In this document: piece by piece, positions 1-64,000 of the stretch
How the letters are laid out: each line of letters begins with the position of its first letter
Position numbering within the stretch: the first letter of the stretch is position 1
Assembly: GCA_963717465.1 (NCBI GenBank)
Contig: OY970340.1
Coordinates: 2,016,001 to 2,080,000, forward strand
Origin: Candidatus Bathyarchaeota archaeon
GTDB lineage: Archaea > Thermoproteota > Bathyarchaeia > Bathyarchaeales > Bathycorpusculaceae
Length of the DNA stretch: 64,000 bases
Reading direction: 5' to 3'
The notes under the pieces: generated by a model
The model's database searches: none
What the model saw: only the letters and a program-made list of their open reading frames with translations
What the model was told of the DNA's origin: nothing
Position numbers and translations under genes: made by a program

Positions 1-562
1 CAACATCTCGTCCCCACTCTTGAACAAGTTGATTTACGTAACGAACGAAAGGATCATCAAGCCCAAAGTTCGCCTTTAACCATTCCACATTAATTACTAG
101 TTGCTTGCCCGAAAATCTTTTTTGCCTTTCAATACTGTAACAAACTTTTTCATTCTTTAAATGAGGTAACCAGATTATCAACTTTAGTTCCTTCCGATCG
201 TTAAAGCTTACGATTCTAGCATGCTAACTGCGATTTATCTTTGCTGAGCCTATCAATTTCAAGCTTTCAAACCCTTGTCTAACTGCGTGTTCATTTACCC
301 AAAAAAAGTAGATTCCTAATTAATAACGTTTAGTTTTGCGAGGTTAATCCACGTATGCTGGCAATAAAGCTAAATTGTGTAGTACAGAAAGCGTCCGGCG
401 ATAGGTCTGGACTAATTCTCTTATTTTTCAAAACAGCTTTCGATAAGGAAAATTCCCTTGATCGCTAAGGACAGTAGTTTCTAATTTAGTTTTTTGTGTG
501 TATACTTTTGCTATGCACATGAAGTTACATGCTGTAGCAAGCGTATTCTTTTTTGGTCTTAA

Positions 563-1159
563 ATGTTAATCTTGCGCAATAATCGTTTGGCTTTAAGTGC
601 TGTTGTAACGAGTTTAATAATTCTAGTTATTGCCGTCCTACTTGCAAGTGTAGTCACTTATTTTGCCATTAATACTTCCAATACACGAGTTCAAGAGGAA
701 AGTTTAGTAGTAAATAAGGTTCATATCTGGGTTCCAAGCGACTCTTCAGCCACTGAAGCGGCCTTTATTGTCATAAATACTGGCGGCAGAGATGTCGTTA
801 TAACTAAGATTTGCGTTAGAGGTCAAGAAGCATGTATCCCTCCAAATCCAGATGATGCACTTCAAGACGTGTGCTTTGCTGTCACAAATAAATCAATCTC
901 GGTTGACCTCAGCTACGTATTAGCCGTCTCAACAGGCGGAGATTTGGTGCCAATTGATAACAATACAAACGATGACATCAGGCTAGTCCAAGCTACGAGC
1001 TCTGTAACTCTAAGTTCCGGTTGCAGCATGGTAGTTTACATTTCAGAACCAGACAGCGTATCCATTAACGACGTCGGAACAACCGTTCCCATAACGATTT
1101 TTACCGCGCAATCAATTTATTATCAAGAAAGCAATGTAGAAGCATTCGCGTCAACGTAG
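563..1159 (+). CDS. Archaeal type IV pilin/archaellin-like protein
   Basis: Short basic leader followed by hydrophobic helix (RNNRLA/LSAVVTSLIILVIAVLLASVV) typical of a class III signal peptide; 'INTGGRDVVI' beta domain. Confidence 0.75.
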   Translation: MLILRNNRLALSAVVTSLIILVIAVLLASVVTYFAINTSNTRVQEESLVVNKVHIWVPSDSSATEAAFIVINTGGRDVVITKICVRGQEACIPPNPDDALQDVCFAVTNKSISVDLSYVLAVSTGGDLVPIDNNTNDDIRLVQATSSVTLSSGCSMVVYISEPDSVSINDVGTTVPITIFTAQSIYYQESNVEAFAST

Positions 1160-1299
1160 AAATATTCACACCCAAAAATATCAAAGTGACATTTCTTACA
1201 ATTATTCTAAAAAAATGTTCTCACTGCTAACGGTTTAAACCTGTATCAAGAATAAATTTTTTATGTTTGAAATGACGTTCGAATCTGTATCCCTTACGC

Positions 1300-2610
1300 T
1301 TGATTTTGATAAAGCTTCTTATGCCCAAGATAACTAGTAATCATGGGAAACGGAGGGCTCGGCAGGTTAACATATTGTTTAGAAAGCGCGAGATTGCTCT
1401 TTTAGTCAGTTTGCTTGCTGCCTCTTTCATAGTTAGGTTTCTCTTGTTTCCTTTGCCTGGTTACACGATCGATACAAATGATTTTCTTGCGTGGTTTAAC
1501 GTTGCATCAACGCATGGCATAAGGCTCTTTTACTCTTCCGCAGGCTGGACTGATTATCCGCCGGCTAATGTTTACATCTTCTGGTTTTTCGGCAATTTGG
1601 CCAATTTTGCCTCAAAGTACGGTGTGAATGCTTCAAGTATTGTCAAGTTGGCGCCAAACCTCTTTGACATAGGTACGGCAATCTTAATCTATATTTTCGT
1701 TCGCAAAAAATCAAGCTTTAAACTTGCACTCGCCGCCACTGCACTATATGCTTTCAACCCAGCCGTCATATATAACGCGGCTGTTTGGGGTCAGTATGAT
1801 GCTGTCTACACGTTTTTCCTTGTTCTATCTCTCATGCTCGTGTTGAATGGCAAACCTAACCTTTCATCAGCAGCTTTTGCTTTGGGGATTTTGACAAAGC
1901 CTCAGGGAATAGCTATAGCGCCATTAGTAGCCTTTTTAATTTACAAAAAGAACGGTTTAAAACAGATGTTATTTTCAGTGCTTGTATTTGCCGCAACAGT
2001 TTTCATAGTCATTCTCCCTTTCAATTGGGGCACCAACCCGATTTCTTTTTTGATCAACATTTACTTTGGCGGTTACAAGGAATATGCATTCACATCAGTT
2101 AATGCTTTCAACTTGTGGGGCGGCTTAATTGGCATGTGGGTTCCTGATGGAAACCTTTTCATTGTTGGATGGGCACTGTTTTGCGCTCTTACTATTTTTA
2201 CTTTGTACTTTTTGAATAAACGTTTCAAAACTTCAGACGTGTTCATGGTTTTTTTTGCGGCATTCATGCTTTTTTTCGGCTTTTTTATGTTGCCAACGAG
2301 GATTCATGAGCGTTATTTGTTTCCAGCTATAAGCATGTTAGCATTAACGTTTCCATTCATCAAATGGGCGCGGCCACTATATTTGGTGTTGACGGCGACT
2401 TTACTAGTCAATGAAGCGTACGTTTTGTATTGGCTTAACGCTTATTATCCTAGTGCACCCAACCTAACTGGTGACCCCGTTGTTCTGGTAGTAAGTGCTA
2501 TTAACCTGATAATGCTAGCGTATGCCTCAATAGTACTATGGAATAAGCGTGCATGGCTTAAAGCTGAGCCTGCAAAGATAAGCCAAAGCCAAGATGAGGG
2601 GTCTAAATGA
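1300..2610 (+). CDS. GT-C fold polytopic membrane glycosyltransferase (lipid-P-sugar dependent); start may be downstream
   Basis: Motifs DYPP, FNPA..NAAVWGQYD, TKPQ, HERYLFP; many TM helices. Confidence 0.8.
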   Translation: MILIKLLMPKITSNHGKRRARQVNILFRKREIALLVSLLAASFIVRFLLFPLPGYTIDTNDFLAWFNVASTHGIRLFYSSAGWTDYPPANVYIFWFFGNLANFASKYGVNASSIVKLAPNLFDIGTAILIYIFVRKKSSFKLALAATALYAFNPAVIYNAAVWGQYDAVYTFFLVLSLMLVLNGKPNLSSAAFALGILTKPQGIAIAPLVAFLIYKKNGLKQMLFSVLVFAATVFIVILPFNWGTNPISFLINIYFGGYKEYAFTSVNAFNLWGGLIGMWVPDGNLFIVGWALFCALTIFTLYFLNKRFKTSDVFMVFFAAFMLFFGFFMLPTRIHERYLFPAISMLALTFPFIKWARPLYLVLTATLLVNEAYVLYWLNAYYPSAPNLTGDPVVLVVSAINLIMLAYASIVLWNKRAWLKAEPAKISQSQDEGSK

Positions 2611-4457
2611 ACCTTGATTTGCAAATCAACAAGAAAGATATTATAACTATTGTCTTGGTTTCCTTAGTTTTTTTTGGTATCGCCGTTTGGAATGTGGGTT
2701 CAATTCAATATCCAGTTTCAAATTGGCAGGCAACAACACCTGAAAGCTTCTACATCAATTTAGGTCAAATGCAGAATATTCAAACAGTCTATTTCTGGGT
2801 TCAAAGTGGGAATGCCGAGGTAACGATTTATTCAGGTTCTCCTGGAAACTGGACTTATCTTGGCACTTATGATCTTCAACCTGCCGCTACAGATTACTCG
2901 GTTTTTCAACCATGCACTATTAATGCCTATACACAGTTTTTGAATTTTTATGTCCAACCGACGACTTATGATTCTCGACCTAACTTTTGGTGGAGTGTTC
3001 CTAACCCATCAGATGAGCAACCGTCTAATTTTATCGAAATCTCGGAAATTGGTTTAATGAGCCCAAGCGACCAGCAAATCAAGATTCCTGCCAACTCAAT
3101 TACAGGTGAAAATACTACAGACACATCGCTATCTAAGCTGATTGACGAGCAAAACGAGCTGCAAATCCCGCCAGACTACATGTCTAAAATGTACTTTGAC
3201 GAGGTGTATTTTGCTCGGGCTGCAGAAAATTATGTGCAGCATCAAATTCCATATGAACGAACTCATCCGCCGCTTGGGAAACTGATTCAAGCCTCTGGAA
3301 TACTTCTTTTTGGCGCAACTCCTTTTGGCTGGCGAATTATGGGAGTGATATTTGGAACGTTGATGATACCCTTGCTGTATCTTATTGGAAAGAAGCTGTT
3401 TGGAACATGGATTGGAGGTTTTTCTGCAGCGTTTCTGTTCTCGTTTGACTTCATGCATTTCACAATGGCTAGAATTGGCACCGTAGATACCTATATTGTA
3501 TTCTTTTCGTTGCTGTCGCAGTTATTCTTCATAATTTACCTTGCAAACGTCGTTAAGAATGGGTGGAAAACATCTATTTGGCCATTGTTTTTAGCAGTAA
3601 TCTTTTTTGCCTTGGGATTCTCTACGAAGTGGTTTACAATTTTTGGGGCTGGCGGTTTATTAGTGCTGTTTTTGGCATACAAGCTCAAAGATGCCATAAA
3701 ACTTAAAGGTGGATTCGCTGATAAGCTTGCTACTTTCTTTGGCTATCCTCTTCTACTGTTGATAGGCTTCATCGGTTTATCGGTTGTAATTTACTTCTTA
3801 ACATATATTCCTGACATGCTAGCAGGAGACTCTTTTTCAACAATTTTGAATCTGCAGAACGCAATGTACAGTTTTCAATCAGGCACAGTAACAGATCATA
3901 CTTCCTCTCCATGGTGGTCTTGGCCCTTCATGACTGGCATCGGCAACAATTCTGTTCCTAAATGGTTTGACATAACATACTTGCCTAATAATGTAGTATC
4001 AACGATCACAGCGTTCGGTAACCCGGTGGTCTGGTGGATCGGCTTTGCCAGCGTAATCGCATTAACCGGGACAATAATATATGAATCGAAAGTTTTTCAA
4101 AAGCTAAGCCAGCGGCTATCCGAGAAAAAATCAAAAGCAAAAATTATCTCGAAGGTCGATTTTTCTGCTGTATACATTGTTGTTGTTTTCTTTTTCTCTT
4201 GGCTTCCATACATCATAATTTCACGGGCGACTTACATTTACCATTTCTATTTATGTGTGCCACTTCTCTGCTTAGCATTGACTTACTTCATTAATAAGTA
4301 CTGGAACACACGCATTGGAAAAGTCTTCGCAATAGCCATATTCGCCGCAACCGTGATTTTGTTTATCGTGTTCTATCCGGTAATTTCGGGAATGCCTGTT
4401 TCCGAATCATACGTTGATAAACTTAAGTGGCTTCCAGGCTGGTTCTTTGCGCCATGA
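2607..4457 (+). CDS. Protein O-mannosyltransferase-like (PMT/GT39) glycosyltransferase with extracellular N-terminal domain
   Basis: YFDEVY (DE motif), THPPLGKLI, PFGWR, C-terminal SSPWWSWP / GNPVVWW / YIYHFY; ATGA overlap with upstream gene. Confidence 0.85.
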   Translation: MNLDLQINKKDIITIVLVSLVFFGIAVWNVGSIQYPVSNWQATTPESFYINLGQMQNIQTVYFWVQSGNAEVTIYSGSPGNWTYLGTYDLQPAATDYSVFQPCTINAYTQFLNFYVQPTTYDSRPNFWWSVPNPSDEQPSNFIEISEIGLMSPSDQQIKIPANSITGENTTDTSLSKLIDEQNELQIPPDYMSKMYFDEVYFARAAENYVQHQIPYERTHPPLGKLIQASGILLFGATPFGWRIMGVIFGTLMIPLLYLIGKKLFGTWIGGFSAAFLFSFDFMHFTMARIGTVDTYIVFFSLLSQLFFIIYLANVVKNGWKTSIWPLFLAVIFFALGFSTKWFTIFGAGGLLVLFLAYKLKDAIKLKGGFADKLATFFGYPLLLLIGFIGLSVVIYFLTYIPDMLAGDSFSTILNLQNAMYSFQSGTVTDHTSSPWWSWPFMTGIGNNSVPKWFDITYLPNNVVSTITAFGNPVVWWIGFASVIALTGTIIYESKVFQKLSQRLSEKKSKAKIISKVDFSAVYIVVVFFFSWLPYIIISRATYIYHFYLCVPLLCLALTYFINKYWNTRIGKVFAIAIFAATVILFIVFYPVISGMPVSESYVDKLKWLPGWFFAP

Positions 4458-5209
4458 CACAACCAAACAATCTCAGAAAGACAACAGAAGTAGAGGTTTC
4501 AGTGGTTCTTCCAGCCTTCAATGAAGTACATAGCTTAGAAACAGCTGTTCGAGGAATTAGCCAGAGTCTTGAGCAACTCAATTATTCGCATGAAGTTATT
4601 ATAGCTGAAGATGGCAGCACTGATGGCACAGCTGAAAAAGCCAAAGAGTTAGCAAAAAAATTCTCTAACGTTAAGCATATTCATCATGACCAACGCTTGG
4701 GACGAGGAAATGCGCTTAAAAATGCATTCAAACAAAGCAAAGGTCAGGTCCTAGTTTATGCAGATTTAGACTTAGCAACTGACCTGAAAGCGCTTAAACC
4801 ACTAATCGAATCCATAACAATTGAAGGTTACTCGTTTTCCACTGGCTCAAGAATGCTGCCTGACAGTAGAGTTGAACGTAGCTTCGCCAGAAGCGTAAGC
4901 TCTAATACTTACAATTTTCTGGTCAGGCATTTGTTAGGGTCAAAAGTTAAGGATCATCAATGTGGCTTCAAAGCATTCAAGAGAGAGCCGACATTAAGTT
5001 TGCTGGATGAGGTTGAGGCGGCTCACTGGTTTTGGGATACCGAGATACTTGTAAGGGCAAGTCGGCATGGTTACAAGATAAAAGAGATTCCCGTTGAATG
5101 GAAAGGCGGAAAGGCTACAAAGGTTAGTTTCTTTAAAGATTCAAATAACATGTTCAAGCAAATCTTAGAGCTAAGACGAAAACTGAAAAAAGAAGGTCTG
5201 AATAAATGA
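4454..5209 (+). CDS. GT2 dolichol-phosphate hexosyltransferase (AglD/Alg5/DPM1-like)
   Basis: SVVLPAFNE, EDGSTDGT, DLD, DHQCGFKAF, WFWDTE; ATG at 4454 overlaps the upstream TGA. Confidence 0.85.
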   Translation: MTQPNNLRKTTEVEVSVVLPAFNEVHSLETAVRGISQSLEQLNYSHEVIIAEDGSTDGTAEKAKELAKKFSNVKHIHHDQRLGRGNALKNAFKQSKGQVLVYADLDLATDLKALKPLIESITIEGYSFSTGSRMLPDSRVERSFARSVSSNTYNFLVRHLLGSKVKDHQCGFKAFKREPTLSLLDEVEAAHWFWDTEILVRASRHGYKIKEIPVEWKGGKATKVSFFKDSNNMFKQILELRRKLKKEGLNK

Positions 5210-5270
5210 CTTTACTGAAATAGAAAAGGAAGCGATTGGAGATTAATATGCGCCTTTTTCTTATTGTATT

Positions 5271-8200
5271 TTAGCAATTATTTTCGTTGTTTTCGGGCTT
5301 TTTGTTTCTTGAGAGTTTATAGGGCCACCAGTTCATTTTTTGGGCTAGACCCATTAAAGAAGGTACGAAGAATAGGATAACGACGGTTACGTCTATGAGT
5401 ATAGCCGCAGCGACTGCAAGCGCGATTTCTTCAAGAATTGCTACATTAGTTAGTAGCAGTGATATGAAGACGATGGCAACGACTAGTCCTAATCCAAGGA
5501 TTGTTGTCCAGATCTTGTCTATGGCTGTTATTATTGCTTCGTTGTCTGTTTTTCCGCTGAGGACTTCCTCGCGTATTCGAGTGAGGAAAAATATGTCGTA
5601 ATCTATCCCAACTCCAAGCATTGTCACAACAACGAATAGAGGCGCAAAGTCCAGAATGGGCAGGTTGAGACCATAGTAGAATATGCCGTAAGTAAAGGCC
5701 AAAGAGCAAACAACACTGCAGAGGATCGTTATTATCAAGCGGATAGGCGTGAAAGCTGAACGCAACTGGAAAAAGAGGATCACATAGATTGCAGCTGCGA
5801 GGATGGCTATGACTTCAGGAATCAGGCCAGTCATGAACGTTATGCTATCATATGTTGATTGTGTTTCTCCACCGTAGTAAACATTTATGCCGTTTAGGGA
5901 CAGGTTACCAATATTCTTTTCTACACCCTTAAGCGAGTTGATAGCGGCTAAGCTATCTGCTGAGTTAGAAAGATTAACCGTTATAATAGCCGTTTTATTG
6001 TCTTGTCCAATTGTTGTTAACATTTGGCTCTCGTACTGCTGCCGGATTTGGTCAGGCATGTTTCCTAAGCTGGTGTAGTTGAATGCGCTTCCAAATGGTC
6101 TTGTTGTGCTTGAAACGCTTGACACTCCGTTGGAGGTTGCAGCTGCTGCTGTGATTTGCTCGATCTGGTTTAGCAAAGTCTGGTTAAATTGGTTGTCTCC
6201 ATAAGTTATCGGTGTAGCAGTTGTAACAACGATTTGAGTTGGCGATAATGCTCCGCTACCGAAATCGTTTGATATTGCTGCAAGTCCTTGATTGCTTGAG
6301 AAGTTGGGAATCAACCTGAGAAATTCTTCGTCAGTTGGCGTATTGTACACGACGATAAAGGCACAAATCGAAATAATGCTAATTATGATTATTACAGGAA
6401 TTTTACGTTTAAGAGTGCTTTGACCCAAGCGTCTTAGTATGCTTTTTTTCGGACCAGCTTTTTGGTCAAGTTTTACCATGCTTTGCTTATTTAGTCTTGG
6501 CCAAAAAATTCTGTCACCTAAAGCAATCTCAAGAGCCGGTAGCAAAGTCAAAGATGCCGCAAGCAAAATCGAAACTCCGAACACTATTGCAATACCAACA
6601 TCGCTAAAGATGGGCACATTGACAACAGCCATCACGATGTAAGCAGCAATGACCGTTATGCCTGCTGTAAGCACTGCTTGACCAGCCCATTTAATAGAAA
6701 TGCCTACACTTTCCTGGATTGGTTTTCCTTTTAGTCGCTCTTCTCTTGTGCGTCTAAGCTGCAAGACTGAATAGTCAACCGCTAAACCTAACATTAAAAG
6801 TATGGTTAAGGTTGGTGTAAGGAAAGTTATGTTTCCGCCGCCAATCTTTACAAATCCTTCGTATATTACTGCAAGTGCTACTGCAATCGAAACGCCGCCT
6901 AATAGGACTGGAATTAAAGCTGCCAAGGGAGCCATAAAGAGTAAGCCAACAATCACCAGTGAAATTATTATGCCTGGTCCAATGGTTAATTCGAGGGCGG
7001 GCAAGAAGACGTTGCCGGCATCTTGAGTCACTACTGGACCGCCAGTCACATAAACAGTCCCAAAGTTTTGAAGACCTGAATTTTGTACGTCAGATTCTAC
7101 ATTGGCAATAGTGTTACTATCAGGATTGGAGGAGAAATTAAATACAATCAGCATAGTGTTATTCTGTGAGTTAACGAAGTTACCAGTTAACGATGTTGAC
7201 ATTGCATACGGGTAGTTTGCGTATGGTTGAGTTGCAATTTCGTTATCGATAGCTTGGTTTATATCGCCACTTGTTGAATTAGGCGAAAGCTCTGAAAGAA
7301 GACTGCTAAGAGAAGCACTATTCACGTTGAATAGTGGCGACTGCGTGAAGGTGCTTTCAGTTGCGTTAGCTATAAGGTCGCACGCCAAGTTCCACGTTTG
7401 CGAGTTATCAGTTGTTGAGCCAAGATTATATGTAGATTGCATCAGATCTGAAAGTGAAAAACCTTGGTCTCCAGATGCCAAGTTTGAGTAACTATTTTCT
7501 AAAAGGCTAATTGCGTAGTTTCCCAGAGTCGCATTTGAAGGCGATTGCCCAAAACCGTACAAACTACTCAAAAGATCAGTTGCAGAAACTCCAAGGGCAG
7601 ATGACAAGTCTGAGGGAATACTTGACGTCATTGTTGAAATTGTCAAGTTCTCTAATGCTTGAGGCTGATTCCAATTCGATACGGTTAGACCTGAGGCGAC
7701 AAGACCAAGCATTTGGCTAGCTTGTTCATCAAGTTGTGTATTGTTCAAAAAATCTGTAACTGCATTGCCTATTGCGTAGGCCTCGCGGTCAAATGCTGTT
7801 GTGTTACTTGGAAGAGATTGGAAGCTTGCGTTCCAGTAGTTATAGAATGTCGAGTAATATGCAATGGCTTCGTCGTTGCCTAAGTTGGATGAGGTGTTGA
7901 ACATGTTGTTTGCATAGGCGCTAGCTGCGATTGGGTCAGACGTATTAGACATGGCTTGTTGCCATATGTAAACGAAACCGGTTGGTATGCCGTAAACCAT
8001 TTGTGCTGTTTGGTTAATGCCGTCTTGCAGTTGGAACAGGTTTGTGCTCAGGGTGGTTAGGTTATCCTGTAAAGAGTATAATCCTGAGTTGATTGTTATT
8101 ATGTTTGCTTGAAGGTTTGCTGTCTGATTAAGTATGTCGGGTAAGGACTCATTAAGAAGGTCTGCTTCTACTGAGTAAAGACTTTCTACACCAGTGCAGT

Positions 8201-8538
8201 TGCCAACATTTGAATCCTTGCATAACGTCGCATTAAGCGATAAAATCTTCTGCTCTAGCGCTTCAGAATATACTGAGGAGTTTTGAAGGACGATTATAAT
8301 TGCGTTTTGGCTGTTATTTGAGTTTGGAAATTCATTTTGGATAATGTTGGCTGCTTTGTTTGACATGGTGTTTGAGGGGCCGCCTAGTCCGCCGCCTATT
8401 ATGTTGTATGAAACAGATGAGAAGAAGCTTGGGATAAGGAGAAGTGATAACAATACGGCAATTATCCATGCCTAGTATTATCCATCGGTGGCGTTTCTGA
8501 ATAAAATTGTTTAGTGAATCGAAGAATGATTTTGGCAT
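5271..8538 (-). CDS. MMPL/RND family transporter (one +1 indel near 8471 separates the N-terminus)
   Basis: Two MMPL repeats (GLAVDYS..RTREE; GVGIDYDIFFLTRIREE); N-terminus MPKSFFDSL..RHRWIIL is in an adjacent frame. Confidence 0.85.
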
Positions 8539-8736
8539 CTAGTCAAGTCCGCGTTTGGCAGCGTTGCGCAGGTTACATTTAAGGGTGAACATAGCGTTTA
8601 CATTTTGCGTAGCCTTTCATAAGGCTTTCTAAGAACCTGTCCAATACACACTAATGTTCTAATCCTGCAAAAAATTAAATGACTAAAAAACGTTTCAAAA
8701 ACGTGCTAACGATTAAGGGAAAATGTTGCTCCCAGT

Positions 8737-10209
8737 TTATAGCATATTTGCAAGCCAAACAGCGTATAATATTAGTGAGGCAAGAAATATGACTGCCCAC
8801 AAGAGTTTGCTATGTTTGAATATAGTGTGTCCATTCATGGGTTTAATTGGGAACGTGTCAAAGAAGGCTGAAACTAGACACATTGCCAAGCCCGTTCCCC
8901 CAATCAGAGCAAAGCCGCTTTTTAACAAAACAAAAAAGAGCAAAGCAAAAGCTAACGTAATTAACACACCGACAATTGCAATAGTCCCCTCTATTCTTTC
9001 AGACAAGTTACGCGAGTGATGCACCGTTCTAGTAGGCGAGGAGAAAGGAGATCGCAAAGCTACTGTGGATATAATGTACATGAAAACACCAAGCGGCCAG
9101 ACTTTATGTTCTGTCCAAACTCCTTTCCTGCGCGAGTACAAAGAAATTAGGTACGTTCTTGCCAGCATTACAATGATGCTTGTCGCCAAAAACAAGGGCA
9201 AAATATCCACGAACTGTTGAAAATTAATCACTTTAACGTAAGCAAACGAAAAAGTCAGAATAAGAACGGCAACCGCGTAAACAACGATTTCTTCTTTAGT
9301 TAGCAAATACGGTGAAGCTTTCTTTTCCACAATTGCACTTTTTCTTTTAGATTCAACATAATCTTCAAACCATTTCTTTGCAGCGTTAGGCACAAGTTGC
9401 TTAATCTTATCGAATAAATTGCTAAAAAAATCGTACAAAGAAGCCAAGACTGAATCAGAGGCGGAAGTGATGACTGCAGCAGCCCCCGCAACTGACACTG
9501 AAACTATGCCCGCTGCAGCCGCATTTGTAGCAGGCGGTACCCACGGCTCTGAAAAACTAGTATTTTCCGAATTGGAAGTGCCTAGTTGTTCGAATTGTAA
9601 ATCACTGTATGCTTCATTGCCTTCCCATGGGGCAACCAGAGAAACCCCAACAACAGCAGACGGTGTGGTGTCTGTTTCATTGTATGTTTGTTCGAGTTGG
9701 CCGTTAAAGTACATGTAGATTGTGTTGCCCTGCTTGACCATTGTCATGTTTACCCAAGTGTTTACCTGTTCTGTGTAGCTGCCAAAGGTGATTTTTGGGT
9801 CATTATCTCTGTAAAAAACAAACACGTTGTACCACCCATCAGCTGCAAAACTATAACTATGATCAGCGGTCTGAACTGCTACGACTGGCTGTGAATGGCC
9901 TTCGCCAAGCCATTCAGATTCATCCTGTATCTCCCAGTCAGTTATGCCTGATGGAAAATGATTTTCATAAGCTATTGACGTGTCATTTATGCCATCAAGA
10001 ATAAGAGTTCCATTAGCAAAACTTACCCCTGCAACGTTCGTAGTAGTCCAGCCGCCAGCCTCAAACTGCTCAGTGTTTGTATAACTGAAATATTCGTTCC
10101 AAGAAAACTGACTGGCAGCATTTACTTGGGAAAATAACCCTATGCAAAGAAAGCTAACTAACGCTAAGAAAATAAAGAAATTACGCGTTACTTGCCCCTG
10201 GCCCTTCAA
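8737..10209 (-). CDS. Secreted LamG/concanavalin-like domain fused to a degenerate M50 (site-2 protease)-like membrane domain
   Basis: Signal peptide; NTWVNMTMVKQGNTIYMYFNGQL lectin-fold motif; C-terminal TM region has M50 architecture but lacks HExxH. Confidence 0.55.
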   Translation of the reverse strand: MKGQGQVTRNFFIFLALVSFLCIGLFSQVNAASQFSWNEYFSYTNTEQFEAGGWTTTNVAGVSFANGTLILDGINDTSIAYENHFPSGITDWEIQDESEWLGEGHSQPVVAVQTADHSYSFAADGWYNVFVFYRDNDPKITFGSYTEQVNTWVNMTMVKQGNTIYMYFNGQLEQTYNETDTTPSAVVGVSLVAPWEGNEAYSDLQFEQLGTSNSENTSFSEPWVPPATNAAAAGIVSVSVAGAAAVITSASDSVLASLYDFFSNLFDKIKQLVPNAAKKWFEDYVESKRKSAIVEKKASPYLLTKEEIVVYAVAVLILTFSFAYVKVINFQQFVDILPLFLATSIIVMLARTYLISLYSRRKGVWTEHKVWPLGVFMYIISTVALRSPFSSPTRTVHHSRNLSERIEGTIAIVGVLITLAFALLFFVLLKSGFALIGGTGLAMCLVSAFFDTFPIKPMNGHTIFKHSKLLWAVIFLASLILYAVWLANML

Positions 10210-10316
10210 ATAAATCGAATTAGCTCTTGGAATCTAAAAATATAAGCTTTTATCAGTAAGTCATTTTGCACTAATATGGCTCAGCCTTTGTGGCGAATAC
10301 GCTTAACTTAATTTCT

Positions 10317-11162
10317 TTAAGGTGGAGGAGGTGGTGGAGGCGGCGGTGGAACAGCTAATGGAGATGTTAAAAGGAGCTCTTGAGATGTAGATAGGAAATT
10401 GAAGAAGTTGAAGTGACCGCCTAGAAAATCTCTTAGAATTATTGCAAAGGGAAGAGCTACAATGATGATATTAATGAGTATTGTAACAATCAGGTTTACG
10501 CCTGATGACTCCAAGCCTATATCAAGACCGTTCCAGCACATGTGAGCAACCCAGCCAAACAGTAAAAATGGAATTGCCAGCCAAACTGGAGTGCCAGAAA
10601 CCTTTCTTTGTGCCAGAAGGACAAAAACGCCCACTCCAACGAACGCTGACCAGATAACATGCATAAAAGGCAAACCTATCCATCGGCCGATAATATCTTC
10701 AGCTGCATCAGTTTTTCCGATGGAACCAATGTTATAAATTATGTTTTCAACAACAGCAAAACCTAAACCTGAAACCGCACCTAACAAGGCACCATATCGG
10801 CGATTTGGAAGAGCCTTCCACATAAACCAGACCACAAGAAATACGCTTAATCCTTTGAAAAATTCTTCAATCATTGGAAATAATATCAAAAGCCCTGCCG
10901 CCCCTGTGAAGCTAAGAGCAAGTTCAAGAAGCAGAGATAACCCTGTGCCCATGGAAGCGCTAAGAATAAACGCAACAAGCAAGCCTTTGTGCAAGTTTCC
11001 TTTGAATGGTGCTGCAAGATTACGCTCTAAAACTGCTAAATTGCTTCTGATGTTTTTGAAGAAATTCGTTTCTGGTCCATGCAAGTTAATCTTCACATTT
11101 TGTTCTGGTAGTTGAGGTGGCGGAGGTATAGGCGGAGGCGGTGGAGGATATGTTTTTTGCAT
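10317..11162 (-). CDS. PrsW-family intramembrane glutamic/metalloprotease with poly-Pro tails
   Basis: PMIEEFFK, GLGFAVVEN, MHVIWS, AHMCWN motifs. Confidence 0.85.
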   Translation of the reverse strand: MQKTYPPPPPPIPPPPQLPEQNVKINLHGPETNFFKNIRSNLAVLERNLAAPFKGNLHKGLLVAFILSASMGTGLSLLLELALSFTGAAGLLILFPMIEEFFKGLSVFLVVWFMWKALPNRRYGALLGAVSGLGFAVVENIIYNIGSIGKTDAAEDIIGRWIGLPFMHVIWSAFVGVGVFVLLAQRKVSGTPVWLAIPFLLFGWVAHMCWNGLDIGLESSGVNLIVTILINIIIVALPFAIILRDFLGGHFNFFNFLSTSQELLLTSPLAVPPPPPPPPPP

Positions 11163-11365
11163 ATAAATCACCAGCAAGTATGCAATCAATCGTTTTAAAA
11201 TTTTCGAGTAAGTTCAGATCAAAATTGTTATCGGTGCAAAATAACTGCTTTACTGAAATATTTATAAGATTTTTGCGATGAACTGCTTTTGAAGAGTTAA
11301 AATATTGGATAGTGTGAAACTTTATTAAGAAAAACATAGACAAACAAAGAGAGAAGCGAACGATT

Positions 11366-11710
11366 ATGTCATCAGACAAAAAAACTAAGACTAAAGACAA
11401 ATTAATTGGCTTGCAAGTTTATGATGCTGAAGGCTATAACCAAGGAACTGTTGATGACATTGCGTATACAGTTGGGAAGGTAGGATTAACATTAGTTATT
11501 AAGACTAAAGGTGGCGAATCTAAGGAGGTTGTCTGGGAGAATATACAGGCAGCAGGTGATGTTGTGATCCTTAAGCCTAAAGTCGCCGAGCCTGCCCCTT
11601 CTGAGGTGAGTCCAGCTTCCCAGCAAATTTGTCCGACCTGTGGAGAACCGCTAACCTATATTCCCCAATATAAGCGCTGGTATTGTTACAAAGACAAGAA
11701 ATACGTTTAG
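11366..11710 (+). CDS. PRC-barrel protein with C-terminal zinc ribbon
   Basis: LIGLQVYDAEG..GTVDDI, IQAAGDVVIL; CPTCG..RWYC. Confidence 0.8.
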   Translation: MSSDKKTKTKDKLIGLQVYDAEGYNQGTVDDIAYTVGKVGLTLVIKTKGGESKEVVWENIQAAGDVVILKPKVAEPAPSEVSPASQQICPTCGEPLTYIPQYKRWYCYKDKKYV

Positions 11711-11844
11711 ACTTTAGTTTCTTCCCTCTTTTTTTAATTATCCTTAAGTCAGGAATGTATTTACTTTCTTAAGCCTTCTTGTTTTCTCCATTTCAATGAA
11801 TATTTTTAAAAAAAAATAAGAGTTAATTTTAGTGTGCGGTCGGT

Positions 11845-12432
11845 TTATGCGTATTTTTTATCGTAGTCACAGTACCAGCGTTGATATTGGTCGATAAACC
11901 TCATTGGTCTTCCACATGTAGGGCAATTTTGCGCATTCCCTGGAGGCGGTGGAGGTGGCGGTGATGGCGTTCGCTGAATTTTTTCCATATTAAAGAAGCT
12001 TGGTAGCTGGTATGATGACTCTTCAAGTGAACCTTCAACATAGCCGCCTAATGCCATAAAGATAAATGCGAAAACGACTTCAAGTATCCATGCGATGAAA
12101 AAGTTCCCGGCAAGATTGGTGATTGCAATGGAGTCTACAATTGCGCTTATGAGTGTAATGATCGTGTATACTGTTGCTGTGAATATTCCAGCGCTAAGTC
12201 CCGCCATCTTTTTGTTATCGCTCATCTGGTGAAATCTGAAGTTAAGATATGATGCTGCGAAGGCTGCTGGAATGAATAAGAACAGCCCGCTAACCACGAC
12301 CACTGCTACAAACGGTCCCCAAGCTGCTGCTTCAGCTAATGGCTTTGCAGCAGCGTTAACGTAGAGTGCGAGTGCTAAGCCTACGAAAGCTGCGGCGAGA
12401 TAGTCATGTAGGTAACCTTCCTTGTTGCTCAT
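11845..12432 (-). CDS. 4-TM membrane protein with poly-Pro linker and C-terminal zinc ribbon
   Basis: Four hydrophobic segments, PPPPPPP, CPTCG..RWYC. Confidence 0.75.
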   Translation of the reverse strand: MSNKEGYLHDYLAAAFVGLALALYVNAAAKPLAEAAAWGPFVAVVVVSGLFLFIPAAFAASYLNFRFHQMSDNKKMAGLSAGIFTATVYTIITLISAIVDSIAITNLAGNFFIAWILEVVFAFIFMALGGYVEGSLEESSYQLPSFFNMEKIQRTPSPPPPPPPGNAQNCPTCGRPMRFIDQYQRWYCDYDKKYA

Positions 12433-12712
12433 TGATTATTTCTCCTTTGTTTAAATTAAAGCCAAACTTTTGTTGATTAGATATTTAAGACTTCGCATCA
12501 AACATGAGAGCGCATGAATGGCAAACTAGTAGGAAAATTAGTTTACGCAAAGAATAATCAAGCCTGCGGCTGACACTTTCAGTTGACTTAAAATTGGCTT
12601 TTAAGCTGCTAAAGTGTTCCTCTGAAATCTCAAATTTTACGTGTTTGTACTTCTTAAAAAATTAGAATACAAAAAAAATTTTCGATAATCTGCTGAAGAA
12701 GTTATTCAGCAG

Positions 12713-12949
12713 TTATATGGGTGATAGAACTATGGATGTTTCAGTGCGAGTCACGTTTGGGTCTTTTTCTATTATTTTGTAAACTACTTGATTAATTTGT
12801 TCAAGCGTTGGGGCTTCTAAAATAACGATTGCGTCGTATCGACCGAATATCGCGTCGGCCGTGATTGTTTCTTTTACTTTTTCTTTGAATCTTTTGACAA
12901 CATCCAGTGATGTTCCCGGTTTGGTGCTCAAGAGTATGTATGCTTTCAT
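12713..12949 (-). CDS. Stand-alone Lrp/AsnC ligand-binding (RAM) domain protein
   Basis: MKAYIL..FGRYDAIV..TRTETSIV; 78 aa, no HTH. Confidence 0.85.
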   Translation of the reverse strand: MKAYILLSTKPGTSLDVVKRFKEKVKETITADAIFGRYDAIVILEAPTLEQINQVVYKIIEKDPNVTRTETSIVLSPI

Positions 12950-13118
12950 TTTTTTTACCTCTGCTGTTCTGAATTAAGATAGAATGGTGCTATTCCATAT
13001 AAATTTTCCGATAGATTTTCGACGACTGTTTAACTTTTAAGAAATATTATGAACAAATCACAATCATATTTATATTATGCTGGGCAAATAATTAATTATA
13101 AACTGGTAAGGTGAAAAT

Positions 13119-13217
13119 ATGTTTGGAATAATCGATGCAGCTTCAATAGCTACGATCTTCGTGTCACTTGCCATAGCTATTTACGGCATTAGGGTTGAAC
13201 TCAGAACTAAACCATAA
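13119..13217 (+). CDS. Small single-TM peptide (32 aa, MFGIIDAASIATIFVSLAIAIYGIRVELRTKP), not in ORF track
   Basis: AAGGTGA SD upstream, TATA-like TTTATATT near 13069; hydrophobic core with basic tail. Confidence 0.5.
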   Translation: MFGIIDAASIATIFVSLAIAIYGIRVELRTKP

Positions 13218-13420
13218 TGAACCAAAAATGAGGCTAATCTGCAATTCTCTTTTGCGCATTTTTAGTCTCATTATTTCAATGGTTTAGATTTTAAGATCCC
13301 ACTTTTAAAGTAATTTGGCAGATTGCTTTTCGGGTGCAAAAGGTAAGAAATAAAATGGTCAATTTTCAAGAAATCATAATTTCAAAAAGGCTACACAAAC
13401 AATTTCATGAAAGTGAAGTT

Positions 13421-13525
13421 ATGATAACTCAAAATAGCTTGACATTTGTTATCCTCTTCACAAGCGTCTTAGTAGTAACTCTCGCATATTACATAGCTAA
13501 ATACCAAAGATTTCTGAGAGATTAA
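13421..13525 (+). CDS. Small single-TM peptide (34 aa, MITQNSLTFVILFTSVLVVTLAYYIAKYQRFLRD)
   Basis: GTGA SD-like sequence upstream; hydrophobic core with basic tail. Confidence 0.4.
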   Translation: MITQNSLTFVILFTSVLVVTLAYYIAKYQRFLRD

Positions 13526-13569
13526 TCCTCAAAGCACGTTCTTCAGAATTGTCGGTTGATAAATCAGCT

Positions 13570-15252
13570 TTAATGCTTCTTATTGTGTGTTCTTTTTAGC
13601 GCATGCTTATGCTCCTTAACAGACCTGCCTGAGGGATCAGCCATTTTTGCAAAATCCTTACTCCATCTGAAAGCTGTGGGAGTAGAGCAGGCAATTGTCG
13701 GACCGATAGGGACGGTTAAAGCAGCAGCGGCGCAAGTGAAGAAGCTGTCAAATATTTGCCTGTAATAATACTCTTCTTTCGAAGTGGGCGTCTGGACTGG
13801 AAACTTTGTTGATGCTTTTGCCATCATTTCATCTGTTACTGATTTTTCGGCGTGTTGTTTCAAATAATCAATCCACCCGTAGCCGACGCCGTCGCTAAAC
13901 TGTTCTTTTTGCCGCCAAAGAATCTCGTTGGGAATGTAGCCTTCAAAGGCCTTTCGTAGAACATACTTTTCAATTTTATCGTCTGAACACATTTTCTCTT
14001 GCGGATCAAAGCTCATAGCGAAATCCAAGAACTCCTTGTCCAAAAACGGCACTCTAGTTTCAACTCCCCACGCAGCTGTCGCCTTGTTTGCTCTAAGGCA
14101 ATCGTATTTGCTTAACAAGAAGAGTTTTCGAACTGTCTCTTCGTAGAATTCCTGCTTGTTTGGCGCTTTATGAAAATAGAGATATCCGCCGAAGACCTCG
14201 TCTGCACCTTCGCCGGAAAGAACCATTTTTATGCCCATAGACTTGATTTTTCGAGCCATCAAATACATCGGCGTTGCAGCACGAACAGTTGTCACGTCAA
14301 AGGTTTCCAAGTGGTAGATGACATCGCGTATAGCGTCAAAGCCTTCCTGAATAGTGAAAATTATTTCGTGATGAACTGTTCCTATGTAGTCAGCTACTTT
14401 TTTTGCATATTTGAGGTCGGGTGAATCGGCTAAGCCAACGGCGAATGAGTGCAGGCGTGGCCACCAAGCTTCCTCTTTATCTCCTGATTCAACTCGTTTC
14501 TTTCGATATTTTGAGGCGATTGCAGCAATCAGGGAAGAATCTAGTCCGCCTGATATGAGAACGCCGTAAGGAACATCTGACATCATTTCTCCTTTTACTG
14601 ATTTCTCCAAGGCTTTTCTCAGGTCTGAGAGAATTAGTTTCTTTGTAGGAATTTTTTCTGCCCATTCAGGCTTGTACCACTTGATGAAGTCTTCGTTGCC
14701 TTTGCCGATTAAATAGTGTCCTGGCGGAAATTCTTTTATGGTTGTGCAATAGTCGTTGAGTGCTTTCATTTCGCTTGAGACATAGAATGTTCCTTTGTCA
14801 TCCCAGCCAACGTAAAGTGGAATTATGCCAATATGATCTCTAGCAACAAAAAAGTCGCCTTTTCTCTTATCATATAGAATGAATGCGAACATGCCGTTTA
14901 GCATGTTGAGGAGGTCAGGACCGTATTCATCGTAAAGGTAAAGGATTATTTCGCAGTCGGATTTTGTTTGCCACAAATGTTCCTTTTTAAGTTCGTTATG
15001 GAGAAGCACGTGGTTATAGATTTCTCCGTTTACTGCGAGAACGTTGCCGTTTTGTTTGTCAAATAAGGGTTGGGCACCATGTTCAACATCGACTATCGAA
15101 AGTCGCTCATGCGCAAGAACGGCTTTGTCGTCACTGAAAATGCCGCTCCAGTCTGGTCCTCTGTGTCGTATTTTAGTAGCCATCCGCAGAGCCTTGTCTC
15201 TTGATTGGGCTACTGGTTCCGATATGTTGAAAATTCCTGCTATTCCGCACAT
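13570..15252 (-). CDS. asnB: Asparagine synthetase B (glutamine-hydrolysing)
   Basis: N-terminal MCGI (Ntn Cys), RHRGPD, NGEIYN, SGGLDSS, SGEGADE. Confidence 0.95.
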   Translation of the reverse strand: MCGIAGIFNISEPVAQSRDKALRMATKIRHRGPDWSGIFSDDKAVLAHERLSIVDVEHGAQPLFDKQNGNVLAVNGEIYNHVLLHNELKKEHLWQTKSDCEIILYLYDEYGPDLLNMLNGMFAFILYDKRKGDFFVARDHIGIIPLYVGWDDKGTFYVSSEMKALNDYCTTIKEFPPGHYLIGKGNEDFIKWYKPEWAEKIPTKKLILSDLRKALEKSVKGEMMSDVPYGVLISGGLDSSLIAAIASKYRKKRVESGDKEEAWWPRLHSFAVGLADSPDLKYAKKVADYIGTVHHEIIFTIQEGFDAIRDVIYHLETFDVTTVRAATPMYLMARKIKSMGIKMVLSGEGADEVFGGYLYFHKAPNKQEFYEETVRKLFLLSKYDCLRANKATAAWGVETRVPFLDKEFLDFAMSFDPQEKMCSDDKIEKYVLRKAFEGYIPNEILWRQKEQFSDGVGYGWIDYLKQHAEKSVTDEMMAKASTKFPVQTPTSKEEYYYRQIFDSFFTCAAAALTVPIGPTIACSTPTAFRWSKDFAKMADPSGRSVKEHKHALKRTHNKKH

Positions 15253-15517
15253 ACCTTGTCTGAAAATGTTCAAAGAGGTATTTTAACTTAAGGGCACAAG
15301 TGTAAACAAATATTCAATTATTAATTAATATTATGAACATGTATATTCTATTCATAGTTTTTATGAACAAATCTTAAATACCTTTTTAGCTTCCAAATCA
15401 CTTCTACATTAAAAAAGACGTGATGATTAAAATGAAAATCCCTGATTCGATTAAAAAAGAGTATGAAGAAGAAATCTTATTCATAGACCATATTTGATTT
15501 TTATAGCATTTTTATAG

Positions 15518-16414
15518 CTAACTCTTGTGTAAATATTTGCTCAAGTAGTCGATCATCATCTGCCAAGCTTCTTTTGCTGCAGGAGAGTTGCTAAGAGTAA
15601 AACCATGAACAGCTTCAAAACGCTTATGGTCGACCTTTACTCCAGCAGCCTCAAGTTTATCTCTAAAATCTTCTCCTTCTTTGCACAGCGAATCTTGGCT
15701 TGCTGTGATTATCAGTGTAGGCGGGAAAGATTTTAGCTGTTCAGTAGTGGCAAAGATAGGCGAAACGAGCGGGTTTTTTGCCTCTTCTTTTGTGCAGTAG
15801 CATGCGTTAAAAAAGCGAGCCATGCTGGGTGGAATCGATTTTTTAGGCGTTGGCTTAAGATAAGGATCTGTAGCAATATCCAGAGGCGGGTAATCCAGAA
15901 TCACGCATTTAAGGCCAAGAATTTTTTTCTCTTCTTCCATCAGACAAATCGCAGCTGCCAAGTTTCCTCCTGCACTGTGTCCGCCAACAGCTATATTTTC
16001 AGGGTCAATCCCGAACTCCGAAGCATGCTCCTTCGCATACTTAACAACATCATAGCATTCGTTGAGAGCTTTAGGAAAAGGTTCCTCAGGTGCAAGAGAG
16101 TAATCAACGCTGAGAATCTTTACGTTAGCTTTTTCGGCGATATTCCTCATGAAAGGGTCATCCATTTCAGCGTCAGCCATCACAAAACCGCTTCCATGAA
16201 TATCAACAAACAAGGGCAGTTTACTTGGATTATCAAGGTTGTAAGCCAGAACCCTTACCTTTCCCCTGTCTGTATCTAAGAACATTTCTTTGCCAACACG
16301 TTTTCTTCGAAAATGTTGAATTCCAAAAATAATCGAGAGCATAAACCTGTACGTTTTAACTCGTTTTACTAATTGTGCTTTAGTGAATTCTTTTTCTTTT
16401 GGAACTTTTCCCAA
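15518..16414 (-). CDS. HSL-family esterase/lipase (alpha/beta hydrolase)
   Basis: HGSGF, VDYSLAPE, GHSAGG, D and HGF triad residues. Confidence 0.9.
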   Translation of the reverse strand: MGKVPKEKEFTKAQLVKRVKTYRFMLSIIFGIQHFRRKRVGKEMFLDTDRGKVRVLAYNLDNPSKLPLFVDIHGSGFVMADAEMDDPFMRNIAEKANVKILSVDYSLAPEEPFPKALNECYDVVKYAKEHASEFGIDPENIAVGGHSAGGNLAAAICLMEEEKKILGLKCVILDYPPLDIATDPYLKPTPKKSIPPSMARFFNACYCTKEEAKNPLVSPIFATTEQLKSFPPTLIITASQDSLCKEGEDFRDKLEAAGVKVDHKRFEAVHGFTLSNSPAAKEAWQMMIDYLSKYLHKS

Positions 16415-16548
16415 GAGATTTCACGCCTTTTTCCTAAGCAAACCTTTGCATTTAAATGCCTAGCAAAATAGCATCTTTTAAGCTTATTTATGAAAGAGGG
16501 TGATCAAAAAATAGGGGTGTTCTTCTTGGTTTAGTCAGCGTATCAATT

Positions 16549-17610
16549 TTAGTCTTCAGGAAGTGCCGGTTGTTGTTGTGTGACGCAGTGAATTGCACCG
16601 AAGCCGCATAATAAGTCAACGCAGTTTATGCCAACTACTTTTCTTTTTGGGAATAGTTTTTGGATGGTATTAAGAACATCTTTGTCTTTTTTAGATTTAA
16701 AGGTTGGAACTAGAACTGTCTTGTTGCCAATGTAGAAGTTTGTGTAGCTTGCTGGTAGCCTTTCCCCATTAAATTGAATGTTTCCTGGCATGGGTAACTT
16801 GATAACATCAAGTTTTTTGCCATCCTGATCAGTCGATTGGCAGAGCAACTCGTAATTTTTTCTTAAAACTTCGCTGTTTTCATCCTCGCCCTCTTCATAG
16901 GCGCACACAACTGTGGTAGGATTCACGAAACGTGCCACGTCATCGATGTGGCCATCCGTGTCATCGCCAGCTATGCCATTTTTCAACCAAATAATGTTTG
17001 AAACTCCCAAATAGTCCTGCAAAAACTTTTCAATATCTTCTTTCTTAAGTTGAGGATTTCTATTCTTGTTAAGCAGGCACTGCTCTGTTGTAAGTAAAGT
17101 TCCTTTACCGTTGACATCTACTGCGCCACCTTCAAGAACTATGCCCGGCTCAAAACACTTCAAAAGCATGTTTCGGTTAATAATGATAGGAATATCTGCA
17201 TCCTTCAACAATTCTGTGTATTTTTCTCCCCAAGAATTAAAAATCCAGTGCACCATTGCTATTTCATGCTTTTGATTAAGCAGAAATATTGGCCCGTAAT
17301 CGCGGAACCAGACGTCAGCATATTCAAACTGGAGAAAACGAACTTTGCTCAAATCAATGCGGCTCTGCCCGAGCAAGCTTGAAACTTTTTGATACATATC
17401 TTCGTCTTTCACGAAAAGATTGACATACTCATGCTCATGGATTGCCTTAATAATTTGGACAAAAGTACACTCAACTTTTTCAACGCCTGAAATGAAAGTG
17501 GTTGGATCATAAGGCCACGCTAGCCAGATAGCCTCATGCTTAGCCCATTCCGCAGGCATACGGTATCCTAATTCGCGAGGCGTCTTGTGAACATATTTAG
17601 TTTCATTCAT
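16549..17610 (-). CDS. aguA: Agmatine deiminase
   Basis: RMPAEW, WFRDYGP, LEGG, DDTDGHID, GAIHCVTQQ. Confidence 0.92.
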   Translation of the reverse strand: MNETKYVHKTPRELGYRMPAEWAKHEAIWLAWPYDPTTFISGVEKVECTFVQIIKAIHEHEYVNLFVKDEDMYQKVSSLLGQSRIDLSKVRFLQFEYADVWFRDYGPIFLLNQKHEIAMVHWIFNSWGEKYTELLKDADIPIIINRNMLLKCFEPGIVLEGGAVDVNGKGTLLTTEQCLLNKNRNPQLKKEDIEKFLQDYLGVSNIIWLKNGIAGDDTDGHIDDVARFVNPTTVVCAYEEGEDENSEVLRKNYELLCQSTDQDGKKLDVIKLPMPGNIQFNGERLPASYTNFYIGNKTVLVPTFKSKKDKDVLNTIQKLFPKRKVVGINCVDLLCGFGAIHCVTQQQPALPED

Positions 17611-17621
17611 TGCGATTCCCG

Positions 17622-18518
17622 CTAATGTATTTTTTCAATAAGCGACTTATAAGTATCTGGTCGTCGATTGTTAAGAAACCCCCATCCTTCTTGGATTTCT
17701 ATGTTTCTATCTAGATCAATTTTTGCGATAAGCACTTCTTCTTTGGTGTAACTTGCTTCTTTAAGCACTTTCCCAAAAGAGTCACAGACAAATGAGCCAC
17801 CCCAAAACCTCAATCGGCCCTCCACGCCAACTCTGTTCACAGCGGCAACGTGCACGCCGTTAGCTATGGCATGGGCTCGTTGCACTGTTTTCCAAGCATC
17901 ATGCCAGTCCCCATCCTTCGACTTGTAACCTTTAATGTTACCAATTGCTGTCGGGTAAAAAATGATTTCTGCACCCTTGAGTGTTAAAATTCTTGCAGCT
18001 TCAGGGAACCACTGATCATAGCAGATAAGCACTCCAACACGGGCATAATGGGTCTCAAAAATGCAGTAGCCTGTGTCACCTTCTGCAAAATAGTTCTTTT
18101 CATAAAACAATGGGTCATGCGGCAGATGCACTTTACGGTAAGACCCCAAAATTCTCCCATCTGCATCAATTACAACGGTTGAGTTGTAGTATTTTCCGTT
18201 GGAAGCCTTTTCGAACAACGGCGCTATAATGACAACCTTATTCTTTTTCGCTAGCTCTGAGAAAGCGTCTGTCGATGCGCCAGGAACTGTTTCAGCCAAT
18301 TCATGCACATCCTGCTTTTCAATCTGAGGAAAATAAGTGGTTCTGTAAAGTTCTTGAAGACAAATTATTTGAGCGCCCTGCTTTGAAGCTTCCAAGATTT
18401 TGTTTGCTGTTCTTTCCATGTTTTCTGCAATGTTAACTGTAGTGGTGGCTTGGATGAGTCCCACAGTAACAATTTTTCTTTTGCCTTCAGCAGTAAAAGA
18501 TTCTGAGTTTGCGGCCAT
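17622..18518 (-). CDS. aguB: N-carbamoylputrescine amidase (nitrilase superfamily)
   Basis: LQEL, YRKVHLP, ICYDQWFPEAAR, YPTAIG; adjacent to aguA. Confidence 0.85.
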   Translation of the reverse strand: MAANSESFTAEGKRKIVTVGLIQATTTVNIAENMERTANKILEASKQGAQIICLQELYRTTYFPQIEKQDVHELAETVPGASTDAFSELAKKNKVVIIAPLFEKASNGKYYNSTVVIDADGRILGSYRKVHLPHDPLFYEKNYFAEGDTGYCIFETHYARVGVLICYDQWFPEAARILTLKGAEIIFYPTAIGNIKGYKSKDGDWHDAWKTVQRAHAIANGVHVAAVNRVGVEGRLRFWGGSFVCDSFGKVLKEASYTKEEVLIAKIDLDRNIEIQEGWGFLNNRRPDTYKSLIEKIH

Positions 18519-18769
18519 TTTTGTTCCTTGAGGTCAACTATTAACTTATTGTTAAGTAATAACTTTTCTGAGCCGATAGAGAAAAATCAAGAAAAATATG
18601 ATTTCCAATTCTTGTGTTAGCTTATCACTTTTTGCTTAACAACTTTACAGTGCTTTTGAAGCTTGGCAAAATTTGTCTCCTAAGTTCGAATTTTTATGTA
18701 AACTAATCGAACTAGCAAGTGGAAAACAAAGACAGTGCCTGTAAAGGAACTGACTCAATAGATAATAAA

Positions 18770-19687
18770 TTAATCCTTTGAGTTAGTTTCAACCTCTCGT
18801 GTTTCCCTTGGGGCGGTTTTTACATGCATCATTTTGGGATAAACAAAGCGCACTATCAGGTATAGAACAAATACTATGCTTGTTATGAAAAAACTAACTG
18901 GGTATGGTTCGTAAAATGCGATGAAAAGCCCTAACCATGTTGCCAGCAAAGCGATGATGACAGAAACAACTATGGCTTGTCGTGGTTTCTTGGTTAATGT
19001 TTGTGCAATGGCTGCAGGCGTGACCATTAACGAGAAAATCAATAAGACGCCGACTACTTGAACTGCAATTGAGGTTGCGAACGCGACTAAAAGCATGAAA
19101 ATTATGCCTATTAAAAGCATGGGCATGCCTTTTGCCTCTGCAACATCCTCGTCCAAGGAGGTAAATAAAAGTGGTCGGTAAACGACTGCGAGTGTAATTA
19201 GAATTGGGATACTGACAGCCAGTGTAAGCAGGACATCACTTGCGCTTATGCCTAATATTTCTCCAAACAATATGGAGTATGCCTCGGTAGCATATCCAGT
19301 ATAAAGGCTGATGAATAGAACGCCTAAGCCAAGCATGAAGGCAAGAACTGTCCCAATTTGGACATCACGATTGGAAGCTTTGGGGCCAAGTATTGCTATC
19401 CCCGTTCCCCCGACGGATGTAAATAGCAAAAGACCGAAGACTGGATTGATGTTAAATAATACGGCGCCTGCTGCACCAGCAAAACCGATATGTGAAAGAG
19501 CATGCGCGGCAAACGATGATCTTCTTAAAACCACAAAGTAGCCTACGATGCCAGCCACGATAGCAATGATTGTTCCCGCTTCGAAAGCGTGTTGCATGAA
19601 TTGCCATTGAAAAATTTGTTGCAAATCGTAAATTGGATTTAAGCTAAAGCTCAAGCTATTTCTACCCCTTTTCTTTGTCATCATCAC
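18770..19687 (-). CDS. Metal ABC transporter permease (ZnuB-like)
   Basis: HALSHIGFAG, VGVLLIFSLMVTPAA. Confidence 0.9.
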   Translation of the reverse strand: MMMTKKRGRNSLSFSLNPIYDLQQIFQWQFMQHAFEAGTIIAIVAGIVGYFVVLRRSSFAAHALSHIGFAGAAGAVLFNINPVFGLLLFTSVGGTGIAILGPKASNRDVQIGTVLAFMLGLGVLFISLYTGYATEAYSILFGEILGISASDVLLTLAVSIPILITLAVVYRPLLFTSLDEDVAEAKGMPMLLIGIIFMLLVAFATSIAVQVVGVLLIFSLMVTPAAIAQTLTKKPRQAIVVSVIIALLATWLGLFIAFYEPYPVSFFITSIVFVLYLIVRFVYPKMMHVKTAPRETREVETNSKD

Positions 19688-20552
19688 AGGTCGTACATCG
19701 ATTGCTCCCTAGAGGGTCTATCCCTTTGTCCGTGTCTGCACCTGAACCGATAATGGCAATATTGCCCTTAGAGTCGTGAACGACTTCAATGGGAATTTCA
19801 TACAGAGCAGAAAGGCGCTCTGAAGTTAGAACTTCTTTTGGTTTCCCAACCGCTACTTTACCGTTAGCAATGTAAATCACGTTGTCAAGAAAAGGCAAAA
19901 GAGGATTTATGTCGTGAGCTACAAGAAAAGCCGTCACGTTTCGCTGCCGAACAACACTGTCAACGAGTTGCACCAGTTCTCTTCCGCGTCTAATATCAAG
20001 ATTAGATAACGGTTCATCAAGTAAAAGTATATTGGGATTACTCACCAATGCCTCGGCTAAAAATATTCTTTGCAATTCGCCGCCAGATAAAGCACTAAGA
20101 GACCGATGTGCTAACTCTGAAGCTCCTACGGCTTGAAGGGTGTCAAGTGCAATTTTTCGATCCTTATCAGAGAAGAGGCGCAAACCCCACTTATTACCAG
20201 AAACCGCCAGTTGCACCAATTCTATACATTCAACGCTCGCATCACTATCAATTGCATGGCGTTGAGGAACATAACCGATTTGTGGGTTGCCACGCGTAGG
20301 TCGACTATTAAATAATTTAATGTTTCCGCTAAGCGGCTGCTGCAAGCCTAGCAATAAACGAAACAAGGTTGTTTTACCTGCGCCATTAGGACCAATTACC
20401 GCAACGAACTCACCACGGTTGATTGTAAAGTTTGCATTTCGCCAAACTGTCTTGCCGGGGTAGCCTGCAGCTAAGTTGTCAGCTGTAACCGCTGGTATAC
20501 CATTAATTTGAGCTGTATCAATATTTGTACTGCTTGTTCCCAAATATATCAC
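19662..20552 (-). CDS. Metal ABC transporter ATPase (ZnuC-like)
   Basis: GPNGAGKT, IGYVPQ, LSGGELQR, LLLDEP. Confidence 0.92.
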   Translation of the reverse strand: MIYLGTSSTNIDTAQINGIPAVTADNLAAGYPGKTVWRNANFTINRGEFVAVIGPNGAGKTTLFRLLLGLQQPLSGNIKLFNSRPTRGNPQIGYVPQRHAIDSDASVECIELVQLAVSGNKWGLRLFSDKDRKIALDTLQAVGASELAHRSLSALSGGELQRIFLAEALVSNPNILLLDEPLSNLDIRRGRELVQLVDSVVRQRNVTAFLVAHDINPLLPFLDNVIYIANGKVAVGKPKEVLTSERLSALYEIPIEVVHDSKGNIAIIGSGADTDKGIDPLGSNRCTTCDDDKEKG

Positions 20553-21471
20553 TTTGTTGCTGTTGAATTTAGTGCAGCTTGTAAGGATATTAATTCCGAG
20601 TTCATCCAGTCTTGGAAATTCTCGTTGGGTGGCACTACAGTTTCTGTGATCCCGACCACTGCAACGCCATTCTGGCGAGCGATGGTTTGCATTGTAGTTG
20701 TAATAGTTGTTATAGTTTGATTGTTATAGACTAGCACTTTTACATTACCGCTTTCTAGTTGCGTTTGAAACTGTGTTATGCTTTGTGCTGACGGATCATT
20801 TCCTTCCGAAATTGCTTGCATAAAATCAGGGGGGGAAACAAGGTTAAGGTCTGTTGCGTCTGCTAAATACACGAAGATACTCTCGGTGGAAGCCACTTCT
20901 GTGCCGTTGAATTGGGCTTTGATTTGGTCGATTCGCTGGTTATAGACGCCTAGCGATTGGTTCAAAGCTGTATATTGTTGGGTGTAGTAAGAGGTGCCAT
21001 TTGGGTCGAGGGAAACAAGGTCAAGGTACATTTGATGAACGGTTATATTTACGTAAGAGGGACTATACCAGAAATGGGGGTTAGCACCTACACTTTGCCC
21101 TAGGAGGTTTGCCACGTTCAATACCTTTTGATTGGGATTGGTGTTGGCAGAAGTAAGATCTGCCATCCAATCATCATATCCAGCGCCATTCATAATTACA
21201 TAGTTAGCTGTTGCAACAGCTCGAGCATCGCCTGAATTGCTTTCGTACTCATGCGGGTCAGCATTTGGATCAGTTACAATACTCTTAACTTGGACGCGGG
21301 TTCCGCCAAGTTGTGATATAGGCTTCCCCAGAAGTTTTCGGCTGCGACTACCTGCAACCCTTTTGAGCTTGAAGTTAATGGGAGATTTTGTGATAAAAGT
21401 ACTCCTATTACTGTCGCCGCAATAATTATTGCTATCAATATTGCTACTTTGATGTAGGAACGCTGTTTCAT
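20549..21471 (-). CDS. Metal ABC substrate-binding protein (ZnuA/TroA cluster A-I); one base missing near 21318
   Basis: N-terminal anchor, VVAAENFWGS, then DPHEYE..NGAGYD..NPHFW in the shifted frame; span is 923 nt (3n+2). Confidence 0.85.
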
Positions 21472-21504
21472 GAGTGGCTCTCTGATATAAGTTTGGAAAA
21501 AGAT

Positions 21505-21534
21505 GTTATTAAATTTTGTTAATTTTTTAATAAC
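21505..21534. promoter_or_regulatory. Putative NikR-type operator TTATTA-N16-TAATAA
   Basis: Inverted repeat GTTATTAAA (21505-13) / TTTAATAAC (21526-34) between divergent SBP and NikR-family genes; same N16 spacing as E. coli GTATGA-N16-TCATAC. Confidence 0.6.
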
Positions 21535-21647
21535 TATTTAAATAAGAAAAACAGAAAAATTATTAAACAATATAAACGCTAAACACCAAAAAAACTAAAA
21601 TAAAACAAACATAACTATAAGACAGCAACACAAAAAGATGAGACCTT

Positions 21648-22058
21648 ATGAGCATCATTAGCCTCTCACTGCCAACAGAATTGCTTGAAGAACTAGATTC
21701 CATCCTTGGGGAGAAAAAAAACGCGACAAGATCAGAAGTTCTAAGGCAAGCTGTCCGAAACTACATAATCGAGTATAAAGAGCTTGACAAGCTCCACAGC
21801 AATGTCATAGCCACGATATCTGTACTTTATGAAAAGAAAGAGCAAAATGAAGAATTATTTAAGTTGCAACATGAGTTTAGTGATATGATAACTGCTTATC
21901 TTCATTCACATTTAACGGAGACTGATTGCTTAGAAGTTATGATAATTAAAGGACCTTCAAAGCGTTTAAAGAATCTAATTGATGGGTTAAAAGCTAACAA
22001 GCCAGTTAAGAAAATCAAATTCTCCATCATGCTGGCCACCGATGATGCGGAAAATTAG
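21648..22058 (+). CDS. nikR: NikR-family metal-responsive RHH regulator
   Basis: RHH N-terminus (ISLSLP..RSEVLRQAVR); QH..HSH..C ligand set. Confidence 0.8.
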   Translation: MSIISLSLPTELLEELDSILGEKKNATRSEVLRQAVRNYIIEYKELDKLHSNVIATISVLYEKKEQNEELFKLQHEFSDMITAYLHSHLTETDCLEVMIIKGPSKRLKNLIDGLKANKPVKKIKFSIMLATDDAEN

Positions 22059-22081
22059 CATGCGAGCTCAAGTAATCTTTA

Positions 22082-22750
22082 CTATTTGGAGCTTGGGTTG
22101 CCAAGAGACTCACGCGTTATCGTGGCATTCATCCCATCAAATCCAACGTTGATTTTGTCACCATCATCTTTCAGGACAATGCCATCTAAATATTTGAGCC
22201 AGCAGCAGAAGGAAGGGAAAGCGTACTTTATGAGAGGCATAATATGCAAATCATGTGTAACAATTATTGTTACTTTTCCAGTTGTGCAATATTTTTCGTC
22301 GAGGAGCGATCGATACGTAGTTTTGGCATATTCTTCGACAGGATAGAATGCTGTTTGCGGATTTTTGCCATTCATCCAGTTTTCAATAAATTCGTTCCAG
22401 TGACCTGAATAAAATGCTCTTTCATATTCCTTGGAGTTCTTCATTGGTGATGCGAAAAATATCTGTGAAGGTCCAATGGCATTTCTTTTAGCTTGTTTAA
22501 GACCAATCGTTATGGCCTCAGCCGTTTCGATCACTCTTCGCGAACCCCAACTAAAAATTTGAAATTGTAACGTGCTGTCAGAAACTCCGATCTCTTTTCC
22601 GAATTTTACTGCGGCAGCATAACCTTCCTTGGTGATGCTTAGATCTCTTTCATTTTCCAAGCTTATGATATCTGGTCTCTTTGCATGTCTAATGACTGCA
22701 AGTCTTCTGTCCCCATCGAATCTAATCATCATTTCTTTAATACCCGCCAA
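22082..22750 (-). CDS. Histidine phosphatase superfamily protein
   Basis: IRHA, R..ETA, VTHD motifs. Confidence 0.75.
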   Translation of the reverse strand: MAGIKEMMIRFDGDRRLAVIRHAKRPDIISLENERDLSITKEGYAAAVKFGKEIGVSDSTLQFQIFSWGSRRVIETAEAITIGLKQAKRNAIGPSQIFFASPMKNSKEYERAFYSGHWNEFIENWMNGKNPQTAFYPVEEYAKTTYRSLLDEKYCTTGKVTIIVTHDLHIMPLIKYAFPSFCCWLKYLDGIVLKDDGDKINVGFDGMNATITRESLGNPSSK

Positions 22751-22853
22751 ACACTTGAGCTCCTACAAAGATATTTGCAAGGCCAACTTTTGATCTTCTA
22801 TCCCTTAATCTTTTCTCAAATACATGGAATAGCGATAATTTATATGCCTGAAT

Positions 22854-24371
22854 ATGAAGCTTACTAGCTCAGCCCATGGAAAGTGCTTTCCGGAAATGAA
22901 AGATTCCAAACCCATTCAGACCCCTAAAATTCTAAATCTGCCCATTGGTACAGGCACGACAGGCAAACGTGTAGAAACAGATTCGATGGGAGAAATCAAG
23001 GTTCCGGCAGAACATTACTGGGGTGCACAAACCCAAAGATCGCTAATCCATTTCTCGATCGGCAACGATCGTATGCCACTAGAAGTTTACCACGCATATG
23101 GCTATGTGAAAAAAGCTGCGGCAATCGTCAATGCGGCTGAAGGATTGCTGCCTGGGTGGAAAGCTGAATTGATCTCGGGTGTTGCTGATGAGATTATAGC
23201 AGGAAAGCTTGACGCGGAGTTTCCATTGTACGTTTGGCAAACAGGGTCAGGTACGCAGTCTAACATGAACGTTAATGAAGTTATCAGCAATAGAGCCATT
23301 CAATTGGTCGGTGGAAAACTTGGAAGCAAAAAACCAATTCATCCAAACGACGATGTGAATATGAGTCAATCATCAAATGACACATTCCCAACAGCGATGC
23401 ACATTGCAACTGTAATCGAATTTAATACTCGCTTAATTCCTGCAGTTTCCGCGCTGAGAGACGCATTGTGGGAAAAAGCCAGGAAGTGGGTGGATGTTGT
23501 AAAGATTGGTCGCACTCATCTTCAGGACGCTACCCCATTGACTGTCGGTCAGGAATGGTCTGGATACGTGGTGCAACTTGACAACGCTCTTGAAATTGTA
23601 AAGCGCTCCCTTGAAAGACTTTATCAACTGGCTATGGGTGGAACTGCGGTTGGGACAGGAATTAATGCACCAGAGACTTTCGGGGAAAATGTGGCTGCTG
23701 AAATTTCAAAACTGACTAATTATCCCTTTGTTACCGCTCCAAACAAGTTCGAGGCACAAGCTTCAGCAGACGCAATGATACTTGCAAGCGCTTCGCTAAG
23801 GACTCTCGCAGTTGCTCTAATGAAGATTGCAAACGATATACGCTGGCTTGGCTCAGGTCCACGCGCGGGACTGCACGAGTTGATTTTGCCAAGTAATGAG
23901 CCAGGGAGCTCCATTATGCCTGGGAAAGTCAATCCGACTCAGGAAGAAGCTATGATAATGGTTTCTATCGAAGTAATAGGCGAGGACACTGCAAATGCCT
24001 TCGCTGGGTCGCTGGGAAATTTCGAGCTCAATGTAATGCGTCCAATAATTATCAATAATGTTTTGCATATGGCAAGAATCCTGGGCGATGCTTCGAATAA
24101 ATTGCGCGAGCATAGTATAGAGAGAATATCACTAGATAAAGGAAAAATAAGTAAGTATTTGGAAGACTCTTTAATGCTTGTTACAGCCTTAAGCCCAGTC
24201 ATTGGATACGACAAAGCCTCTGAAATTGCTCATTACGCATTAGACAATAATCTAAGCCTCAAGGAAGCTGCTTTAAAACTGAGCTATGTCAGTTCTAAAG
24301 ACTTCGATAGAATAATCAATCCGAAAAAGATGGTTGGAAACCCCAAGAAAGACCTAGGACTAATATCCTGA
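22854..24371 (+). CDS. fumC: Class II fumarate hydratase (start possibly 22896)
   Basis: WGAQTQRS, QTGSGTQSNMN, GRTHLQDA, GSSIMPGKVNPTQ. Confidence 0.95.
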   Translation: MKLTSSAHGKCFPEMKDSKPIQTPKILNLPIGTGTTGKRVETDSMGEIKVPAEHYWGAQTQRSLIHFSIGNDRMPLEVYHAYGYVKKAAAIVNAAEGLLPGWKAELISGVADEIIAGKLDAEFPLYVWQTGSGTQSNMNVNEVISNRAIQLVGGKLGSKKPIHPNDDVNMSQSSNDTFPTAMHIATVIEFNTRLIPAVSALRDALWEKARKWVDVVKIGRTHLQDATPLTVGQEWSGYVVQLDNALEIVKRSLERLYQLAMGGTAVGTGINAPETFGENVAAEISKLTNYPFVTAPNKFEAQASADAMILASASLRTLAVALMKIANDIRWLGSGPRAGLHELILPSNEPGSSIMPGKVNPTQEEAMIMVSIEVIGEDTANAFAGSLGNFELNVMRPIIINNVLHMARILGDASNKLREHSIERISLDKGKISKYLEDSLMLVTALSPVIGYDKASEIAHYALDNNLSLKEAALKLSYVSSKDFDRIINPKKMVGNPKKDLGLIS

Positions 24372-24502
24372 TGTTGAGCACTTGGTAGCGAAAACTTGCT
24401 CTTTGCTAATTAGCTAATTTTTGGTTATTGCTCAAAGATGATACTGAGACTTTTGGGAAAAGATTAGAAAAAAAATAGAAGGAAAAGACTTGAGGCTATA
24501 GT

Positions 24503-25369
24503 TTATCTCATTTGTTGAGTTGTCATTGAGGGTTCTTGTGGCAATGCTTTACCTTCTATAAAAGCGAGAAGGTCTGCGTTTACTTGTTGTTTATAGGTTG
24601 TGCATAAACCGTGTGGTGCGCCCTTGTAAATTCTTAATATTGAATTTCTTATTATTTTGGCTGACAGCATAGACGAATCCGCAATGGGTACTATTTGATC
24701 GTCGTCGCCGTGTATAATTAGTGTGGGTATATTGATTTTTTTAAGGTCGTTTGTCATGTTCGTTTCGGAGAAGGCTTTGATGCTGAAATAGGCACCTGTT
24801 AATCCTGCCATCATTCCTTGATGCCAGAAAGAATTTCGGACGCCTTCAGAAACTTTTGCGCCTGGTCTGTTATAGCCATAAAATGACATCGATAAGTCCT
24901 TGAAAAGCTGCGATCGATCCGCGATTACAGCATTGCGAATTTGGTCAAAAACTTGCATAGGCAGTCCACCTGGATTCTCAGCTGTTTTCAACATTATCGG
25001 CGGAACCGCGCCAATAAGCACTATCTTTGACACTCGACTTACACCGTGACGAGCAATGTATCTTACAACTTCGCCACCGCCAGTAGAATGACCAACAAGA
25101 ACTGCGTCTTTTAGATCGAGTTTCTCCATAAGCTCTGCAAGATCATCTGCATAAGTGTCCATGTCATTACCTTTCCAAGGTTGGCTTGAACGTCCGTGTC
25201 CACGTCGATCATGGGCGATGCAACGGTAACCATGAGATGCTAAGAAAAACATTTGATCTTCAAAAGCATCTGAATTAAGAGGCCAGCCATGACTAAAGAC
25301 AACAGGTTGCCCATTGCCCCAATCTTTGTAATAGATATCTGTTCCATCTTGGGTCTTAATCTTTGGCAT
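24503..25369 (-). CDS. Non-heme chloroperoxidase/arylesterase-type alpha/beta hydrolase
   Basis: [35 protein letters not shown]. Confidence 0.9.
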
Positions 25370-25444
25370 TGTTCCTCTGAATTAAGAGGGATTTGTTGCG
25401 GTTATTTGAGCCTATGTTACATCAAATTGATCTCACTCTAATAA

Positions 25445-26431
25445 TCAGACAGGGTCTCTGTTTCGAGGACGAATCATTTTCAGGTCTTTTATATGCTTGT
25501 AAGCTTGAACTGCAGCAGTCGCTCCTTCTCCAGCCGCAGTTATAATCTGCATTCCTCCGCATGTGCAATCTCCTGCTGCAAATACGCCTTCGATATTTGT
25601 TGTTTGCCTTCTGTCAACTTGAATGCATCCTCTTTCGTCAAGTGAGACACCTGCTTTCTTTACAATATTGGTCATCGGTAGACTGCCAATTAGAATGAAA
25701 ACGCCGTCAACATTAAGTGTGTCTTCATTGTCGCTTGAGTCTATCACTTTTAGAGCTTTCACGAAGCCGTTGCCGACTATCTCTTTTGCTTTGGCATTAA
25801 GGATTTGTACGTTTGCTTTTTCCCTTGTTTTTTCAACGAGCACTTGTGTAGCTTCAATTTCTTCGCTTTGTATTACTACTATTACTTTTTTCGAAAATTT
25901 TGAAAGGTATATTGCGTCTTCAAAAGCATTGTCATTTGAACCTACAATTGCAACTATTTTATTTTTAAAGAAAGGTCCGTCGCAGACGGCGCAGTATGAT
26001 ATGCCTCGTCCAACATACTCAGATTCTCCAGGCAGCAAAAGCTTCTTCTGCTGGGTCCCAGTTGCAACTATTACTGATAAACCTTGAAATTTGCCAGACC
26101 TTGTCAACACCGTCTTTACTCTATCTTTAAGAACGGTATCCAAAACTTCTTCGGAGAATCTTGTTTCAGCTCCAAATTTCTCTGTCTGCTTGGTCATCTT
26201 TTCTACTAGTTCAGCGCCAGTTATACCTTCAGGAAAACCTGGAAAATTCTCCACTAAAGGTGCATAAATTGCTCTTCCACCAGGCAAAGTGCTATCAAGA
26301 ATCAAAGTCTTCAACTTCAATCTTGATGCGTAGATACCAGCGGCTAATCCAGCTGGGCCTGCTCCAATAATGATTACATCATAAAGTTCATCGGACGTAA
26401 TAATTGCCTCACTAAGGATAGAATATTTCAC
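25445..26431 (-). CDS. trxB: Thioredoxin-disulfide reductase
   Basis: GAGPAG, SYCAVCDG redox motif, GVFAAGD. Confidence 0.88.
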   Translation of the reverse strand: MKYSILSEAIITSDELYDVIIIGAGPAGLAAGIYASRLKLKTLILDSTLPGGRAIYAPLVENFPGFPEGITGAELVEKMTKQTEKFGAETRFSEEVLDTVLKDRVKTVLTRSGKFQGLSVIVATGTQQKKLLLPGESEYVGRGISYCAVCDGPFFKNKIVAIVGSNDNAFEDAIYLSKFSKKVIVVIQSEEIEATQVLVEKTREKANVQILNAKAKEIVGNGFVKALKVIDSSDNEDTLNVDGVFILIGSLPMTNIVKKAGVSLDERGCIQVDRRQTTNIEGVFAAGDCTCGGMQIITAAGEGATAAVQAYKHIKDLKMIRPRNRDPV

Positions 26432-26530
26432 TTATAAAAGAGGTTGTTTCGGAAATGTATGATAATTTAATTTGGAAGCGCATGCTTTGTCTTACGTAAG
26501 TTTAAATGATTAGTGTGCTGAATTGTTTCT

Positions 26531-27896
26531 ATGCCTCGTTTGTGGTTTGACAAAGGCACAATTCTGTTGAAGGGAGAAGTTGGAACTCCCTATGGCAAAT
26601 GGGATCCTCGCGTTGGTTGTTATCGGCTTAAGGCAAGTCACTACAAGGACGCTGTTGATTATTTGAAAGAAAGCCGAATTCAGTTCGACGATGATGTCCC
26701 AGATCTGCCGCCTCTTGAACCGTTGAAAAGTAACATTGAATTACGAACTTACCAGCTTAAAGCTTTGGAAAATTGGAAGCGCGAAGGCAACAGGGGAGTA
26801 CTTGTTTTACCGACCGCAGCTGGAAAAACATTCATCGCCTTAAAAGCCATAGACATCCTGAAAAAACAGGCATTAATAATTGTTCCCACGTTAGACTTGC
26901 TTGACCAGTGGAAAAGGCGAATCAAGGAGTGCCTCGGCGTGGAAGCAGGCGTCGTAGGAGGCGGCGAAAACATCGTTCGCATGATTACCGTGTCTACTTA
27001 TGATTCAGCGTACACGCAGGCTGCGCAGTTAGGTAATCGTTTTCTTTTCTTGATATTTGACGAGGTTCATCATCTTGCTTCACCTGGTTACATGCAGATT
27101 GCTGAAATGTACATTGCGCCTTATCGAATGGGTTTAACTGCCACATACGAGAGAAGTGATCAGAGGCATTCACTGCTTCCATTGCTCGTCGGAGACCCGG
27201 TTTACTCCATCGCCATAGAAGAGTTGACTGGAAAACATCTTGCACCTTACGTTTACGAAAAAGTTGCCGTTGACTTGACTTCTGAGGAGCAGAAAATTTA
27301 CGATGCAGAGATGGGCAAATTTAAGAATTATCTGTATCAAAGGCACATAGTGCTAAAGAGTGTAGCTGATTTTCACCGTTTTATAATGATGACTGGCAGA
27401 GAACCGCACGCTAGAGAAGCGTTACTTGCACGAAACAAAGCGTTAAAGATTGCAGTGAACTCTGAGGCAAAGCTAAACCTCTTAGCAGAAAAGCTTGAAG
27501 AATTCGAAAACCAAAAAATTTTGATTTTCACTTTGTATAACGATCTTGTTTACGCAGTAAGCAAGCGTTTTCTTATTCCAGCAATCACTTACCAAAGTCC
27601 TAGGGAAGAGCGTCGCGAAATACTTGCCAATTTCGGAACCGGAAAATACAATGTTGTTGTCACTTCTCAGGTATTAGACGAAGGCGTGGATATAGCGGAC
27701 GCATCAGTAGGCTTAATACTGGGTGGGAACAGGAAGTGCGCGTGAGTACGTGCAGCGGCTTGGGCGGCTTCTTAGAAAGAAAGAGGGCAAAACTGCACGC
27801 CTTGTGGAAATAATTTCTAGGGAAACTGTGGAAGTTGGTATAAGCCGTAGGCGTCGTCAAAAGATGGGGGACTCAACAGGGGTTGCTGCCCAGTAG
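26531..27896 (+). CDS. xpb: XPB (Rad25) SF2 DNA helicase; +1 indel near 27728
   Basis: [24 protein letters not shown]; motif VI ([15 protein letters not shown]) continues in the shifted frame to TAG 27894-96. Confidence 0.9.
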
Positions 27897-29448
27897 CCTG
27901 CTTGTGGTTTGGAAGAGAAAGGGCGAGATTCAGCCGCGTTACGCCAAGCTCTCCACTGACAACATTGAAGCAGCCAACACACTAATCGAAGCCTACAAAA
28001 CGCATATTCATGAGAAAAAGAGAGTTCTAAAAATCATCACAGCAGACCTTGAAAGTAGAGGTTTTGAGTACCGCTTTGTAAGAGGATTGGCTATGCTGCT
28101 TGATCGGAGAGGCACTTTTGTTTGCAATAGCAGAATCAACCCCGTTGATCTAAGGCGAAGAGTTTTTGATGCAGCGCAAAGACTCGGTTTACCAACAGAC
28201 TTGAAAAAACGGGAAAAGATACTTTCCATTGTCGCGTCAGAAATAGCGTTTTCAAAGGAAGAGGTTGAGGAGTCACTTTACAAGGACTTAGATGACGAGC
28301 TAATTCTTGAAAGCTTTAACCCACCCTCAGCAATTGAACTGCTTCAACAGTACAATCTGAGTTTAACGCAGACACTACTCTTTGACTCAACAGAATTAAG
28401 CTTCACAGCTTCAGGCAGATGGCAAGACCTTTTCCACTCCATCAAAAAGCTAGGCCTCATCTATGAGGCTTACCACAATAACGGTTTCTGGGTAAAAATA
28501 GACGGCCCCGCAAGCCTCTTTAAACTAACAAAGAGATACGGAATCCACATTGCAAAGCTTCTCCCCACAATCGTTGCTAACCCTGAATGGACAGTAAATG
28601 CAAAGATACTTTGGAAGTACAGCAACGAAATCTGCTCATTCAAAATAGAAAGCCTAAAGCATGGTTCACTTCTGCCCAAAATCACTTTGCAACCGTTAAC
28701 TTTCGATTCCACAGATGAAGAGCGATTTGCAGTCCAGTTTCTTGCATTAAAGTCTAATTGGATACTTAAAAGAGAGCCTGAGCCTGTTCTTGCAGGTTCC
28801 AGTGTTATCGTGCCAGATTTTTCGCTTGAACGGTCGGGACTTAAAGTGTACTTGGAACTCGTTGGTTTCTGGACCCAAGAATATCTATTACGTAAAATAG
28901 AAAAGCTAAAGCAAGTGAATTCAAAAATGATCTTGCTCGTTAACGAAGCTTTAGCATGCGAAAAACTCGTGGCATTAGAAAAACGTCCGCAGCTGCATTT
29001 CATTTATTATCACAGAGAGATCCCGTTGGCTTCGGTTACACGTTATCTAGAGAAAGCGTTTGAAGACGTTAAAGAAAAAGAAGTAAAATTCTTAATGGAC
29101 CTTCATGTTAAATTTACTGAACCCACCCTTTCCTACGCTGAATTTGCCAGCCGAATAGGTGTTTCTGCTGAATCAGTACGACAAGTACTTCACGCTAATC
29201 CGCCTTACGACTACGTGGCGATGTCTAACAACTTGGTAAGTAAGGAGAAGCTTGGGCAAGTAGGCATTACAATCGGGGAATACTTGAAAAAGGCTGGAAA
29301 ACTAACTCTTTTTGAAGCCACAAGAATTATTGAGTCAGAAGGAATAAGTGATGCTTCCGACGTTTTAACTCAGCTAGGCTATAAAGTAAAGTGGATCGGA
29401 ATAAACGTTGAACAAGCCGAAGTCTACAAGCAAAACGCAGCAAGCTAA
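27883..29448 (+). CDS. bax1: Bax1 (DUF790) nuclease, partner of XPB
   Basis: [37 protein letters not shown]-(D/E)xK-like motif; overlaps xpb. Confidence 0.88.
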
Positions 29449-29589
29449 CTAATTGAAAATTCGCTCGTTAACCGTTAAAATTAATCATTTTGTGACATTT
29501 TTTTAGACTGAAAATAAAAAAATATATGAGGTTTTATTCGTAATTTTAATTTGGTTTATGTTTGATTAGTTTTTCAGGAGGCATGATTT

Positions 29590-30444
29590 GTGAGTCAGAT
29601 GAAAGGGAAGATTTGCCTGATAACAGGCAGTAATTCAGGGATTGGAAAAGAAACTGCTATCGGCTTGGCTAAGTTGGGTGCAACTGTTGTTATGGTTGTT
29701 CGGAGTCAAGAGCGTGGTGAGAAGGCTAAAGCGGATGTGATTGAGAAAACCGGTAACAAATCTGTTGATCTGTTGCTGTGCGATTTGTCTTTGATGAGTT
29801 CTATTAAGGATTTTGCCCGTAAATTTAAAGCTAAGTATGATAGGCTTAATGTTTTGATTAATAATGCTGGTGCTGTTTTTGATAAACGTGAAGTAACATC
29901 TGAGGGTTTTGAGCGCACTTTGGCAGTTGATTATTTAGGGCCTTTTCTTCTTACGCATGAATTGTTAGACATGCTAAAAGCTGGTCACCCTTCAAGAATA
30001 ATTAACGTCAGTTCAGGACTGCATAAAGGCGGCTCGGTGAATCTTGCTGATTTGCAAAGCGAGAAAAATTATAAGGGCATGAAAGTTTACAGCAACACCA
30101 AACTGATGCTAACCATGTTCAATTACGAACTTGCAAGACGCCTTGAGGGCAGTGGAATAACTGCTAATTCGCTTATGCCTGGATTTGTTGCCACGAATTT
30201 GGGGAGAAGCAACGGCAGCCTGCGTTCCTCCTTATTGTTTACATTGGTTAGACCAATGCAAATCAGCGCCAAAAAGGGCGCAGAGACTTCAATATACCTA
30301 GCTTCATCTCCAAACGTAGAATGCGTTTCAGGCAAAATGTTCAAGGAGAAAAAAGAAGTAAACAGTTCTCCAATATCTTACAATGAGATTTTACGCAAGG
30401 AACTTTGGGAAAAGACAGAAACATTACTCTCTAAATGGCTGTAA
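29590..30444 (+). CDS. SDR family oxidoreductase (retinol-DH-like)
   Basis: TGSNSGIG, NNAG, YSNTK. Confidence 0.9.
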   Translation: MSQMKGKICLITGSNSGIGKETAIGLAKLGATVVMVVRSQERGEKAKADVIEKTGNKSVDLLLCDLSLMSSIKDFARKFKAKYDRLNVLINNAGAVFDKREVTSEGFERTLAVDYLGPFLLTHELLDMLKAGHPSRIINVSSGLHKGGSVNLADLQSEKNYKGMKVYSNTKLMLTMFNYELARRLEGSGITANSLMPGFVATNLGRSNGSLRSSLLFTLVRPMQISAKKGAETSIYLASSPNVECVSGKMFKEKKEVNSSPISYNEILRKELWEKTETLLSKWL

Positions 30445-30492
30445 CTCTTCGTTTAGTTTACTTGCTTTCAAGCGCCTGCTATTCAGCGAGAG

Positions 30493-31059
30493 TCATGGTG
30501 CCTTAAATTTTGCTACAAGTTCTCTTGCCCATTTTCGAATAGCATTCCAATCTCTTGTATCGTAGACTCCGGGCTTAATTTCTTTGAAACCTGCCGATTC
30601 CAACTGTTGCTTAGCCATTGGCTTGGCTTTCCCTGCCCACCATGGCCATTTCTCAAATTCGTAAACCCCGCCAAATAAGCCTAAAGCAAAGGGGTGCAGG
30701 TTGTACTTTGCGGCTTTTTCTTCGAGATATTTCTTTTTGCTTCGATTAATCTTCTCAGGTTTTCCCTCATGCTCAAATAGTGGCTGTGGACCAGAGGAGA
30801 CAAAAAGTGCCAGTTTCTTTTTTGCTAATTCCTTATGGAACTTTTTCAGAAAATTTTCTGCTTCGCTTGTCCACTTGTCGATTTGCATTCCGCTACCGAC
30901 AACCACAAGTTCATAGCCTGAAATTTCATGCACTTTCTCTTTTTTGGCGTTAACAACTTGAACCTCAAATCCTTCTTCACGGAGTATTTTAGCAATTTCT
31001 TCCGATGTACTGGCTGTTGCTCCATACCGAGTTCCGTAAACAATCAATGCCTTAGCCAT
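30493..31059 (-). CDS. Flavodoxin-domain protein (HemG-like)
   Basis: VYGTRYGAT, DTRDWNAIRKWA. Confidence 0.85.
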   Translation of the reverse strand: MAKALIVYGTRYGATASTSEEIAKILREEGFEVQVVNAKKEKVHEISGYELVVVGSGMQIDKWTSEAENFLKKFHKELAKKKLALFVSSGPQPLFEHEGKPEKINRSKKKYLEEKAAKYNLHPFALGLFGGVYEFEKWPWWAGKAKPMAKQQLESAGFKEIKPGVYDTRDWNAIRKWARELVAKFKAP

Positions 31060-31179
31060 GAATCAAACCCTATAAATGTAGATGCACTGAGCTAGTCTAA
31101 AAATTTTTTGAATCTTTAGTTTTCAAAAAATATTCAAAAAGATTAAGTGAAAGTTGACTTAAAAAATGCTCTCTAAGGT

Positions 31180-31836
31180 TCAAGTCTGAGGAATTCCAAT
31201 CGGTGTTACGTACTGCAATCCTATGGGAATATCCCATAAGTAAATCTGAATATCGCTCGGGCTGTTTGTTACGTTCAGATAAAAGTTCATTGCTTCTACT
31301 TCTCCTGTATAAATTGTGCGTTGGTAGTTCCATTGAGGTTCTTCAGTGCTATTGTATGCGTTGATCCATGATGTGTTTTGCGAATCAGTGCAGGTTATCA
31401 GTGAACTATTGCAAAGCCAGTAAACTTCTGTACTGATGTTGAACGCTGGATTATAATTCGGATTGGACTTCCAAGTGTTTTTTACGTATATTGTGTGCTC
31501 AAGTGTCTCTCCAGCTTTGCAGTTATTTCCCCAATTAATGGCGAAGATTTGCTGAGTGCAGTTTGCATCACTGTAAAATGAAGCTAGTATGCTTCCCTCA
31601 GAATTTAGAGTGCTATTTATTGCAAAACCGCTATTTTTGGAAGCTATGTTCCCACCATTATTATTTGTGTTATTTGTCGTACTGTTTGACACTGAACTGC
31701 CATCGTTGCCGCTATTTCTATCTGTAACAGAGCTTGACTGTTTTTCATGCGTGATGAAATATACTCCAGCTATCGCCAAAGAACCTATCAAAAAAATTAG
31801 TATTGAAGTGGCTAATAGTTTATTCAAAAAATCCAC
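31180..31836 (-). CDS. Membrane-anchored extracellular hypothetical protein
   Basis: N-terminal TM, Asn/Ser-rich linker, FYSDANCT..INWG beta domain. Confidence 0.6.
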   Translation of the reverse strand: MDFLNKLLATSILIFLIGSLAIAGVYFITHEKQSSSVTDRNSGNDGSSVSNSTTNNTNNNGGNIASKNSGFAINSTLNSEGSILASFYSDANCTQQIFAINWGNNCKAGETLEHTIYVKNTWKSNPNYNPAFNISTEVYWLCNSSLITCTDSQNTSWINAYNSTEEPQWNYQRTIYTGEVEAMNFYLNVTNSPSDIQIYLWDIPIGLQYVTPIGIPQT

Positions 31837-32002
31837 CTTGATAAAAAACCGCTAAAAGTCTCTAATGATAATAAGCTATTACCTAGACTTAAATCTTACC
31901 AACCTGTCACAAGAAGCCTTTTTTGGTTATTTGCTGTTCTGATGTTTTACTGGAATGTTTGTTTTCGCTTGCTATAAATATCTGAATTGTTGATTAACTT
32001 TC

Positions 32003-32332
32003 TTGAGGCTAAACGGTATGGAAATGTCACGGTGGGCTGATTATCTTATTTCAATGGTAAAGTATGATCAATCAAAGACACATATTGTGTCAGTTGAAGT
32101 CCGAGAGGACATGGGTACCGCTGTCTCATATAAAACAGAAATTGTTCCCAGGGAGACTGTAGTCCAGAGTATTGAGCATAAGAGACGATACATGACTGTT
32201 TTCGAAAATCCAAATGGCAAATGGAGCAAGGGACAAAAAGTGGAAATAGTAATTATAAATGGAGAAAAGTTCCTTAAAACTTCAAACGATGGCCTAGCTA
32301 AAGACAGTCTTGGCGAATTACCTGAATTTTAG
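32003..32332 (+). CDS. DUF3892-like protein (start possibly 32018 or 32024)
   Basis: R..VV..IE, V.IV.INGEKFLKT..D..DSLGELPEF pattern. Confidence 0.7.
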   Translation: MRLNGMEMSRWADYLISMVKYDQSKTHIVSVEVREDMGTAVSYKTEIVPRETVVQSIEHKRRYMTVFENPNGKWSKGQKVEIVIINGEKFLKTSNDGLAKDSLGELPEF

Positions 32333-32415
32333 AAAAAAAGTTTTTCTCCTGCATTCGTTCTTTTATATTTGTGTTTACATTACCACTTTGGTGAAAACGC
32401 TGGGAGGTATTTTGG

Positions 32416-33099
32416 ATGGAAATAATTGAGGGAATCCATAGGGTGGATAAAGCAAGCGCTAACATGGCTCACTCCAACGTTTACTTGTTGGTTTTAGGAG
32501 ACGAATTAATCGTTGTCGACACTGGAACTCCTGGGAACGCTAAAAAAATAGTCGAATACGTTCAGAAAATAGGACGGCGACCATCAAACGTTTCAACGAT
32601 TATCTTAACCCACTATCACATGGACCATGCAGGCAGCGTCAAGGAACTTAAGGACTTAACTAACGCCAAAGTAGCTGTTCACGAGGAAGACGCGGATTAC
32701 GTTTCAGGCAAAAAACCCTTGCCAAAACCTAAGAACGTATTTTTCAAGGCCTTTTCATCCTTCGTCAAGATTGCGCCCGTTCAACCAGATATCCTTCTTA
32801 AGGACAAAGATACGATTGGGCCGCTCACTGTAATTCACATTCCGGGGCATACACTTGGAAGCATTGCTTTTCTTGACGAGGATAAAAAAGTGCTATTCGC
32901 AGGTGACACCCTTAGGTTCGACGGCAAGCAATTAAGCGGTTCACCAGAGCAATTCACCCTTGACATGACCAAAGCAAAAGAATCAATCGGAAAAATATCC
33001 ACCTTAAACTTCGACATTATGCTATGTGGACACGGAGAAATACTCAAGCCCAACGCATCCGCGGCTGTCAAGAAATACTATGAATCACTAAAACAATAA
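32416..33099 (+). CDS. MBL-fold metallo-hydrolase
   Basis: VDTG, THYHMDHAG, PGHT, GD, GHG. Confidence 0.9.
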   Translation: MEIIEGIHRVDKASANMAHSNVYLLVLGDELIVVDTGTPGNAKKIVEYVQKIGRRPSNVSTIILTHYHMDHAGSVKELKDLTNAKVAVHEEDADYVSGKKPLPKPKNVFFKAFSSFVKIAPVQPDILLKDKDTIGPLTVIHIPGHTLGSIAFLDEDKKVLFAGDTLRFDGKQLSGSPEQFTLDMTKAKESIGKISTLNFDIMLCGHGEILKPNASAAVKKYYESLKQ

Positions 33100-33292
33100 A
33101 TTCTGCTTACACGATGCTCTTGCTTTTACTTCGTTGCAGAGATTGAATAATTTTTTCCGCGTAACTCAAAGTAAAAGTAGATTTGGACGATTATTATCGG
33201 CGTTTTTACATGTACACTCTTTAAGAGTGATTTGTTCTTGTTCAAGAAAATGTTTTATATTGACGACAAATAACGTGTCATGGTGATGTTTT

Positions 33293-34075
33293 ATGGTAAA
33301 GGCGGATTATGAGCAGTTTTTGGAACTTTGCCAGTATAGGCGAAGCATTCGCAAGTTAAAACCTGACCCTTTGCCAAAGGGAACTGCGGAAAAAATTTTG
33401 GAGTGTGCTCGTCTTAGTATGTCTGGAGCAAACTCTCAATCCTGGGAGTTCATAGTAGTTGAGGATTCAGAAACAAGACGGCGGATAGTGGAGGCATATG
33501 CAAATCGCAGAAGCTTAACCGCTAATATGGAGAAGATGCGTGCCCCACAGTACAGGCACCCAGCATTTAACTTTCCAGACGAAGAGTACACTGAGAAAGT
33601 GAAAGCTTCATCGCTTGGTTGGAAGGATGCTCCCTTGTTGATAATTCCATTGTACGATCCGAGGAAACAGTGGGGAACAGTTTTAGCTGGGCACGGTGAG
33701 ATTAGTTGGGCTCAACCTCAAGGCGTGATCGGAGCCTGCTCACATGGTCACATGAATATGCTTATACACTTAGCCGCTGCATCATTAGGACTTGGCAGCC
33801 AACGTGTAAACATTAATTGCCAATCCCCCTATAGGGAAATCTTGGGTTACCCTGAACCGTTAACTGCTGGACCAATAATTCCAATCGGATACAGAGCTTA
33901 TGAGCCTGGTACGTGTACATCAAACAGGTGGCCACTTAAGAAGCTTGTACATTACGACAAATATAACATGGAATTGTACCTAAAGGATGAGGATTTCTTA
34001 AAATATATTTTAGACATCAGAAAAATGAGCAAATCTGGCTATGTACCTATCATAAATCAAAATGGAAAAAAATAA
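33293..34075 (+). CDS. Nitroreductase-family flavoprotein
   Basis: RRSIRK, SGANSQSWEFIVV, LAAASLGLGS, IPIGY. Confidence 0.85.
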   Translation: MVKADYEQFLELCQYRRSIRKLKPDPLPKGTAEKILECARLSMSGANSQSWEFIVVEDSETRRRIVEAYANRRSLTANMEKMRAPQYRHPAFNFPDEEYTEKVKASSLGWKDAPLLIIPLYDPRKQWGTVLAGHGEISWAQPQGVIGACSHGHMNMLIHLAAASLGLGSQRVNINCQSPYREILGYPEPLTAGPIIPIGYRAYEPGTCTSNRWPLKKLVHYDKYNMELYLKDEDFLKYILDIRKMSKSGYVPIINQNGKK

Positions 34076-34147
34076 GGAAAAATACGCGCATGCTGATTTC
34101 AGGCACTTTCGCTAAAATAGTTAAAATAATACTTGTTAGTACCTGCG

Positions 34148-35785
34148 CTACTGTCGAATACTTTTAACGTACATTACTGCTACCGCAGCTGATAAGCCGC
34201 CGATAAGTCCAAGTCCAATGTACAGACCGTATGCATCAATGAATGAGGGTCCGTTAACAGTTACCTGAATTTCATTGCTGTTGCATGGGTAAGTGTCATT
34301 GCTTCCCAGAAAGGTTGCTTGCAAAAGATAAGTTCCCGTCCCGCTTGGTTGAAATGAAGCCGTGAAAGTACCGTTATCGAGGCTTGTACACTGAATGCTT
34401 TCTTCGCTTTTTACAGACATGCATGTAATGTTGATCGGAGCGTTTCCAATCGAAATTGTCCCGGTAACAGTTATGTTATTTCCATCGCTCACGCTGCTTC
34501 GTAGAGCGTTAAACTGGGTTATTGTCGCGGTATCTTTCACTGCGAAGTTTCCTGACGCAGTAAGCTCATTTTCAAGTGTGTCGCAAGCTTGAATTTCGTA
34601 TTGCACTAATGAACCAGCTTGTTGTTGTGGAATTGTAGCATTGCAAGTCATGTTGTCACGCGCCATGTTAATTTCTGTTGCAGTTTCCCAATTGTCAGTT
34701 GTATACTGAAGTGTAGCGTTTTCAAGTGCAGTCGTGTTTGTAGTATAAGATATCAAAGTCTCGTTATTAGGCGTAACTCTAATTGGTGTTGTTAGAGGTG
34801 TGAGCGCCTCATCATCGAAGCTGGTTTTAACTAAGAATTGAATTGTCCCCGAACCAGAGTGACCCATAAAGACTAAATGGTAAACTTTCAAACTCGATGA
34901 AGCTGCGCTATTGGAAGTGTAATTGATAAACATGTCTTGTCCAGAAAATTCAGAACTTGCGTAGATGATGCCTTGATATGATCCACTATCCATGTTATAT
35001 CCTCCAACATCAGTGATGTTTCCATACAATGCACTCTCTACGGGCAAAATTACACCATTTAACTGCATTGAACTGCTGTCACTCATCAAATACAGTCTTG
35101 CCTCATACATGTCAAGAGAATCAGGCACGTTCACGTATACCTCAATTTGCGAACTGTTTGTCACAAACTCAAAGGCCCAGTTCGTATTATACTGTGACTG
35201 GTCTCCATTCATGCCTTGGACAAAAAGAGAATACCAAGTGTCACATTCTGCATGTTCCATTATCATGAAAGATGCCGCTTCCGAGCCGTGACTTTCTCCC
35301 ACGTCATTACTAATGACAAAAGTATAATTACCCGTGAATTCGGGAATAAAATATGGATCATCCACAGTTGTGCCTAAATTAGGTGCAACGCCTGCGGCGG
35401 GTGTATGCGCGCTTTCTAACGTACCATCAGGATTGTAAACATAAACGTCATAGTCAGTTAACGCCGAGGACCCATTGCTAATGTAAGCACCGTAAAGATA
35501 AATATGATACATGTGATTTGCTTGCAAGGGACAAATTATGGTATAGTTTTGTCCAATAGGAATACTGTTGTTTGCAATATAAACTGGAAAACCTGGTTTT
35601 TCAAGGTAAGTATAATTGCCCCATGTTGAACTGTACAAGTTGTTTAAAACATAACTTTGATACTCCGTCTGCCCTTGCGCTACGTTTACTTTTAAGCCAA
35701 ACGACATAAAGACTAATAGGATTATTACTGCAAACGTTAAAGCAACGTTAATTCTCTTGTATAGCACTCTTTTCAAGATTGGCAC
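34148..35785 (-). CDS. Cell-surface protein with beta-sandwich/Ig-like domains and C-terminal TM anchor
   Basis: Signal peptide, beta-rich sequence, C-terminal TM with basic tail. Confidence 0.65.
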   Translation of the reverse strand: MPILKRVLYKRINVALTFAVIILLVFMSFGLKVNVAQGQTEYQSYVLNNLYSSTWGNYTYLEKPGFPVYIANNSIPIGQNYTIICPLQANHMYHIYLYGAYISNGSSALTDYDVYVYNPDGTLESAHTPAAGVAPNLGTTVDDPYFIPEFTGNYTFVISNDVGESHGSEAASFMIMEHAECDTWYSLFVQGMNGDQSQYNTNWAFEFVTNSSQIEVYVNVPDSLDMYEARLYLMSDSSSMQLNGVILPVESALYGNITDVGGYNMDSGSYQGIIYASSEFSGQDMFINYTSNSAASSSLKVYHLVFMGHSGSGTIQFLVKTSFDDEALTPLTTPIRVTPNNETLISYTTNTTALENATLQYTTDNWETATEINMARDNMTCNATIPQQQAGSLVQYEIQACDTLENELTASGNFAVKDTATITQFNALRSSVSDGNNITVTGTISIGNAPINITCMSVKSEESIQCTSLDNGTFTASFQPSGTGTYLLQATFLGSNDTYPCNSNEIQVTVNGPSFIDAYGLYIGLGLIGGLSAAVAVMYVKSIRQ

Positions 35786-36121
35786 TTAACCTCATCAATA
35801 TGGATAATCAGCGTTGACTCTTTATGATGATATAGGTTATGAAAAGTCGATACAAATTTAAAATCAACATTCAAACTTACCTTTTTGAGCCTCAATTAAC
35901 AAAAAGATTCGACTAATCGGAAGACGTTTTCTAAAGAATCAAAAACGCATTTAAAACAAGACTATGTATGCATAACCGATATGACATCCTCATGTTGCTT
36001 TCTCGGCTTAAATTTGCCTTTGTTACCGGCGTGTACTGATGCAAAACGTGCCCGATGACCTTTTGTGTGAAATTCGGATAACTATTATATACTCAGGCAC
36101 TTTAGGTGTATTGCTAAGGCG

Positions 36122-36487
36122 ATGTTTTTGGGTAACCTCAATTTTGTGGAGGCAGTTAAGGGAAAGTCTGAGCTCGAGTTGACCGTCACAGGTAGAAGGA
36201 CAAAAAAAGCACATTCCATGACGGTTTGGTTCTGTGCAGATGCAGACAAAATTTATCTTATACCCGTCAACGGTACAGATACTGAGTGGTACAAGAATAT
36301 CTTAAGGGATTCAAGCATCACTTTGACTATCGGTAAGACATCTGTTAAAAGCAAGGCTGAGACTATCACTGAACCTAATCGCGTGAAGAAAATAGTGGAG
36401 CTTTTCGCTAAGAAGTATGCTCGGATGGGTGAGATGAACAAGTGGTACAAAAAATTGGATGTCGCTATCGAGATTGCCTTGGCATAG
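36122..36487 (+). CDS. Split beta-barrel deazaflavin(F420)/flavin-dependent oxidoreductase-like protein
   Basis: LTVTGRRT..VWF..WYKNI pattern. Confidence 0.7.
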   Translation: MFLGNLNFVEAVKGKSELELTVTGRRTKKAHSMTVWFCADADKIYLIPVNGTDTEWYKNILRDSSITLTIGKTSVKSKAETITEPNRVKKIVELFAKKYARMGEMNKWYKKLDVAIEIALA

Positions 36488-36562
36488 ATTACGGTGGACT
36501 TTTTTGTGACTTGAAGCAAGGCGTTGGTTAATTAATAGCGGCACCGACACCTGAATTTGTCT

Positions 36563-37612
36563 TTATTTGAAATGGGCGATGAGCAAGGGCAGGTCGACAG
36601 TCGTTCGAATTCCTGGGGGACCATCGCACACGGTGGGAATCGCGTTCACGCAGATGTTAGAAACATAGGCGGGCGAGGTGTTTTTGTAGTCTTTCTTGTC
36701 AAAGCGAATGTCAATGTCTAAGGGCGCGTCACCCTCAATCTCGACATGCCAGCCATTGTAGTCTCGAATATTTAATGCTGGTTCGAGGTCTTTAGTGATG
36801 TACCAAGTGGGGCGGAATGTGATTAGGGGTTTTCCGTTAAGCATGCCGACAACTTCGAATTGCCATGCTCCTACTTTGCCTGCCTGGATTGTTGCTACTC
36901 CAATCTGAACCGTTTTTTTTGCGGCTGCTACTATTCCTTTTGCTTTGACCTCGTCGATAGGTACCGAGAAAGCTTTTGCGATTTGGCGAAAAGATTGACC
37001 GAATTGATAGCAGAGGCTTTCGGCAACACCGCTTAAGTCCATTTCTGATGGATTGCTGCCGAACATCATGTCGACGAGTTCTGGTGAGGCACGAGTTGTC
37101 ATATCGGCAAACTCTTCGATAAGCAAGTGGTCGAGTCTACAAACCATGGTGGTCGCAGCAAGCGGAATGATTTCAGTGATGAAACCTGGACTTGGACCAG
37201 TAGCGTAAAGCGATGTTTTGCCACGGGCGCAAGCATCCTCGATTTGGTGTCGTATATCCTGATCAATGCTCTCTGGGTCATGATAATCCGTGTACGACGT
37301 TACGATATTAATTCCAGATTCTAGAAGGTGGCATATATCGTTAAGATCTGCACCTCCAGTCATTGGCATATAGAGCACGCAGTCTGGCTTAGCGGCGATT
37401 ATATCATCAATGTTGTTAGTGGCTATAATTCCTGTCCTTTCAACTCCGCACAATTCACCTGCATCTTTACCTACTTTTTCATCTGAGTACACATACACTC
37501 CAACCAATTCGTACTTCGGGTGCTGTATAACTGTTCGCAAAGCGCGCTTTCCTGTATGACCTGTTCCCCATTGTGCCACACGATAACGCTTTTTGATATT
37601 ATTTTTGTCCAT
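36563..37612 (-). CDS. DapB-like / 2,4-diaminopentanoate dehydrogenase-family NAD(P)H amine dehydrogenase
   Basis: VAQWGTGHTG, GKDAGELCG, TG.SPGF, NAIP.VC.GPPGI.T..DLP. Confidence 0.75.
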   Translation of the reverse strand: MDKNNIKKRYRVAQWGTGHTGKRALRTVIQHPKYELVGVYVYSDEKVGKDAGELCGVERTGIIATNNIDDIIAAKPDCVLYMPMTGGADLNDICHLLESGINIVTSYTDYHDPESIDQDIRHQIEDACARGKTSLYATGPSPGFITEIIPLAATTMVCRLDHLLIEEFADMTTRASPELVDMMFGSNPSEMDLSGVAESLCYQFGQSFRQIAKAFSVPIDEVKAKGIVAAAKKTVQIGVATIQAGKVGAWQFEVVGMLNGKPLITFRPTWYITKDLEPALNIRDYNGWHVEIEGDAPLDIDIRFDKKDYKNTSPAYVSNICVNAIPTVCDGPPGIRTTVDLPLLIAHFK

Positions 37613-37958
37613 TAAAAAACCTCACAAATGTTACCATAGAAAGCTCTTATATAATGTTGCATATATCATGCTTTCTATATTCTCACAAATGGATGAGCAA
37701 CACTCGTTATACCGTGAACTCGTTGCCAACACATTTGTCACAGATTCGCCATCCAAATTGAAAAATGCTGCCTAAATTCTATAAATATTGTAAGATTAAA
37801 TTTAAAAAATGAACAGAGTCTTGTTCTTAAAGAGGAAAGTTAAGAGGGGCAGCACGTACTCCTAATTCATTTATCTCCTAATTTTACTCCCCTCTAACTA
37901 TCCGACTTTTTCGAAGCTTATTTGCAATTTCTGAGAATAACAATAAATGTAACTGATG

Positions 37959-38534
37959 TTAAATCGTGGTTTTTCTTTGTTTAAGATAGTCTATTTTTGC
38001 ATCTGGTGGAAGGAACAGTGATTCAATGTTTCTTAGCGAGAATGGTTTGAGAACGAGGGCTTCTTTGTCTGTGGTAATATTGAAATTTTGCATGCTCCAT
38101 GTGCGACTTTTCTGTTCGCCTCTTAGTCTTCTGAGGAATGACAAGTAGCTTTCATAGTTTTTGTGAACAGATATCATCATTATGTTTGCGTCCAAGCCTT
38201 GTCCTTCCATGCAGCAGAGTATTTCTGGTTGTTCACCCATCCATTTCCGAGCTTTTGATATTTGTTCCTGTGTTAGCGGCGCGGCAGGCGCACCGAATGA
38301 GAGTGCAATAATCTCTATGCCAAGCTTGTTGAAATTGGGTATCACTGTATACTCGTTTATGTAACCTTCTTGTTCTATCTCTTTCCTTCGTCTGGACGCT
38401 GAAGTGTTGGTTATTCCTAAATGTCTGGCAAGTTCTCTGTCGCTGCTTGCCCCTGCCTTTATTAGAGCCGCAAGAAACCTCAACTTTTCAAGAATTTTTT
38501 GGTTTTGACGGTTCTGTCTTGATCTTTCCGTCAC
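37959..38534 (-). CDS. Lrp/AsnC-like wHTH transcriptional regulator, divergent from the Mo/W enzyme
   Basis: SDRELARHLGI..ASRRRKEIEQEGYINEYTVIPNF.KLG. Confidence 0.8.
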   Translation of the reverse strand: MTERSRQNRQNQKILEKLRFLAALIKAGASSDRELARHLGITNTSASRRRKEIEQEGYINEYTVIPNFNKLGIEIIALSFGAPAAPLTQEQISKARKWMGEQPEILCCMEGQGLDANIMMISVHKNYESYLSFLRRLRGEQKSRTWSMQNFNITTDKEALVLKPFSLRNIESLFLPPDAKIDYLKQRKTTI

Positions 38535-38719
38535 TCTTCCTCACAGCTTAATTTATAGGACAATATACTATTAAAACTTGGCAATCTATTAAATCTTTTA
38601 CATATGTTCTAATAGTGTTGAAAAATTGGTTTTTTTGTTTAGATATATAGATGTAAATGCAACCAAGTTTTATTAATCGATAGTCACATGTATCCAATCT
38701 TAGCTATAGAGTAAATAAA

Positions 38720-41050
38720 ATGGGAGATAGAATGATGAGTGAACAAATTGTAGACCCTAAAAGTTTCGATGGACTTCACAGATGCATATGCGGTTTTTGC
38801 AGTACCGGATCTTGTCAATTGCTTGAAACAGTTCAAAACGGTAAAATCGTTAAGGTTGAACCTGACTGGGAAAGCCCATTTAACCCTGGGCCGTACTGTC
38901 AGAAGTGGAAGTACAGTCTAGAATACATTTACAACAAGGACAGGCCAATGTACCCAATGAAGCGCATTGGCAAGCGTGGCGAAGGCAAATGGCAAATAAT
39001 ATCCTGGGAGCAGGCGGTAAGCGAAATAGGCGCTAAGATGAAGGAAATCATTGCAAAGTATGGTGCTGAAACTACTTGTGGTTTCTGGGGTACAGGTCGA
39101 GCCGCAAACTTAGGTTTAGGGCTTGCTAGTTATTTTGTTTTGATTGGCAGTCCGAATTTTGGTTCGATTGCGGCTCAGACATGAGCTGGACCCACGAACC
39201 AGGCCCTAGGATTGGGTTATGGCGTGGGAATTACGTATGCAATGATTATCCCTGGCAAGACGAAAGGTATCTTTGTTGCTGGTACGAACCCGAGTGAGTC
39301 TTGGACTTATTCTTGGCCTGCTTTCGTTGCGGGATTGGAGGCTGGCACGAAAATGCTCTGTATTGATCCGCGATTCAGTGAGACTGCGAGGCTTTCTGAA
39401 AAATGGTTGGCGATTAGACCTGGGACTGATGCTGCATTGTTTATGGCAATGATAAACGTGCTCATTGAAGAGGACCTGTATGATCATGATTTTGTGGAGA
39501 AATGGACTTTTGGATTTGACAAGCTCAAGGAACGGGCTAAGCAGTATACGCCTGAGAAGGCTGCAGAGATAACTTGGATTCCAGCTGAGAAGATCAGGGA
39601 AGCAGCAAGGTTCATAGCGAAGAACAGTCCATGCACTTTCCCGTTTGCCTACGCGATTGAATCATCAGGCAGGAACTCTTTAAGCAACGTTCGCGCAAAA
39701 TACATGATGCCCGCGTTAACCGGCAACATCGATATTGAAGGCGGCGAATACCTACACGCAAAACCGAAATTTCTTGGCGGCACAATGGCAATGCACGATA
39801 TAGCTGCGTCAGCAGATGTTGATCAAATGATGAAGCAGGTTGGATTGGATAAGTATAGAGCGTTGAACTTTACGATTGCTCCCTTGATTAATCAGGCAGC
39901 TGATGCAAAAGGATACTGGACAGGTGGTGCTCACTCCTCTGGAACAAGAGGTCCAAACTTCCCGACCTTTACAGATACAATGGTATCAGAGAAGCCCTAT
40001 CCAATCAAAGCTATGATTTCCGGTGAAGTAGGTCCAATGCGGAATTATCCAAACATCAAGAAAGTCTATGAAGGTTTGAAGAAGCTTGAACTGTTCGTTT
40101 ACATTGAATGCGCTCAAATGACGCCTGAAGCAATGATCGCAGATTATGTTTTGCCTGGCACTAGTCAATTTGAGAGAAATTCCGGCTACGCGACTGTTTC
40201 ATGTCAAGGTGAAATTGAGTTTGAGATCGCTGGTGATCGTGCCGTTGCTAGCAAAATACCTGGACTATGGGATCTAAGAGATGATAGCATAATATACCGT
40301 GATCTCGCAGTTGCAACACTTGGAAACGAAAAAGTTGATAAAGTTTGGCCTTGGAAGACTTTAGAAGAGTTTCAGGACATTTTCTATGAGCCTGCTGGTT
40401 GGACGCGCAAACAGGTGATTGAGGAATGGAAGGGTGTTCCGCCGTATGAGCCGAAATTCAAGAAGTACGAGGAGATTGATCCTGAGACTGGACAGATTAG
40501 GGGCTTTGGTACTCCTGAGGGTAAAGTTGCTTTCTACTCTACGATTTTGGAGCAGCTTGATTATGATCCGTTGCCGTATTATCAGGAATGTGCTTGGACG
40601 CCAATCAGTGCACCTGACATCGCAAAAGACTTTCCGTTGATCATGTGTAGTGGTGCCAGATTCCAGGAAGCTCACCATGGCGAACTACGACATATTAGCT
40701 TGATGCGTCATTTGCGGCCTTTTCCACGTGTAAAAATGCATCCTTTGACAGCGCGTAATATGGGTATTGGTGATGGCGAGTGGGTTTACATTGAGACTCC
40801 TGTTGGCAGGTGCATGCAGCAAGTGCGGTACGATTTCGGCGTTAATCCGAAGGTTGTTTCGCCTGAGCATGGTTGGTGGCGTCCAGAATTGCCCGGTGAG
40901 GAGCCATTCTTGCATGGATGGACTGACTGGAACATTGACGTTACAATCCCGAACGATGCAGAACAACTTAGCCCAGAACTTGGAGCCTGGTGCTTCAAAG
41001 CGGCGCTCGCAAAAGTGTACTCAGCCAACATTGGACCAATGGGACCATAA
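38720..41050 (+). CDS. Cytoplasmic Mo/W-bisPGD oxidoreductase, acetylene-hydratase-like family, with in-frame TGA (39182-39184) at the metal-ligand position; candidate selenoprotein (~776 aa)
   Basis: The two track ORFs are in the same frame (offset 492 nt); CGFCSTGSC..C [4Fe-4S] motif; RGEGKWQIISW; GSPN..T*AGP; IDPR; IRPGTDAAL; C-terminal EHGWWRPE; no Tat signal. Confidence 0.85.
39185..39228 (+). promoter_or_regulatory. Putative bacterial-type SECIS hairpin within the CDS
   Basis: CCCACG(39191-96)/CGTGGG(39223-28), CCA/TGG and GGCCC/GGGTT pair around apical TAGGATT, 22 nt after the UGA. Confidence 0.6.
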
Positions 41051-41067
41051 ATTACGAGAAAATAGAT

Positions 41068-41090
41068 CTTTCCTCTTTTCTTTTTTTTTT
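41068..41090 (+). terminator. Archaeal oligo-T terminator after the Mo/W enzyme
   Basis: Pyrimidine run ending in T10, starting about 18 nt after the stop. Confidence 0.6.
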
Positions 41091-41169
41091 AAATCTCACG
41101 GCTTTATCAAATATTCTGATTTGATTTAATCATCACATTTAAAAGGACATAATAAACAAAAAGGGGTTC

Positions 41170-41532
41170 ATGAAAGCTAAAATAGTGAAGGCTAACTCGT
41201 TAAAGGAAACATTAATACGTGAAAACTGTGGTGTAGCCGAGAATTATCGTTCAAGAACTGTTTCCATCGCTCAAGCTCGAGTAAAACCTGGTAAAACAAC
41301 AGTTGCTCATCATCTTAAGGATGTTGAAGAAATTTATTTAATCATACAAGGCACAGGCAAAGTTTTTGTTGGCGACCTAACGCCTACTGAAATTGGAGTC
41401 GGCGATGTTGTTGTTATTCCGCCAAATGTCTCCCAGAAAATAGCAAACGTTGGCAAAACTGACCTAATTTTCAGCTGCATCTGCACTCCCTGTTTCACAG
41501 CAGAATGCTACGTGGATGAAGAAAAGCAATAG
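41170..41532 (+). CDS. Cupin-domain protein
   Basis: AHHL..VEEIY..IQGTG, GDVVVIPP, I.N.G. Confidence 0.85.
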   Translation: MKAKIVKANSLKETLIRENCGVAENYRSRTVSIAQARVKPGKTTVAHHLKDVEEIYLIIQGTGKVFVGDLTPTEIGVGDVVVIPPNVSQKIANVGKTDLIFSCICTPCFTAECYVDEEKQ

Positions 41533-41636
41533 CCAAACTCCTTTAACTCCTTAATGCAGCACAGAATTAGAAATACCGCAAACACCCTATTCTATGCTAA
41601 AAAAGGGAAGGGTAGAGCTGTATAGTTTAGTTCTTT

Positions 41637-41783
41637 CTACCCTTTTCTGATTTTTACTGTTTGGTTGGCCTCTTGTTTAGATTTATTCGCCCCATATTCA
41701 TTTCTGCAGGGCCCGCAAAGCCGCATACCGGCAACCATATATACACCCTTATTCTTTGCTCCGCATTTCTCACAATCTGCCAT
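41637..41783 (-). CDS. Small zinc-finger protein (48 aa, MADCEKCGAKNKGVYMVAGMRLCGPCRNEY...), not in ORF track
   Basis: CxxC-x15-CxxC; purine-rich SD-like sequence upstream; hairpin AAGGGTAGA/TCTACCCTT at the 3' end. Confidence 0.6.
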   Translation of the reverse strand: MADCEKCGAKNKGVYMVAGMRLCGPCRNEYGANKSKQEANQTVKIRKG

Positions 41784-42067
41784 TATTCATCCCTTTTAAC
41801 AAGTACGGTATGAACATACATAAAAATTCTTCGCTTGATAATGGTGATAAGATAAATTGTGATTCGCACGAATATATTTGAATGCATTCTTTCATAGGGC
41901 GTTTAGATTTCGTTGATTGTTGCATTACTTATGTGTGAAAATAAGAATATAAAGAAGAGAATGAACTTATCGAACTTGCAATTCTTGGGGAAATGCGAAT
42001 TTTTAGGAAAATTCTTATAAGTCGTTTTTTCTTGAGCTATCTGTCTAAGAATTTCTGAGGATCATAT

Positions 42068-44019
42068 ATGCAGTTTAAGTTAACAGCGCCCTACACGGCT
42101 TCACCGGGGCAAGAGGAAGCCGTCAAAAAGCTTGTCACTAACTTGGCCCACAAAGATAAGCAGACGCTCTTGGGCATCACAGGCAGCGGCAAAACCTTTG
42201 TTATGGCGAATTTAATTAATAAACTGCAAAAGCCCACCTTGATCATAGCTCATAATAAGATTTTAGCCGCCCAATTGTATGGTGAACTCAAAGAGCTTTT
42301 TCCTGAAAACCGTGTTGAATATTTTATTTCTTTTTATGATTATTACCAGCCTGAATCCTACATGCCTACAACAGATACGTACATTGAGAAAGATTCAGAT
42401 GTAAATGAACAGATTGAGAAAATGCGAATGCATGCTGTTTCAAGCATTGTCAGCCGTAACGACACGATTATTGTGGCAAGCATCAGTTGCATTTACAGTC
42501 TTGGTAACCCGGAAGATTTCAAAAGCCTAGCAGTCGAGTTAACTGTTGATAAACAATTTACTCGACAAGAGTTAATTCATGCTTTAGTTGATATGCAGTA
42601 TGAGCGTAACGATATGGCACTTGAACCGGGCAGGTTTCGAGTCCGCGGAGACGTGATAGATGTTGTTCCCGCCTACGAGAATGACATTTTGCGCGTAGAG
42701 TTGAATGGAAATAGAATTTGCAAAATTAAAGAAGTTGATCATTTAACTGGAAACGTAAAAGTGACTCTCGACAGAACCACACTTTACCCAGCAAGGCAAT
42801 ATGTAGTCCCTGAGGAAAAGCATGCACTTGCGCTTGAGCATATACAGCAAGAGTTGGATCAGCGGTTGCTTGAGCTTCCGCCTTTTGAAGCGCACAGGCT
42901 TAAGCAGAGGACAAATTATGATTTAGAGATGATTACGGGAAATTGGTTTCTGTTCTGGAATGGAAAATTACAGCAGGCATTTCGATGGGCGAAAACCAGG
43001 TGAGCCGCCGTTTACTTTGATGGATTATTTCCCAAAAGATTACTTGTTGATTATTGATGAGAGTCATCAGACAATTCCGCAATCAAGAGCCATGTACAAC
43101 GGTGACTATGCAAGGAAAAAGAACCTTGTGGATTTCGGCTTTAGACTGCCAAGCGCTATCGATAACAGGCCTTTAAAGTTTGAAGAGTTTGAGAAGAAAA
43201 TGGGCAAAACCCTTTTTGTATCTGCAACGCCTGCTGAGTATGAGTTGGAAAAAAGTGGTCCCGCCGGTGGAATTGATTACCCGGCCAACTGGTTTGCTTG
43301 ATCCAGAGATTGAACTTCACCCGATTGAAGGTCAAATGAAGCATTTGATGCTTGAAGCTAAGAAGACTATTGAGCGTGGAGACCGCATTTTAGTTACTAC
43401 GCTAACTAAGAGGATGGCTGAGGATTTAGCGGATTACCTTGCTAAAGAAGGCTTTCGTGTAAGGTACATGCATTCGGAAATTGAAAGTTTAGACCGTATA
43501 GAACTTGTGCGTCAACTAAGAGTAGGCGAATTCGATATTTTAGTGGGAATAAACTTGCTGCGTGAAGGTCTGGACATTCCAGAAGTTGCATCCATCTTCA
43601 TCTTAGACGCAGATAAAGAAGGCTTCTTACGAGACGAGCGAAGTTTAATTCAAACTATCGGGCGGGCTGCAAGAAACGTTAATGGAAAAGTATTCCTTTA
43701 TGGTGACGTTAAAACTCAGTCGATTAAGCGTGCGATGGAAATAACAAATTACAGGCGTGCTTTCCAAATGCGGTACAATAAAGTGCACAATATAACGCCT
43801 AAGACAATCGTAAAAGGTGTTTCTCATAAGGAAGGAGTAATCAAGGGTGCGAAACATTTGCCGAAGTCAGATATTCAAAGGCAAATAATCGAGTTTGACG
43901 CGCAAATGAGAGAGGCTGCTGAGAGACTGGATTTTGAGAAGGCTATTGAATTAAGAGATACGATCGCCATGTTGACTAAGTCGTTGTCTCAGAATGCGAG
44001 AATTGAGCAGTTGACATAG
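42068..44019 (+). CDS. uvrB: Excinuclease ABC subunit B (+1 indels near 42935 and 43260)
   Basis: [43 protein letters not shown]-terminal UVR domain across three frames. Confidence 0.93.
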
Positions 44020-44097
44020 GAAAATAACTGGTTTGATGCAAAAAGATACAAAAGCATAAATTAAAAGGTAGTATCTTGCGAAAGGCAGAAGGGAAAA

Positions 44098-46996
44098 TTG
44101 AGCGTCAATCATAAGAGATAATATTACAATTAAGGGCGCTCGGGAACATAATTTAAAAAATATTGATGTTGAGTTGCCCAGAAACAAGTTAATAGTGATT
44201 ACTGGGCTTTCAGGCTCAGGAAAATCCACTCTTGCATTTGACACAATTTATGCGGAGGGACAAAGGAGATACGTTGAAAGCTTATCCGCTTATGCAAGGC
44301 AGTTTTTAGGTTTAATGGATAAGCCCGATGTTGACTCTATTGAAGGTTTATCTCCAGCTATTTCAATTGAACAAAAAAGCACAAGCAAAAATCCTCGTTC
44401 AACAGTGGGCACAGTCACAGAAATTTATGATTATTTGCGACTTCTCTACGCGCGAATTGGAGTCCATCATTGTCCAAAATGTGGCAGTTCAATTCACCCT
44501 CAAAGCCCGGAAAACATCACAAGCCTTGTAATGTCTGAGAAAGGTAAAACTATGATCTTTTTAGCGCCAGTAATCAGGGGCATGAAAGGAACGCACGAGC
44601 AGGTTTTCGACGATTTAAAAAAGCAAGGATACACAAAAATCAGAGTGGACCAGAAAATTTACGATTCCGACTCAATCAAGGATGAAGTGAAACTGGTCCG
44701 CTATGAAAAGCATTGGATAGAAGCAGTCATAGACACGGTTAAGAATTGATGATGAAGAACGTTCGCGAATTGCTGAGGCAGTAGAGCAAGCGCTTCAATT
44801 CGGCAAAGGAACAATGATTGTTATAGACGCCGAGAACACGGATGCAAACAAAAAAAGAGAGCTCGAACGATTCGAAGCTGAAACAATCTACAGTACCTTT
44901 GGTGCTTGTCCCAATCATCCAGAAATTGTTTTTGAAAGCTTAGAGCCGCGAATGTTCTCGTTTAACTCGCCTTTTGGTGCATGCCCAAGTTGTCACGGTC
45001 TTGGGGAAATAATGGAGATAGCTGAAGACCTTGTGATTCCTGATAAGTCAAAATCCATAATGGATGGTGCGTTAGAAGTCTATGGCAAAATGGAGTTAAG
45101 TTGGCGTGCACAGCAGCTTGCAATGGTGGGCAAAAAACATGATTTTGACGTTTTCACTCCAATCGCTGACTTTTCTGAGAAGCAACTGCATGTTCTATTG
45201 TACGGTGATGCAGAGCCAATAAATGGCAGTTGGTCTAATGGCGCTAACATGTGGATGCGCAATGGTTGGGAAGGCATTATGCCCCAAACTATGCGGCTTT
45301 ATCGCCAAACAGAATAGTGAATGGAGAAAAGAAGACATTGAGAAATTTATGATTTATAAACCCTGCAATGTGTGTCAGGGCAAAAGGCTTCAGCCAGTGG
45401 TTCTTGCCGTTCGAGTATTAGACAAAAGCATAATCGACGTGACTGACCTTTCAATTGACGAGGCAGTTAACTTTTTCCATAATTTACCAGAGAAACTAAG
45501 CGAGAAGGATATGGCGATTGCCAAACAGGTGCTTAAGGAAATTAATGAGCGATTAGGCTTCCTTAAAAATGTAGGGTTAGGCTATCTCTCGCTTTCCAGA
45601 GCCGCAAGAACGCTCTCAGGCGGAGAAGCTCAACGTATCCGTTTAGCTACACAAATCGGCAGCAACCTAATGGGCGTTCTCTACATTTTAGATGAGCCAA
45701 GCATTGGCTTGCATCAAAGAGATAATGCTAAATTAATCGCTACACTCCGCAAGTTACGTGATCTTGGGAACACTTTGATAGTGGTTGAGCACGACGAGGA
45801 AACTATTCGAAGTGCAGATTACATTGTGGATATGGGTCCAGGAGCTGGAATTCATGGAGGTCACGTTGTTGCTGAGGGAGCGCCATGGCAAATTGAGAAG
45901 AACAAGAAGAGCCTTACGGGGAAGTATCTTTGTGGCGAATTAAAAATTGAGGTTCCTTCACAGAGAAGAAAAATCCTTGATTACATAACGGTTTCTGGTG
46001 CTCAGGAAAATAACCTGAAGAATCTTACGGTTAAGCTTCCGTTAGGCGTTCTATGCGGTGTAACTGGTGTTTCAGGTTCAGGGAAGAGCACGCTTATGAA
46101 CCAGACAGTTATGCCTGCTTTAAGGCAAAAGTTTGGAGAACGCGTTGACAAAGTAGGAAGGCACAGTCAAATTGATATTCCTCGATTGGTAAGGAACGTT
46201 ATAGTTATTGACCAAGATCCCATTGGCAGGACTCCGAGGAGTAATCCTGCAACTTACACGAAACTTTTCGATGAAATCAGGCGCATTTTTGCCTCAACAA
46301 AAGAAGCAAAAGCACGTGGATACAAGGAAGGTCGATTCTCGTTTAACGTTAAAGGTGGCAGATGCGAAACATGCAGCGGCGATGGCGTTTTACGGATTGA
46401 AATGAACTTTCTCCCAGATGTTTACGTGCAATGCAGCGAATGCAAGGGTAAACGCTACAACAAGGAAACCCTTAGCATCCTCTACAAGGGCAAGAACATC
46501 GCTGAAGTGCTAGATATGACTGTGGAGGAGGCTGCAGTGTTCTTTGAGAATGTGCCCTTTATTTCAAGGAAACTTCAGACGTTGCTTGATGTTGGGTTAG
46601 GTTACATTAAGCTTGGGCAGAGTTCAACAACGCTTTCTGGAGGAGAAAGCCAGCGTATCAAGATCACTCGTGAACTTAGCAAGAACAAGTCGGGGCACGT
46701 AGTTTACATGTTGGATGAGCCTACAACGGGGCTTCATTTTGATGATACCAAGCGGCTTATTGCGGTTTTGAATCGGCTTGTAGAAAAAGGAAACACTGTT
46801 TACGTTATCGAGCACAATTTGGATGTGGTTAAGAGTTGCGATTACCTTCTTGATTTGGGACCTGAAGGTGGTCTGGCAGGAGGAGAAATTCTTGCCAGCT
46901 GGGACGCCTGAAGAAGTCGCTGAAAACTCGAACTCATACACAGGGAAATTCCTGAAAAAAATGCTGACTAAACAGGCAATGGCGATTCAACAGTGA
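44098..46996 (+). CDS. uvrA: Excinuclease ABC subunit A (+1 indels near 44116, 44744, 45315, 46897)
   Basis: [32 protein letters not shown], zinc fingers; restored frame ends at TGA overlapping the uvrC GTG. Confidence 0.93.
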
Positions 46997-48591
46997 TTCC
47001 AATTTCTGCTCCAACTGAATTCAAAAGCAGTCAGATTCCACTTAATCCTGGAGTATACTTGTTTAAAGATGAGTCGGGTGAAATCTTGTATGTTGGGAAA
47101 GCCAAGAGTCTACGGCAGCGAGTTAAAAGTTACTTTGCAAATTCTGATCAGCCAGCCAAAACGAGGCAGTTGGTTTCAAGAATTAGAAACATTGACTGGA
47201 TTGTCGTGAATAATGAAGTTGAAGCGTTGCTTTTGGAGAATAAACTTGTTAAGCAGCACTCGCCAAGATACAATGTTAACCTTAAAGATGCTAAGACATA
47301 CGCTTACATCGCTTTTACACGTGAAGAATACCCGAGAATTTTGACTTCACGCAAAGTATCACGCAAACTCGAATCTTTCGGACCCTACACCGACGGGTTC
47401 ACTAGGCAAGATTTACAACGGTTGGTTGTGCGAGTTTTTAAATTGCGGACTTGCAAGAAACTACCCAAACGTGCCTGCTTGAATTTTCACATCGGCCTCT
47501 GCACAGCACCCTGCATCCAAAACGTCACGGGCGAAAAGTACATTCGTCAGGTGGAGCAAGCGCGTTCTTTTCTGAATGGGAATTATCAGCAGACAATTGA
47601 ATTGCTTAAGGCGCAAATGGAGAAAGATTCTCAAACGCAAAAATATGAAGAGGCGCTTGATTTGCGAAATCAAATCTTTTCCATCCGCCTTTTAACCCAA
47701 CGCCAGGTAGTTGATAACGAGAGAAGGTTTGACCAAGACGTAATGGTCTTTAGACAATTCGGCGAGAAAGTGAACGTTGTGCAAATGGGTGTGCGGAAAG
47801 GGGTTTTGCTGGGGAAGAAAGAGTTTTCAGTTGATTTGCAGCCGCAGATTGAGCAGGAATTTCTTAAAGCGTTTTACGCAACGAACAGGATTCCAAGAGA
47901 GATACTGCTTAACAAGCCTTGTTGGCAAGATAATGATGAAAAGGTTGCTTTGGAAGAGTTTTTGTCATCGAAACGGTTGGCGCCTGTAACGTTGGTTGTT
48001 CCGAGGCGTGCAGATAAGCTTGCGCTGGTAAAGTTGGCAGAGAAAAATTTGGAGTCCACTATGAACGTTGATGGTGCATTGGTTGATTTACAAAATACGC
48101 TAAATCTTGCAGTGCTGCCTCGGTTAATTGAATGTTTTGATGTTTCAAACTTGGGTCAAGAGCACGTGGTTTCCGGCATGGTCAGCTTTAAAGACGCAAA
48201 ACCCAACAAGAATGGCTATCGCAAATTCAAAATTAAAACTTTCACGGGGCAGGATGATTTTGCAGCAGTCAACGAAGTGGTAACGCGAAGATACAAGCGC
48301 GTAATGGAAGAAAAAGCTGTATTGCCTGACTTGGTGGTTGTTGATGGAGGACCTGGACAAGTCAGCGCCGCAAAAACTGCTCTACAATCGTTGGGGCTTC
48401 AGCTGCCGCTGATTGGTTTAGCTAAGGAGCATGAGGAGATTTATTTGCCCGATGGATCCTCTGCTCTGAAATTTGATGAAAACAGTAAGATGATGCTTTT
48501 GTTGAGAAGGATCAGGGATACAGCGCATAACTTTTCAGTTGGTTACAACATTAAACGCAGAGAAATGAAAATGCGTGAAGATTTCGAGTGA
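46993..48591 (+). CDS. uvrC: Excinuclease ABC subunit C (ends before the usual HhH tail)
   Basis: GIY-YIG PGVYLF..YVGKAK, ECFDVS, PDLVVVDGG.GQ, IRD.AH. Confidence 0.93.
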   Translation: MIPISAPTEFKSSQIPLNPGVYLFKDESGEILYVGKAKSLRQRVKSYFANSDQPAKTRQLVSRIRNIDWIVVNNEVEALLLENKLVKQHSPRYNVNLKDAKTYAYIAFTREEYPRILTSRKVSRKLESFGPYTDGFTRQDLQRLVVRVFKLRTCKKLPKRACLNFHIGLCTAPCIQNVTGEKYIRQVEQARSFLNGNYQQTIELLKAQMEKDSQTQKYEEALDLRNQIFSIRLLTQRQVVDNERRFDQDVMVFRQFGEKVNVVQMGVRKGVLLGKKEFSVDLQPQIEQEFLKAFYATNRIPREILLNKPCWQDNDEKVALEEFLSSKRLAPVTLVVPRRADKLALVKLAEKNLESTMNVDGALVDLQNTLNLAVLPRLIECFDVSNLGQEHVVSGMVSFKDAKPNKNGYRKFKIKTFTGQDDFAAVNEVVTRRYKRVMEEKAVLPDLVVVDGGPGQVSAAKTALQSLGLQLPLIGLAKEHEEIYLPDGSSALKFDENSKMMLLLRRIRDTAHNFSVGYNIKRREMKMREDFE

Positions 48592-49187
48592 CTTGTTTCC
48601 CGTGACTGGTGGGAAAAGGGTTGAGGGTTTGTGGCGTTCGGTTGTTTTTGAACTGTTGTTTAGTTTAAGTTGAATGGTGCTGTGAGTTTTTGGTGTGGTG
48701 GATCCTAATTTTGAAAGGCTTAACGCACTCATTATAGAGAAGTAGAAAAAGAAGGTTTTCCGGCAGATGAATCAAGGGTTCTTTGAAGTTCGTTTCATTC
48801 TCTCAAAACTAATTTGAATAACTGTCCAGAATAAAGTGATATTCTAAAAAAGGAGAGTGACTGCGTAGAATTAGGAGAATTGGCGATGTCGCCAGTCTGT
48901 TGAGGGTTCGAATCCGACTATCTTTGTAAAAAGCACCGAGGGTTTGGTTGAAAGCACGCAAGCCTATCGAAAGCTCACTTAGAAACTGCTCGCTAAGCAA
49001 AAATTTTAGCAGTTCCTTAAAATTTAGTTTACCCATAGAACATTGACTTAACATATTGGAAAGTTTTATGTAGTCAAACAAGCCAACAAGTTAAGCTTAA
49101 CCTCCTTTTTTCCATAAATTGGGGGAAATTGGTAAGGAAAGGGAATGAAACATAATACCACAAGAAAATAGAAGCTTAAAACTAGCA

Positions 49188-50369
49188 TTGCTTACTATCG
49201 GTCAATTTACGTTCTCGATGTGTTTCACTGGTCCTTTGGCTATACTTACGCCTTACGTACAATTACTTGGTGGTACTCTAATAGAGGCAGGACTTGTAAT
49301 CGGCATCATATTTCTGTTGCAGGCTCTAATGATGATAGTATTTGGAGTTATCGGTGATAAATATGGAAAAAGGCTTCCTTTGTTTATAGGCTGCTTGGTG
49401 ATGTCAATAGGCACTTTACTTTGTCCATTGGCACCTAACGTAATATGGCTGGTTGTCTTTAGGGCAATCGTGGGAATAGGACTAGGAGTGTTCGGTCTTT
49501 TTGGTGGTGCCTTTGCTGCATTTTTCTCGCGAGAAAGAACTTCGGTTGGAATGGGGGTCTATATGACTACGCAGGGAATAGGTGGTTTCATTGGAACTTT
49601 AGTCGCCGGAATAATAGCTGCAGTATTTGGCGGTGGAATATTTGGAGATCAAATGGTGTTCTACATCCTTGGTACACTTGGCTTAATAGCAACAGTAACT
49701 GCAACCATTGGAATTGTTGAGATGCCACACGTAAAACTAGCAGTACCAACAGCAGAGAAACCAAAAGGAAGAGGTCTAGGGGCAATCATCAAAACTCGAA
49801 ATATTTGGCCGGTCATCATTGCGCTGATATTTGTGGTTATCGGCATTCAAACAACGGGAGCATTCGGTTCAGCTATGGCTCTGGCTATCGGTGCACCCGC
49901 GGCATTAATTGGGTTGGTGGCAGGCTTCACATTATTGCCTTCAGCGATCATGGGTGTTTTCATGGGAACAGCCGTGCTTAAAATTGGAACCAAGAAACCA
50001 GCTGTTATAGGAGCTTTCTTAGCCGCCGTGGCGATAGCCTTAATAGGGTATGCCTTCGTGATAGCATCATTTATTTTCTTGTTGATCGCGTGCCTTTTAC
50101 TCAGTATTTTCATAGGCTTTAACCAGACACCATGTTTAGCCATGGCAGCCGGATCCGTTGCGCCTGAAGAGCACAACAGGGCTATAAGTCTGATTATGAT
50201 GGCCGCTATCCTTCCAGGTTTCCTAACCATACTAACAGGAGCTCTAGCAATGACTGCAGGATACGCAACAACATTTTACATCGTAGCTGTTCTAGTAGCC
50301 GTCGGAGCATGCTTTTTGCTTTTAACAAAAGAAATAAAACGCGACAAAACGCGCCACCCCAGAACATGA
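49188..50369 (+). CDS. MFS transporter (5' end uncertain)
   Basis: About 12 TM helices; motif A G.IGDKYGKR. Confidence 0.85.
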   Translation: MLTIGQFTFSMCFTGPLAILTPYVQLLGGTLIEAGLVIGIIFLLQALMMIVFGVIGDKYGKRLPLFIGCLVMSIGTLLCPLAPNVIWLVVFRAIVGIGLGVFGLFGGAFAAFFSRERTSVGMGVYMTTQGIGGFIGTLVAGIIAAVFGGGIFGDQMVFYILGTLGLIATVTATIGIVEMPHVKLAVPTAEKPKGRGLGAIIKTRNIWPVIIALIFVVIGIQTTGAFGSAMALAIGAPAALIGLVAGFTLLPSAIMGVFMGTAVLKIGTKKPAVIGAFLAAVAIALIGYAFVIASFIFLLIACLLLSIFIGFNQTPCLAMAAGSVAPEEHNRAISLIMMAAILPGFLTILTGALAMTAGYATTFYIVAVLVAVGACFLLLTKEIKRDKTRHPRT

Positions 50370-50510
50370 AAAAATCGCGCAATTAAAACTGTGAAAAGAG
50401 GACTTTGAAATCTGCAAATTAAGGCTTGTTTTTTTAGCTAACGTATTATAAAAAAAGGGAACTTTGCGGAGTAAACGAGTTTGCTGGCGACATCACCTCT
50501 CTCGATAGCG

Positions 50511-50533
50511 TCCGAATCCCTTCCTCGGCGCCA
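50511..50533 (+). other. tRNA 3'-end fragment (att-like), Ser-type discriminator
   Basis: CCGAATCCCTT-CCTCGGC-G-CCA = T-loop/T-stem, acceptor 3' strand, G73, CCA; no 5' half adjacent. Confidence 0.55.
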
Positions 50534-50712
50534 TTTTACCAGTTAGTGGTTCAATTTAAGCCTTATTTGTTATAAAAACCGCGAATATTCATTATTAGTT
50601 TTTGCGTTTCAACTCTTCCAAGAAAATTCTTGGGCTGGCAATAAGAATCCACTTTTGTAGGAGATAATTTGCGGGTACTATTCCAGAAGCAGAATACTGC
50701 CAAATGCTATAA

Positions 50713-51885
50713 TCAGTGTCTGGCATAGTAGGAGGCTACTGCCCGGAATGCCTCTTTGGGTTCCCAAGGCATATCAGTGTAAGTGTCTCCTCTCTTGTCA
50801 AATTCACCGGTGAATTTTGACATTTCCTCTGGAGCTAAATCAACACCTAAAAGTTCCTTTCCTTGTCGTTCAGTCTGCAAAGTTATTTGTTCAAAAGTGT
50901 CTTTCTCAGGATAGCTTTTTACTAGGCTGTAGCTGCCCATGTCGCCGTCGAATCTAGGGTCTGGGGCGTATGTGGAAGTCGGAGACACAAAAGTGAAAAC
51001 GAACGCTCCCTCAACGCCTGCCGCGTCAAATGTAACGAGTTGTTCTATGATCTCTTTTGCTTGTAAACTTTCGTCGCGAATGTAGTGGCCGTCAGCCTTC
51101 GGAATGACCTTGAGCATTTCCTCAATCATTTTGGGCAAAGTTATCTTTGGTCCAAGGTAATCAGCCATCATACCGAAAATGACGATGAAGCCATTACCAC
51201 CAAGCATATCCGCCCCTCGGTAAGTGCAGCAACCGAATTCACCTATCATGACGGGCTTGTTGTAGGCTTGGTAACCGCTGACAATTTTGCCGAATACATT
51301 TTTGATTCGAGCATCCCGATAAAGATCAGCGCCAATGAAGTCAAACGGGTTCCAGTCCACTGTTTCGAGCGGGACTGAGAAATAGGTAACCTTGCCGTTA
51401 AACACCTGTCTGACAGCCTGGTTTGCCTTTGCAAGGAATTCATTAAGTGGCTTGTTATGTCTGCCCTCTTTGATGCTAATCCAGAATGAGGGGTTGTTCA
51501 TCCGTTCAAAGAAATTTTTGCCTTCAATTATTCCTTGAGTAAAAAGGGTCAATTCTGACCCCACACTGAACACTACTTTTTCCGACCACCGCTTTCTCAA
51601 CAATTCTGCAGCCTTGGCGGCTGTCACGAGGTATTGGAGAGTCTCCTCTTGGCTTCTGTCCCACATCTCAGGTGAGAACCACACTTCCAACCCTTGCCTT
51701 AATGCTTCCTCGCTGGCAGTTACCAGTCGCTTAATGTCAAGACCACAAATTCTCACAACGTTGCAATGCAAGTCCTTTTTGATTATTTCGAGTTCTCGAC
51801 GTACAATTTTAGAGTCGAATTTAGGGCGCCAATTACTGCCCATCATTACTCGTCCAACATCATAACATACACCTTTTCGATTCAT
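50713..51885 (-). CDS. TIM-barrel glycoside-hydrolase-like protein of unknown function
   Basis: KGVCYDVG, DLHCNVVRI, GLEVWFSP, VGSE, KPVMIGEFGC, WEPKEAF. Confidence 0.6.
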   Translation of the reverse strand: MNRKGVCYDVGRVMMGSNWRPKFDSKIVRRELEIIKKDLHCNVVRICGLDIKRLVTASEEALRQGLEVWFSPEMWDRSQEETLQYLVTAAKAAELLRKRWSEKVVFSVGSELTLFTQGIIEGKNFFERMNNPSFWISIKEGRHNKPLNEFLAKANQAVRQVFNGKVTYFSVPLETVDWNPFDFIGADLYRDARIKNVFGKIVSGYQAYNKPVMIGEFGCCTYRGADMLGGNGFIVIFGMMADYLGPKITLPKMIEEMLKVIPKADGHYIRDESLQAKEIIEQLVTFDAAGVEGAFVFTFVSPTSTYAPDPRFDGDMGSYSLVKSYPEKDTFEQITLQTERQGKELLGVDLAPEEMSKFTGEFDKRGDTYTDMPWEPKEAFRAVASYYARH

Positions 51886-51887
51886 TA

Positions 51888-52514
51888 TTAACAGACCTCT
51901 TGTTTGTCTGGTTTTAGCATTCGCAGGATGATTTTGGCATCTGGGAAATACTTCTTGCTGTCGCTTAGGTCAAGCATGGTTGCTCTTTTCATTAATCCGT
52001 TAAAACAAGCCAGCAACGCAACCATAAGCTGGTCAGGGTCATCCTTAACGATTTCTCCAGTAGCCTGCCCTTCAATGATAAGCTGACGCATAATATCCTG
52101 AATGGCCCTACCGTTTCTTTGAACAAGACCTTTAAGATCGATAGGTGCCTTTTCATCTTCCAAAACATTATACATTAACTGGGACATCCCGGGGTTTTCA
52201 CGATAGTTTTCAAGAATGTAGGTGATTAGAAGTGCAAGACGTGTGCCTGGTTTACCTTGAATTTGGGCAATGCGCTCGGTTGGCCCACCGCCTGCTTCTG
52301 CTGCTTGCTTAACTAAGACAGCGAAGATTTCTTCCTTGCTTGCAAAATAGTGATAGGCTAATCCCTCACTAACTCCAGCTTTGGCTGATATTTCAGCCAT
52401 TGTTGCAGCCCGCCCTTTGATTGCAAATACGGCTATAGCAGCGTTCAAGATTTTTTGTGTTGTCTCTTTTCTAATTTCTTCGTTTGCTTCTTTGCTTCTA
52501 GGCAATATAACCAC
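51888..52514 (-). CDS. TetR/AcrR-family regulator
   Basis: ILNAA..F..G..ATMAEIS.KAGVS.GL.YHYF.SKEEI. Confidence 0.9.
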   Translation of the reverse strand: MVILPRSKEANEEIRKETTQKILNAAIAVFAIKGRAATMAEISAKAGVSEGLAYHYFASKEEIFAVLVKQAAEAGGGPTERIAQIQGKPGTRLALLITYILENYRENPGMSQLMYNVLEDEKAPIDLKGLVQRNGRAIQDIMRQLIIEGQATGEIVKDDPDQLMVALLACFNGLMKRATMLDLSDSKKYFPDAKIILRMLKPDKQEVC

Positions 52515-52521
52515 ATTTTTT

Positions 52522-52540
52522 ATTGAATGATTTATTCAAT
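52522..52540. promoter_or_regulatory. Putative TetR autoregulatory operator
   Basis: ATTGAAT-N5-ATTCAAT immediately upstream of the TetR start. Confidence 0.55.
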
Positions 52541-52914
52541 CAACTATAAAAGGTTAAACCAGTTCATTCAAAAAGACTTATTGCCTGACTGTAGGCGCGT
52601 TAGAGAATTCTTTTTGCCTATCTTTCCCGACGTTAATTTATTTCCACCTCGAGGGGCAATATTATTTGTTAAAACAAAATCGAATACAGAAAATGAAAAA
52701 AAGAGGGTTTGCGGGTGCTGGCCCCCAGGCGTGGGGTCAAAATTGTAGCGGCCCCTATGGAAGAACTGGATTTTAACTCTAGTAACAGATTGGTTTGAGT
52801 TAGACCGATACAGCAATGACAGCTTAGAATGATTTACTAGTAAACTAGGGCTCAAATCCCTTTCCCAGGGCCAATTTTAAAATTAATCGGAGCTCCCAAG
52901 GGAAGAAACGTATA

Positions 52915-53231
52915 TTATTGTGTTTTGAGTTCGCCAAGTCTTTTGGTTAGCTCATCAAAAATTACTTGCTTCTTCTCGTTACCCAAGTGGAAAACGACTT
53001 TTGAAGCCATTTCATTTGATATAGTGAAGATATAATTCAATTTTATAACGCTGTCTTTCAATGCGCCTTCGCTCTTGGTAAGGGGGATTCCTTTCATTTT
53101 GAGATTACTGGTAACGCCCGCAACGACAACGTTTCCAATTCCTCGAACAGAACTACGGCTGGTCTAACTTTCACTTCAGCGGTGTCTGTGAATTGGACGG
53201 TTGCAAGAATAACGTCTCCAGACTTAGGCAT
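52915..53231 (-). CDS. PemK/MazF-family toxin (one base missing near 53138)
   Basis: MPKSGDVILATVQFTD..KVRPAVVL, then GNVVVAGVTS..GALKDSVIKL in the shifted frame. Confidence 0.8.
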
Positions 53232-53340
53232 TTTCCCAAGCCTCGTCTTCCTCGTTATCCCATAATTCCCTCATTTTCGCTTGCTGAATTTTATGCAAAA
53301 ACTCGTCATATTGCCTTCTATTTTTGGATTCCTTTGCCAT
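53224..53340 (-). CDS. Putative cognate antitoxin (38 aa, possibly 5'-truncated)
   Basis: Acidic C-terminus ELWDNEEDEAWENA overlapping the toxin start. Confidence 0.6.
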   Translation of the reverse strand: MAKESKNRRQYDEFLHKIQQAKMRELWDNEEDEAWENA

Positions 53341-53418
53341 CCTAATCAGATCTATTATGATTTCTTTGTACGTTTTTCTGGGATGCTAAATGCAATTAAA
53401 TTATGTGTCCCAACAAAG

Positions 53419-54174
53419 CTATTTCTTTAATTCTTCAACCAATTCTTCAACATGCTCGATAATGTACTCGTTTATTTTTTTGCCCTTTTCCTCTGTTGCC
53501 AACGTGGGGTCGCCATGCACGCCGCTTGGGAAAAACCGTTCTGGATCAGCAACAACCTCAAACCGCGGCATTTTTGAAGGAGCAGGTTTATGCGGATTCT
53601 TGACAATTTCAGGTTTAATTGCCATGACCCGGGAAGTCTCAATAGCTCCCGCGTGACCATCGTTTTCCGGAGCATACTTGGATCTTAATTCCTCAGCAAA
53701 ATCGTAATCTGACAAAACCATTATACGAGTTTTCTTGTCTGGCTTTTCTTTGTTTTTGTCTACAACCGTTTGTGCCGCAAGCCGCAGCGCCACCATATGT
53801 GATTGACCTGCATGGCCACTAAGCACAATAATTCTTGTAAAACCATTCCGCACCAATTCGGATAGTACATCTAACGCCAAATTGTAAAGCGTGTTAAATT
53901 GAATAGTTAAAGTACCCTGAAAATTCCTTGCTGCGTTACAAATGCCATACCTCAGAGGTGGAGCGACAAGGCAACCCGTTTTCTTGGCAACTTCCAAGGC
54001 AACATATTCAGGTTGCAGGCTGTCAGTGCCAAGGGGTAAGTGATCGCCGTGTTCTTCAACGCTTCCAACAGGAAAAATAACCACAGTGCCCTTTGACGCG
54101 GCTTTTTCTGCTTCTTTCGTGGTTAATTCGTCAAACCATAAATGCTTCTGATTAGATCTTGATTCCTTTGTCAT
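53419..54174 (-). CDS. Creatininase-family amidohydrolase (creatinine amidohydrolase/ArfB/MftE-like)
   Basis: PVGSVEEHGDHLPLGTD, SGHAG, GHAGAIETS, GVHGDP. Confidence 0.85.
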   Translation of the reverse strand: MTKESRSNQKHLWFDELTTKEAEKAASKGTVVIFPVGSVEEHGDHLPLGTDSLQPEYVALEVAKKTGCLVAPPLRYGICNAARNFQGTLTIQFNTLYNLALDVLSELVRNGFTRIIVLSGHAGQSHMVALRLAAQTVVDKNKEKPDKKTRIMVLSDYDFAEELRSKYAPENDGHAGAIETSRVMAIKPEIVKNPHKPAPSKMPRFEVVADPERFFPSGVHGDPTLATEEKGKKINEYIIEHVEELVEELKK

Positions 54175-54286
54175 ATGTTAAGAGTGAATGCTTGGGTTTT
54201 TCTGTTTTTCGGAAGCATTCAAGCATTAATCTTCAAGTTTTGTAGCGTTTGCTTGTGCAGGTTTAAATAATTCATGTGAGACTCAT

Positions 54287-55114
54287 TTGACTATGGGTTT
54301 CAGATCTCAAACGGGTTCACGAAGAGGTTCAAGCGGGAAATTTCAGAAGTCCAACCACGAAAAAGCAAAGATGAGAGAGCGCAAAAACAAATCGGGCAAA
54401 AACCAATTTCAAGAAGAAGCTCCTGCGCCTTCCTTAAAAGAACTTGAGGATAAAACTGTTGAGAGCTTAAATCGTTTGGGCCACCAAACTTTTGCATTGT
54501 CGCCCTTTAGCCAATACTTTGATGATTGGTTGGTAAGTCTTAAGCAAGTTGTTTCAGAGTTTGAATCAAACCCAAACGTTAACGCAGATGACTTGTTCAT
54601 TAAGGAACGCTCTCAAGTATTCATCGATATTGAAAGCAGCTTTGCTGAAAACCGAATTCAAGAATCAGACATAGCTAAAGTAAACAGTTCTTTATCGGAG
54701 AATAATCATCAATTAGTCGAGTTAGACGCTGAATACGCCGCAAAAAACAGGGAACTCGACGGAAAACGTAATTTAGATATTCAAATTTTAACCCATAGAA
54801 TCCATGACTACGAAATTGAATCAGACGTCCATAAAAATAAAGCAACAAAAGGTTTTAATCCATTCGCTAGAAGGACAGCTGCGCAAAAACTTGTATTAAT
54901 CAATCAAGACTTGACTGCTGCAAAGAACGAGTTAGAAGTCACTTTACAAAACTTCAAAATCGAACAGGAAAAACTTCACGATAACTACGAGATAAAAAAA
55001 CAAGAAGTTATAGCGAAAGTTGAAAGTTTACAAAAAGAACTTGAAAAACTTGAAATTGACAATTCAATAAGTGCTAGAGCAAGCAGCATGCAACGCATTT
55101 ATCAACGCCATTAA
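54287..55114 (+). CDS. Coiled-coil hypothetical protein with basic N-terminus (probable indel near 55079, so true end uncertain)
   Basis: Heptad-rich E/K/L/Q composition. Confidence 0.6.
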   Translation: MTMGFRSQTGSRRGSSGKFQKSNHEKAKMRERKNKSGKNQFQEEAPAPSLKELEDKTVESLNRLGHQTFALSPFSQYFDDWLVSLKQVVSEFESNPNVNADDLFIKERSQVFIDIESSFAENRIQESDIAKVNSSLSENNHQLVELDAEYAAKNRELDGKRNLDIQILTHRIHDYEIESDVHKNKATKGFNPFARRTAAQKLVLINQDLTAAKNELEVTLQNFKIEQEKLHDNYEIKKQEVIAKVESLQKELEKLEIDNSISARASSMQRIYQRH

Positions 55115-55337
55115 AGCACTAAACGAAAGGACGCAGCCAAAAGCCAATTGACGCATTAAACACGTTACCAACGTTAATTTTTAGTGTAATTGGCTTGCTT
55201 TTGATTTCACACCTGAAAGCCTTGCGAACAGCCGATTAAGAAAAACTGAAGACCTAATTTTCTGCAATACCTTTTTTAATCATTATTTTTCTTTTTATTC
55301 GCGGTGCAAAAGAACGGCAGCAAAAAATTGGATTCCT

Positions 55338-56342
55338 ATGGATGGAGATACGTTCGTTACTAAAGACGGATTTATCCTAAACACCTTTGGTTATGAGCAT
55401 CCTGAAGATCGCGTTTTTGCGTTTCTAAAATACATTCCAGCGCAGTTCAAAGAGATGTTCCAAGTGGAAATGCTCGAGCGAACCTGGAAATTTGGGGAAA
55501 ATACCCTATTCCGCGCAGAGAAGCTGTACACAGCCAAAAACTACAAGTCTTTTATCGAGACATTTCGCAAGAATTTTCCTGATTACCTGTATTTTTGTCC
55601 CTTTAGAAATAGAGAAATAATTACTACACCTTTAAAGTTAATTGAGCATGTTTTCGTTCCACGCGAACGTTTAGTTTGGCTTGAAAATCTTAAAAAACGT
55701 GACACTTTACAGCAAATGGCTCTGGATTTAATTCATTTAATTTCCGAAGAATCGACTGTGAGCTTTAGTGATTTAGGAGTTCACGGGTCCATTGCTTTGA
55801 ACATGCATGCTCCAGAATCAGACATTGACTTCGTAGTGTACGGGTCAGAGAATTTTCGACTCGTGGAATCTGCCATTGCACGGCTAGTTAATGCTGGAAA
55901 ATTAACGTATCTTGCCAGCAACAGGATTGAAGCTGCACGAAAATTCCAAGGACGCTACCAAAACAAAATTTTCATGTACAACGCCACAATGCAGTTTGAC
56001 GATGCTAAAAACATCAAATATGGGGCTTATCGGTACGTAGCATTGGATCCCGTGCAATTCAAATGCACCGTGTGCGAGGACTCCCAGACTATGTTTCGCC
56101 CAGCATTCTACAAGATATCTGGTTATAAACCCTTAAATTCAATATCAGAACTGCCGCCTGAAAAAACTCCCATCCAAGTCATGTCAAACATCGGCTGCTA
56201 CCGAAACATCGCCCGCAAAGGCAGCGAAATTAAAGTTGCTGGAAAACTTGAACGTGTCGAATCAACCAAAAACAACGAAGCCTTCTACCAGGTAGCTGTG
56301 GGAACAGCAACTTCAGAGGAAGAATACCTTTGGCTAGTTTAA
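55338..56342 (+). CDS. Pol-beta superfamily nucleotidyltransferase, COG1665-like (paralog 1)
   Basis: GYEHP N-domain; [15 protein letters not shown]-terminal OB-like I.V.GKLE. Confidence 0.75.
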
Positions 56343-57403
56343 GACTACGAGACCGCGATGGCATCCTTACCCAGGAAGGTTTCATATTTCGCGTCTTCGG
56401 CTACTCTCATCCAGCAGACGCTTATATTTGCGATGCCGAATATGCATCGGAAAAAATTTTTAAATCAACAGATCCCCGAGCCCCAAGAACAGGTGCAAAC
56501 CAAACTTACTACAAGTTTTATGATGATGAAGGCTGGAAGCTTATTTCCGCAAAATTCCCAAAATACACCATTCTGCATGAAATGCTTGACAAAAAAATTG
56601 TCGGCGTAAACGAATCAGATATTGCTGAAACAAGAAAACCTGAAAAAAGATTACAAGAAATGATTAAGCGCGGACCTAACGACGTGTTGGAAAAGGCTTC
56701 TTTGAATGTCCTTAATGTTTGCCTTGAAAACTCAGGTTTAGTGTCTCCGAATTTTGGCGTTTTCGGTTCGATGCTTCATAATTTTCATCATCCCAAATTT
56801 TCGGATATTGACCTTGTAGTTTACGGAAAAAAAGAAAATACTGCTATGAGAAAAACGCTCGAATCCATGTATGCGGATAAGGGTTCAGGCTTTAGAAACG
56901 AGTTTGAGTCAGAGCAGGCGATGGCGGGTAAACGTTGGCGTTTTAAGAATTTTGATGTTGCAGATTTTGTTTGGCATCAGAGGCGCAAACAGATTTATGG
57001 TTTATTCGATGATACAGCGTCGAGCGGTAGAGTGATAAAGGCGGAATTTGAGCCAGTAAAGGCTTACAGCGAAATCTCTTCGGAGTATGACGTTTCAGGA
57101 AGGATTTCAGTGAAAGGCTGGACAAGAATAAAGGCGCGAGTGGTAGCTGATGATGATTCGCCATTTATTCCCTCAGTTTACCGTATTGAACCTTTAGAAG
57201 TGCTCACTGGACCCAAAGAAGCAATTGAAGCAGTAAGAGTTTTCTCTTACATGGAAGAGTTTCGTTTACAGGCACGAAAAGATGAAGAGATTATTGTTGA
57301 AGGCAACTTGGAAGAAGTAACATCTCCGAAAGGCAGCTTTCACCAAGTCACCTTGACTTATTGCCCACGTTACTATGAGCAAGTATTGAAAGTTCTGCAT
57401 TAG
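56330..57403 (+). CDS. Pol-beta superfamily nucleotidyltransferase, COG1665-like (paralog 2)
   Basis: [35 protein letters not shown]. Confidence 0.75.
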
Positions 57404-58420
57404 TGCTGTGAAAGAATCATGTAATCTTCAGGCTTATTGCCCAACATCAAACGATAATATTCACTAGAAGTTTTCTTGTTGTTTACCAATTCAATTTTAC
57501 CCTGCGCTTCTATTACTTCGCCGTTTTTTGCGTGTTCACAGAATCTGCCGCGAAAAGATACAACTTCTTTAATCGGTGCCAGTTTTGGTCCTTCTAAAAC
57601 TTTTACGTTATTGATTTGGTAAGTGCAAGGAGTAAAAAGTGAATCTGCATCGTCAATTATCGTGGCTAAAATTTTAGCGTAGCCACAGTTCTTGTACAGA
57701 ATGTCTCCGTACTGTTCGGTGTTTTCATCCCAATTCTTCACGAAGCGGACAAAATAGTCAGTTTGCATGTATTTGCCTTGGAAGGCTTTTCGATTTTCCA
57801 CTTTTTCGAAGTCTTCGAAGCTCATCTTAGTATCTTTCGAACGAAAATCGAAGAGCTCAAGCAGTTCTTTTTCAGTATATAGTCTTGAAGTTAGAGTTTT
57901 GATTTTTACGCAAATCCTGAAGGGCAGCATACGCTTTTCGGCAATTTAGGGTACCGTAGACTACTGGGTCAATATCTGATTTAACAGTATATAATCCTGC
58001 AAGGATTGAACCAGAAATTCCAATCGCACTCCATGGAATGCCTGCTTGACTCTTAAGATCGATAGCCAACTGCAATGCTTTTTTCTCTAAGCCATCCAAT
58101 TCTTTGCTTTCTCGTAATTCCTGCAGTTTTTTGCTTGGCTGATAGTGCTCAGCTACTTCGGTTGTTGGCACTTCGCAGAGGGTTTCACCGAAAACGGGGT
58201 CAGGTACAATGAGGTTTGGCAGGTTCTCTTGAAGAAATTTGAATCGTTCACTTAAACTGTAGATTTTGCCGTAATTGCCGTTTTTTCCTTGTCTTGGACC
58301 TTGATTCATAGGGATGAATCTTGGAAAAGCAACAATCTTATCTGGAGGATGAACTAGTCCTTTAACGTCAAATATTACGTTACTTCTTGTTCTTATCAAA
58401 TCGCCTTCACATGCATTCAT
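57400..58420 (-). CDS. Pol-beta superfamily nucleotidyltransferase, COG1665-like (paralog 3; +1 indel near 57883)
   Basis: FDVKGLVHP; GISGS..SDIDPVVYG; VSFRGRF..IEAQGKIE across two frames. Confidence 0.75.
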
Positions 58421-58525
58421 GTCGGTTGTCCTCTATCATTGTAATATTGTTCAATTGTTTGTAATTTTTTACATAATATTAATAAAGCTTTTATTAAACC
58501 TCTATAGCCTTGTCGTGCAATTTCA

Positions 58526-59473
58526 ATGGAAAACTGCGAAAAAGCAAAGCATATTTCCAGATGTTTACAATTGGCGATACTGCTTGAAGTCAGCGCTGAC
58601 AAACCTGGAAACGTAAATTTCGTAGTAGGTTTTGAAGGAACCCGAGTTGAACATTTCTTGGCCTCAGCCGTTGCTGCAGTGTCATCATTTCAGGAGGCTG
58701 CTTACCGGGGAATAGAAGTAGCAGAAAAGAAACGAGCTATTAGCAACGCTGGCTTAGGTGAACTCATAAAAGCGGGTATTGCTGAGATAAGTGAATGGCA
58801 AACTGGCGGAAACACATTGCTAGGAACGATAATGTTGTTTGCACCACTTGCAGTTGCCGCTGGCATGACGCCGACAAGAGAAAAATACGTTTATGATTTT
58901 CAAGAGTTAAGAGCTAACCTTGATTTAGCGATTAAATCCACAACAGCTCAAGATTCAGTTGCAGTTTATGAAGCCATAGAAATAGCAAAGCCAAGCGGGC
59001 TTAATAGTGCACCAGACCTCAGTGTTAAAGACCCCAGCTCCAAAAAACGGTTAATTAAGGAAAATGTTTCGCTCTACAAAGCTTTTAGCATCGGTAAAGA
59101 TTTTGATGACATTTGCTCTGAGTACGTAAATAATTATCCGATAACCTTTGAGTGTGCTTATCCTCATTTGATGAAGCAACTGAAAAGTACGGATTTAAAC
59201 ACGGCCATCGTTAACACTTTCCTAAAAGTTCTCTCCGAATATCCAGACACGTTCATTTCAAGAAAAGTCGGCTTGGAAAAAGCTCGTGATGTTTCAAGCG
59301 ATGCCAAAAAAGTTTTAGAGCTTGGCGGCGTCGAAACTGAAGACGGCAAACAGTGCCTGATAGCGTTTGATCGGAAACTACGCAAAGCTGGGAACGATTA
59401 TAATCCCGGAACAACTGCGGATATAACGGCTGCTGCATTGGCGCTTTGCACTCTAAGCGGTTATAGACCATGA
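58526..59473 (+). CDS. citG: CitG-like (triphosphoribosyl-dephospho-CoA synthase family) protein, archaeal/methanopterin-cluster type
   Basis: LLEVSA.KPGNV, NTLLG, PDTFI.RK, NPGTTAD. Confidence 0.8.
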   Translation: MENCEKAKHISRCLQLAILLEVSADKPGNVNFVVGFEGTRVEHFLASAVAAVSSFQEAAYRGIEVAEKKRAISNAGLGELIKAGIAEISEWQTGGNTLLGTIMLFAPLAVAAGMTPTREKYVYDFQELRANLDLAIKSTTAQDSVAVYEAIEIAKPSGLNSAPDLSVKDPSSKKRLIKENVSLYKAFSIGKDFDDICSEYVNNYPITFECAYPHLMKQLKSTDLNTAIVNTFLKVLSEYPDTFISRKVGLEKARDVSSDAKKVLELGGVETEDGKQCLIAFDRKLRKAGNDYNPGTTADITAAALALCTLSGYRP

Positions 59474-59554
59474 TTAATAGCGCAATTTTTCTTGCTTTAA
59501 TTTAAATACTAAAATAAAATCAGTAATATGACAAATCAATTAAGGTGAAATGTT

Positions 59555-60517
59555 ACGGGCAAAATTATAAGCGTAAATCAGTTAGCATGGAAACTTTCCC
59601 AAAAACTAATTGATAACCCAGAAATCCTCGGCGTAGAAGTATATAAGTCATCTGCGGGAGCCACCATTGTAGATGCTGGCATTAAGGCGCCTGGCGGTTT
59701 TCAAGCTGGGAAACTCTTAACGGAGTTGTGCATGGGTGGCGCTGGAAAAGTCACATTAGGCTTCAAATCCTATGGAGAATTAACGTTTCCTTCAATAACC
59801 GTATGTACAGATCATCCTGCGATTGCGTTGTTGGGCTCTCAGTTTGCAGGCTGGCGCATCAAAGAAGGCGAAGCAATAGCCATCGGTTCAGGTCCCGCAC
59901 GTGCTTTAGCTTTGAAACCCAAGGAAGTTTATGAAGAGATCGGCTATACTGATGCAAGTGACAAAGCAGTGCTTACGCTGGAAAGCAATACCCTTCCGTC
60001 GGATGCGCTTGTTGAGAAAGTTGTTGGTGCCTGCAAGATTTCGGCTCAAAACTTAATCATTGTGGTTGCTCCAACTGCAAGTATTGCAGGTTTAACGCAA
60101 GTTACTGGAAGAGTTGTTGAAGTTGGTATTCACAAACTTCGAACCCTTGGATTAAACCCCAAAGTAATTCGTTACGCATGGGGTTTTGCTCCAATTTCCC
60201 CGTTAGGCACAGACTTCGAGGTAGCAATGGCGAGAACAAACGATGCTATCTTGTACGGAGGAACAGTCTACTGCACGGTCGATTTTGATGATGAAGCAGC
60301 GTTGCAAAAAATGGTTGAGGCTGCGCCGTCAATTAAGTCAAAAGATTATGGCAAACCATTCCTGCAGATTTTCCGCGAGGCAGGCCGAGACTTCTACAAA
60401 ATTGATCACAACTTGTTCGCTCCAGCCGTAATCATGATAAACAACGCTAAGACAGGCAACACTTTCAAGGCGGGACAAATCAACACTAAGGTCTTAAGCG
60501 AAAGCTTAGGTCTTTAA
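59555..60517 (+). CDS. mch: Methenyltetrahydromethanopterin cyclohydrolase (start codon anomalous)
   Basis: Frame open from about 59555: SVNQ..IVDAG..ELCMGG, SQFAGW, GSGPARAL, PTASIAG, TNDAILYGG, DFYKID..LFAP. Confidence 0.92.
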   Translation, partial: TGKIISVNQLAWKLSQKLIDNPEILGVEVYKSSAGATIVDAGIKAPGGFQAGKLLTELCMGGAGKVTLGFKSYGELTFPSITVCTDHPAIALLGSQFAGWRIKEGEAIAIGSGPARALALKPKEVYEEIGYTDASDKAVLTLESNTLPSDALVEKVVGACKISAQNLIIVVAPTASIAGLTQVTGRVVEVGIHKLRTLGLNPKVIRYAWGFAPISPLGTDFEVAMARTNDAILYGGTVYCTVDFDDEAALQKMVEAAPSIKSKDYGKPFLQIFREAGRDFYKIDHNLFAPAVIMINNAKTGNTFKAGQINTKVLSESLGL

Positions 60518-60562
60518 ACTATCTTTGTTATTTTAAGTGACCTAATTTTTCATGCTTGAGCA

Positions 60563-61640
60563 GATTAAATTTTAATCCCACACAACACAAAACAAAAAGA
60601 AATTGGGTGAGTCTGTAAAAGAACTCGTTTTGGGCGTTTATAATAAAACCTTAGGACAGCCAATGCCAGCAGCACGAAACTACTATAATTGTGGTTCGTG
60701 TCGGTTTTTCTTAGCGGAAAATATCGGGCCAGTATTCAACGTGATTGTAGGATCCAGTGAAGAATCTTTTTAAACTAATCCAGTATGAAATAATTGAAGA
60801 ATTATGGTTCAAATGAATTTTTTTGAAAAATTTTTTGTTAATCGGTTTAATGAATTTCGGGTTCCCCGAACCGTTTTTTCTATGCTGAAGGGAGCAAACC
60901 TGCAAATCAGTGGGTTATTCTTGGAAATTGGTGCAGGATTAGGCTATACATCTTTAAAGATATTTGATAAATATCATCCAGAAAAAGTTGTAATAACCGA
61001 TTATGATCCAAATCAAGTTAAAGACGCGGAACGATATGCGTTAAAAAAATATGGCTCGGTGCCATCAGAAATTCACTTTCAACGAGAAGATGCGTTGCAA
61101 CTCTCCTTTGAAGATGAGACCTTTGATTTTGTATTAGGGACATTATGTTTTCATCATATCGAAACTCGGGTTCTCGATTTTGTAAATACGCCTAAAGCAT
61201 TAGAACAGATTTATCGCGTCTTAAAACCAAATGGACATTTTATCTATTGGGATCGCTATAACAGAGATAAAATCGATGAATTCTTTCTCAGTCATGGGGG
61301 TTCGATTCAATATTCTGGAAGAGGAAAAGCCATTTATCGAAAAACTTAGGATTAACTAGGGATGAAAAGCGCGCTAGTGCGAGCGCTGAACGAGAAGAGC
61401 GATAGTGAAGGAATTTCTTTTGTCTCGTCTCCCCCATAGCGAGCAACTGCCGTAACGCCCGGAAGGCAACCGTCTTTTTTTTGTTTGTGAGTTATGTGTT
61501 ATACTGTATTCTATATACTCAATATACTCATATTTCCAATCTTCTAATTGTATTCGTGTGATGAAGGGATATTAGAAGAGAAGGATTAGGATGAGGATTA
61601 GGATATAAGAAGGGTTGGATTGGGATTAAATTTTAATCCC
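60563..61640. repeat. 17-bp direct repeat GATTAAATTTTAATCCC (60563-79 and 61624-40), itself palindromic
   Basis: Exact match; the second copy extends to GGGATTAAA-T-TTTAATCCC. Confidence 0.7.
60804..61349 (+). CDS. Class I SAM-dependent methyltransferase
   Basis: LEIGAGLG, DALQLSFEDETFD, RVLKPNG. Confidence 0.88.
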   Translation: MVQMNFFEKFFVNRFNEFRVPRTVFSMLKGANLQISGLFLEIGAGLGYTSLKIFDKYHPEKVVITDYDPNQVKDAERYALKKYGSVPSEIHFQREDALQLSFEDETFDFVLGTLCFHHIETRVLDFVNTPKALEQIYRVLKPNGHFIYWDRYNRDKIDEFFLSHGGSIQYSGRGKAIYRKT

Positions 61641-61933
61641 CAAACCCAAACGATAACACTCACGATGATAATACGGCGACGATAACACTTACGAGGTCAA
61701 TGATGACCACCATCACCACTACAATAAGTGCACGTCGAAGATGTCGCATTGAGCTGACAAAGATATCACACATAGAGATAACAATTAGAGATGAACACTA
61801 TTAAATTAAACGATAAACAAATAGATGATAACTCTTAAACATAGCATAAACTTCAAGGTCTTTTAGATTTTGGAGTTATGATTCATAAGTTATTTAAGTT
61901 TATAGTATTCAAAAGGGCTTAAGGTGTAAAACG

Positions 61934-62425
61934 TTGCCTTTAGAAGATCATTTGTTGCCTAAGGAAAATATACGATATCAAAGCGATTTTAATGTAGAAT
62001 ATGGTGGCAAAGTCTATACATTAATTCTAACCGATGTTCGACTAGTATTGTATGCTCGTAGAGGCTTAGTTTTCAAAGGTGATGATGTTGTAACTGAGGC
62101 GATTAGAGACGTGCAAGGAATAAAATATAAGGAAACTGGCATGCTTACTAAGACCTCACATCTTATTGTCCAAAGTAAAACAACAATCGACCTAATCGGT
62201 AAACAGAGCTCAATTAAAACATTGTATCAACGGCTACTGCCTTTTCTATCGCCAGAACTTCGGCAACCTGCACCAAATATGTATATGCCTCCAACTCCAT
62301 CAGCTTACCAAATTCCAGCACAACAAACATCTTATGCCTCTTCCAAATTCTGTCCTAATTGCGGGATACAATTATCATCAAATAGTAGATTTTGTCATAA
62401 TTGTGGCAAGCCCAGTGCGAGTTAG
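61934..62425 (+). CDS. Bacterial-PH-like domain plus zinc-ribbon protein
   Basis: L..ENI..LILTD.RL; FCPNCG..FCHNCG. Confidence 0.7.
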   Translation: MPLEDHLLPKENIRYQSDFNVEYGGKVYTLILTDVRLVLYARRGLVFKGDDVVTEAIRDVQGIKYKETGMLTKTSHLIVQSKTTIDLIGKQSSIKTLYQRLLPFLSPELRQPAPNMYMPPTPSAYQIPAQQTSYASSKFCPNCGIQLSSNSRFCHNCGKPSAS

Positions 62426-62429
62426 CCAA

Positions 62430-62940
62430 GATGGATAAACAAACCTTTCAAGGGTATAATTGCGACCTTGCTCAATTACAAAACAATGTGGCAACTTACT
62501 TTATTGGAAGATGTTATAAAGTCACGAATTTTTATAAAGAAAAAATGTATTTGACTCAAGCTTATAAAAATCAAATGGGAAGCAAAACAATTATTTGTCA
62601 AATACAAGGTATTCATGAAAATTTTGATGTATCAATAGGATTATCCGTAAAAATAATGAATATAAATGCTCTGCAGCCACTTGAAAAAATACCGTTTGAC
62701 ATCAAAGTTCTATTAGGTGAACCACTTTTAGAAAGGACTTTCTTGAATTATATCCTTACTCAAGTAGAATTAAATAGGAATACTTTTGAACTTTTGAATA
62801 CTGATAACTCACGGTTAGCTTCAATCTGGAAGGAGAGAGAAATAGTTAGAGAAATTGAAGTTGTCTATTGCAGATATTGTGGTGCCAAGAATAACGCAAG
62901 ACAAACAAATTGCACTAAGTGCAATGCTACTTTACATTGA
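62430..62940 (+). CDS. Hypothetical protein with C-terminal zinc ribbon
   Basis: EREIVREIEVVYCRYCG..CTKCNA. Confidence 0.65.
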
Positions 62941-63066
62941 TTTCATGATCAATCAAAAAACAAAAAAATAAGATTAGAGACGAGAATTCTCGGAATCCAC
63001 TCTTTTCATCCCTCAGATACTTTGCTATCAACAGAGCTTCTTCGTTGATTAATGTTTCAATTCGCG

Positions 63067-64000
63067 CTATTCATATCTCAAAGCATGCACGGGATCTAGC
63101 TTGGCTGCCTTTCGAGCTGGATATAGACCAAAGATTAAGCAGATGCCGATGGAGAACACCAGAGCAATAGCTGTCCATTCAGGCGAGAAAACGGGCGTAA
63201 TGGTGAGGCTAGTGCTTCCAGGTGAGCTAGATGATGAGACTTGAAATAATCCAGACACGCCGAATGCCAATGCATAAGAGAGTCCGTATCCCGTTATTAT
63301 TCCTATTAAGCCGCCGATTAAGCCTATCATCATCGTTTCTGTGAGGAACATGGAGAGAACAGTTCGACTTGTGGCGCCGATAGCTTTCATTATTCCAATT
63401 TCGCGGGTTCGCTCCATAACCGATACAGTCATTATATTCATGATGCCGACTCCTGCTACTATGAGTGATATTGACGCTACCGATAAAAGAAAAACCGTTA
63501 TCAAATTCAGAATGCCATTAACCTGATTTACTAGTGATGATGGAACAAATACTGTAATCGAGTAAGGCGGAAACTTACTCTCAATCGCATTAGACACGCT
63601 TTCAGCATTCTTTGAATTATCCACTTTTACAAGTATTAATTGATAGCCTCCACTTGCACTAACTCCTGGTATTTGTTCGATCGCTGTAGTTAATGGAATA
63701 AATGCCCAATAATCAAAATCAGTCAGTCCAGACGTTCCACCCTCGATAAGAACGCCAGTTATTGTAAATGTTTCATTGTAAAGATAATACGAGGTTCCAT
63801 TTGTGACCAACATTTGAAGAGTTACATTGTCACCAACGTTTGCAATCACTGTTCCGTTCAATCTTGCGGCATCATAACCAAGAACCATGCCATTGGGCGT
63901 CGATGAGTTAGGGAAGGACCCTCCAGATTGCAAGATAAACCTGTTGGAAAGCATTTCCTGCATTTCAGTAAAGTTTACAGCTCCAACCGTAAGTGCCCCC
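63067..64000 (-). CDS. MacB/FtsX-family ABC transporter permease (5' part beyond the window)
   Basis: GIMNIM.VSV.ERTREIGIMKAIGA, GLYPARKAA.LDPV.ALRYE; frame open to the window edge. Confidence 0.92.
   Translation of the reverse strand, partial: GALTVGAVNFTEMQEMLSNRFILQSGGSFPNSSTPNGMVLGYDAARLNGTVIANVGDNVTLQMLVTNGTSYYLYNETFTITGVLIEGGTSGLTDFDYWAFIPLTTAIEQIPGVSASGGYQLILVKVDNSKNAESVSNAIESKFPPYSITVFVPSSLVNQVNGILNLITVFLLSVASISLIVAGVGIMNIMTVSVMERTREIGIMKAIGATSRTVLSMFLTETMMIGLIGGLIGIITGYGLSYALAFGVSGLFQVSSSSSPGSTSLTITPVFSPEWTAIALVFSIGICLIFGLYPARKAAKLDPVHALRYE

Follow-up and report, generated by a model that had tools for sequence, protein, structure and literature searches.

The window, the whole stretch of 64,000 nucleotides analysed here, comes from an archaeon of the Bathyarchaeia and carries at 38720-41050 a gene whose reading frame contains a single in-frame TGA. 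As shown in Table 1, the gene is flanked by a divergent regulator gene and, downstream, by an oligo-T tract and a cupin-domain gene. Two ORFs, 38720-39184 (154 amino acid residues) and 39212-41050 (612 residues), lie in one frame with only this TGA between them. With TGA translated as U, the product has 776 residues, and its only U, at position 155 (U155), stands in the sequence GSPNFGSIAAQT-U-AGPTNQAL. The ORF coordinates and this translation confirm the preliminary description, in which the two ORFs had been joined into one gene of 776 codons; the divergent regulator and the oligo-T terminator that it mentioned are both present, the latter after a TAA stop codon.

Table 1. Features of the AH-like locus (AH, acetylene hydratase) and its surroundings in the window.
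Feature	Coordinates	Strand	Basis and remarks
Divergent winged-helix (wHTH) regulator	37959..38534	-	Pfam HTH_24
Gene for cytoplasmic Mo/W-bisPGD (MopB superfamily) enzyme, AH-related subfamily	38720..41050	+	776 codons, one in-frame UGA
N-terminal [4Fe-4S] domain, residues 23-72 (Cys24, Cys27, Cys32, Cys60)	38786..38935	+	Pfam PF04879, E 6.1e-08
UGA read as Sec (U155), predicted Mo/W protein ligand	39182..39184	+	Ligand-column alignment, paralogs, homologs
Candidate Sec recoding hairpin (bSECIS/SRE-like), coding region	39191..39228	+	Starts 6 nt past UGA; lower stem CCCACG/CGTGGG; 7-nt loop 39207-39213
Short 3' flank, likely archaeal terminator	41051..41090	+	Oligo-T, 10 T at 41081-41090; no SECIS-like hairpin
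Downstream cupin-domain gene, 120 aa	41170..41532	+	Pfam Cupin_2, E 1.4e-09

The product is a member of the MopB superfamily. Its Fe4S4 (PF04879), Molybdopterin (PF00384, 3.6e-29) and Molydop_binding (PF01568, 3.4e-11) domains were all above the Pfam gathering score. The Cys residues of the [4Fe-4S] domain match the FeS Cys residues of AH (2e7z) in the alignment, and no twin-arginine motif was seen when the N-terminus was read by eye. U155 aligns with Cys138 of the 2e7z chain, which is Cys141 in the published numbering by offset count, and thiosulfate reductase 2vpw and FdhA 9vap likewise have their Cys in this column. The TGA is thus at the metal-ligand column, as had been proposed from the sequence.

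The 3.05-Mb genome contains eleven Sec-clade paralogs, with 43-92% identity to the copy at 38720-41050. Because the U155 column has TGA in 11 of 11, the in-frame TGA is far beyond chance. Eight copies are intact; dS is >1 for most pairs of these, so that synonymous divergence is saturated. The dN/dS ratio was 0.06-0.17 among close copies and up to 0.25 against the divergent copy G, upstream and downstream of the TGA alike. The frames of the other three copies are broken, which may reflect assembly indels or genuine decay. The assembly has many such breaks, and uvrA and uvrB of the window are in pieces, so the TGA might likewise be suspected of marking a pseudogene or an error of sequencing or assembly. 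The probability of this is close to nil: eleven copies share the TGA and so do independent assemblies, dN/dS is ~0.1 on both of its sides, and what interrupts the frames elsewhere was read as indels, not substitutions.

Cys occupies the U155 column in 107 of 109 full-length database homologs and at 102 of 109 homolog loci. The relatives from the search of genome contigs were distant bacteria only (28-40% identity), which are informative for the Cys column and are not orthologs. A selenoprotein gene is recognised by an in-frame UGA where homologs have Cys, and this alternation of Cys and TGA, an alignment check put forward in the preliminary description, was what we found. The nearest database relatives (63-100% identity) are all shortened, at 442-607 amino acids. 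Other assemblies and some metagenome contigs contain N-terminal fragments of 138-172 amino acids, and all nine comparable ones stop just before the U155 column.

Every one of these database entries is annotated as split by gene callers, and a GTG 14 codons past the TGA is kept in 10 of the 11 copies. Both facts would suit a truly split gene, with a 154-residue FeS protein and a catalytic protein of ~600 residues made apart and the metal left without a protein ligand. We consider such a split most improbable, since the stretch from TGA to GTG is conserved at the protein level (the G-P-T motif) but varies at synonymous sites, and most paralogs have TTA instead of the TTG at 39212. Moreover, the Cys homologs (107/107) are single chains across this point, and the break falls exactly at the ligand residue.

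Genome-wide reassignment of TGA was rejected, since 350 of the 1381 stop-to-stop frames of at least 250 amino acids in the genome terminate in TGA. A uvrC-like ORF also ends in TGA, in line with the earlier remark that TGA otherwise serves as a normal stop here.

The components of a Sec pathway (tRNA-Sec, SelD, PSTK with SepSecS, and SelB), which had been named as a further check, were all found in the genome. There are two tRNA-Sec(UCA) genes (71.8 and 61.8 bits, cut-off 47), SepSecS (488.9 bits) and SelD (240 bits), the last with an in-frame TGA of its own. PSTK and SelB are fused in one frame, in two copies; the fusion has 732 amino acids, and the GTPase motifs of the second copy are altered. 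The nearest named relatives of the fusion are from Ca. Bathyarchaeota/Bathyarchaeia. SepSecS, SelD and SelB copy 1 exceed their curated cut-offs; PSTK is under its own (151 vs 290.5 bits), yet has a KTI12/PSTK Pfam match with E 1e-34.

The UGA could in principle be read through as a residue other than Sec, for example a near-cognate amino acid, and a Cys inserted in this way would still ligate the metal. We regard this as quite unlikely, since the genome has an intact SepSecS and an intact SelD of the Sec type, and prevention of just such crosstalk has been suggested as the role of the PSTK-aSelB fusion (PMC8762117). In addition, eleven UGA codons have been kept over dS >1 and not replaced by UGC or UGU, which is sensible only if UGA adds something beyond Cys codons. 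Computation shows that the in-frame TGA is conserved, that both halves of the gene are under purifying selection, that homologs have Cys and that the Sec machinery is complete. The TGA at 39182-39184 is almost certainly a Sec codon at the metal-binding residue, and the site-specific recoding first proposed for this gene is supported by the alternation with Cys and by the machinery.

Other Sec codons were found in the genome. HdrA-MvhD has in-frame TGA at two sites (HdrA U212 and MvhD U682), which we take to be classical Sec sites. Together there are at least 14 Sec codons, 11 in AH-like genes, two in HdrA-MvhD and one in SelD. Scanning the whole genome for genes bridged by TGA yielded 1220 raw candidates, of which 165 were left after a coding-potential filter; the count of selenoproteins is a lower bound because candidates were annotated by eye and for a few only. 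A URO-D-like gene (P0258) was left out of the count, its Pfam match being sub-threshold (E 0.0077).

The candidate hairpin lies directly 3' of the UGA, which is the placement of bacterial-type SECIS elements. Across the 11 paralogs 89% of cells were paired, compared with 23-47% in slid controls, and five pairs were changed on both sides. Synonymous conservation peaks at the hairpin (rank 1 of 380 windows of the gene), and its MFE of -19.6 ranks 11 of 1220 among in-frame-TGA contexts. In a recoding control that preserved the amino acids, the copy at 38720-41050 gave a modest z of -1.6 (66/1000), HdrA U212 gave -5.4 (0/1000 recodings equally stable) and MvhD U682 gave -2.95. A second patch of synonymous conservation, 99-114 codons past the UGA, was dropped; it consists of two-fold-degenerate AT-biased codons and has no consistent fold.

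The stem begins 6 nt after the UGA at the AH-like, HdrA and MvhD sites, with the apical loop ~20-28 nt past the UGA. The HdrA and MvhD hairpins are both retained in G187, where changes fall in the loops. Cys-type HdrA homologs lack these hairpins, with folds from -4.6 to -13.0 vs -25.8 and -27.4 at site 1 and from -7.1 to -17.1 vs -22.8 and -23.5 at site 2. Like these genes, SelD orthologs and four surface-protein genes of the related genomes G110, G103 and G037 have stems from 6-7 nt after the TGA, and this spacing is common to at least five unrelated gene families. SelD of the host genome had no local hairpin within 57 nt of its TGA (z -0.2), and Cys-SelD of G187 folds well too (-19.6).

Reviews place archaeal SECIS elements in the 3' UTR (PMC13188914, PMC11227280, PMC9499178). 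No SECIS of a described type was matched in Rfam at E <= 5 when five loci were searched in permissive mode, the only matches being two unrelated ones at chance level. In the 300-nt 3' flank of the gene at 38720-41050, the strongest 60-nt hairpin reached -9.5 (background mean -14.9), and an oligo-T tract follows ~20-40 nt past the stop in all AH-like copies. Compared with 250 ordinary genes, no excess of UTR hairpins was found, the means being -11.9 vs -14.9 for the 3' flank and -11.6 vs -13.2 for the 5' flank. The AH-like genes thus showed no UTR SECIS of the archaeal (Methanococcus) type or of the Asgard/eukaryote-like type, elements that lie in the 3' UTR and rarely in the 5' UTR. In the aSelB part of the fusion, Pfam (E <= 0.01) gave only aSelB_III and an EFSec-like C-terminus and none of the winged-helix domains with which bacterial SelB binds SECIS; a coding-region hairpin therefore has no known reader.

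The recoding signal seems to be the in-gene hairpin 6 nt past the UGA, rather than the 3'-UTR SECIS expected in archaea. Recoding of the UGA at 39182-39184 would be helped by the hairpin at 39191-39228, with no 3'-UTR SECIS taking part. Whether Bathyarchaeia with the PSTK-aSelB fusion in general decode UGA via a coding-region stem-loop at 6-7 nt, without any UTR SECIS, as a third archaeal mode of Sec decoding, we judge to be an evenly balanced question. A reading that we rate as somewhat less likely than not is that the hairpin only assists, as the Sec redefinition element does in eukaryotes, or simply reflects a peptide rich in Gly and Pro, and that the true SECIS is unrecognised elsewhere or none is needed. 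Such a minor role would agree with the recoding control, which was weak for the closest AH-like copies (z -1.3 to -2.0) and for two SelD orthologs (z -0.3 and -0.8) and gave no signal for host SelD, and with the lack of detected wing domains in aSelB. Eukaryotic genes with an SRE/HRE beside the UGA have a 3'-UTR SECIS as well (PMC4561486). A mere helper is harder to reconcile with UTRs that show no hairpin enrichment and end so soon in oligo-T, with synonymous constraint that is maximal exactly at the stem codons, with an HdrA hairpin that is present in Sec forms and missing from Cys forms, and with a 6-7 nt spacing that recurs in unrelated families.

Taken together, we give a probability of about 0.9 to the following reading. 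The product of 38720-41050 is a cytoplasmic enzyme of the Mo- or W-bis-pyranopterin type, made of a single subunit, whose metal-ligand residue is Sec, encoded by the UGA. It is one of 11 paralogs of a Sec subfamily in a Bathyarchaeia host that has an archaeal/eukaryal-type Sec pathway, and an in-gene hairpin would aid its recoding.

In a quick tree with SH-aLRT support, the eight intact Sec copies grouped as a single clade (SH-aLRT 98), with the Cys protein P0012 as its sister. This topology suggests one origin of the Sec-bearing subfamily, branching inside the Cys-bearing relatives of AH. So far the subfamily is known from the host species, from a single related assembly and from a small number of metagenome contigs. 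Judged by sequence, what appears to be new here is a Sec-ligated AH-related subfamily of Mo/W enzymes with eleven copies in one archaeon.

Neighbour clustering placed regulator paralogs beside 9 of the 12 AH-like loci analysed, and each AH-like copy may be controlled by its own wHTH regulator. The gene neighbourhood, taken alone, would point to small organic substrates other than acetylene for the AH-like Sec enzymes, possibly aromatic or unsaturated compounds derived from methylated precursors. Public annotations split the AH-like Sec genes, and so metabolic reconstructions of Bathyarchaeia miss them. The host has a large selenoproteome in which one enzyme family is dominant.

In Table 1 of a 2026 review (PMC13188914), the Mo/W-pterin selenoproteins are formate dehydrogenases and formylmethanofuran dehydrogenase B only, and the present enzymes would be a new selenoprotein family beyond those catalogued there. 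A Sec-ligated relative of AH would give bioinorganic chemistry a naturally occurring Se-W/Mo site from another class of reaction; Se-ligated tungsten-acetylene models are already being synthesised (PMC11220754). If the hairpin is the recoding signal, the textbook 3'-UTR rule for archaeal SECIS needs an exception, and the relationship of bacterial and eukaryotic signals becomes testable by a simple reporter. The coding-region mode, if true, pairs a bacterial-like placement of the signal with eukaryote-like Sec synthesis and might be a missing link from bacterial SECIS elements to eukaryotic SRE stem-loops. It would also have permitted an eleven-fold expansion of a Sec-ligated W/Mo family, unprecedented outside formate and formylmethanofuran dehydrogenases.

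Like AH from Pelobacter/Syntrophotalea acetylenicus (2e7z), which is the best solved relative (E 1.6e-104, residues 22-767 aligned), the U155 protein has a single subunit, an N-terminal [4Fe-4S] domain and the GSPN...C/U..T ligand motif, with no Tat signal seen. Unlike AH, it has Sec at the position of Cys141, another spacing of the FeS Cys residues and, after the second FeS Cys, Ser28 in place of Asp13, so that the CxxCD motif is lost. With Ser in place of the catalytic Asp, the protein is unlikely to be an acetylene hydratase; Asp was found at this position in none of its 109 homologs. The AH ortholog of the same genome is another gene, C1:1817825-1820071, which scores 875 bits to 2e7z (354 bits for 38720-41050), keeps CxxCD and has a Cys ligand. 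The acetylene-hydratase family named at first therefore holds for the closest solved relative and fails for the enzyme itself.

Many of the distant relatives, at 28-33% identity, come from Eggerthellaceae, Gordonibacter, Ellagibacter and Adlercreutzia, where they occur in multiple copies; they may correspond to the catechol dehydroxylases of Eggerthellaceae/Gordonibacter. Like the AH-like Sec enzymes they have expanded into many paralogs; unlike these, they have Cys at the ligand column. The Sec formate dehydrogenases and FwdB share Sec in the same Mo/W ligand column, where the C/U residue of FdhA 9vap aligns with U155. They differ in motif, U-H-x-P in the table of PMC13188914 compared with U-A-G-P-T here, and belong to a different clade of the superfamily. 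The product is not a formate dehydrogenase alpha subunit or FwdB by its scores either (234 vs 666.25 bits for TIGR01591 and 106.7 vs 814.2 for TIGR01553).

The host is of the Bathyarchaeia, as the preliminary description supposed, but Sec use in this group is not the novelty it was thought to be, because a Sec-encoding system with a PSTK-aSelB fusion has been published for Bathyarchaeota (Mukai et al.; PMC8762117 section 3.4.1, PMC9499178). The present system shares the fusion and differs in having two copies of it and of tRNA-Sec, the second fusion being altered in its GTPase motifs. The published descriptions, as given in these two sources, name no selenoproteins or SECIS, and the available text of the 2026 selenoproteome review (PMC13188914) does not mention the system. 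Unlike the bacterial SECIS system, the one described here would operate in an archaeal host with PSTK and SepSecS, with an aSelB lacking wing domains in Pfam and a hairpin lacking an Rfam SECIS match. Like bacterial SECIS and the eukaryotic SRE/HRE (compared in PMC4561486), its hairpin is a coding-region stem-loop just past the UGA.

The window (positions 2,016,001-2,080,000) lies on a single contig of 3,053,889 bp. One TGA, at 39182-84, separates two ORFs of the same frame, and reading it as Sec (U) joins them into a protein of 776 residues whose only U, U155, stands in the context GSPNFGSIAAQT-U-AGPTNQAL, confirming the join made in the preliminary description. Pfam detected three domains of the Mo/W-bis-pyranopterin (MopB, DMSO-reductase) superfamily in this protein. 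None of the NCBIfam equivalogs reached its cut-off, the best being PhsA (253 bits vs 694) and Fdh-alpha (234 vs 666). The closest solved relative was acetylene hydratase (AH) 2e7z (E 1.6e-104, 354 bits). U155 was aligned to Cys138 of the 2e7z chain, which would correspond to the published tungsten ligand Cys141 by a 3-residue offset deduced from the FeS cysteines. The same column is Cys in alignments with thiosulfate/polysulfide reductase 2vpw and FdhA 9vap, in agreement with the metal-ligand position proposed for the UGA. A divergent winged-helix regulator and an oligo-T tract past the stop, both described earlier, were present around the gene, as was a downstream cupin gene.

Coordinates of the features discussed (window, positions in the window; C1, the contig holding the window; G187, G110 and G103, other Bathyarchaeia genomes)
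Feature	Location	Strand	Locus handle
ORF before the TGA	window 38720-39184	+	
ORF after the TGA	window 39212-41050	+	
Hairpin after the UGA	window 39191-39228	+	
uvrB and uvrA	window 42068-46911		
tRNA-Sec	C1:845695-845779		
tRNA-Sec	C1:2829638-2829723		
PSTK-aSelB fusion	C1:952742-954940	+	
PSTK-aSelB fusion	C1:2827363-2829555	-	
P0258	C1:2822987-2824225	-	L146:201-1439
tRNA-like gene	C1:904785-904882	-	
TGT-bearing gene, AH ortholog	C1:1817825-1820071		L144:192-2438
Most divergent Sec paralog	C1:1822090-1824366		
AH-like paralog with frame break	C1:130829-133157		
AH-like paralog with frame break	C1:616621-618949		
AH-like paralog with frame break	C1:2797283-2799593		
AH-like fragment, residues 636-772	C1:1076144-1076551	-	
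AH-like fragment, residues 742-776	C1:616127-616231	+	
AH-like neighbour gene, example	C1:120862-122451		
AH-like neighbour gene, example	C1:128254-128908		
AH-like neighbour gene, example	C1:1135428-1137419		
AH-like neighbour gene, example	C1:2491711-2493073		
SelD of G187 (Cys)	C5:493518-494399		L162
Surface-protein gene, G110	L173:17065-18519	+	L173
Surface-protein gene, G103	L174:1342-2379	-	L174
Surface-protein gene, G103	L174:4754-5749	-	L174
Surface-protein gene, G103	L174:5918-7072	-	L174

A tblastn search of the window protein against its own genome retrieved eleven subfamily copies with 43-92% identity to the window copy, and all eleven have TGA at exactly the U155 column. A twelfth, more distant gene (31% identity to the window protein) has TGT there. 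Selection was analysed in the eight copies without frame breaks. Most pairs had dS >1 (saturated), and dN/dS was 0.06-0.17 among close copies and at most 0.25 against a divergent Sec paralog (copy G), on both sides of the TGA. The family therefore consists of old duplicates in which both halves have been kept under protein-level selection and the TGA has been retained.

The closest relatives in a 5.8-billion-protein collection (63-100% identity) were all 442-607 aa long and covered the post-TGA part only. When the 154-aa N-terminal piece alone was the query, 17 short proteins matched, 16 of them 138-172 aa long with 51-100% identity; their sources were this genome, four NCBI contigs of another assembly and four small ENA contigs. 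Ten were fetched, of which nine were family members, all ending exactly before the ligand column, and the tenth belonged to another family. Because such fragments from other assemblies end at the same column, and by the paralog evidence, both a sequencing error and a recent nonsense mutation at the TGA were excluded. Homologs at ~30-43% identity were uninterrupted, with Cys at the column in 107/109 full-length database proteins and Asp in the other two. Among aligned homolog loci Cys was found in 102/109, and the remaining seven, whose residue context is shifted, are read as local misalignments. The column thus alternates between TGA and Cys. In a quick maximum-likelihood tree the eight intact Sec copies formed one clade (SH-aLRT 98) nested among Cys proteins, with the Cys protein P0012 as sister.

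Three AH-like paralogs have frame breaks, and uvrB and uvrA in the window each lie in two or three in-frame pieces, a pattern that suggests assembly indel errors and not decay. Two short matches (76-77% identity) to the AH-like C-terminal part only are probably remnants of further copies.

The genome encodes the complete Sec machinery. It has two tRNA genes with anticodon UCA (Rfam tRNA-Sec 71.8 and 61.8 bits, cut-off 47), SepSecS (488.9 bits) adjoining one of them, SelD (240 bits) with its own in-frame TGA at the HG-U-SCK site, and two open frames (732 and 730 aa) that join a PSTK/KTI12 domain to aSelB domains I-III and an EFSec-like C-terminus. In the HdrA-MvhD fusion gene TGA occurs twice, at DCSI-U-I and at CNW-U-GYAGAD, which we take to be the classical Sec sites. 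TGA terminates 350/1381 long frames in the genome and is therefore still a normal stop, as had been stated. Given the TGA column in the paralogs, Cys in the homologs and this machinery, the central inference of the preliminary description, that UGA 39182-84 encodes Sec at the Mo/W ligand by site-specific recoding, is supported with high confidence (about 0.9).

Both the PSTK-aSelB fusion and tRNA-Sec are duplicated. The second fusion, 54% identical, adjoins the second tRNA-Sec. Its GTPase motifs are altered (GHVDHGKT to GHCKHGKT, DLPGH to EMPGN); GTP hydrolysis may be lost, and the protein could serve a different role. The 120 matches listed included no closer relative of this second fusion. 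About 4 kb from this copy lies P0258 (412 aa), whose frame holds two TGAs, U203 and U263 (MMS-U-GCPMGH), each with a hairpin after it; Pfam gave it a sub-threshold URO-D/MT2-like match only (E 0.0077). ARAGORN also called a 98-nt tRNA-like gene with a four-base anticodon (ccgg), which may be an intron-containing archaeal tRNA.

The named relatives of the fusion protein were Candidatus Bathyarchaeota/Bathyarchaeia, so the earlier guess of a Bathyarchaeia-like host was right. SepSecS was above cut-off in 5 of 201 sampled genomes of the class. The AH-like family was not found in the 11 other same-genus genomes searched, and of the four other Sec-positive genomes two had MopB genes, none with an in-frame stop. 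The Sec-bearing subfamily is therefore narrowly distributed among the genomes searched.

A hairpin lies inside the coding region, starting 6 nt after the UGA; in the window copy it has a lower stem CCCACG/CGTGGG and a 7-nt loop. When the 57 nt after TGA were ranked by folding energy among 1220 in-frame-TGA contexts of the genome, the HdrA/MvhD sites were 1 and 2 and the eleven AH-like sites 3-8, 11, 14, 15, 18 and 30. Across the eleven paralogs 89% of cells were paired, vs 23-47% with the partner slid 1-3 columns; five pairs had changed on both sides, and the covariation score was reached by 0/500 shuffles. In the seven close copies, codons +2 to +15 past the UGA had the highest synonymous-site conservation of the whole gene (1 of 380 windows), and the five invariant codons (CCC, ACG, GGC, GTG, GGA) are those forming the lower stem. 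Against versions recoded by genome codon usage for an unchanged amino-acid sequence, excess stability was strong at HdrA U212 (z -5.4, 0/1000), clear at MvhD U682 (z -2.95), moderate in divergent AH-like copies (z -2.2 to -3.1) and modest in close ones (z -1.3 to -2.0; window copy -1.6). This genome's SelD had none (z -0.2), and the TGT paralog was reversed (z +1.8). Both HdrA TGAs and both hairpins are kept in G187, of the same genus, where substitutions fall in loops and spacer; hairpins are lacking at the matching positions of Cys-type HdrA homologs.

In SelD orthologs of three other Bathyarchaeia genomes (G110, G103, G037) the 5' arm of a stem also starts 6 nt after the TGA. Four surface-protein genes with signal peptides, lying beside the Sec machinery in the Sec-gene neighbourhoods of G110 and G103, share a TGA position within a common N-terminal domain, with a hairpin 6-7 nt past each TGA (z -1.3 to -3.8). 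They are a candidate new selenoprotein family; their C-terminal parts are Ig-like, CarboxypepD_reg or dockerin-like. SelD of G187 has Cys (TGC), while HdrA-MvhD keeps Sec. The sequence that follows this TGC still forms a good fold (-19.6), perhaps left over from a recent switch from Sec to Cys.

When the strongest local hairpin of each flank was compared between 13 selenoprotein genes and 250 ordinary genes, the selenoprotein genes showed no excess, either in 300-nt 3' flanks (mean -11.9 vs -14.9 kcal/mol, one-sided Mann-Whitney p 0.999) or in 200-nt 5' flanks (-11.6 vs -13.2 kcal/mol, p 0.955). Oligo-T was found within about 20-40 nt of the stop in 11/11 AH-like 3' flanks. Rfam found no SECIS family, and a Pfam search of the aSelB moiety (E <= 0.01) gave no SECIS-binding wings of bacterial type. 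The UGA-proximal hairpin recurs in at least five unrelated gene families and five genomes, with statistical strength varying by site, and we infer that it is the recoding signal. It could instead be a helper like the eukaryotic Sec redefinition element, a stem-loop next to the UGA (see the text of PMC4561486), with another signal existing; we hold this to be the less probable reading, but one of real weight.

In acetylene hydratase the catalytic Asp13 directly follows the second FeS cysteine, whereas the window enzyme has Ser28 there, and the spacing to the third FeS cysteine differs. Asp was found at the Asp13 column in 0/109 homologs of the window protein. The TGT-bearing gene encodes 748 aa, keeps CxxCD and the Cys ligand, and scores 875 bits to 2e7z, which indicates that this organism's true AH-type enzyme has Cys as ligand and that the Sec enzymes are a separate subfamily. 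It lies ~2 kb upstream of the most divergent Sec paralog. The assignment to the acetylene hydratase family thus stood as to the closest solved relative; on this evidence, the window enzyme is a relative of acetylene hydratase, not an ortholog.

Neither a twin-arginine signal in the N-terminus of the window protein nor an FeS or membrane partner gene adjoining its gene was seen, as would suit a soluble enzyme of one subunit. At 9/12 AH-like loci analysed, a paralogous wHTH regulator gene stands alongside. Also found repeatedly near these loci were an OYE-type FMN oxidoreductase with a fused pyridine-nucleotide-disulfide oxidoreductase domain and an MttB-superfamily methyltransferase (4 loci each), together with a B12-binding corrinoid protein at 3 loci and an MtmB-like protein at 2; the Mtt/Mtm-like genes had no in-frame stop in the frames scanned. 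From such neighbours, the Sec enzymes would be substrate-specific, acting on small organic compounds and linked to corrinoid-dependent demethylation. The family may resemble the multi-copy catechol dehydroxylases of Eggerthellaceae, a group in which many of its distant matches lie.

The texts of PMC8762117 (section 3.4.1) and PMC9499178 already report a Bathyarchaeota Sec-encoding system and the PSTK-aSelB fusion, so Sec use in such a host, put forward as notable, is not new. The literature text searched held no account of selenoproteins or SECIS elements from Bathyarchaeia. In the text of a 2026 review of prokaryotic selenoproteomes (PMC13188914), 'Bathyarchae', 'acetylene', 'DMSO' and 'PF00384' do not occur, and the Mo/W enzymes among selenoproteins are FdhA and FwdB only, with the motif U-H-x-P. 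Two things appear to be new: evidence that in these archaea the recoding structure sits within the coding region just past the UGA, and not in a UTR; and a Sec-ligated Mo/W enzyme subfamily outside formate and formylmethanofuran dehydrogenases, which has grown to eleven copies in one archaeon and whose genes are everywhere annotated, wrongly, as split.

Follow-up and report, generated by a model that had tools for sequence, protein, structure and literature searches.

Where they treat the position of SECIS elements, reviews up to 2026 place the bacterial ones in coding regions and the archaeal and eukaryotic ones in UTRs (PMC13188914, PMC11227280, PMC9499178). For bacteria, the part of PMC13188914 that sets out the bSECIS model gives a loop of 3-9 nt, an upper stem of 4-16 bp, a distance of 16-37 nt between UGA and loop, and an MFE of -7.5 kcal/mol or lower. 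The euryarchaeal SECIS of the Methanococcus type lies, according to the archaeal part of PMC9499178, in the 3' UTR and rarely in the 5' UTR, at a distance of 70-1500 nt from the UGA, and two UGAs may be served by a single element. The two invariant adenines of its GAA_A motif are required, and the factor that reads any archaeal SECIS has not yet been identified, as stated in passages of PMC11881835. The eSECIS-like elements of Asgard archaea are located in the 3' UTR (PMC11227280, in part). The SRE of SELENON and SELENOT is a stem-loop in the CDS just 3' of the Sec-UGA, and its stem, loop and spacer all matter, as reported in sections of PMC8704476.

The genome studied here carries a PSTK-aSelB fusion of the kind described in Bathyarchaeota and in one Archaeoglobus (relevant parts of Mukai et al., PMC8762117, and of PMC9499178). 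The word SECIS has 0 occurrences in the main text of PMC8762117, and PMC9499178, in the parts that deal with the subject, assigns archaeal SECIS elements to UTRs. The tie between the PSTK-aSelB fusion and the in-gene hairpins described below is new here.

The locus lies in a stretch of 64,000 nucleotides, called the window below, from a Bathyarchaeia archaeon whose Sec-tRNA synthesis follows the archaeal/eukaryal route (PSTK, SepSecS, SelD) and whose delivery factor is a PSTK-fused archaeal aSelB. Its relevant features are the following.

38720..41050, forward strand: 776-codon selenoprotein gene for a cytoplasmic W/Mo-bis-PGD oxidoreductase, acetylene hydratase-like, from ORFs and read-through translation.
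39182..39184, forward strand: UGA read as selenocysteine (U155) at a metal-ligand cysteine position, from alignment with Cys homologs and paralogs.
39185..39190, forward strand: 6-nt spacer GCUGGA from the UGA to the hairpin base, a spacing shared with other Sec-UGAs.
39191..39228, forward strand: 38-nt interrupted hairpin, the proposed in-gene Sec-recoding (SECIS-like) element, from fold, energy and covariation.
39207..39213, forward strand: apical loop UAGGAUU, starting 22 nt after the UGA, from paralog alignment and folds.
41070..41090, forward strand: T-rich run, archaeal-terminator-like, 20-40 nt past the stop TAA, seen by eye.

Under translation table 11 the gene appears as two ORFs in the same frame (38720-39184 and 39212-41050). 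Its product shows the hallmarks of acetylene hydratase, namely the Fe4S4, molybdopterin and dinucleotide-binding domains (Pfam Molybdop_Fe4S4, Molybdopterin and Molydop_binding) and the metal-ligand position (Sec155); an NCBIfam search of the product reached no equivalog. The closest solved structure is acetylene hydratase 2e7z (E 1.6e-104, residues 22-767). Around U155 the sequence reads AAQT-U-AGPTNQALGLGYGVGITYAMIIPGK, and this column holds Cys in 12/12 Cys homologs and pairs with the Cys of MYMCIGNT in 2e7z. In acetylene hydratase the catalytic Asp stands immediately after the second Fe-S cysteine. This Asp, in the CQSCD of 2e7z, aligns with Ser28 (CGFCS) of the window enzyme, and the latter is therefore named acetylene-hydratase-like rather than acetylene hydratase. 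Gene callers split every paralog in two, and the database entries for the family are C-terminal pieces of 596-607 residues.

We propose that hairpin 39191-39228 is a cis-acting element within the CDS which redefines the UGA at 39182-39184 as selenocysteine, and from the comparisons given below we put the probability of this reading at roughly 0.75. Judged from sequence, this hairpin is most probably a SECIS within the gene, of a type that has no described archaeal counterpart. Its outer stem joins CCCACG (39191-39196) with CGUGGG (39223-39228), and the inner pairs are CCA (39199-39201) with UGG (39220-39222) and G/GCCC (39202-39206) with GGGU/U (39214-39218). The original prediction had drawn the same coordinates and pairings, and in RNAfold over 70 nt this hairpin was the MFE structure as well as the centroid (-21.5 kcal/mol). 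The original prediction had also placed the hairpin in the position of a bacterial SECIS, in agreement with the base 6 nt after the UGA.

The likeness to bacterial SECIS elements such as that of E. coli fdhF, which SelB recognises through its C-terminal winged-helix domains, is considerable: location in the CDS directly 3' of the UGA, one hairpin per UGA, and hairpin sequences that are unrelated between genes. The window hairpin also falls within the bSECIS model, with a loop of 7 nt, an upper stem of 4-5 bp, a spacing of 22 nt and -18.5 kcal/mol for the compact form closed at offset 6. Unlike the bacterial elements, those of the window type have a spacer to the stem base fixed at 6 nt, and the MFE loop UAGGAUU has its G at loop positions 3-4; a G among the first two loop bases is obtained only with refolding, which gives a bulged U and an A-U-closed GGAU.

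Does this hairpin exceed what the codons alone would give? Taken by itself it is only suggestive and not clearly past chance: dinucleotide shuffles gave z -1.79 (10/200 folded as well), and synonymous-codon shuffles of the gene gave z -1.35 (46/500 folded as well) with a mean of -15.4 kcal/mol. The encoded GPT...YGVG peptide by itself favours pairing. One may regard the hairpin as devoid of a recoding role, a by-product of the G+C-rich codons for GPT...ALGLGYGVG in an A+T-rich genome, and the alignment of 7 paralogs fits this in showing no excess of synonymous-site conservation after the UGA (z 0.92, rank 147/765). The codons of the outer stem largely encode conserved residues (P-T, G-V-G), so that protein and RNA constraints are entangled, and the loop encodes L-G-L, so that its conservation cannot be separated from that of the protein. 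In its context, however, that is, with its paralogs, the Cys controls and its genome-wide rank, the hairpin stands far past chance, and this evidence is strong. The by-product reading is already disfavoured, and we hold it to be quite improbable.

The paralogs contribute most directly. TGA occupies the identical column in 11/11 paralogs that cover the site, and all of them keep the hairpin, 10 in the compact form at offset 6 (-14.3 to -20.7 kcal/mol) and p9 with closure at offset 7 (-16.2). The loop is UAGGAUU in 6/11 (p0-p3, p5, p8) and differs by one base in p4 (UAGGGUU) and p7 (UAGGAGU). Over the alignment 89% of cells are paired, versus 23-47% with the partners slid; 5 stem pairs are altered on both sides, and the covariation score was reached by 0/500 shuffles, the paralogs being non-independent and the events few, chiefly in p0/p1, p9 and p10. 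The compensatory changes lie at synonymous positions (GCCC/GGGU to GCCU/AGGC), the stem of p9 is rebuilt as CCAACG/CGUUGG, and p9 and p10 form the hairpin, at offset 7 and 6 respectively, despite a differing peptide. All this argues against a by-product of the coding sequence, as do the 12 Cys homologs, in which the best hairpin at offset 6 was no better than -11.1 and 8 had none at that offset.

The same alignment bears on another view, in which the TGA is a true stop and the locus a split or dead gene. The division of the locus by gene callers and the C-terminal database pieces would agree with it, and paralogs p7, p8 and p10 bear further disruptions. However, the TGA falls exactly at the metal-ligand Cys column in all 11 copies, coding potential is good on both sides, and the genome contains the full Sec machinery; we find this view scarcely credible. 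The codon is not reassigned across the genome, where TGA terminates 253/1032 long ORFs.

The preferred reading, a recoding hairpin, gains from other genes. In this lineage Sec-UGAs of unrelated genes each precede a stable hairpin of ~30-40 nt with a spacer of 6 (rarely 7) nt. The genes are those of the acetylene-hydratase-like enzymes, HdrA-MvhD (at both UGAs) and, in distant relatives, selD, and their hairpin sequences are mutually unrelated. The 6-nt spacing was found at HdrA UGA1 and UGA2, at U171 of locus L042, and in selD of three genomes (G051, G118, G176); these selD hairpins belong to distant lineages with the PSTK-aSelB fusion, whose SelB is 40-42% identical. In the genome of the window (G000) the hairpin is present at 14/16 assigned Sec-UGAs, the exceptions being selD and U111 of L042, where only a weak hairpin forms.

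We ranked all 4299 in-frame TGA contexts of the genome by the compact hairpin closed exactly 6 nt past the TGA. Ranks 1-11 were taken by HdrA-1, HdrA-2 and nine enzyme paralogs, the window hairpin being ninth, while the first percentile lay at -11.7. This measure replaced an earlier scan by the first structural component of a 96-nt fold, which did not discriminate because long-range components dominate.

HdrA, an independent gene, provides a matched control. Among Sec-HdrA orthologs (5/5 genomes) the 60 nt after UGA1 fold with a mean of -26.8 kcal/mol, whereas Cys-HdrA forms with nearly the same peptide (n=26) reach a mean of -8.5 and a minimum of -14.0 kcal/mol. None of 500 synonymous shuffles of HdrA-1 was as stable (z -5.7). 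Synonymous-site conservation is supportive in HdrA (z 1.85 and 2.51), and the 3' arm of hairpin 1 holds 4 of the top 5 windows. That hairpins of the same spacing stand on unrelated HdrA and selD peptides and are missing from near-identical Cys-HdrA peptides is again contrary to a by-product. The original prediction had suggested comparing TGA and Cys homologs and looking for like hairpins after other in-frame UGAs, and both comparisons, in the enzyme paralogs and at the two HdrA UGAs, came out in its favour. The loop begins with AAG in HdrA-1 and with G in HdrA-2, and a search for a sequence motif common to all hairpins was negative. The enzyme loop and, in paired form, the HdrA-1 stem both contain UAGGAU, and we regard this as coincidence.

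A coding-potential screen gave several further in-frame TGAs, which were considered and left out of the count. The TGA of L045 (U296 of 333) probably is a genuine stop, since it follows a CCG-domain match at residues 149-239. No Pfam family was matched by L046 and L047, and L043, L044, L048 and L049 were judged by translation alone. The CarB-like and apgM-like cases, from reading their translations only, look like broken genes, and the TGAs in the HdrA-like genes of genome G287 are ordinary stops.

The UTRs of the Sec genes contain no recognisable SECIS. An Rfam scan of the window at gathering threshold found nothing, a scan of four Sec loci at E<=5 gave no SECIS family and a lone weak, chance-level match to the unrelated TLS-PK3, and SECIS_1 (RF00031) had 0 matches over the whole genome at E<=1. 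Our own simplified GAA_A-type descriptor (NAA/A with 3-bp clamps and a minimum of 4 G-C pairs) matched once in 22 flanks of 300 nt from 11 Sec genes, the background rate being 0.023 per 300 nt. The 3' regions of the paralogs, and those of HdrA in G000 and G077, showed no conserved structure. The stop TAA of the window gene (41048-41050) is followed by the T-rich run without a G+C-rich stem, just as the original prediction described it, and a T-run so close to the stop leaves no space for a structured 3' UTR element; upstream of the gene the sequence is A+T-rich and has no stem. The layout is similar elsewhere: T-runs lie ~20-35 nt past the stop in 9 TGA-bearing paralogs (by eye from sequence) and within ~20 nt of it in HdrA of G000 and G077, and 9/10 folded 3' regions share the layout of the window gene, the exception being the Cys paralog p11.

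The euryarchaeal SECIS works with the same machinery (PSTK, SepSecS, aSelB) and in the same families (HdrA, MvhD/VhuD, SelD). In contrast to it, the window-type element sits within the CDS at 6 nt past each UGA, and its unpaired bases vary among paralogs; those 3' of the outer stem (alignment columns 25-26) read AA, UA, UU, AU or UC. The Asgard eSECIS-like and eukaryotic SECIS elements also share the archaeal/eukaryal machinery, and the HdrA-2 hairpin incidentally contains a tandem GA/GA internal loop. Unlike these elements with their GA quartet, the window hairpin has no such quartet.

There is a likeness to the SRE too, and the SRE of SELENON also starts 6 nt after its UGA. The window hairpin could be a helper of this type that only boosts read-through, while the true SECIS sits well upstream or on an adjacent transcript, or has a form that escapes the searches. 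The position of eukaryotic SREs next to Sec-UGAs and the dependence on stem, loop and spacer reported in the relevant part of PMC8704476 speak for it, and so does an aSelB without a visible RNA-binding extension. Moreover, selD of this genome is without a compact hairpin at offset 6; it forms just a long structure that begins at offset 9-12 and resembles one found in Cys-selD relatives as well, so another signal must exist, for selD at least. Yet SREs help a 3' UTR SECIS in a subset of genes, whereas here such a SECIS is not detectable and the hairpin accompanies nearly all assigned Sec-UGAs. The negative Rfam, descriptor and 3' structure results weigh against a helper too, as does the separate hairpin at each HdrA UGA, in bacterial fashion, where two-Sec archaeal genes in the published cases of PMC9499178 (in part) share one SECIS. 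We consider a helper with a distant SECIS unlikely.

What machinery could read the hairpin? The genome holds SepSecS, SelD, two tRNA-Sec genes and two PSTK-aSelB fusions, and SelA is below threshold (best score 20.5 bits against a cut-off of 267.9). The domain order of the fusion is KTI12/PSTK, EF-Tu GTPase, domain 2 and Pfam aSelB_III. The Methanococcus aSelB structure 4ac9 aligns over its whole length with residues 276-727, and the aSelB here has no extension relative to that protein. The SelB winged-helix domains (Pfam SelB-wing_2, SelB-wing_3) had 0 matches in the whole genome, the TIGR00475 match is limited to positions 2-338 of 581, and bacterial SelB structures align only over the N-terminal 256-300 residues. 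A search for a protein domain able to read the hairpin identified none. In lacking SelA and a winged-helix SelB and in having an aSelB-PSTK fusion, the organism differs from bacterial SECIS systems, and the suggestion of bacterial-style decoding in the original prediction does not hold. It had named, as the outcome contrary to it, that only an archaeal-type SelB with UTR SECIS elements would be found; the SelB is indeed archaeal-type, and a UTR SECIS was not found. On the whole its observation is confirmed and its interpretation partly supported.

The second suggestion made there, that the gene came by horizontal transfer from a Sec-using bacterium and retained its bacterial SECIS, has two points in its favour. 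The distribution is patchy, since none of 36 other genus genomes searched and none of 4 Sec-using relatives carry the enzyme family, and most constraints of the bacterial model (loop, spacing and MFE, in the part of PMC13188914 cited) agree with the hairpin. On the other side, the nearest homologs beyond the organism's close kin are Cys forms, full-length and 38-43% identical (~40%), from mixed phyla including Bathyarchaeia, and no TGA-bearing bacterial relative of the enzyme was among the homologs recovered. The native, typically archaeal HdrA-MvhD uses the same hairpin layout at both UGAs, and without SelB winged-helix domains a bacterial SECIS would be readerless here. Import from a bacterium is thus unsupported and, in our estimate, highly improbable.

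How, then, might an in-gene hairpin direct recoding? When the UGA occupies the ribosomal A site, the spacer of 6 nt would put the hairpin base at the mRNA channel entrance. Bacterial SECIS elements are placed in this way, and so are structures that promote frameshifting or read-through. At that point the hairpin could slow translation or interfere with release-factor action; alternatively, the PSTK-aSelB.Sec-tRNA complex, or a further adaptor, might dock on it. In either case Sec-tRNA would outcompete termination. Hairpin geometry and archaeal machinery together suggest an element that is like the bacterial SECIS in position and would have an archaeal reader.

The PSTK-aSelB fusion was present in 4/61 genus genomes (G000, G061, G071, G077), and all four are among the five with Sec-HdrA. 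Its nearest named relatives are proteins of Ca. Bathyarchaeota/Bathyarchaeia with ~70% identity. When loci related to the fusion protein were sought, one came up, and it belongs to a MAG labelled Nanoarchaeia. It seems somewhat more probable than the opposite that the Bathyarchaeia with this fusion represent a fourth Sec-decoding architecture, with archaeal/eukaryal Sec synthesis, an in-CDS hairpin per UGA at a 6-nt spacer, no UTR SECIS, and the fusion or the ribosome entry site as reader.

The second PSTK-aSelB of the genome is divergent, with G3 changed from DLPGH to EMPGN, G4 from NKID to SKID, and switch I altered. The relevant parts of PMC8762117 and PMC9499178 do not mention a second copy of this kind with changed GTPase motifs. 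In a search of 61 genomes of the genus and 401 of the class, the second PSTK-aSelB and tRNA-Sec pair occurred in this genome alone, which is likewise the only one with the 11 Sec acetylene-hydratase-like genes, an 11-fold expansion that is unusual in an archaeon. Conceivably the pair forms a second decoding channel reserved for the expanded enzyme family.

Archaeal machinery and a UGA-adjacent hairpin within one lineage break the division into CDS and UTR elements that the reviews draw. The in-gene hairpin might help to explain the hitherto puzzling PSTK-aSelB fusion and, being simple, local and mutable, provides a signal for seeking the archaeal reader. Archaeal selenoprotein finders tuned to a UTR SECIS would overlook these genes. 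When in-frame TGAs were screened simply for a compact hairpin after a 6-nt spacer, the known sites were recovered and new candidate families came up.

In at least five unrelated sequence contexts we found an in-frame UGA associated with a hairpin that follows it across a 6-nt spacer. This arrangement is missing from Cys forms and co-occurs with a PSTK-aSelB fusion protein. In the window it is seen in the gene of a Sec-containing acetylene-hydratase-like enzyme, with the following features:

38720-39184 and 39212-41050, + strand: two same-frame ORFs, split by the TGA at 39182-39184
39191-39228, + strand: hairpin with CCCACG/CGUGGG, CCA/UGG and GCCC/GGGU pairs and loop UAGGAUU, its base 6 nt 3′ of the TGA
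41048-41050, + strand: stop TAA ending the gene
about 41070-41090, + strand: T-rich run 3′ of this stop

Read-through of the TGA gives a product of 776 residues with the Pfam domains Molybdop_Fe4S4, Molybdopterin and Molydop_binding, which reached no NCBIfam equivalog. Its nearest solved structure is acetylene hydratase 2e7z (E 1.6e-104, residues 22-767); in the alignment the TGA column corresponds to the Cys of MYMCIGNT in 2e7z, and Ser takes the place of the Asp that follows the second Fe-S cysteine in 2e7z. The hairpin drawn in the original prediction was recovered by RNAfold 6 nt past the TGA (MFE -21.5 kcal/mol, 70-nt window). The predicted T-run without a stem in the 3′ UTR is also there, and no stem was found in the region after the TAA. 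Considered by itself, the hairpin is barely beyond chance: 10 of 200 dinucleotide shuffles were as stable (z -1.79), and 46 of 500 within-gene synonymous-codon shuffles reached the observed -19.6 (shuffled mean -15.4). The case therefore depends on comparative evidence. The encoded peptide (GPT...YGVG) is inherently biased to RNA pairing.

A search of the source genome (single contig, 3.05 Mb, 40% G+C) with the window protein gave 16 matches; the genome holds eleven copies of the enzyme, with 43-94% identity, plus further fragments. TGA stands at the identical column in all 11 paralogs spanning the site, three of which (p7, p8 and p10) bear additional disruptions. A compact hairpin closes 6 nt past the UGA (offset 6) in 10 of the 11 and at offset 7 in p9 (43% protein identity), where the stem has been remade as CCAACG/CGUUGG. 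Unconstrained folds show it clearly in every paralog except p6, whose MFE fold departs. When the 14-pair structure was laid over the 11 paralog segments (alignment A1), standard pairs filled 89% of cells, compared with 23-47% after the 3′ partners had been slid by 1-3 columns. Both-sided changes occur at 5 pairs and the covariation score was attained by none of 500 column shuffles, counts that represent few independent events given the common descent of the paralogs. RNAalifold recovered the outer and inner stems from the paralog alignment. Some compensation is synonymous, with Leu CUA->UUA on one arm and Leu UUG->UUA plus Gly GGU->GGC opposite. Synonymous shuffles reached the observed fold in 2 (p10), 8 (p9), 9 (p6) and 22 (p4) of 500 trials, and a synonymous-conservation scan of seven paralogs found the region after the UGA unremarkable (z 0.92).

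Similar hairpins were sought after other in-frame UGAs of the genome and were found after both UGAs of HdrA as well as in the enzyme paralogs. We ranked 4299 in-frame TGA contexts, each with an upstream start, 8 or more open codons to either side and a total length of no fewer than 70 codons, by their best compact hairpin (18-50 nt), counting only hairpins that start exactly 6 nt past the TGA. The first eleven ranks went to HdrA UGA1 (-24.3), HdrA UGA2 (-20.8) and nine enzyme paralogs, among them the window gene at rank 9 (-18.5 kcal/mol). Coding scores were poor at ranks 12, 13 and 15-18; p6 took rank 19, and the first percentile of contexts lay at -11.7.

In this protein HdrA is fused to MvhD; its 854 residues include U212 (DCSIU) and U682 (CNWU), the latter within the Pfam FlpD domain. 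Its observed folds were reached by 0/500 synonymous shuffles at the first site (z -5.7) and 3/500 at the second. The two-TGA form was detected in 5 of 61 genomes of the genus (the source genome G000, G071, G009, G061 and G077), and the rest have Cys forms. Sec and Cys genes, drawn from 30 fetched loci, differ strongly at site 1: the 60 nt past the codon fold at a mean of -26.8 kcal/mol in 5 Sec genes versus -8.5 (minimum -14.0) in 26 Cys genes, with almost identical peptides (Sec IEGPRMVEV.RHP, Cys IEGPKMVDC.RHP). The site 2 values are -23.6 in 5 Sec genes and -14.2 in 2 Cys genes, the sole motif matches. Both hairpins, with the apical part altered, also occur in G423, from another genus of the family, and in G254. 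Synonymous conservation among seven Sec-HdrA genes is elevated past both UGAs (z 1.85 and 2.51), with the 3′ arm of hairpin 1 accounting for four of the top five windows. In the UGA2 hairpin (L040/L050, G000:C1 ~1520400-1520441), CG-GA-CC faces GG-GA-CG and forms a symmetric internal loop of tandem GA/GA, which is kept in all seven Sec-HdrA genes seen and resembles kink-turn or eukaryotic SECIS cores.

The enzyme itself offers a weaker Cys control than HdrA because its Cys homologs are distant (33-42% identity). All 12 stop-free homologs, one in the source genome and 11 spread over five further genera within the class, have Cys at the Sec column. They lack the hairpin: none has one at offset 6 better than -11.1 kcal/mol, and 8 have none.

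How can an archaeal gene carry such an element? One explanation offered was bacterial-style decoding, and the machinery speaks against it. SelA is not detectable in the genome (best 20.5 bits, cut-off 267.9), and Pfam SelB-wing_2 and SelB-wing_3 gave no matches across it, the E. coli control being positive. What the genome does encode is SepSecS (400 bits), two tRNA-Sec genes with UCA anticodons and two ORFs (732 and 730 residues) joining a KTI12/PSTK kinase to an EF-Tu GTPase, domain 2 and aSelB_III. Methanococcus aSelB 4ac9 aligns along its full length with residues 276-727 of the first (copy 1), and bacterial SelB structures align with copy 1 over their first 256-300 residues only. TGA terminates 253 of 1032 long ORFs and therefore has not been reassigned.

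According to two papers (PMC8762117, PMC9499178), the PSTK-aSelB fusion is already published from Bathyarchaeota and one Archaeoglobus. Among named proteins, those closest to copy 1 come from Ca. Bathyarchaeota/Bathyarchaeia (about 70% identity), and we place the source organism in Bathyarchaeia. Within the genus, searches detected the fusion in four of 61 genomes (G000 twice, G061, G077, and G071, where a contig end interrupts it), each of which also has Sec-HdrA; G009 (56% complete) has Sec-HdrA, and the fusion search there gave no match. Across the class it was detected in 12 of 401 genomes, including three distant carriers (G051, G118, G176) whose protein is 40-42% identical to copy 1. A public MAG contig labelled 'Candidatus Nanoarchaeia' (L080) encodes a PSTK-aSelB 70% identical to that of the source genome; the label probably reflects misclassification or a binning error.

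The second PSTK-aSelB (G000:C1:2827369-2829725; L002, L013, L085) is 54% identical to copy 1 and adjoins the second tRNA-Sec. This tRNA is distinguished from the first by one compensated pair in the acceptor stem and by an additional D-arm base. Its GTPase motifs are changed (GHVDHGKT->GHCKHGKT, DLPGH->EMPGN, NKID->SKID), as is switch I (RRGMTLDMGF->PLSRLFDMEF). No such divergent second copy was found in the 61 genus genomes, the 401 class genomes or a collection of 5.8 billion proteins.

The other explanation offered, import from a Sec-using bacterium with the SECIS intact, found no donor: no TGA-bearing bacterial relative came up in the searches of the 401 class genomes and the protein collection. 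Searches of 36 further genus members, and of the four other Sec-using genomes, did not detect the enzyme family, and at E<=1e-120 only 8 class genomes outside the source matched, with stop-free genes of 38-42% identity. In the protein collection, the close matches (63-79% identity) come from NCBI contigs and are truncated, with lengths of 560-607 residues; two of them have a counterpart at least 90% identical in the source genome. The next tier, at about 40% identity, consists of full-length Cys proteins from Chloroflexota, Bathyarchaeia, Nitrososphaerota and Deltaproteobacteria.

A SECIS lying elsewhere was also considered. By eye, in printed sequences, T-runs stand within ~20-35 nt of the stop in all nine TGA-bearing paralogs examined and their 3′ regions have no common stem; HdrA of G000 and G077 likewise has a stop-proximal T-run and no shared stem. 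Rfam gave no match in the window at gathering threshold, a single weak match to an unrelated family and no SECIS in four Sec loci at E<=5, and no SECIS_1 match across the genome at E<=1. A simplified home-made GAA_A (methanogen) descriptor gave a single match across 22 flanks, each 300 nt long; its background rate is 0.023 per 300 nt. Above the outer stem, the unpaired bases differ from one paralog hairpin to another, unlike the adenines of the methanogen SECIS, which PMC11881835 describes as invariant. A cryptic distal element may lie beyond the reach of such sequence searches.

With the UGA in the A site, the 6-nt spacer would place the stem base at the ribosomal mRNA entry, judging from ribosome-mRNA geometry. 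The mRNA entry is the site of action of bacterial SECIS elements and of frameshift stimulators. The hairpin could be read by PSTK-aSelB, by another protein or by the ribosome alone. In the literature searched, mostly open-access, we found no description of a Bathyarchaeota SECIS or an archaeal in-gene SECIS; an earlier supplement mention (PMC8762117, Fig. 9B gene cluster) is possible.

The selD gene of the source genome lies directly upstream of copy 1 and carries its own in-frame TGA. It lacks a compact offset-6 hairpin and has only a long structure from offset 9-12, the like of which forms in Cys-selD relatives too. In G051, G118 and G176 a TGA-bearing selD adjoins the fusion gene. Here the hairpins begin at offset 6: 30 nt long (-16.5) in G051, a homologous AAGCUUC/GAGCUU stem in G176, and in G118 a hairpin of ~80 nt with outer stem AAGGUGCCGG/CCGGCGCCUU. 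G061 and G423 have Sec in HdrA but the Cys form of selD, and Sec in selD is seen in G000, G051, G118 and G176; Sec and Cys have been exchanged independently between genes (L114 of G423 and L115 of G061 versus L041 of G000).

About 4 kb from the second PSTK-aSelB lies a 320-residue ORF with two in-frame TGAs and no Pfam family (L042:388-1350, − strand; G000:C1 ~2822987-2823949). The hairpin past U171 (MMS-U-GCPMGH) closes at offset 6 with -16.6 kcal/mol, 14th among the 4299 contexts, and U111 is followed by a weak one at offset 4. The ORF is a candidate new selenoprotein. In the distant Bathyarchaeia lineages G176 and G051, four secreted, multi-domain surface-type proteins are encoded beside selD and PSTK-aSelB, each gene with a TGA and a hairpin:

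L121:1339-2379, − strand: secreted-protein gene, G176
L121:4751-5749, − strand: secreted-protein gene, G176
L121:5915-7072, − strand: secreted-protein gene, G176
L119:17065-18522, + strand: secreted-protein gene, G051

Their TGAs occupy a homologous N-terminal position in a common domain (contexts ...C-U-..., U-GG-C and U-PI-C), and the hairpins (-14.4 to -20.0) start at offset 6-7. Pfam matches are confined to the C-terminal Ig-like, CarboxypepD_reg and dockerin parts. These proteins are a candidate extracellular selenoprotein family.

Further along the window, uvrB is split into three ORFs that overlap or adjoin one another (42068-43003, 42960-43301 and 43180-44019, + strand), followed downstream by a uvrA-like ORF (45223-46911) and uvrC (46993-48591). 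This points either to a gene decaying through frameshifts or to errors in the assembly.
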